Below, one piece after another: positions 1-17,559 of a DNA stretch of 17,559 nucleotides. Location: contig JBEKCB010000054.1 of NCBI GenBank assembly GCA_050015075.1, forward strand, positions 1 to 17,559, written 5' to 3'. The notes under the pieces are model-generated. The model was not told where the DNA came from, ran no database searches, and saw nothing but the letters and a program-made list of their open reading frames with translations. Both the position numbers and the translations under genes were made by a program. This stretch comes from Candidatus Brocadiia bacterium. Lineage in GTDB: Bacteria; Planctomycetota; Brocadiia; CAIUPP01. How positions within the stretch are numbered: position 1 is the first letter of the stretch; the number at the start of each line of letters is the position of its first letter.

Positions 1-786
1 GCCGCGCCCCTCGACGCCGATCTCCTCGCTCATCGTGATCTGGACGTGGTCCACGTACTTCTGGTTCCAGATCGGCTCGAAGATGCTGTTGGCGAAACGG
101 AACACCAGGATGTTCTGCACCGCTTCTTTGCCAAGGTAATGGTCTATCCGGAAGACCTGCCCTTCGGCAAAAGCGCTTTGCAGGAAGCGGTTCAGCTCGC
201 GCGCGCTCGCCAGGTCATGGCCGAACGGCTTTTCGATGATCAGCCGCGACCAGGGCGATCCCTGCGCGTTCGAGCCTTTCGGCAGTGAGCTCAGGGCCGA
301 ACTGCGCGCCAGGCCCGCCTCGCGAAGGCGTTCCGCGATGGGGCCGAAGAAGTCCGGCTGCGTGGCGAGGTAGAAGATATAGTTGGCCGGGACGCCGTCT
401 TTCTTCGCGATTCCCTCCAGGCGTTCGCGGAGCGATTGATAGTCCTTCGGCTCGTGGAATTCCCCGCGGTGGTAGAACAGCCGCGCCGCGAACCGCGCCC
501 AGAGGTCCTTCGGCTCGTCCGCCGTTTTCTCTCTCGCGAATGTTTCGATGCTCTGGCGCATCGCCTCGGCGAAACCGGCGTCGGTCTGCGGCCTGCGCGC
601 GAACCCGACCACGGAGAACTTCTCCGGCCCGAACCCCTGCCGGAAAAGGCTGTACACCGCCGGGATCAGCTTTCGCTTCGTCAGGTCGCCGGAGGCCCCG
701 AAAATCACCAGGATGAACGGCTCCGGAACGGCGTCGCGCCGCCGCGGAGGAAGCTTCTCGTCGTTTTTTCTTTCGTCCGCGCTCAT
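1..786 (-). CDS. zwf: Glucose-6-phosphate 1-dehydrogenase, 5' part (runs off the window start)
   Basis: Absent from the ORF track because it is truncated. Manual translation from ATG 786 gives MSADERKND...PFILVIFGASGDLTKRKLIP (NADP-binding motif) and ...DHYLGKEAVQNILVFRFANSIFEPIWNQKYVDHVQITMSEEIGVEGRG (G6PD signature). A GGAG RBS lies 6 nt upstream. Confidence 0.96.
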   Translation of the reverse strand, partial: MSADERKNDEKLPPRRRDAVPEPFILVIFGASGDLTKRKLIPAVYSLFRQGFGPEKFSVVGFARRPQTDAGFAEAMRQSIETFAREKTADEPKDLWARFAARLFYHRGEFHEPKDYQSLRERLEGIAKKDGVPANYIFYLATQPDFFGPIAERLREAGLARSSALSSLPKGSNAQGSPWSRLIIEKPFGHDLASARELNRFLQSAFAEGQVFRIDHYLGKEAVQNILVFRFANSIFEPIWNQKYVDHVQITMSEEIGVEGRG

Positions 787-814
787 CGGCGGCTCCACGG
801 ATCCTCGGCAGTCA

Positions 815-1330
815 TCATTTCGCCTTCTTCACCGCCTCGATCACCGCGGCGTAATCCGGCTCGCTCGCGATTTCCTTGACGAGCTGGATATAGCGGATTC
901 TCCCTTCGCGATCCACCACGAAAACCGCGCGCGCGAGCAGCCGCAGTTCCTGGATCAGCACCCCGTACGCCGAGCCGAAAGCCGCCTCGCGATAATCCGA
1001 AAGCGTAATGACCGACTTGATTTCGTGGGCGCCGCACCAGCGCTTCTGCGCGAACGGCAGGTCCATGCTGATCGTCAGAATCTGCACGTCCGCGCCCAGC
1101 CCGGTGGCCTCCTGGTTGAACCGGCGCGTCTCGAGATCGCAGACCGGGGTGTCGAGCGACGGCACGGAGGAAATCACGCAGAGCTTTCCGCGGAATTCGG
1201 AGAGCTTCACCGGCTTCATATCGTTGCCCATCAACGTGCAATCCGGCGCCATCTGGCCGACCTTGACTTCGTTCCCCACCAGCGTCAGCGGATTGCCCTT
1301 CATCGTCACCGCCCCTTTGCGTTCGCTCAT
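815..1330 (-). CDS. tpx: Thiol peroxidase (Tpx-type atypical 2-Cys peroxiredoxin); possible upstream start at 1447
   Basis: VTMKGNPLTLVG, SVPSLDTPVC (peroxidatic Cys), SMDLPFAQKRWC (resolving Cys), LLARAVFVVD, EPDY. AAGGAG RBS upstream of ATG 1330. Confidence 0.95.
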   Translation of the reverse strand: MSERKGAVTMKGNPLTLVGNEVKVGQMAPDCTLMGNDMKPVKLSEFRGKLCVISSVPSLDTPVCDLETRRFNQEATGLGADVQILTISMDLPFAQKRWCGAHEIKSVITLSDYREAAFGSAYGVLIQELRLLARAVFVVDREGRIRYIQLVKEIASEPDYAAVIEAVKKAK

Positions 1331-1511
1331 GATCGGCTCCTTGGTGCCCTCAGCACCCGTTTCGCCCCGCCCTTCCCGCCTGCCGAGAAGAGCCACACCG
1401 CACAACGCCAGCGCCGCGCACACGACGAGCGTTCCTTGTGCCCGCATGACTGAAATCCCCATTGGATATGCTCGGCGTCCGACGCAACGCCCAATTCCCC
1501 TCGCTCAGCCT

Positions 1512-1541
1512 ATCATGGGCATAAATGACGAGGCCTGTCAA
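1512..1541 (-). promoter_or_regulatory. Putative sigma70 promoter for tpx-zwf
   Basis: Minus strand reads TTGACA (1541-1536), 18-nt spacer, CATGAT (1517-1512). Confidence 0.4.
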
Positions 1542-1655
1542 GTCACGGACGCGGGCTGGAATTCGCTGGATTTTTCTAAAACGCTGATGTAATATAGCGA
1601 CAGCAGTGTGGGGCTGCATTCCATGGTTGCCGTCAGTCAGGAAAGGAGAGGCACT

Positions 1656-2465
1656 ATGCGGTCGCTGTACCGACTTGCCGCGCTCGCCGGCGTTGCGGTG
1701 ATGTGCATTTCCGGCATGGCGCGCGCGGAAGCGCCGGAGAAGATCTCGCTCAGTATCCTGTATGCGGGCAAGCCGGAGAGCGCGCGGGCGAACGACTTCG
1801 CGCGTTTCCTTCGGGAGCATTTCACCAAGGTCGAGGTGATGGACGCCGCGAAGTTCGATCCCGCGCAGACGGCGGGGTGCGACGTGGTCATCCTCGATTA
1901 CGATTCCGCGGCGAAACTGAAGCTGCCGCCGGACTACTCGAAGCCGACCCTGCTCCAAGGCGTCAATGGCGCGCACGTGGGCTCATCGCTCGGCCTGCGA
2001 TTGGGGTACTCCTGAGGGTGCCTCACCGATGCGGCTCAGTTTGAGCCGCCCAAACATGAAGTCTTCCAGAAGCCCTTCAAGGTCGAACCGCAGGTCGAAG
2101 AGCGCGATAAGCCGGCTTCCTACCAGAATTATCCTGCCGCCGCCAACCTTCCCGCCAAGCTCAAAGTCTGGCGTGTGCAGGACTCCGGCAAGGAGACTTA
2201 CGGCGCCGTCTCCGAGCCCTTCGCGAAGAACGCCCCTGCCGATTGCGAAGTCCTCACCGCCGGAATGAGCACACATAAAGGCCCGGAGCACATCTCGGTG
2301 GGACGACAGGGGAATTTCCTGTTCTGGGGATTCAACTCGCCGCCGTCGAACATGACCGCCGCGGGCAAGGCTTTCTACCTGAACTGCCTGGTGTACATCG
2401 CAAAATTCAACAAGCCGCCGATAAACCGCGCCGGCCCCGCAGGCGGCGCGCCGGCAACCCGCTGA
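1656..2465 (+). CDS. Putative exported selenoprotein, 269 aa, with Sec at codon 120 (TGA 2013-2015) in a U-G-C motif; function unknown
   Basis: AAAGGAG RBS at 1642-1648 and ATG at 1656. Signal peptide MRSLYRLAALAGVAVMCISGMARA. ORFs 1608..2015 and 2175..2465 share a frame, and manual reading of 2016-2174 shows no stop (LGYS-TGA-GCLTDAAQFEPPKHEVFQKPF...KVWRVQD). A SECIS-like hairpin follows the TGA and a terminator follows 2465. Confidence 0.8.
2031..2049 (+). promoter_or_regulatory. Candidate bacterial SECIS element
   Basis: GCGGCTCA-GTT-TGAGCCGC forms a perfect 8-bp stem. The loop begins with GU and is separated from the UGA by 23 nt. Confidence 0.7.
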
Positions 2466-2476
2466 AACGTCCGCTG

Positions 2477-2526
2477 CCGCCGGCACACGAGGGAAATGCC
2501 CTCGTGTGCCGGCGGGTTTCATTTTC
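2477..2526 (+). terminator. Rho-independent terminator, possibly bidirectional, between convergent genes
   Basis: Perfect 17-bp stem CCGCCGGCACACGAGGG / CCCTCGTGTGCCGGCGG with a 5-nt loop, followed by gtttcattttc. Confidence 0.8.
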
Positions 2527-2565
2527 TGACCTTCCTCCCATCCTTCGCATGAGTTCACGCCGGTG

Positions 2566-3228
2566 TCAAGCGAGGAACGGATTCGACCGCGCTTCTTCGC
2601 CGATGGTCGTGCTTTCGCCATGGCCGGGGTTGACGATGGTGTCGGCGGGAAGGGTCAGCAGACGCGTGCGGATGGATTCGACGAGCTGCGCGGCGGAGCC
2701 GCCGGGAAAATCCGCGCGGCCGATGCTGCCGCGAAAGAGGGCGTCGCCGGAGAAAAGGACGGGGTCCTTCGATTCCGCCGCGGCCGCCAGGGCCGGATCC
2801 ACGGGCGAGTAAAGCGCGATGCCGCCGGCCGTGTGACCGGGCACGTGGATGACTTCGAGCCGAATCGTCCCGACGGCGACTACGTCGCGATCGCGCAGGA
2901 GAACGTCCGCCGGCGGCGAGGTGATCGGCGCGCCGAACGCGGCGGACAGATTCAATTTGGCGTCCACGAGCATCTTCGCGTCCGCCTCGTGAATGGCCAG
3001 CTTCGCCTTGGGGAGCGCGGCTTTCAAGCCGGCATTGCCGGCGATGTGGTCGGCGTGCCCGTGCGTCAGGACGATCCACTTGATGTGCGCGCGAAGCGCC
3101 CCCGCCCGCGCGAGAATCTCGTCCGCGAAGCCGCCGGGATCAATCACCACCGCCTCGCGCGTGTCCGGGCAGACCGCCAGATAACAGTTTTCCTCGAACG
3201 GCCCGAATGTCATTACGGAGATTTTCAT
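2566..3228 (-). CDS. MBL-fold metallo-hydrolase (glyoxalase II-like, YcbL/GloC type)
   Basis: ENCYL, VIDPG, THGHADH metal motif, PGHTAG, FSGDALF, SIGRADFPGGS, PGHG, E...NPFL. Start set at MKISV (3228) because the longer ORF begins inside an inverted repeat. Confidence 0.9.
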   Translation of the reverse strand: MKISVMTFGPFEENCYLAVCPDTREAVVIDPGGFADEILARAGALRAHIKWIVLTHGHADHIAGNAGLKAALPKAKLAIHEADAKMLVDAKLNLSAAFGAPITSPPADVLLRDRDVVAVGTIRLEVIHVPGHTAGGIALYSPVDPALAAAAESKDPVLFSGDALFRGSIGRADFPGGSAAQLVESIRTRLLTLPADTIVNPGHGESTTIGEEARSNPFLA

Positions 3229-3271
3229 TTTAACCGCGCAGACGTCAAAGCAGTTAAGACCACAATGTTTC

Positions 3272-3350
3272 GCCGCAAAGAGGCGCAAGAGGCACCGAGG
3301 ACCGAGTCACTTTTCTCCGGTCTCTTGTGCTTCTTGCGCCTCTTTGCGGC
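3272..3350. repeat. Intergenic inverted-repeat element (REP/MITE-like)
   Basis: GCCGCAAAGAGGCGCAAGA(G)GCAC pairs with GTGC(T)TCTTGCGCCTCTTTGCGGC. The first 19 bp are perfect and the arms have an ~9-nt internal period. Confidence 0.8.
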
Positions 3351-3368
3351 TACGTGTCTTGTTCCCGT

Positions 3369-4550
3369 TCACTTCGCCGCGGAGACCTTCGCGAGATAGT
3401 TGTCAATCGTCTCCTGGGCGTCGGAAATGCCGCGCTCTTCCCAGAGGCCGACGATCTTGCGCTCGCGCTCGGCGCTCTCGGGACTGTCGGAGGCGTGCGC
3501 GCCGTTCTTCATCAGGTCGTAGCCGTAGATGCTCCGGATGGTGCCTTCCTCGGCCTCCTTCGGGTTCGTCGCGCCGAGGCGCTTGCGGATTTTGTCAATC
3601 GCATCTTCTCCCTGATAGAGCAGCGCGACGCACTTGCCTTTCTCCTCGGGCGGCAGCGCGGCGCCCGTCTCGTCCTGCCCGGTCATGTAGTTGACGATCC
3701 GCCGGAACTCGAACTCGGCGTTCGCGCCCTTGATCACGTCGGTGATCTTCGTCTTCATCTCGTCGGTGATCGCGAAACCGAAGGTCGAGTGCAGCGCCTC
3801 GGCCGCGCGCTCGCCGGCCGGCTTGGCGAGCTTCTTCACGAAGATGCCTTGCAGCGGCCCATAGAATTCTTCGGCCTGCTCGCGCGTGAAGCGCAGGAGC
3901 TTAATTCCGACGATGAAGAGGCCGGTGCGGCTGAACATGTCAATGATGTTCCCCGGCCGCGCCGAGCGCCGGCCGAAACTGTCCGGCTTGATGATGACGA
4001 GCGTGGTCTGCACCTTGGAAGGGTCTTTGAACTGGACGACGTTCGTGAGCATGCCGCCGTCCTTTCCGGCAAAGTCGCTGAGGACCTGCAACTGCCGCCG
4101 GTTGGCCTCGTCGGTGGTCGGCATGAGCACGGCCGGCTCGAAAAATGAGAGCTTGCCGTGCGAGAGGACGAAATCGCCGTACGTGCCGCGGACGGTATCG
4201 CCCTTCACGTCCGGCGAAAGGTCGCCGATGACCTCGTCGCGCAGCGAGCGAATGGCGTTCTCGCCCTCGAAGAGCAGCAGGCACATGCGGTTGCTGATGG
4301 CGAACGGGTTATCGCGGCGCAGGTTCGTGTGGACGTACTGTTCCAGCGCGCCGCGGACCATCGGGCTGAGGTCCTCCGCCGCCAGCGTCTCGGCGTAGCG
4401 GTTCACCATCTCGTCCGACGGCGCGTACATGCGCGCGCCGACGAGGCGGACTCCCCTGCCGAGCGCCAGCAGGCGCCCGATAATGCCGCCGGTGCGGCTC
4501 TTCTTAAGCGTATAGGGCGTGATGAGAACGCAAGTCAGTTGTTTCTTCAT
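3369..4550 (-). CDS. ndk: Nucleoside diphosphate kinase-family protein with two tandem NDK-like domains
   Basis: The C-terminal domain has TLVIIKPD, RKRLGATNP..AEEGTIRSIYG..MKNGAHASDSPESAERE (catalytic His). The N-terminal domain has a degenerate NDK pattern (VLITPY, LLLFEGENAI, TVRGTYG). AAAGGA RBS before MKKQ. Confidence 0.85.
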   Translation of the reverse strand: MKKQLTCVLITPYTLKKSRTGGIIGRLLALGRGVRLVGARMYAPSDEMVNRYAETLAAEDLSPMVRGALEQYVHTNLRRDNPFAISNRMCLLLFEGENAIRSLRDEVIGDLSPDVKGDTVRGTYGDFVLSHGKLSFFEPAVLMPTTDEANRRQLQVLSDFAGKDGGMLTNVVQFKDPSKVQTTLVIIKPDSFGRRSARPGNIIDMFSRTGLFIVGIKLLRFTREQAEEFYGPLQGIFVKKLAKPAGERAAEALHSTFGFAITDEMKTKITDVIKGANAEFEFRRIVNYMTGQDETGAALPPEEKGKCVALLYQGEDAIDKIRKRLGATNPKEAEEGTIRSIYGYDLMKNGAHASDSPESAERERKIVGLWEERGISDAQETIDNYLAKVSAAK

Positions 4551-4573
4551 CGCACTTCCTTTCTTTTTTTCAT

Positions 4574-4613
4574 CATTTAGCATTCGGCATTCGGAAGTCG
4601 GCATTCGCCATTC
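4574..4613 (+). repeat. Degenerate 7-nt tandem repeat
   Basis: catttag cattcgg cattcgg aagtcgg cattcgc cattc, directly after the dnaE stop codon. Confidence 0.7.
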
Positions 4614-7600
4614 TTAGTTCTGTCCCCTGCTCCATCGCCCGCGCCCATTGCCGCTCGACTGCGCCTGGGGCTTGCGCGGGCTCAACTGCATGTGGCCTTC
4701 GCCGACCAGTCGGCCCATCTCCGCGATGAACGCCTCGGTCGGCCGCACGGCCAGCTCGCGTCCGGCCTTGACGAGTACGCGCTGCTGATCGGGCGCGACG
4801 ACCTCGACGAGCACCGCGCAGTCACCGCGATGCCGCTGGCAGAGCGCCTTGATGTCGTCCACGACCTGGCTGTTGAGCGCGGCGCGCTGCAGGCTGAGCT
4901 TGACCGCGCTCGCCAGCCGCGCCGGCGCCTCGGCGACCGGGATCAGTTCCTGTAGCTTGATTCCGGGGCGATCGCTGCTCTTATCCACCGTGCCGACGGC
5001 GAAGAGGATGGCGTCTTCCTTCAGCAGGCCGCCGTGCTTCTCGAAGCAGTCCGGGAAGACGACGCCGCGGATCGTGCCGGTGGGGTCCTCCATTTCGATG
5101 TGCGCCATGGCGTGACCGCCCTTCGTGATCGTCGGGCGGATGGAGATGACCTCGCCGCCGACGATGACCGGAGCGCCGTCGTTCAGGGACCGCAGCGTCG
5201 CCGCGGTGGCCGTGGCGAGTTGCGAGAGCACGGCCTCGTAGCGGTCGAGCGGGTTGAAGCTCAAGCGCAGGCCGAGCGCCTCCTTCTCATGGCGGCCCAT
5301 CTCGACCGGCGGCCATTCGGGAATCGGCGGCAGCGGCGTCTCGACGGCGCGCACGCCCGTGTCGCCGCCGAAAAGGCTTTTCTGGCCGCGGCGGCGGTCG
5401 AGTTGCGCGCGCGCGCCGCTGCGGAGCGCGTCCTCCAGCGCGGCGATCTTCTGCGCGCGGTTCCCGGGCAGGCTGTCGAATGCGCCTGCCTTGATCAGGC
5501 TCTCGGCCGCCTGGCGGTTGATCGCCGCCGAGTCCACGCGGTCGCAGAAATTCTGAAGCGACGTGAACCGCCCGCCGGCCTCGCGCGCGCGCACGATAGC
5601 CTCCACCGTCCGCTCGCCGACGCTCTTGACGCCGACCATGCCGAACCGGATCGCCTTCTCGCCGCAGACGGTGAAGAGCCCGCCGCCTTCATTCACGCAC
5701 GGCGGCAGCACCGTCAGCCCCATCTGCATGCAGTCGCGGACGTGCTCCTTGAGCCGTTCGCTGTCGCCCATCTCGCACGAGAGGTCGGCGGCGGCGAACT
5801 CCATCGGGTAATTCGCCTTCAGGTACGCGGTCCGGTAGGCGAGGTAGGCGTAAGCCGTCGCGTGCGCCTTGTTGAAGCCGTACTCCGCGAAGTGGCGGAT
5901 CAGCGCGAAGAGTTCCTCGGCGACCTGGGCTGTCATGTGCTTCTTCTGAGCGCCCTTCAGGAACGCCTCTGCGCGCGCATCCACCTCCTCCGAGCGCTTC
6001 TTGCTGATGGATTTGATGCAGCTCAGCGCGTCGGCCAGCGTCAGCCCGCCGAGCTCGTGGAGGATGCGCATGATCTGTTCTTGGTAGACGATCACGCCGC
6101 ACGTCTCCTTCAGGATCGGCTCGAGTTGCGGTGCGACGTACGTGACTTCCTTCTCGCCATGCCGGCGCGCGATGAAGTCGTCCACCATGCCGCTCTTCAG
6201 CGGGCCGGGCCGGTACATCGCGACCACGGCGATCAGGTCCTCCATGTTCTCCGGTTTGAGCCGCCGCAGCAGGTCCCGGATGCCGGACGAGCCGAACTGG
6301 AACACCGCCTTCGTGTCGCCGCGGCCGATCAGCTCGTACGTCTTCGCGTCGTCGAGCGGCACCGCCTGGAGGTCCAGCGCGTGGCCTTGGCTGGCCTTGA
6401 CCAGATCGAGCGTCTTGTCCACGATCGTCAGCGTGCGCAGGCCGAGCAGGTCCATCTTCAACATGCCGGCCTTCTCGAGGTCGTTCATCGCGAACTGGCT
6501 CATGACGACGTCGTTCATCTTGCAGAGCGGGATGAACTCGACAAGCGGTTTGTCGGCGATGACCACGCCGGCGGCATGGGTCGAGGCATGCCGGGCGAGT
6601 CCCTCGAGCTTGCGCGCGTACGTGAGCAGCTCGCGGATGCGTGGGTTGCTCTTCTCGTCATTGCGGAGGCTCTCGTCCTGCTCGAGCGACTTCTCGAGCG
6701 TGGCGCCGAGCACGCCAGGTATGCGCTTGGCCAGCGCGTCGACCTCGCTGACGCTCCAGCCGAGCACGCGGCCCACGTCGCGCACCACCGCGCGCGCCTT
6801 CATGGTCCCGAAGGTGATGATCTGCGCGGTGTTGCTCTCGCCGTATTTCTCGCGCAGGTAATGGATCACTTCCTCGCGGCGGATTTCGCACAGGTCGAGA
6901 TCGAGGTCCGGCGGCTCGCGCCGCTGCGGGTCCAGCGCGCGCTCGAAGATCAGCGAGTAGCGGATTGGGTCCACGTCGGAGATATCCAGCACGTAGGCCA
7001 CCAGCGTGCTGGCGCACGACCCGCGCAGGCCGACCGGAATGCCGCGCCTCCGCGCGAACGCGACGATGTCCCAGCCGATCAGGAAGTAGCTGCTGTAGCC
7101 CATCTTCTCGATCACGCCGAGTTCGTAGTCCAGCCGCTTCTTCGCCGCCGGCGCCGACGCGCCATAGCGACGCTTGAGCCCTTCTTCGCAGAGTTTTCGC
7201 AGGTATTCACCCGCGGAGAGGCCGTCCGGCGGCGTGTAGCGCGGGAAATTGCGCGTTTCGAAATCGAAAGCCACATTGCAGCGTTCCGCGATCACTACGC
7301 TGTTCTCGATCGCGCGAGGCAGGTGGCCGAACCGCGCCGCCATCTCCGCGCCGGTCTTGAAATAGAACTCCTTCGAGCCGAAGCGCATCCGCCCTTCATC
7401 GGCGAGCGTCTTACCTGTGTTGATGCAGAGCAGCACCTCGTGCGCGGCCGCGTCGTCGGGCGCGCCGTAATGGATGTCGTTCGTCGCGACCATCTCCAGC
7501 CCCGCCTCCGACGCCACGCGCGCGAGCCCTTCCAGGCACGCCTTCTGCTCCGGCAGCCCGTTGTCCTGCATCTCGATGAAGAAATTCTCCTTGCCCAGGA

Positions 7601-8105
7601 GGTCCGCGTAGCGCCCCGCCGCCGCGAGCGCTTCGCGCGGCTTCCCCGCCAGCAGCCACTGGCAGATTTCGCCGCTGTTGCAGCCGCTCATCACAATCAG
7701 GCCGTCCTTGTGCTCTTGGAGCAGCTCCACGTCAATCCGCGGGCGGTAATAGAAGCCGTCGAGGAAGGCGCTGGAGGCGAGTTTCACCAGGTTATGGTAT
7801 CCGCGAATATCAGCCGCGAGCAGCGTCAGGTGATTGTACGCCTCCTTGCCGCCGCCGGCGGACTGCTTGTCCTTGCGGCTGCCGGGCGCGACGTAGGCCT
7901 CGTAGCCGATGATCGGCTTGATCCCCGCGCCGGTCATCGCCCGATAGAACTGGATCGCGCCGTAGAGATTCCCGTGGTCGGTCAGCGCGCAGGCCTTCAT
8001 CCGCTGCGCCTTCGCCAGCTTCGCCAGACTCGCCGGCGTGCAAGCGCCGTCGAGCAGGCTGAAGTGGCTGTGAACGTGCAGGTGAACGAATTCTTTAGGA
8101 TTCAT
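4614..8105 (-). CDS. dnaE: DNA polymerase III alpha subunit
   Basis: PHP domain (HLHVHSHFSLLDG, TDHG, TNDIHY), PDLDLD, STHAAGVVI, KMDLLGLRTLT, YRPGP, IVYQEQIM, YGFNKAHA and a C-terminal OB fold; 1163 aa. Confidence 0.98.
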   Translation of the reverse strand: MNPKEFVHLHVHSHFSLLDGACTPASLAKLAKAQRMKACALTDHGNLYGAIQFYRAMTGAGIKPIIGYEAYVAPGSRKDKQSAGGGKEAYNHLTLLAADIRGYHNLVKLASSAFLDGFYYRPRIDVELLQEHKDGLIVMSGCNSGEICQWLLAGKPREALAAAGRYADLLGKENFFIEMQDNGLPEQKACLEGLARVASEAGLEMVATNDIHYGAPDDAAAHEVLLCINTGKTLADEGRMRFGSKEFYFKTGAEMAARFGHLPRAIENSVVIAERCNVAFDFETRNFPRYTPPDGLSAGEYLRKLCEEGLKRRYGASAPAAKKRLDYELGVIEKMGYSSYFLIGWDIVAFARRRGIPVGLRGSCASTLVAYVLDISDVDPIRYSLIFERALDPQRREPPDLDLDLCEIRREEVIHYLREKYGESNTAQIITFGTMKARAVVRDVGRVLGWSVSEVDALAKRIPGVLGATLEKSLEQDESLRNDEKSNPRIRELLTYARKLEGLARHASTHAAGVVIADKPLVEFIPLCKMNDVVMSQFAMNDLEKAGMLKMDLLGLRTLTIVDKTLDLVKASQGHALDLQAVPLDDAKTYELIGRGDTKAVFQFGSSGIRDLLRRLKPENMEDLIAVVAMYRPGPLKSGMVDDFIARRHGEKEVTYVAPQLEPILKETCGVIVYQEQIMRILHELGGLTLADALSCIKSISKKRSEEVDARAEAFLKGAQKKHMTAQVAEELFALIRHFAEYGFNKAHATAYAYLAYRTAYLKANYPMEFAAADLSCEMGDSERLKEHVRDCMQMGLTVLPPCVNEGGGLFTVCGEKAIRFGMVGVKSVGERTVEAIVRAREAGGRFTSLQNFCDRVDSAAINRQAAESLIKAGAFDSLPGNRAQKIAALEDALRSGARAQLDRRRGQKSLFGGDTGVRAVETPLPPIPEWPPVEMGRHEKEALGLRLSFNPLDRYEAVLSQLATATAATLRSLNDGAPVIVGGEVISIRPTITKGGHAMAHIEMEDPTGTIRGVVFPDCFEKHGGLLKEDAILFAVGTVDKSSDRPGIKLQELIPVAEAPARLASAVKLSLQRAALNSQVVDDIKALCQRHRGDCAVLVEVVAPDQQRVLVKAGRELAVRPTEAFIAEMGRLVGEGHMQLSPRKPQAQSSGNGRGRWSRGQN

Positions 8106-8221
8106 TGCATCGCCGTATAAAGTCAGGCGCAGGAGCGCCGTAGTATGGCAATTTTCCGCGGCCTCGTCGTTGTCCTCGGTGGTCCGCAGAGGATTTCCAC
8201 GAACGGGACACGACCTGCGTC

Positions 8222-8249
8222 ATTATCCCCGGTAGCACGCCAAAGTCAA
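8222..8249 (-). promoter_or_regulatory. Putative sigma70 promoter for dnaE
   Basis: TTGACT (8249-8244), 16-nt spacer, GATAAT (8227-8222). Confidence 0.45.
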
Positions 8250-8269
8250 GCGAGGGTAGGGGACATCTT

Positions 8270-9034
8270 TCAGGGAAAGAACTCGCTAAACATGAACTCC
8301 CGCCGCTTTTTGAATGCCTCGATATCAGCGGTGTTCAGCTCGAACCACTCACCCTGTTTCCGCTTCTGCCGGAAGCGACCGTGCCAGTACTTCTCAAGAA
8401 GGTAGGGCTGGTCAGTCTTGATCTCATGCCTCGGGAGAAGATCTTCAGGAAGTAGGATGCCAATACTCCTGCCTCTCCGGTCGGCGTCTTTTGCTTTGCC
8501 GATCTTATACAAGCGCAATGAGGGTGAATATTTCAGATAAACGAACCCCGTCTTAGCTACCGCTTGGTGTTTGGACGTCGTTGCCACAACGGTTTTAGAT
8601 ACTTCTCTTTGGAGCCGGCCCTCGCATAAAGATGCCAACGCCTTGTTGCCGGTTTTCTGGCTGAAATCCAGAAGCGCCACAGCTATTCCTGGCATACCGC
8701 CGAATCGCCTTCTGACCGTCTCCCAGACTGGAAAGCTTCGCTTCTGCCGCGCCTCCAAAGTAATCTCGTCTCGCACTGGGAAGTGACCTAATGTGGTTAT
8801 AAAGTCCGCCAAGTGACGTAGGAGCTCTTCGTCACTTTCCTTCTTTGTCAAGGTATTTGGCTCATATCCCGCTGCAGTAACGGCTTCCGTCCACCGCACC
8901 CAATATCTTCCCTTCCAAACTGATTCCTTGATCCGCGTAGCGCTTGCAAAAGATCGTTCGCCGGGTATCTGCCCGTCGTGAGTCTCCACATACTTCCGGA
9001 TTTCGTCCAGAATCTCCTGTCTACTGATGGCCAT
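8270..9034 (-). CDS. GIY-YIG-like (T5orf172/Mug113-type) nuclease-domain protein with N-terminal helical repeats
   Basis: C-terminal GFVYL...YKIG...RR...LEKYWHGRFRQKRKQGEWFEL matches the T5orf172/Mug113 pattern. The N-terminus has two units resembling homing-endonuclease-associated repeats (SRQEILDEIRK...W.EAVTAAG and SDEELLRHL...P.WETVRRRFGG). The gene is AT-richer than its flanks. Confidence 0.75.
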   Translation of the reverse strand: MAISRQEILDEIRKYVETHDGQIPGERSFASATRIKESVWKGRYWVRWTEAVTAAGYEPNTLTKKESDEELLRHLADFITTLGHFPVRDEITLEARQKRSFPVWETVRRRFGGMPGIAVALLDFSQKTGNKALASLCEGRLQREVSKTVVATTSKHQAVAKTGFVYLKYSPSLRLYKIGKAKDADRRGRSIGILLPEDLLPRHEIKTDQPYLLEKYWHGRFRQKRKQGEWFELNTADIEAFKKRREFMFSEFFP

Positions 9035-9158
9035 GAATTGGTTGCTTTCTCTTGGAGATCGGAGGCACACGACAGATCTTCATGCTTGACGCCACTCCTC
9101 ACGGCGGAACAAGAATCGCTACGCCGTCAGCATCCGGAAGCGTCATTTTTCGACAGGG

Positions 9159-9494
9159 TTACACTGATGGTCCAATACTTATTTCCATCCCTTCGCGCCG
9201 CGCGATGTCCAGAATGGGACGGCCTTCCTCCGTTTCCCACTCGCGCTCGCCGCAGGGGATCGGCTCGATGCGGTTGTCCGCCTCGCAGGTGATCTGCCAC
9301 AACTTTTCCACCAGCGGCAGTGAGTGCGGTCCGTCGAACTCAGGCGCGATGACCACAAGGTCAATGTCGCTCCATTTGCCGGCCTCCCCACGCGCATAGG
9401 AACCGAAGAGCACGCCGCTCTGCGAATGGATGCCCGCTCTCTGCAATGCGCTCAGATAGCCCTTGACGATCTCTACAATTGCGCTGTCAACCAT
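9159..9494 (-). CDS. Minimal nucleotidyltransferase (MNT) domain protein, putative antitoxin
   Basis: LFGSYARGEAGKWSDIDLVVI (GS-x10-DxD Pol-beta NTase motif); 111 aa; overlaps the 3' end of the HEPN gene. Confidence 0.9.
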   Translation of the reverse strand: MVDSAIVEIVKGYLSALQRAGIHSQSGVLFGSYARGEAGKWSDIDLVVIAPEFDGPHSLPLVEKLWQITCEADNRIEPIPCGEREWETEEGRPILDIARREGMEISIGPSV

Positions 9495-9850
9495 CGGAGA
9501 AACTCCTGGGCAGTTGCCAATCGCTGTTCAGCAGCCGGGCGATCCACTGTCACTTGCGCCATGTCTGGGTAACGGCCCTCAAGTTGAAACATATTGAATC
9601 TGCTCAGCCAAAGCTCCTGCTCGGGCAACAACTCAATCCCAGCCGTTTCAGCAAGTCGCAACAGGTTATGAATTTTCGGCGGGACCTGTTGCGTTTTCAG
9701 GGTCACGTGTGCCTTGAGCATCTTCTCGATGGCCAGGTGCGCGAAGAAAAGCCCATGTCGGAAACGCCCCTTCTCGCACAGCATCTCGGCAACCTCAAGG
9801 TCTTCCCGGCTGCCTGCCGTCCAGTAGTCAACCTGCTTCTGAATGTCCAC
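9473..9850 (-). CDS. HEPN domain protein (SaV/Sacsin-type), putative toxin partner
   Basis: YW...SREDLEVAEML, FFAHLAIEKMLKA, PPKIHNLLRLA, EGRYP. GTG start at 9850 chosen from the typical family length. Confidence 0.88.
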   Translation of the reverse strand: MDIQKQVDYWTAGSREDLEVAEMLCEKGRFRHGLFFAHLAIEKMLKAHVTLKTQQVPPKIHNLLRLAETAGIELLPEQELWLSRFNMFQLEGRYPDMAQVTVDRPAAEQRLATAQEFLRWLTAQL

Positions 9851-9936
9851 CGCGTTCCACCCCGACAAGGAATCGTAAGTCCGCCTGCGTATCCTTATCA
9901 CGCCAGTCTGTTCATGTCAACAATTCGATGCAGCTG

Positions 9937-10254
9937 TTACCTGCACGCCTCGACGTACCTCATTCGGAGGTCGTAGAGGATGGCGCTCATGAGCTTGGCT
10001 TCCTCGTCGGTCAGGTTGCCCCGCATCTTGTCCTGGAGGATCTGCAGGAGGTCTATGGAGTATTTGGCCTGTTCGAGGTCCACCTGGCGTTTGCCGGTCA
10101 TCGGGTTGTCGAAGAGGCCCAGGTTGATGAGCACCTGCCCGGCCAGGCCGGAGACGAAGGTCTTGAGGCTCGGTTCCGGCAGCGGCGCGCGCTCGGACTT
10201 CGGACGAGGCGTCGCCGGTTCGCCCGCTGCTTCCGGTTTCTCCTGCTCGTTCAT
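9937..10254 (-). CDS. DUF1844 domain protein
   Basis: LPEPSLKTFVSGLAGQVLINLG..NP.TGK..VDLEQAKYSIDLLQILQDKMRGNLTDEE..L...LYDLRMRYV. Confidence 0.85.
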   Translation of the reverse strand: MNEQEKPEAAGEPATPRPKSERAPLPEPSLKTFVSGLAGQVLINLGLFDNPMTGKRQVDLEQAKYSIDLLQILQDKMRGNLTDEEAKLMSAILYDLRMRYVEACR

Positions 10255-10283
10255 CAGCCACCGCCCTTCGACGAAAAATCGGC

Positions 10284-10400
10284 TTTTGCCACGGATTTCA
10301 CGGATTTCCACGGATTACAGGAAAACGAAATTAACGGCCACTATTGCCTTTGCAGTTCGTCGCCCGTAATCCGTGTCAATCCGTGAAATCCGTGGCAAAA
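10284..10400. repeat. Intergenic inverted-repeat element (MITE/REP-like) with 35-bp arms made of CACGGATT units
   Basis: TTTTGCCACGGATTTCACGGATTTCCACGGATTAC (10284-10318) versus the reverse complement of 10366-10400 gives 33/35 matches. Confidence 0.9.
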
Positions 10401-10413
10401 AAGTCGTTAAAAA

Positions 10414-12042
10414 TCATCCCGTCGTTTTGTGCTGCGATTGTTTCCTGGCCAGCGCGGCGCCGATGAAGGCGCGGAAGAGCGGGTGCGCCTCGATCGGGCG
10501 CGACTTCAGTTCGGGGTGGAACTGCACGGACAGGAACCACGGATGCCCTTCGAGCTCCATGATCTCCACGAGCTTGCCGTCCGGCGAGGTTCCGCTGAAG
10601 CGCATTCCGGCCTTCTCGAACTGCGCGCGGTAGGCGTTATTGAACTCGTAGCGATGGCGGTGGCGCTCGGAAATCTGGTCCGCGCCGTACGCGGCGCGCG
10701 CCAGGCTCTTCGGCGCGATCAGGGCCGTCTGCGCGCCGAGGCGCATGGTGCCGCCCAGGTTCACCACGCGGCGCTGCTCGTCCATCATGCAGACGACCGG
10801 GTGCGGCGTATCGGCGTCGAACTCCGAGCTGTTGGCGTTCTGGAGCCCGCACACGTCGCGGGCGAACTCGATCGCGGCGCACTGCATGCCGAGGCAGATG
10901 CCGAAGAACGGGATTTTCTTCTCGCGCGCGTGCTGGATCGCGCGGACCTTGCCGTCAATCCCGCGCATGCCGAAGCCGCCCGGGACGAGGATGCCGTCCA
11001 CCCCGGCGAGCAGTTTCTGCGGGTCGCCGGCAAGGAGTTCCTCCGCCTCGATCTTGCGCTTGATGACGCGCGCGTGGTTGGCGATGCCGCCGTGCGTGAG
11101 CGCCTCGTAGATGGACTCGTACGCCGATTTCAGGTGGATGTATTTCCCGATCACCGCCACCGTCACCTCGTGCTTCGGGTTCTGCAGGACTTGCAGCATC
11201 GCCTTCCAGTCGTCGAGGCCGGGACCGTCGGTCTTGAGCTGGAGCTTCTCGGCGAGCAGGGCGTCGAGTCCCTCGCGCTGGAGGACGAGCGGCAGCTCGT
11301 AGATGGTGCTCGTCTCGGCCAGGTCAATCTCCTCGATCACGGCGCGGCGCTCGACGCTGCAGAACATGGCGATCTTGTCGCGCACGTCGTCGGAAAGCGG
11401 CTTCTCCGTGCGGCAGACCAGCACGTCGGGCAGGATGCCGAGCTCGCGCAGCTTGCCGACGGAGTGCTGCGTGGGCTTCGTCTTGATCTCCTGGCTCGCG
11501 CGCAGGTACGGGATGAGCGTGAGGTGGACGAACACCGCGTTCTGCCGGCCGACCTCCTGGCCGAACTGCCGGATTGCCTCGAGGAACGGCAGCCCTTCGA
11601 TGTCACCGACCGTGCCGCCGATCTCGGTGATCACCACGTCCACGTCCGGGCGCGCGATCCGCCGGACGGCGCTCTTGATCTCGTTGGTGATGTGCGGGAC
11701 GACCTGGATCGTCCGGCCGAGGTACTCGCCGCGCCGCTCCTTGGAAATGACCGAGTTGTAAATCTGCCCGCTGGTGAAGTTGCTGTCGCGCGTGGTCCGC
11801 GCGCGCGTGAACCGCTCGTAGTGGCCCAGGTCGAGGTCGGTCTCCGCGCCGTCGTCGGTGACGTAAACCTCGCCGTGCTGGTACGGGCTCATCGTGCCCG
11901 GGTCCACGTTCAGGTACGGATCGAACTTCTGCATCGCCACGCGCAGCCCGCGGCTCTCCAGCAGCAGCCCCAGCGCGCCGGAGGTCAGCCCTTTCCCGAG
12001 CGAACTTACTACGCCGCCGGTGACGAAAATATGTTTTGCCAT
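10414..12042 (-). CDS. pyrG: CTP synthase
   Basis: [69 protein letters not shown]. Confidence 0.99.
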
Positions 12043-12060
12043 TGATGGGCCTCTATGTTA

Positions 12061-12160
12061 TTTTTGACAGGATTTACAAGATCAACCGGATAACCTTGTC
12101 CAAAATTCGTTTCGTTTTCCGATCTCCTCTGAACAACCTCGTTTTTCCTGTAATCCCGTC
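12061..12160. repeat. Degenerate intergenic inverted-repeat element
   Basis: ttttgACAGGATTT ACAAGATCA ACCGGATAA (9-nt period) pairs imperfectly with ttcctgtaatcccgtc (12145-12160). Confidence 0.5.
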
Positions 12161-12909
12161 TAGACTTTTTTTCGTTCCGCCGCGCAGAACGCCTCGAAAT
12201 CCTCGCGCGTATCCACCTTCAGCGTCCGGTGCGGCGTCACGCCGACCGTGATCTTATATCCGTTTGCCAGCGCGCGCAACTGTTCCAGCTTTTCCGCCTG
12301 CTCCAGCGGGTGCGGCGGCAGCGCGGTGAAGTCCAGAAGCGCCTCGCGGCGGTAACCGTAAATGCCGTGATGCCGCAGGTGCGGGACCGGGCTCTCGCGC
12401 AGCGGCGAGCTGGATCCTCGCACGTGCGGGATGACCGCCCTCGAGAAATACAGCGCCCTGGAGCGGCCGTCGAGCACCACCTTCACCACTCCCGGGTCCA
12501 TCAATTCCGATTCATCGCGGATTCGGCATGCCAGCGTGGACATTTCGCACTCCGGGTCCTCGCGCAACAGGCGGACGGTGTGCGAGATCATCTCCGGAAG
12601 GATGCCCGCCTCGTCGGCCTGGAGGTTGATCACGCAGTCATGCCGGAGTCCGCGCGCGACCTCGGCGCAGCGGTCGCTGCCGCTCGGATGCGTGGACTGC
12701 GTCATGCGCACTTCGCCTCCGAAAGCGCGGACCGCCTCGGCGATGCGCTCGTCGTCGGTGGCCACCAGCGTCTCGTCCACGCCCTCGGCGCGCGTCGCCG
12801 CTTCCCAGGCGTATTGGATCAGCGGTTTGCCGGACGGGCTGCGCATCAGCACCTTGCCGGGAAAACGCGTGGAGCCGAATCGAGCCGGGATGATAACGGC
12901 GCAAGTCAT
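12160..12909 (-). CDS. kdsB: 3-deoxy-manno-octulosonate cytidylyltransferase (CMP-Kdo synthetase)
   Basis: IIPARFGSTRFPGK, VATDDERI, SGSDR, NLQADE, VVKVV, ALYFSRAVIP, LEQAEKLEQLRAL, VDT. Confidence 0.95.
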   Translation of the reverse strand: MTCAVIIPARFGSTRFPGKVLMRSPSGKPLIQYAWEAATRAEGVDETLVATDDERIAEAVRAFGGEVRMTQSTHPSGSDRCAEVARGLRHDCVINLQADEAGILPEMISHTVRLLREDPECEMSTLACRIRDESELMDPGVVKVVLDGRSRALYFSRAVIPHVRGSSSPLRESPVPHLRHHGIYGYRREALLDFTALPPHPLEQAEKLEQLRALANGYKITVGVTPHRTLKVDTREDFEAFCAAERKKV

Positions 12910-13991
12910 GGCTTCGCCTCCTCGATCGCCTCGTCATAGACCGCAACGGTGTCCGCGACGAGGCGCTGCATGCTGAACCGCTCCGCAACGCTGAGGCGCG
13001 CGGCGGCGCCGAGATCGCAGGCGGCCTGCGGATGCGTCAGAAGTTGTCCCACCGCGTCCGCCAGCGCGGCGGCGTCGCCCTTGGCGACCAGGCGCGCGGT
13101 CTTCCCTTCGACAACCATTTCCGGAACGCTGCCGGCGGACGTGGCGACCACCGCCTTGCCCATCGCCATCGCTTCGAGAACGCCGTAGCCGAGTCCGCCG
13201 GCCAAGGCCGGCTGCACGAAAATATCCAGCGCCGAGATCGCGCCGCGATAATTCGCCAGCCGCGTCACGAAGGTCACGCGCTTCTCGATCCCGAGCGCGG
13301 CGGCCTCCTTCCGGAGCGAGCGTTCGTCGCCGCCGTCGCCCGCCACGATGAACTCCGCCTCCGGGATCGAACCGGTCAGGATTTTGACCGCCCGGAGGAA
13401 CACCGACTGGCCGCGCCCCGGTTCGAGCGGCGCCACGGCGCCGATCACGGGGATGCGCTCGCCGATCCTCGGCGGCAGGAAGTCGTAGAGCTTCAAATCC
13501 ACGCCCGGAGGCACCAGGCGCAGCATATCGCGCGGGACTCGGCTGCGGTTGACGAGCCCCTCGCGCATGAATTCGCTCAGCGCAATCACGCGCGCGGCGC
13601 GGCGCCGGATGCGGGCGACCTCGCAGCAGTCGCCGTCCAGCGAATACGGTGTGAAGACCATCGGCGTACGCACGACCCGGAGGAAGCGGCGCCCCGAAAA
13701 GTGCAGCCCGATCCCGTGGACGTGGATCACTGCCGCTCGCGTCCGGCGCATGAATTCGTGGAACGTCCCCGCGCCGATGAACCCGGTCCAGCGCCCTGCC
13801 AGCGCATTCCAGGTCGTCCACGGAAGGGGCAGCCCCCTTTCGGCGATCTCCAGCGGCATGGACGTGCAGACGAGGGACACGCCGTACCCGTGCCCGCCGA
13901 GCCCGGCGAGAAAGTCCAGCATGTTGAGGTGGCCGCTGCGAACGCGCACGCGTCCGGTTACGGCCAGGATATTCCGAATCGGGGTGTTCAC
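12906..13991 (-). CDS. Glycosyltransferase family 4 (GT-B) protein
   Basis: VIHVHG, VIALSE, PGVD, IVAGDG, LDIFVQP, GLGYGVLEAMAMGKAVVAT..G..PEMV. ATGA overlap with kdsB. Confidence 0.85.
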   Translation of the reverse strand: MNTPIRNILAVTGRVRVRSGHLNMLDFLAGLGGHGYGVSLVCTSMPLEIAERGLPLPWTTWNALAGRWTGFIGAGTFHEFMRRTRAAVIHVHGIGLHFSGRRFLRVVRTPMVFTPYSLDGDCCEVARIRRRAARVIALSEFMREGLVNRSRVPRDMLRLVPPGVDLKLYDFLPPRIGERIPVIGAVAPLEPGRGQSVFLRAVKILTGSIPEAEFIVAGDGGDERSLRKEAAALGIEKRVTFVTRLANYRGAISALDIFVQPALAGGLGYGVLEAMAMGKAVVATSAGSVPEMVVEGKTARLVAKGDAAALADAVGQLLTHPQAACDLGAAARLSVAERFSMQRLVADTVAVYDEAIEEAKP

Positions 13992-14039
13992 GCAGGAGGC
14001 ACACTCTATCGCGCACGCGCGGGCGCGGGGAATTCCAAC

Positions 14040-14678
14040 TTAGTGCGACTGATGCTTCGCGGCGATCCTTTCCAGCTTCGAGTAAATCTGCAACGGCTCC
14101 AACGGCTTCACGAAGTAGCCGTGCGCGCCGATGGACATCGAATACTGCTTGTCGCGGCCATGCAGCAGCTCAGTGGTCATCAGCACCGGCGTCGTCCAGA
14201 CCTCCTTGTTCAGGATATTGCTCGGGCTCCGCAATTGCTGAACGACCTGGAAGCCGCTCATGATGTCGAGCTTTACGTTGAGCAGCACCGCCGCCGGCCG
14301 TTGGGCGCGGATCAGCTCCAGCGCCGTCGGCCCGTCCGCCGCCTCCAATACGGCGTAATTACGTTCCTGGAGCAGCCGCGCGGTCATCCGCCGATCCTTC
14401 GCGTTGCTGTCCGCGACCAGGATGAGCATCTTGGCAGACTCGGCGTCAGGCGAAACTTCCGCGGCTGTCGCCTCCGCGGACGCGGCCGGCGTCGCGCCGG
14501 CGGAGTGCGCTTCGACGCTGGCGAGGGTGACGGCCACGGTAACGGTCTCGTACGTAGACTTTCCGTCGTCAGGAACGCGCAGCACCGCCTGACAGTGCGG
14601 GCACTTGATGTGCCGACCTTCAGCGCCCTGGTGCGCCTTAACCTTCTCGCCGCACGGACACCTGAATCGTATGGCCAT
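14040..14678 (-). CDS. Zinc-ribbon plus atypical receiver (REC) domain protein
   Basis: N-terminal RCPCG...KCPHC, then an Ala-rich linker, then a CheY-like domain (ILVADSN, EAADG..ALELI, VLLNV..MSGFQV, TPVLMTT, GAHGYFVKP). GAGGGG RBS. Confidence 0.85.
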   Translation of the reverse strand: MAIRFRCPCGEKVKAHQGAEGRHIKCPHCQAVLRVPDDGKSTYETVTVAVTLASVEAHSAGATPAASAEATAAEVSPDAESAKMLILVADSNAKDRRMTARLLQERNYAVLEAADGPTALELIRAQRPAAVLLNVKLDIMSGFQVVQQLRSPSNILNKEVWTTPVLMTTELLHGRDKQYSMSIGAHGYFVKPLEPLQIYSKLERIAAKHQSH

Positions 14679-14713
14679 CTCGTCCCCTCGAGCGGCGCCC
14701 TGAGTCGGGAAGC

Positions 14714-14742
14714 ATTCTACCAGAGTGCCCGCCTTGCTTCAA
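14714..14742 (-). promoter_or_regulatory. Putative sigma70 promoter for the regulator gene
   Basis: TTGAAG, 17-nt spacer, TAGAAT, with an extended -10 TGn. Confidence 0.55.
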
Positions 14743-14764
14743 GAACTAATACTCGAACCTTCCG

Positions 14765-16603
14765 TCATTCCTTCCGGTCCGCAGCCTGGGTGAGGTCCTC
14801 GACCAACTTCCGCGCCGGCCGGCCGCCCAGTTTTTGACATATCTTCACGTCCGCCAGGCCCTTGGCGTATTCCTTCAAATAGAGATAAGCGACGGCGCGA
14901 TCGTTGTAGGCCTCGGCCAAGTTCTCATTCAGCGCAATGGCGTGGGTGTAATCGCGGACGGCGTCGGCGTAGCGACGGGCCCGGACCTGGACGTTGCCGC
15001 GCTCGCAGTAAGCCACTGCGAAGTCCGGCCGCAGCACGATCGCCCGGTCATAATCGCCCATCGCCTCATCGAGCCGGTTCGAATCGGCATGGAGGCGGCC
15101 GCGCAAGATCCACGCCTCGGCATAATCCGCTCTGGATGCAATCGCCAGGTCGTAGTCGCGCAGCGCCAGATCGCGCCGCCCCAGGCTGTACCAGGCCGCG
15201 CCGCGGGTCGCATATGCCTCCGCGTAGTCCGGCTTCAGTGCAATGGCTTTTTCACAGTAGCCGATGGCTTCCTTGGATAATTCCGCGGCCTGCGCGGGCT
15301 GCTGTGCGGCTTCGGCTCTCTCTTTCACGCAGACGGCCAGATTATTCCAGGCCATCCATGCGGCGGGATTCTTGCGGACCGTATCCCGCCAGACCGTTTC
15401 AGCGTCGCGATAGATGAGCGACTGGTTCCACGTGGCCGCGGCCAGAACCGCGACGAGCGCCGCGGCCGCTGCGATCTCAACTTTCCTAATCGCGCCGCGG
15501 CGCTCCGCGTGGCCCGCGAGCACGCCGCCGGCCAGCGCGGCGATCCCGATCATGGCCGTGTATTGCCAGTGATCCGCCACCAGCGAGTACCGCATGAAGT
15601 AGATATTCATGAACCCGGCCACAGGCGCCAGGCTGACGAGAAAGTACCCGAACCCGAAGAGAAGCGGCCGCCCCCAGCCTCGACGGTTCCGCCAGAGGAC
15701 GATGAGCAGCGCCAGGAGCAGCAGGTCGGGCACGAACGAGAGGAAAGAGACGCCCAGCGCCCAGCGCGGATACACAAAGCAAAGTTTCGCCGGAAGCAGC
15801 GCCTTGTAGAGATAGAACCAGGACGCCCAGCCGGCGCCGGCCGTCCGAGCGAGAAAACCGTCCGTCCGAACGACTTCGGCGGCGATTGCTCGATTATACT
15901 GATACCAGACCGTCACCAGCGCGAGCGCGCCGGAAACCGCGGCAAATGGGGTCGCCCGCAGAATGTCCTTGCGCCCGATCCGGCCGCGCCGCCACCAGGC
16001 GCACAGCAGCAGGACCGCCGGCAGCATGATGACGGAAGTCTTCGCGAGCAGCGCCAGCAGGAACAAACCCAGCGTCACGACGTAAGCTCGCAGCGCGCCG
16101 TCCTCGTCGAATTTCAGGTACGCCAGGAGGCTGGCCATATAGAGGACCATCGCCAGCGTGTTCTTGCGCTCGGTGATCCAGGCGACGGATTCCACGTTGA
16201 CCGGGTGCACGGCGAAGATCAGGCCGGCCAGCCACGCGCCGGGCGCTTTCAGCCGCTTCAGCACTCGCCACAACAGCACCGCGCTCAGGGCGTGCAAAAG
16301 CACGTTGACGACGTGGTAGCGCGCCGGATTCATGCCCCACAGGCGCCATTCGAGCCAAAGGCTGGTGGACGTCAGCGGAAAATAATCCGGCGGGTCGGTG
16401 GTGAACCAGAGACGGCGCAATCCGTCCGGCGTCTTGATCAGGGGGTTCCGGGTCAGAAACGTGTCGTCGTTCCAGATGAAGCCGCCTCGCATCGCCGGGA
16501 GATACGCCAGGAGGGTGACCGCGACGAGCGCGACGGCCAGGAGGATCTGCCGCCGCCGCGGCGCACCGGCATTTCCCGTGTTCACGGCCGCTTGAAGGTC
16601 CAT
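14765..16603 (-). CDS. TMTC-like multi-pass membrane protein (GT-C/O-mannosyltransferase-like) with C-terminal TPRs
   Basis: GGFIWNDD, HVVNVLLH, FAVHPVNVESVAWITERKN, LLAK, VADHWQY, WRDTVRKNP, and TPR units (KAIALKPDYAEAY..RG). Confidence 0.85.
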   Translation of the reverse strand: MDLQAAVNTGNAGAPRRRQILLAVALVAVTLLAYLPAMRGGFIWNDDTFLTRNPLIKTPDGLRRLWFTTDPPDYFPLTSTSLWLEWRLWGMNPARYHVVNVLLHALSAVLLWRVLKRLKAPGAWLAGLIFAVHPVNVESVAWITERKNTLAMVLYMASLLAYLKFDEDGALRAYVVTLGLFLLALLAKTSVIMLPAVLLLCAWWRRGRIGRKDILRATPFAAVSGALALVTVWYQYNRAIAAEVVRTDGFLARTAGAGWASWFYLYKALLPAKLCFVYPRWALGVSFLSFVPDLLLLALLIVLWRNRRGWGRPLLFGFGYFLVSLAPVAGFMNIYFMRYSLVADHWQYTAMIGIAALAGGVLAGHAERRGAIRKVEIAAAAALVAVLAAATWNQSLIYRDAETVWRDTVRKNPAAWMAWNNLAVCVKERAEAAQQPAQAAELSKEAIGYCEKAIALKPDYAEAYATRGAAWYSLGRRDLALRDYDLAIASRADYAEAWILRGRLHADSNRLDEAMGDYDRAIVLRPDFAVAYCERGNVQVRARRYADAVRDYTHAIALNENLAEAYNDRAVAYLYLKEYAKGLADVKICQKLGGRPARKLVEDLTQAADRKE

Positions 16604-16611
16604 GGGCGCGT

Positions 16612-16640
16612 ATTCTATACCGTTGCCCGATCGCTATCAA
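16612..16640 (-). promoter_or_regulatory. Putative sigma70 promoter for the TMTC-like gene, likely leaderless
   Basis: TTGATA (16640-16635), 17-nt spacer, TAGAAT (16617-16612), ending 8 nt before the ATG. No Shine-Dalgarno. Confidence 0.55.
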
Positions 16641-16685
16641 AGATGAGTTGCCGACGGCCGGGGAATCTGCGATATAATGGCCGGC

Positions 16686-17288
16686 ATGATACGACCCATT
16701 GTGTTTCTGCTCCATCATACGCTGTACGCCGGCCTGGCCGCAGTGCTGTTCGCGGCGGGGATGGGCTGCGCGACGCCGGTGTATCAGCGGCGGGCGGAAT
16801 GGCTGCTCTCGTTCCCGCGGTGGGTCGCGCTCAAGCTGCGGGGAATCCGCGAAAAGAAGCCGTCGGTGCCGGCGCTGGGACTTTTCATCTTCGCGTTCAA
16901 CGGCGTCGCGATGCTGGTCTACATGCTGCTCGGGATCATTCCCGGCCTGGCCGCGGTCATCAGCTTCTTCACCGGACTGAACGTCATCCTGATCGGCCTC
17001 CTCGCGCACGAAATGCCGTGGGATGACGCCGCCCCGCGGCGCGCGCCGCCGATCTCCGTCCGCATCTGCGGCCTGCTGACGCTCCTCCTCGAACTGCCCT
17101 GCTTCTGGTACACGATGGGCATGACGCTCTGGATGACGCCGGGCCTCTTCGCAATGTGGCGGAGCGCGGACTGGTCCCCGATCGCGCAGCGCGTCACCGC
17201 CTACCTCACGGTCATCCTGCCGATCCTCTTCGTCTCGGCGATGGTCGAGGCGTACGCGGTGTCGTTTTCATACAGAGGCGGAGATTAG
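16686..17288 (+). CDS. Integral membrane protein, SpoIIM/DUF95-like
   Basis: Several hydrophobic helices, with IFAFN, LLELP and SAMVEAY resembling SpoIIM-family motifs. TATAAT (16673-16678) overlaps the first ATG, so 16686 is the preferred start. Confidence 0.6.
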   Translation: MIRPIVFLLHHTLYAGLAAVLFAAGMGCATPVYQRRAEWLLSFPRWVALKLRGIREKKPSVPALGLFIFAFNGVAMLVYMLLGIIPGLAAVISFFTGLNVILIGLLAHEMPWDDAAPRRAPPISVRICGLLTLLLELPCFWYTMGMTLWMTPGLFAMWRSADWSPIAQRVTAYLTVILPILFVSAMVEAYAVSFSYRGGD

Positions 17289-17358
17289 GTGATTGGGAGA
17301 TTGGGAAATAGCCTTCAGCGTTTTCCCAATTTCCTAATTTCCCAATCTCCCAATCACC
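17288..17358. repeat. Inverted-repeat element of 8-nt units between convergent genes (possible bidirectional terminator)
   Basis: Perfect 22-bp arms GGTGATTGGGAGATTGGGAAAT / ATTTCCCAATCTCCCAATCACC, with extra unit copies inside. Confidence 0.85.
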
Positions 17359-17559
17359 CCATAAACCGCCGGTGCCACAGCTCGAACATCAGCAGCGCCC
17401 AGAGCCGGTAACCGTGGTCAGCGCGCGCGGCGACGTGGTCTTCAACCAGTTGGCGGACGTACTCCGGCGCGAAATAGCCGCGGCGGAGCGTGGCTGGATC
17501 GAGCAGCGTCTCGCGCAGGTATCCCTGCAACTCGCCCCGGAACCAGTCTGAGATCGGCA
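17354..17559 (-). CDS. asnB: Asparagine synthase (glutamine-hydrolysing) family protein, C-terminal fragment
   Basis: Manual translation PISDWFRGELQGYLRETLLD...RRGYFAPEYVRQLVEDHVAARADHGYRLWALLMFELWHRRFMG* is a typical AsnB-family C-terminus. Confidence 0.8.
   Translation of the reverse strand, partial: PISDWFRGELQGYLRETLLDPATLRRGYFAPEYVRQLVEDHVAARADHGYRLWALLMFELWHRRFMG

Follow-up and report, generated by a model that had tools for sequence, protein, structure and literature searches.

An in-frame UGA joins two gene fragments into a probable exported selenoprotein of an apparently unnoticed bacterial family

The window analyzed here is a 17,559-nucleotide stretch of DNA from a Candidatus Brocadiia bacterium (contig JBEKCB010000054.1). 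The best overall explanation of positions 1656 to 2465 on its forward strand, redox mechanism included, is an exported selenoprotein of 269 amino acids, and we hold this reading with good confidence on the strength of comparative sequence data. The protein belongs to what appears to be a widespread, unnamed family of exported UxC selenoproteins that has so far gone unnoticed. Gene callers split the genes that carry selenocysteine (Sec) in two, and the family has apparently been overlooked for this reason.

Direct reading of the sequence confirmed the gene layout of the original prediction, namely, a ribosome-binding site, an ATG at 1656, a signal peptide, and a single frame broken once. The Shine-Dalgarno-like AAGGAG lies at 1643 to 1648, 7 nt upstream of the ATG, and the read-through frame runs for 269 codons to a terminal TGA at 2463 to 2465 with the TGA at 2013 to 2015 as its sole internal stop. 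The context of this internal codon is LGYS-U-GC-LTD, which gives U120 and C122 in the product. Coding-like, GC3-rich codons had been reported to continue past it, and codon-position GC content bore this out (0.65/0.46/0.85 upstream and 0.61/0.48/0.77 downstream of the TGA). The gene encodes the core domain only, which makes it a short form of the family.

The open reading frame listing of the window contains two fragments (1608 to 2015 and 2175 to 2465), exactly what gene callers would give, and these could be taken as two separate genes, one for an exported 119-aa protein ending with the TGA at 2015 and one for a second protein that starts at GTG 2175 or elsewhere. We consider this highly improbable. 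The 53 codons from the internal TGA to GTG 2175 keep the coding signal (GC by codon position, 0.68/0.40/0.70) and are conserved, including A127, H134, P140, and P153, which are invariant in alignment A1. Moreover, every homologue with cysteine at the UGA position is continuous across the junction, as expected if the two halves form one gene, and homologues align over residues 6 to 260 of the window protein as a single stretch. A terminator scan of positions 1400 to 2620 found none between the two halves. The intrinsic terminator at 2477 to 2525 on the forward strand (17-bp stem with 14 GC pairs, 5-nt loop, and then a T-tract; GTTTCATTTT) is the only qualifying hairpin downstream of the true stop codon, and the three other terminator-like sites in the scanned region all have 5-bp stems (the shuffle mean was 1.3 such sites).

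A single open frame is also what would be seen if TGA stood for a standard amino acid (code 4 or 25, giving Trp or Gly) or if the TGA were an assembly or sequencing error; comparative data refute both versions, and the probability left to them is negligible. Across 80 related loci, the codon aligned to U120 is TGA in 45, TGC in 30, TGT in 5, and nothing else; homologues invariably show Cys at this position, never Trp or Gly. TGA terminates 5 of the 7 neighboring genes checked, in agreement with the earlier statement that it is the normal stop nearby and that a genome-wide code change does not explain the gene. A strict genome-wide screen yielded only 9 in-frame-TGA candidates, of which 5 were junk frames; among the 6 candidates outside the family studied here, 5 were rejected as Arg/Leu-rich frames of this kind. 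As for error, two additional DNA runs yielded exactly matching contigs that bridge positions 2013 to 2015, and a variant strain retains the TGA, so the codon is confirmed by independent assemblies. Two contigs from RNA libraries also match the gene, which does not imply transcription: X24 record 4 (1967 to 2284), which comes from a related strain and has 28 differences, extends across the TGA; X22 record 1 (2094 to 2321) is exact to the window. Parts of the gene without RNA-library cover carry no meaning.

The internal TGA recurs in a pattern that matches selenocysteine. In each of the 45 TGA loci, the aligned TGA is the single in-frame stop, and the TGC at 2019 to 2021, which encodes Cys122 as the partner in the U-x-C or C-x-C motif, is invariant in 80 of 80 loci; C120 and C122 are likewise invariant in A1. 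The motif is also present in all five copies of genomes G000 and G001, each with TGA in the same column, and both further paralogues in the window genome carry a matching in-frame TGA. The recurrence of the TGA in 45 of 80 loci and in both paralogues places this feature far beyond chance. When 300 genomes were sampled evenly across the phylum, an in-frame TGA was present in every match covering the N-terminal core (29 of 29; the alignment column was outside this count). Thus, the original expectations that full-length homologues would show C-x-C opposite U-G-C and that the in-frame TGA would be conserved were both realized. With regard to selenoprotein criteria, coding sequence continues past the UGA, Cys homologues align to the UGA, and UGA homologues occur in other users of Sec. 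For all counts given below on 50 Sec loci, L014 and L021 are identical proteins (one genome reached twice), leaving 49 distinct loci; L019 was omitted from alignments A2 and A4.

The UGA is followed by a SECIS hairpin, GCGGCUCA-GUU-UGAGCCGC, at 2031 to 2049 on the forward strand (8-bp stem, 2031 to 2038 paired with 2042 to 2049; loop, 2039 to 2041), with 23 nt from the UGA to the loop and a free energy of -13.2 kcal/mol. It lies within all four bSECIS criteria as given in Fig. 2 of PMC13188914: an apical loop of 3 to 9 nt with a G within its first two positions, a stem of 4 to 16 bp, a distance of 16 to 37 nt from the UGA, and an MFE of -7.5 kcal/mol or lower. By the same criteria from that figure, 34 of 50 Sec loci conform versus 4 of 35 Cys loci, and the 16 Sec loci outside the strict model depart from it through bulged stems or unusual loops (AAGGC, for example). 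Whole-region MFE differed between Sec and Cys loci (-17.8 versus -13.0 kcal/mol; p = 1e-4) but is confounded by GC content; therefore, we used position-specific hairpin tests in its place. Hairpins of -12 kcal/mol or lower were found at 30 of 50 Sec loci versus 0 of 35 Cys loci, and an uninterrupted stem of at least 6 bp at a fixed offset was found at 32 of 50 versus 0 of 35. In the window-like class of 24 Sec loci, 94.3% of cells are paired and two pairs show compensatory change, whereas slid controls for the same alignment gave 28 to 46% paired and the same columns in the 35 Cys loci gave 27.2%. An Rfam scan returned no meaningful match, nor would an Rfam family be expected for such a SECIS.

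The machinery for Sec is present in the window genome. Profile matches above cutoffs were obtained for selA (533 bits), selB (340 bits), and selD (365 bits), and a tRNA-Sec(TCA) was found, all on contig C13, so the original call to look for selA, selB, selC, and selD turned up all four. Co-occurrence with selA was assessed for 50 of the 80 loci. All 26 TGA-locus genomes have selA (23 in one piece and 3 split by frameshifts). Of the 24 Cys-locus genomes, 5 have the gene and 1 has it in fragments; in the other 18, it was not found. A Sec-type formate dehydrogenase was not found in the window genome. We conclude that the UGA at 2013 to 2015 is almost certainly decoded as Sec by SelA, SelB, SelD, and tRNA-Sec of this genome, directed by the hairpin at 2031 to 2049.

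Because Cys forms exist and TGC becomes TGA by a single base change, the gene might instead be dead or dying, a pseudogene in which a Cys codon (TGC or TGT) mutated to a stop. The comparative data refute this reading, which is scarcely plausible. Loci from three phyla retain the TGA (45 of 80), as do all five copies in two congeneric genomes; TGA forms are confined to genomes with selA (26 of 26), and the SECIS hairpin accompanies the TGA only. For the window gene and L014, dN/dS is 0.32 upstream of the TGA and 0.18 downstream, and in 10 chosen pairs, the downstream value ranges from 0.11 to 0.51; by these ratios, the part after the TGA is under purifying selection. In the tree, which leaves out L041 (a 168-aa fragment cut at its 5' end), the window falls within a clade of 24 Sec-only rows from three phyla (SH-aLRT, 98).

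The selenoprotein very probably reaches the periplasm or cell envelope after cleavage of its signal peptide. This peptide, MRSLYRLAALAGVAVMCISGMARA, is encoded at 1656 to 1727 on the forward strand and has 24 residues, with n-, h-, and AxA-regions read by eye and the AxA cleavage motif followed by EAP. A hydrophobic 12-aa segment upstream of the first conserved strand is found at 67 of 84 family loci (L041 was omitted from this count). The N terminus of L018 looked prepilin-like by eye; no Pfam match supported that assignment, and it was dropped.

New bacterial selenoprotein families turn up regularly. Relatives of the window protein number 414 confirmed in one-genome-per-species contigs and 685 representatives at an E value of 0.001 or lower among 1.84 billion sequences. 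In the even sample of 300 genomes from the phylum, about 20 carry the family, with up to four copies each. The invariant features of the family are the U/C-x-C motif, His134, Asp196, Glu198, Arg217, and Asn243. The 70 database relatives with a similar length all correspond to the half after the TGA and are named "hypothetical protein." Sec-form homologues stand in databases as truncated halves, just as had been foreseen for standard annotation. The window protein (P0001) had no Pfam match over the cutoff (best E value, 0.16) and no NCBIfam match; NCBIfam also gave none for 14 family members, and Pfam gave none to the core domain among 92 members. The 119 prokaryotic selenoprotein families and subfamilies in Table 1 of PMC13188914 likewise provided no Pfam or NCBIfam model that matches, although for a few of them the sole defining models are of the cd or PTHR type, which lie outside that scan. 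The protein was said at the outset not to resemble the classic Sec families, and this holds in that no known selenoprotein family model matches it. A description of the family was not found in the literature, including Table 1 of PMC13188914; the supplementary tables S9 of PMC4807772, which covers candidate selenoproteins from two Planctomycetes, and S2 of BSepDB could list a member. In the window's lineage, there are three paralogues, along with one or more additional Sec/Cys lipoprotein families that lack annotation.

What fold the core domain adopts is suggested by one lead only. An Atlas model of homologue P0011 (residues 20 to 300) compared with GATase1 domains gave TM scores of 0.51 to 0.53 by query and 0.66 to 0.71 by target, with 178 to 193 residues aligned, which hints at a GATase1/ThuA-like fold. 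An Atlas feature search scored a ThuA cluster at 0.87, under the bar of 0.9. By sequence, a PDB profile search with A1 returned nothing for the core domain, hhalign with single sequences gave probabilities of 0.1% for both ThuA and the pyrG GATase, and a 28-sequence GATase1 profile gave 0.65%. A 29-sequence ThuA profile reached a weak 12% over 29 residues in the beta2-beta3 region. The window motif, L-U-x-C-L, departs from the G-x-C-x-G elbow of GATase1, the sequence criterion for class I glutamine amidotransferases.

The redox role of the protein was considered from domain fusions and gene neighbors. DsbD_N is fused to the core in 36 of 92 family members, and AhpC-TSA, Redoxin, or Thioredoxin_8 is fused in 5 of 92. 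In 32 long forms, both cysteines of the pair in the DsbD_N-like domain reach 90% conservation or more, and the PDB profile search with A1 gave only weak DsbD-alpha matches (E values, 0.44 to 0.65), which fall in the C-terminal domain of long forms. Separate DsbD_N genes adjoin L039, L061, and L091, and the window genome has two DsbD_TM genes. TlpA-like redoxin genes adjoin 2 of 50 TGA loci versus 21 of 35 Cys loci, as counted with an HMM built from Bacteroidota neighbors and run over six-frame open reading frames, which detects the TlpA-like subtype only and misses the Tpx-like protein of the window. This TlpA neighborhood is mostly one Bacteroidota operon, and the loci are therefore related rather than independent. 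The window protein itself has no match to DsbD_N (PF11412) or a thioredoxin-fold redoxin; these are extra domains found only in longer relatives or in neighbors. Its form is without fused carrier domains, and its sole redox neighbor is a divergently oriented Tpx-like peroxiredoxin, an exported Redoxin/AhpC-TSA protein encoded at 815 to 1462 on the reverse strand (Pfam Redoxin, 101 bits; AhpC-TSA, 81 bits) with motifs that we take to be those of Tpx. This protein is a possible redox partner, and its position could be coincidence.

From the signal peptides, the DsbD_N and redoxin fusions, and the TlpA-like neighbors, we infer a periplasmic seleno-thiol redox centre. The window protein would be the stand-alone core domain form of the family, with Sec120 as the attacking residue and Cys122 resolving the oxidized intermediate to form a Se-S bond. 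Re-reduction would pass from a membrane transporter of the DsbD/CcdA type to a DsbD_N-type or TlpA-like thioredoxin-fold carrier and then to the core domain, the carriers being those that other family members have fused to the core or encode alongside it. As a whole, this mechanism, in which a Sec120/Cys122 centre is recharged by an envelope thiol-disulfide relay, seems to us rather likely.

The same exported selenoprotein might instead use its U-x-C motif and His134, together with His128 in most relatives, to bind a metal or metalloid (Cu, Zn, Hg, or selenium/sulfur species) in place of Se-S cycling and serve as a periplasmic chaperone or sensor. The spacing C-x-C-x5-H-x5-H is kept in most members, with H128 at least 90% conserved and H134 invariant in A1. 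Table 1 of PMC13188914 includes metal-related selenoproteins (a UxC-motif Cu/Zn efflux transporter family and the metal-binding CopZ-like and MbdU selenoproteins), and the Scs papers reportedly connect copper with envelope thiol reductases. However, His128 is Gln in the window protein and throughout the 24-member Sec clade, no metal-binding family model matches, and the domains that recur as fusions or neighbors are thiol-disulfide carriers (DsbD_N and TlpA-like) rather than metal transporters or chaperones. A metal site is unlikely, and the domain fusions and gene neighbors favor the redox role.

Beyond this, a broader reading can be offered tentatively, with its parts taken jointly. The window protein may be the first recognized member of an undescribed exported selenoenzyme family with a non-thioredoxin, possibly GATase1/ThuA-like, fold that acts as a terminal acceptor of DsbD-type pathways; the family would extend over Planctomycetota, Verrucomicrobiota, and Lentisphaerota, with Cys forms in Bacteroidota; and envelope selenoproteins, rather than classical cytoplasmic enzymes, would explain why the window's lineage has retained the Sec machinery. 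With such a family, PVC-group bacteria would use selenium in the cell envelope as well. The window stretch is present in peat metagenome runs, and PVC-group bacteria are common in peat. With its naturally occurring Sec/Cys pairs, the new scaffold would allow one to ask why Sec is preferred, and Cys forms in the cultivable Pedobacter and Mucilaginibacter would make the function accessible to ordinary genetics; Aquisphaera insulae also has a Cys homologue. Catalogues rest mainly on homology to known families, and a family without a model therefore stays invisible and is systematically misannotated; a model of this one could be added to annotation pipelines. BSepDB, as described in PMC13326102, searches only previously reported selenoprotein families.

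Comparison with known systems places the family as follows. It resembles the closest catalogued selenoproteins in Table 1 of PMC13188914 in that Sec stands in for the first residue of a close Cys pair, there are Cys homologues, the SECIS follows the UGA closely and in frame, and a thiol/selenol redox role is presumed. Unlike them, it has a core domain of about 245 aa that is non-thioredoxin-like by any sequence test and carries its own invariant residues, and their models miss the window protein and 13 natural relatives. With the NF004836 family, it possibly shares a class I glutamine-amidotransferase-like fold, if the lead from the P0011 model is right; however, the NF004836 model has no match, the motif is L-U-x-C-L and not a G-x-U-x-G nucleophile elbow, and the window family is exported, whereas NF004836 is a cytoplasmic-type enzyme domain. 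No significant sequence relationship connects it to the ThuA-like domain (PF06283), whose matches in the window genome are separate genes, and ThuA is not known to have a Sec/Cys-x-Cys motif. In DsbD/ScsB-dependent envelope reducing pathways (PMC3322552), a membrane DsbD-type transporter passes reducing power to a thioredoxin-fold carrier such as TlpA and on to a terminal periplasmic reductase or peroxiredoxin. The present family is like these pathways in being exported, in its DsbD_N and AhpC-TSA/redoxin fusions and TlpA-like neighbors, and in the DsbD_TM genes of the genome; unlike in those pathways, the window copy is without a fused carrier, and the putative terminal acceptor would be a novel domain whose centre is the U/C-x-C motif.

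To characterize the candidate selenoprotein gene, we read its structure directly from the sequence, which agreed with the original prediction. A Shine-Dalgarno-like AAGGAG lies 7 nt upstream of ATG 1656, the N terminus of the product is signal-peptide-like (MRSLYRLAALAGVAVMCISGMARA|EAP), and a single frame runs from that ATG to TGA 2463, interrupted only by TGA 2013-2015 (LGYS-U-GC-LTD) and followed by a 17-bp terminator at 2477-2515. GC per codon position is 0.65/0.46/0.85 upstream of the internal TGA and 0.61/0.48/0.77 downstream. Five of seven neighboring genes examined stop with TGA and the aligned codon in relatives is otherwise always Cys, which together exclude an altered genetic code. 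Split annotation had also been foreseen: our ORF listing indicates that a gene caller would report fragments 1608..2015 and 2175..2465, and database homologues are cut at the same codon.

A phmmer search of 1.84 billion representatives with the read-through protein as query returned 685 matches at E ≤ 0.001, of which 311 reach E ≤ 1e-10 and 18 reach E ≤ 1e-30. Many run unbroken across both halves. Others, also numerous, stop at query residue 118-119 or start at 122-126, edges that we read as the footprint of homologues split by gene callers at the same codon. On inspection, full-length homologues carry C-x-C opposite the window U-G-C, the alignment anticipated for a selenoprotein, and N-terminal fragments stop just before this position while C-terminal fragments begin just after it. 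Homologues spanning both halves rule out two separate genes. One 400-aa database protein (P0008) begins right after the U-x-C position and continues into a middle domain and a second N-terminal core half, suggesting either a tandem two-core protein or a merged reading of two adjoining Sec-form genes.

A family alignment of 14 members (A1), used to scan a single genome per species, confirmed 414 relatives. Among the best 80 of these, 45 have TGA as the aligned codon, 30 have TGC, and 5 have TGT, with no other codon seen; TGA is the sole in-frame stop in each of the 45, and the second Cys of the motif is present in all 80. The window's genome (G000) holds two further paralogues, on contigs C7 and C35, and a congeneric genome holds two copies, with TGA in the same column in all five; conservation of the in-frame TGA had been expected for a selenoprotein. 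We also sampled 300 genomes evenly across the phylum; the 29 matches there that span the N-terminal core all contain an in-frame TGA, counted whatever its column, and come from 21 genomes, including the window's, with at most four copies each. The C7 paralogue (457 aa) has an N terminus (..GGLTLVEMLVVVSVV..) that looks prepilin-type, unlike a classical signal peptide, although Pfam gave no support for this.

Sequencing error, which could have created the TGA, is ruled out by its recurrence in other genomes and by contigs of two further, independent DNA runs (X7 record 9 and X8 record 14), which bridge it across positions 1815-2056 with 0 differences. Positions 2013-2015 are also kept in a variant strain. 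Downstream of the TGA, dN/dS is 0.11-0.51 in 10 chosen pairs (0.18 for the window versus L014, another core-alone locus). In a maximum-likelihood tree built quickly from 84 rows, the window belongs to a 24-row, Sec-only clade (SH-aLRT 98) drawn from Planctomycetota, Verrucomicrobiota, and Lentisphaerota; family-wide, the tree requires at least five Sec/Cys changes, at least two of them forced by well-supported branches. RNA-library contigs cover part of the gene, a weak hint of expression.

Downstream of the UGA, a hairpin at 2031-2049 (+), GCGGCUCA-GUU-UGAGCCGC, passes all four criteria of a bacterial SECIS model (loop of 3-9 nt with a G among the first two positions, stem of 4-16 bp, UGA distance of 16-37 nt, and MFE ≤ -7.5 kcal/mol; PMC13188914), with a GUU loop, 8 bp, 23 nt, and -13.2 kcal/mol. 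All four are passed by 34/50 Sec loci versus 4/35 Cys loci, and hairpins at or below -12 kcal/mol occur in 30/50 versus 0/35, counts from loci related by descent and thus not independent. An uninterrupted stem of at least 6 bp whose 5' arm ends at +25 to +27 was found in 32/50 Sec loci, 0/35 Cys loci, and 0/16 GC-rich Cys loci. Across the 24 loci with a window-like hairpin, 94.3% of cells are paired (slid controls, 28-46%), and two stem pairs show replacement of both partners, with A-U for G-C in five sequences and C-G for U-A in two; the same columns pair in only 27.2% of cells in the 35 Cys loci. A second register, GGCCCAC-GGU-GUGG(U)GCC or AUGCGCA-CGGGA-UGCGCAU, is found in the remaining Sec loci. 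Loops of 16/50 Sec loci fall outside the strict model; the accessible part of PMC13326102 gives canonical SECIS elements for 87.4% of BSepDB entries.

The Sec machinery sought in the window's genome is there: selA, selB, selD, and tRNA-Sec(TCA) all lie on contig C13, the three protein genes above curated cut-offs. The selD match (L010, C13:3632-4555) sits in a 545-aa open frame, far beyond the 311-position model, which may reflect a fusion of SelD with a further domain. We examined selA for 50 of the 80 loci. It is present in all 26 TGA-locus genomes (23 in one piece, 3 frameshift-split), versus 5 of 24 Cys-locus genomes, with 1 fragmented and 18 absent (15 without any match). In four assemblies (G065, G066, G078, and G091), selA lies in 2-6 frame-shifted pieces on one contig; assembly indels are more likely than gene decay because three of the four also have TGA-form loci. 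A pseudogene is ruled out by the conserved TGA, its linked hairpin, selA co-occurrence, and the dN/dS values after the TGA.

A strict screen of the window's genome returned just nine in-frame-TGA candidates. One, at C18:90138-90764 (+) (L103/L109), outside the window, is a 209-aa lipoprotein-like ORF (..NYVPS-U-MHVIHLG..) without a Pfam match. Its hairpin matches the window's in design, with a GTT loop, 8 bp, and a spacing of 23 nt; 13/41 related genomes have a homologue, and the U of L109-L111 aligns with Cys of L112-L114. Judged from sequence, it is likely a second unannotated selenoprotein. Sec-type formate dehydrogenase alpha was not found in this genome (best TIGR01553 match 151 bits, below cut-off and without an in-frame stop); given its full Sec machinery, the three family paralogues and the C18 candidate may therefore be its major Sec users.

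The window protein has no passing Pfam model (best E 0.16) and no NCBIfam match; NCBIfam matched 0/14 A1 members, and Pfam matched the core domain in 0/92 members of a larger set (A3). Nor has the family a counterpart in Table 1 of PMC13188914, which links each of its 119 selenoprotein families and subfamilies to a domain model; a lack of resemblance to the classic Sec families had been inferred at the outset. As far as the accessible texts go, that table includes all nine new deep-Sep families (PMC12013277), and the BSepDB search was restricted to previously reported families (PMC13326102). Relatives are named "hypothetical protein" or after an accessory domain; all 70 of similar length in a 5.8-billion collection cover 43-55% of the query, lack Pfam domains, and are unnamed or "hypothetical protein." We found no description of the family in the literature searched, though supplementary tables of earlier surveys could still list one, and we consider it probable that it is undescribed as a selenoprotein.

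Other window genes gave side observations. An ORF at 8270-9070 (-), adjoining dnaE (4614-8105), matches T5orf172/MUG113 (GIY-YIG-like) and homing-endonuclease-associated HNH repeats and may be a mobile endonuclease gene. A HEPN-domain gene (9473-9901 (-), 56.8 bits), next to small ORFs at 9917-10261 (-) and 9928-10386 (+), may be part of a HEPN/MNT-type pair. Because the NDK domain is confined to the end of the 411-aa frame 3369-4604 (-) (best stretch, residues 322-384), this gene probably has a far-downstream start or an N-terminal extension.

Three architectures occur in the family. The simplest is the core by itself (approximately 270-300 aa), as in the window, L014/L021, and L032; a second adds a helical middle domain, and the third has, beyond that, a DsbD_N-like domain at the C terminus. 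Neither the Sec nor the Cys version is restricted to a single architecture. Upstream of the first conserved strand, 67/84 loci have a hydrophobic N-terminal segment, most misses being motif-regex failures. Fused domains among the 92 members are DsbD_N (36/92) and AhpC-TSA/Redoxin/Thioredoxin_8 (5/92), and 32 long forms conserve the Cys pair of the DsbD_N-like domain at 90% or more. TlpA-like redoxin genes adjoin 21/35 Cys loci, mostly one Bacteroidota operon and so not independent, versus 2/50 Sec loci; separate DsbD_N genes adjoin three family loci, and the window's genome has two DsbD_TM genes. Divergent from and upstream of the selenoprotein gene, 815-1462 (-) encodes an exported protein of the Redoxin/AhpC-TSA type (Pfam scores of 101 and 81 bits) with what we take to be Tpx-like motifs (SVPSLDTPVC and RWCGA); its placement may reflect a redox partnership or coincidence. 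Residues 20-300 of homologue P0011, as modeled in the Atlas, are similar in structure to GATase1 domains (by query, TM 0.51-0.53; by target, 0.66-0.71), but sequence-profile comparisons gave no support for GATase1-type membership.

The main rival to a redox function, in which U-x-C and His would form a metal or metalloid site, seems to us unlikely. We lean toward a redox cycle in which Sec120 would attack an oxidized substrate, Cys122 would resolve the intermediate by forming an Se-S bond, and a DsbD_N or TlpA-type carrier, itself fed by membrane DsbD/CcdA, would re-reduce the center. This proposal is by analogy, modeled on the DsbD/ScsB-fed envelope reductases as the accessible part of PMC3322552 describes them.
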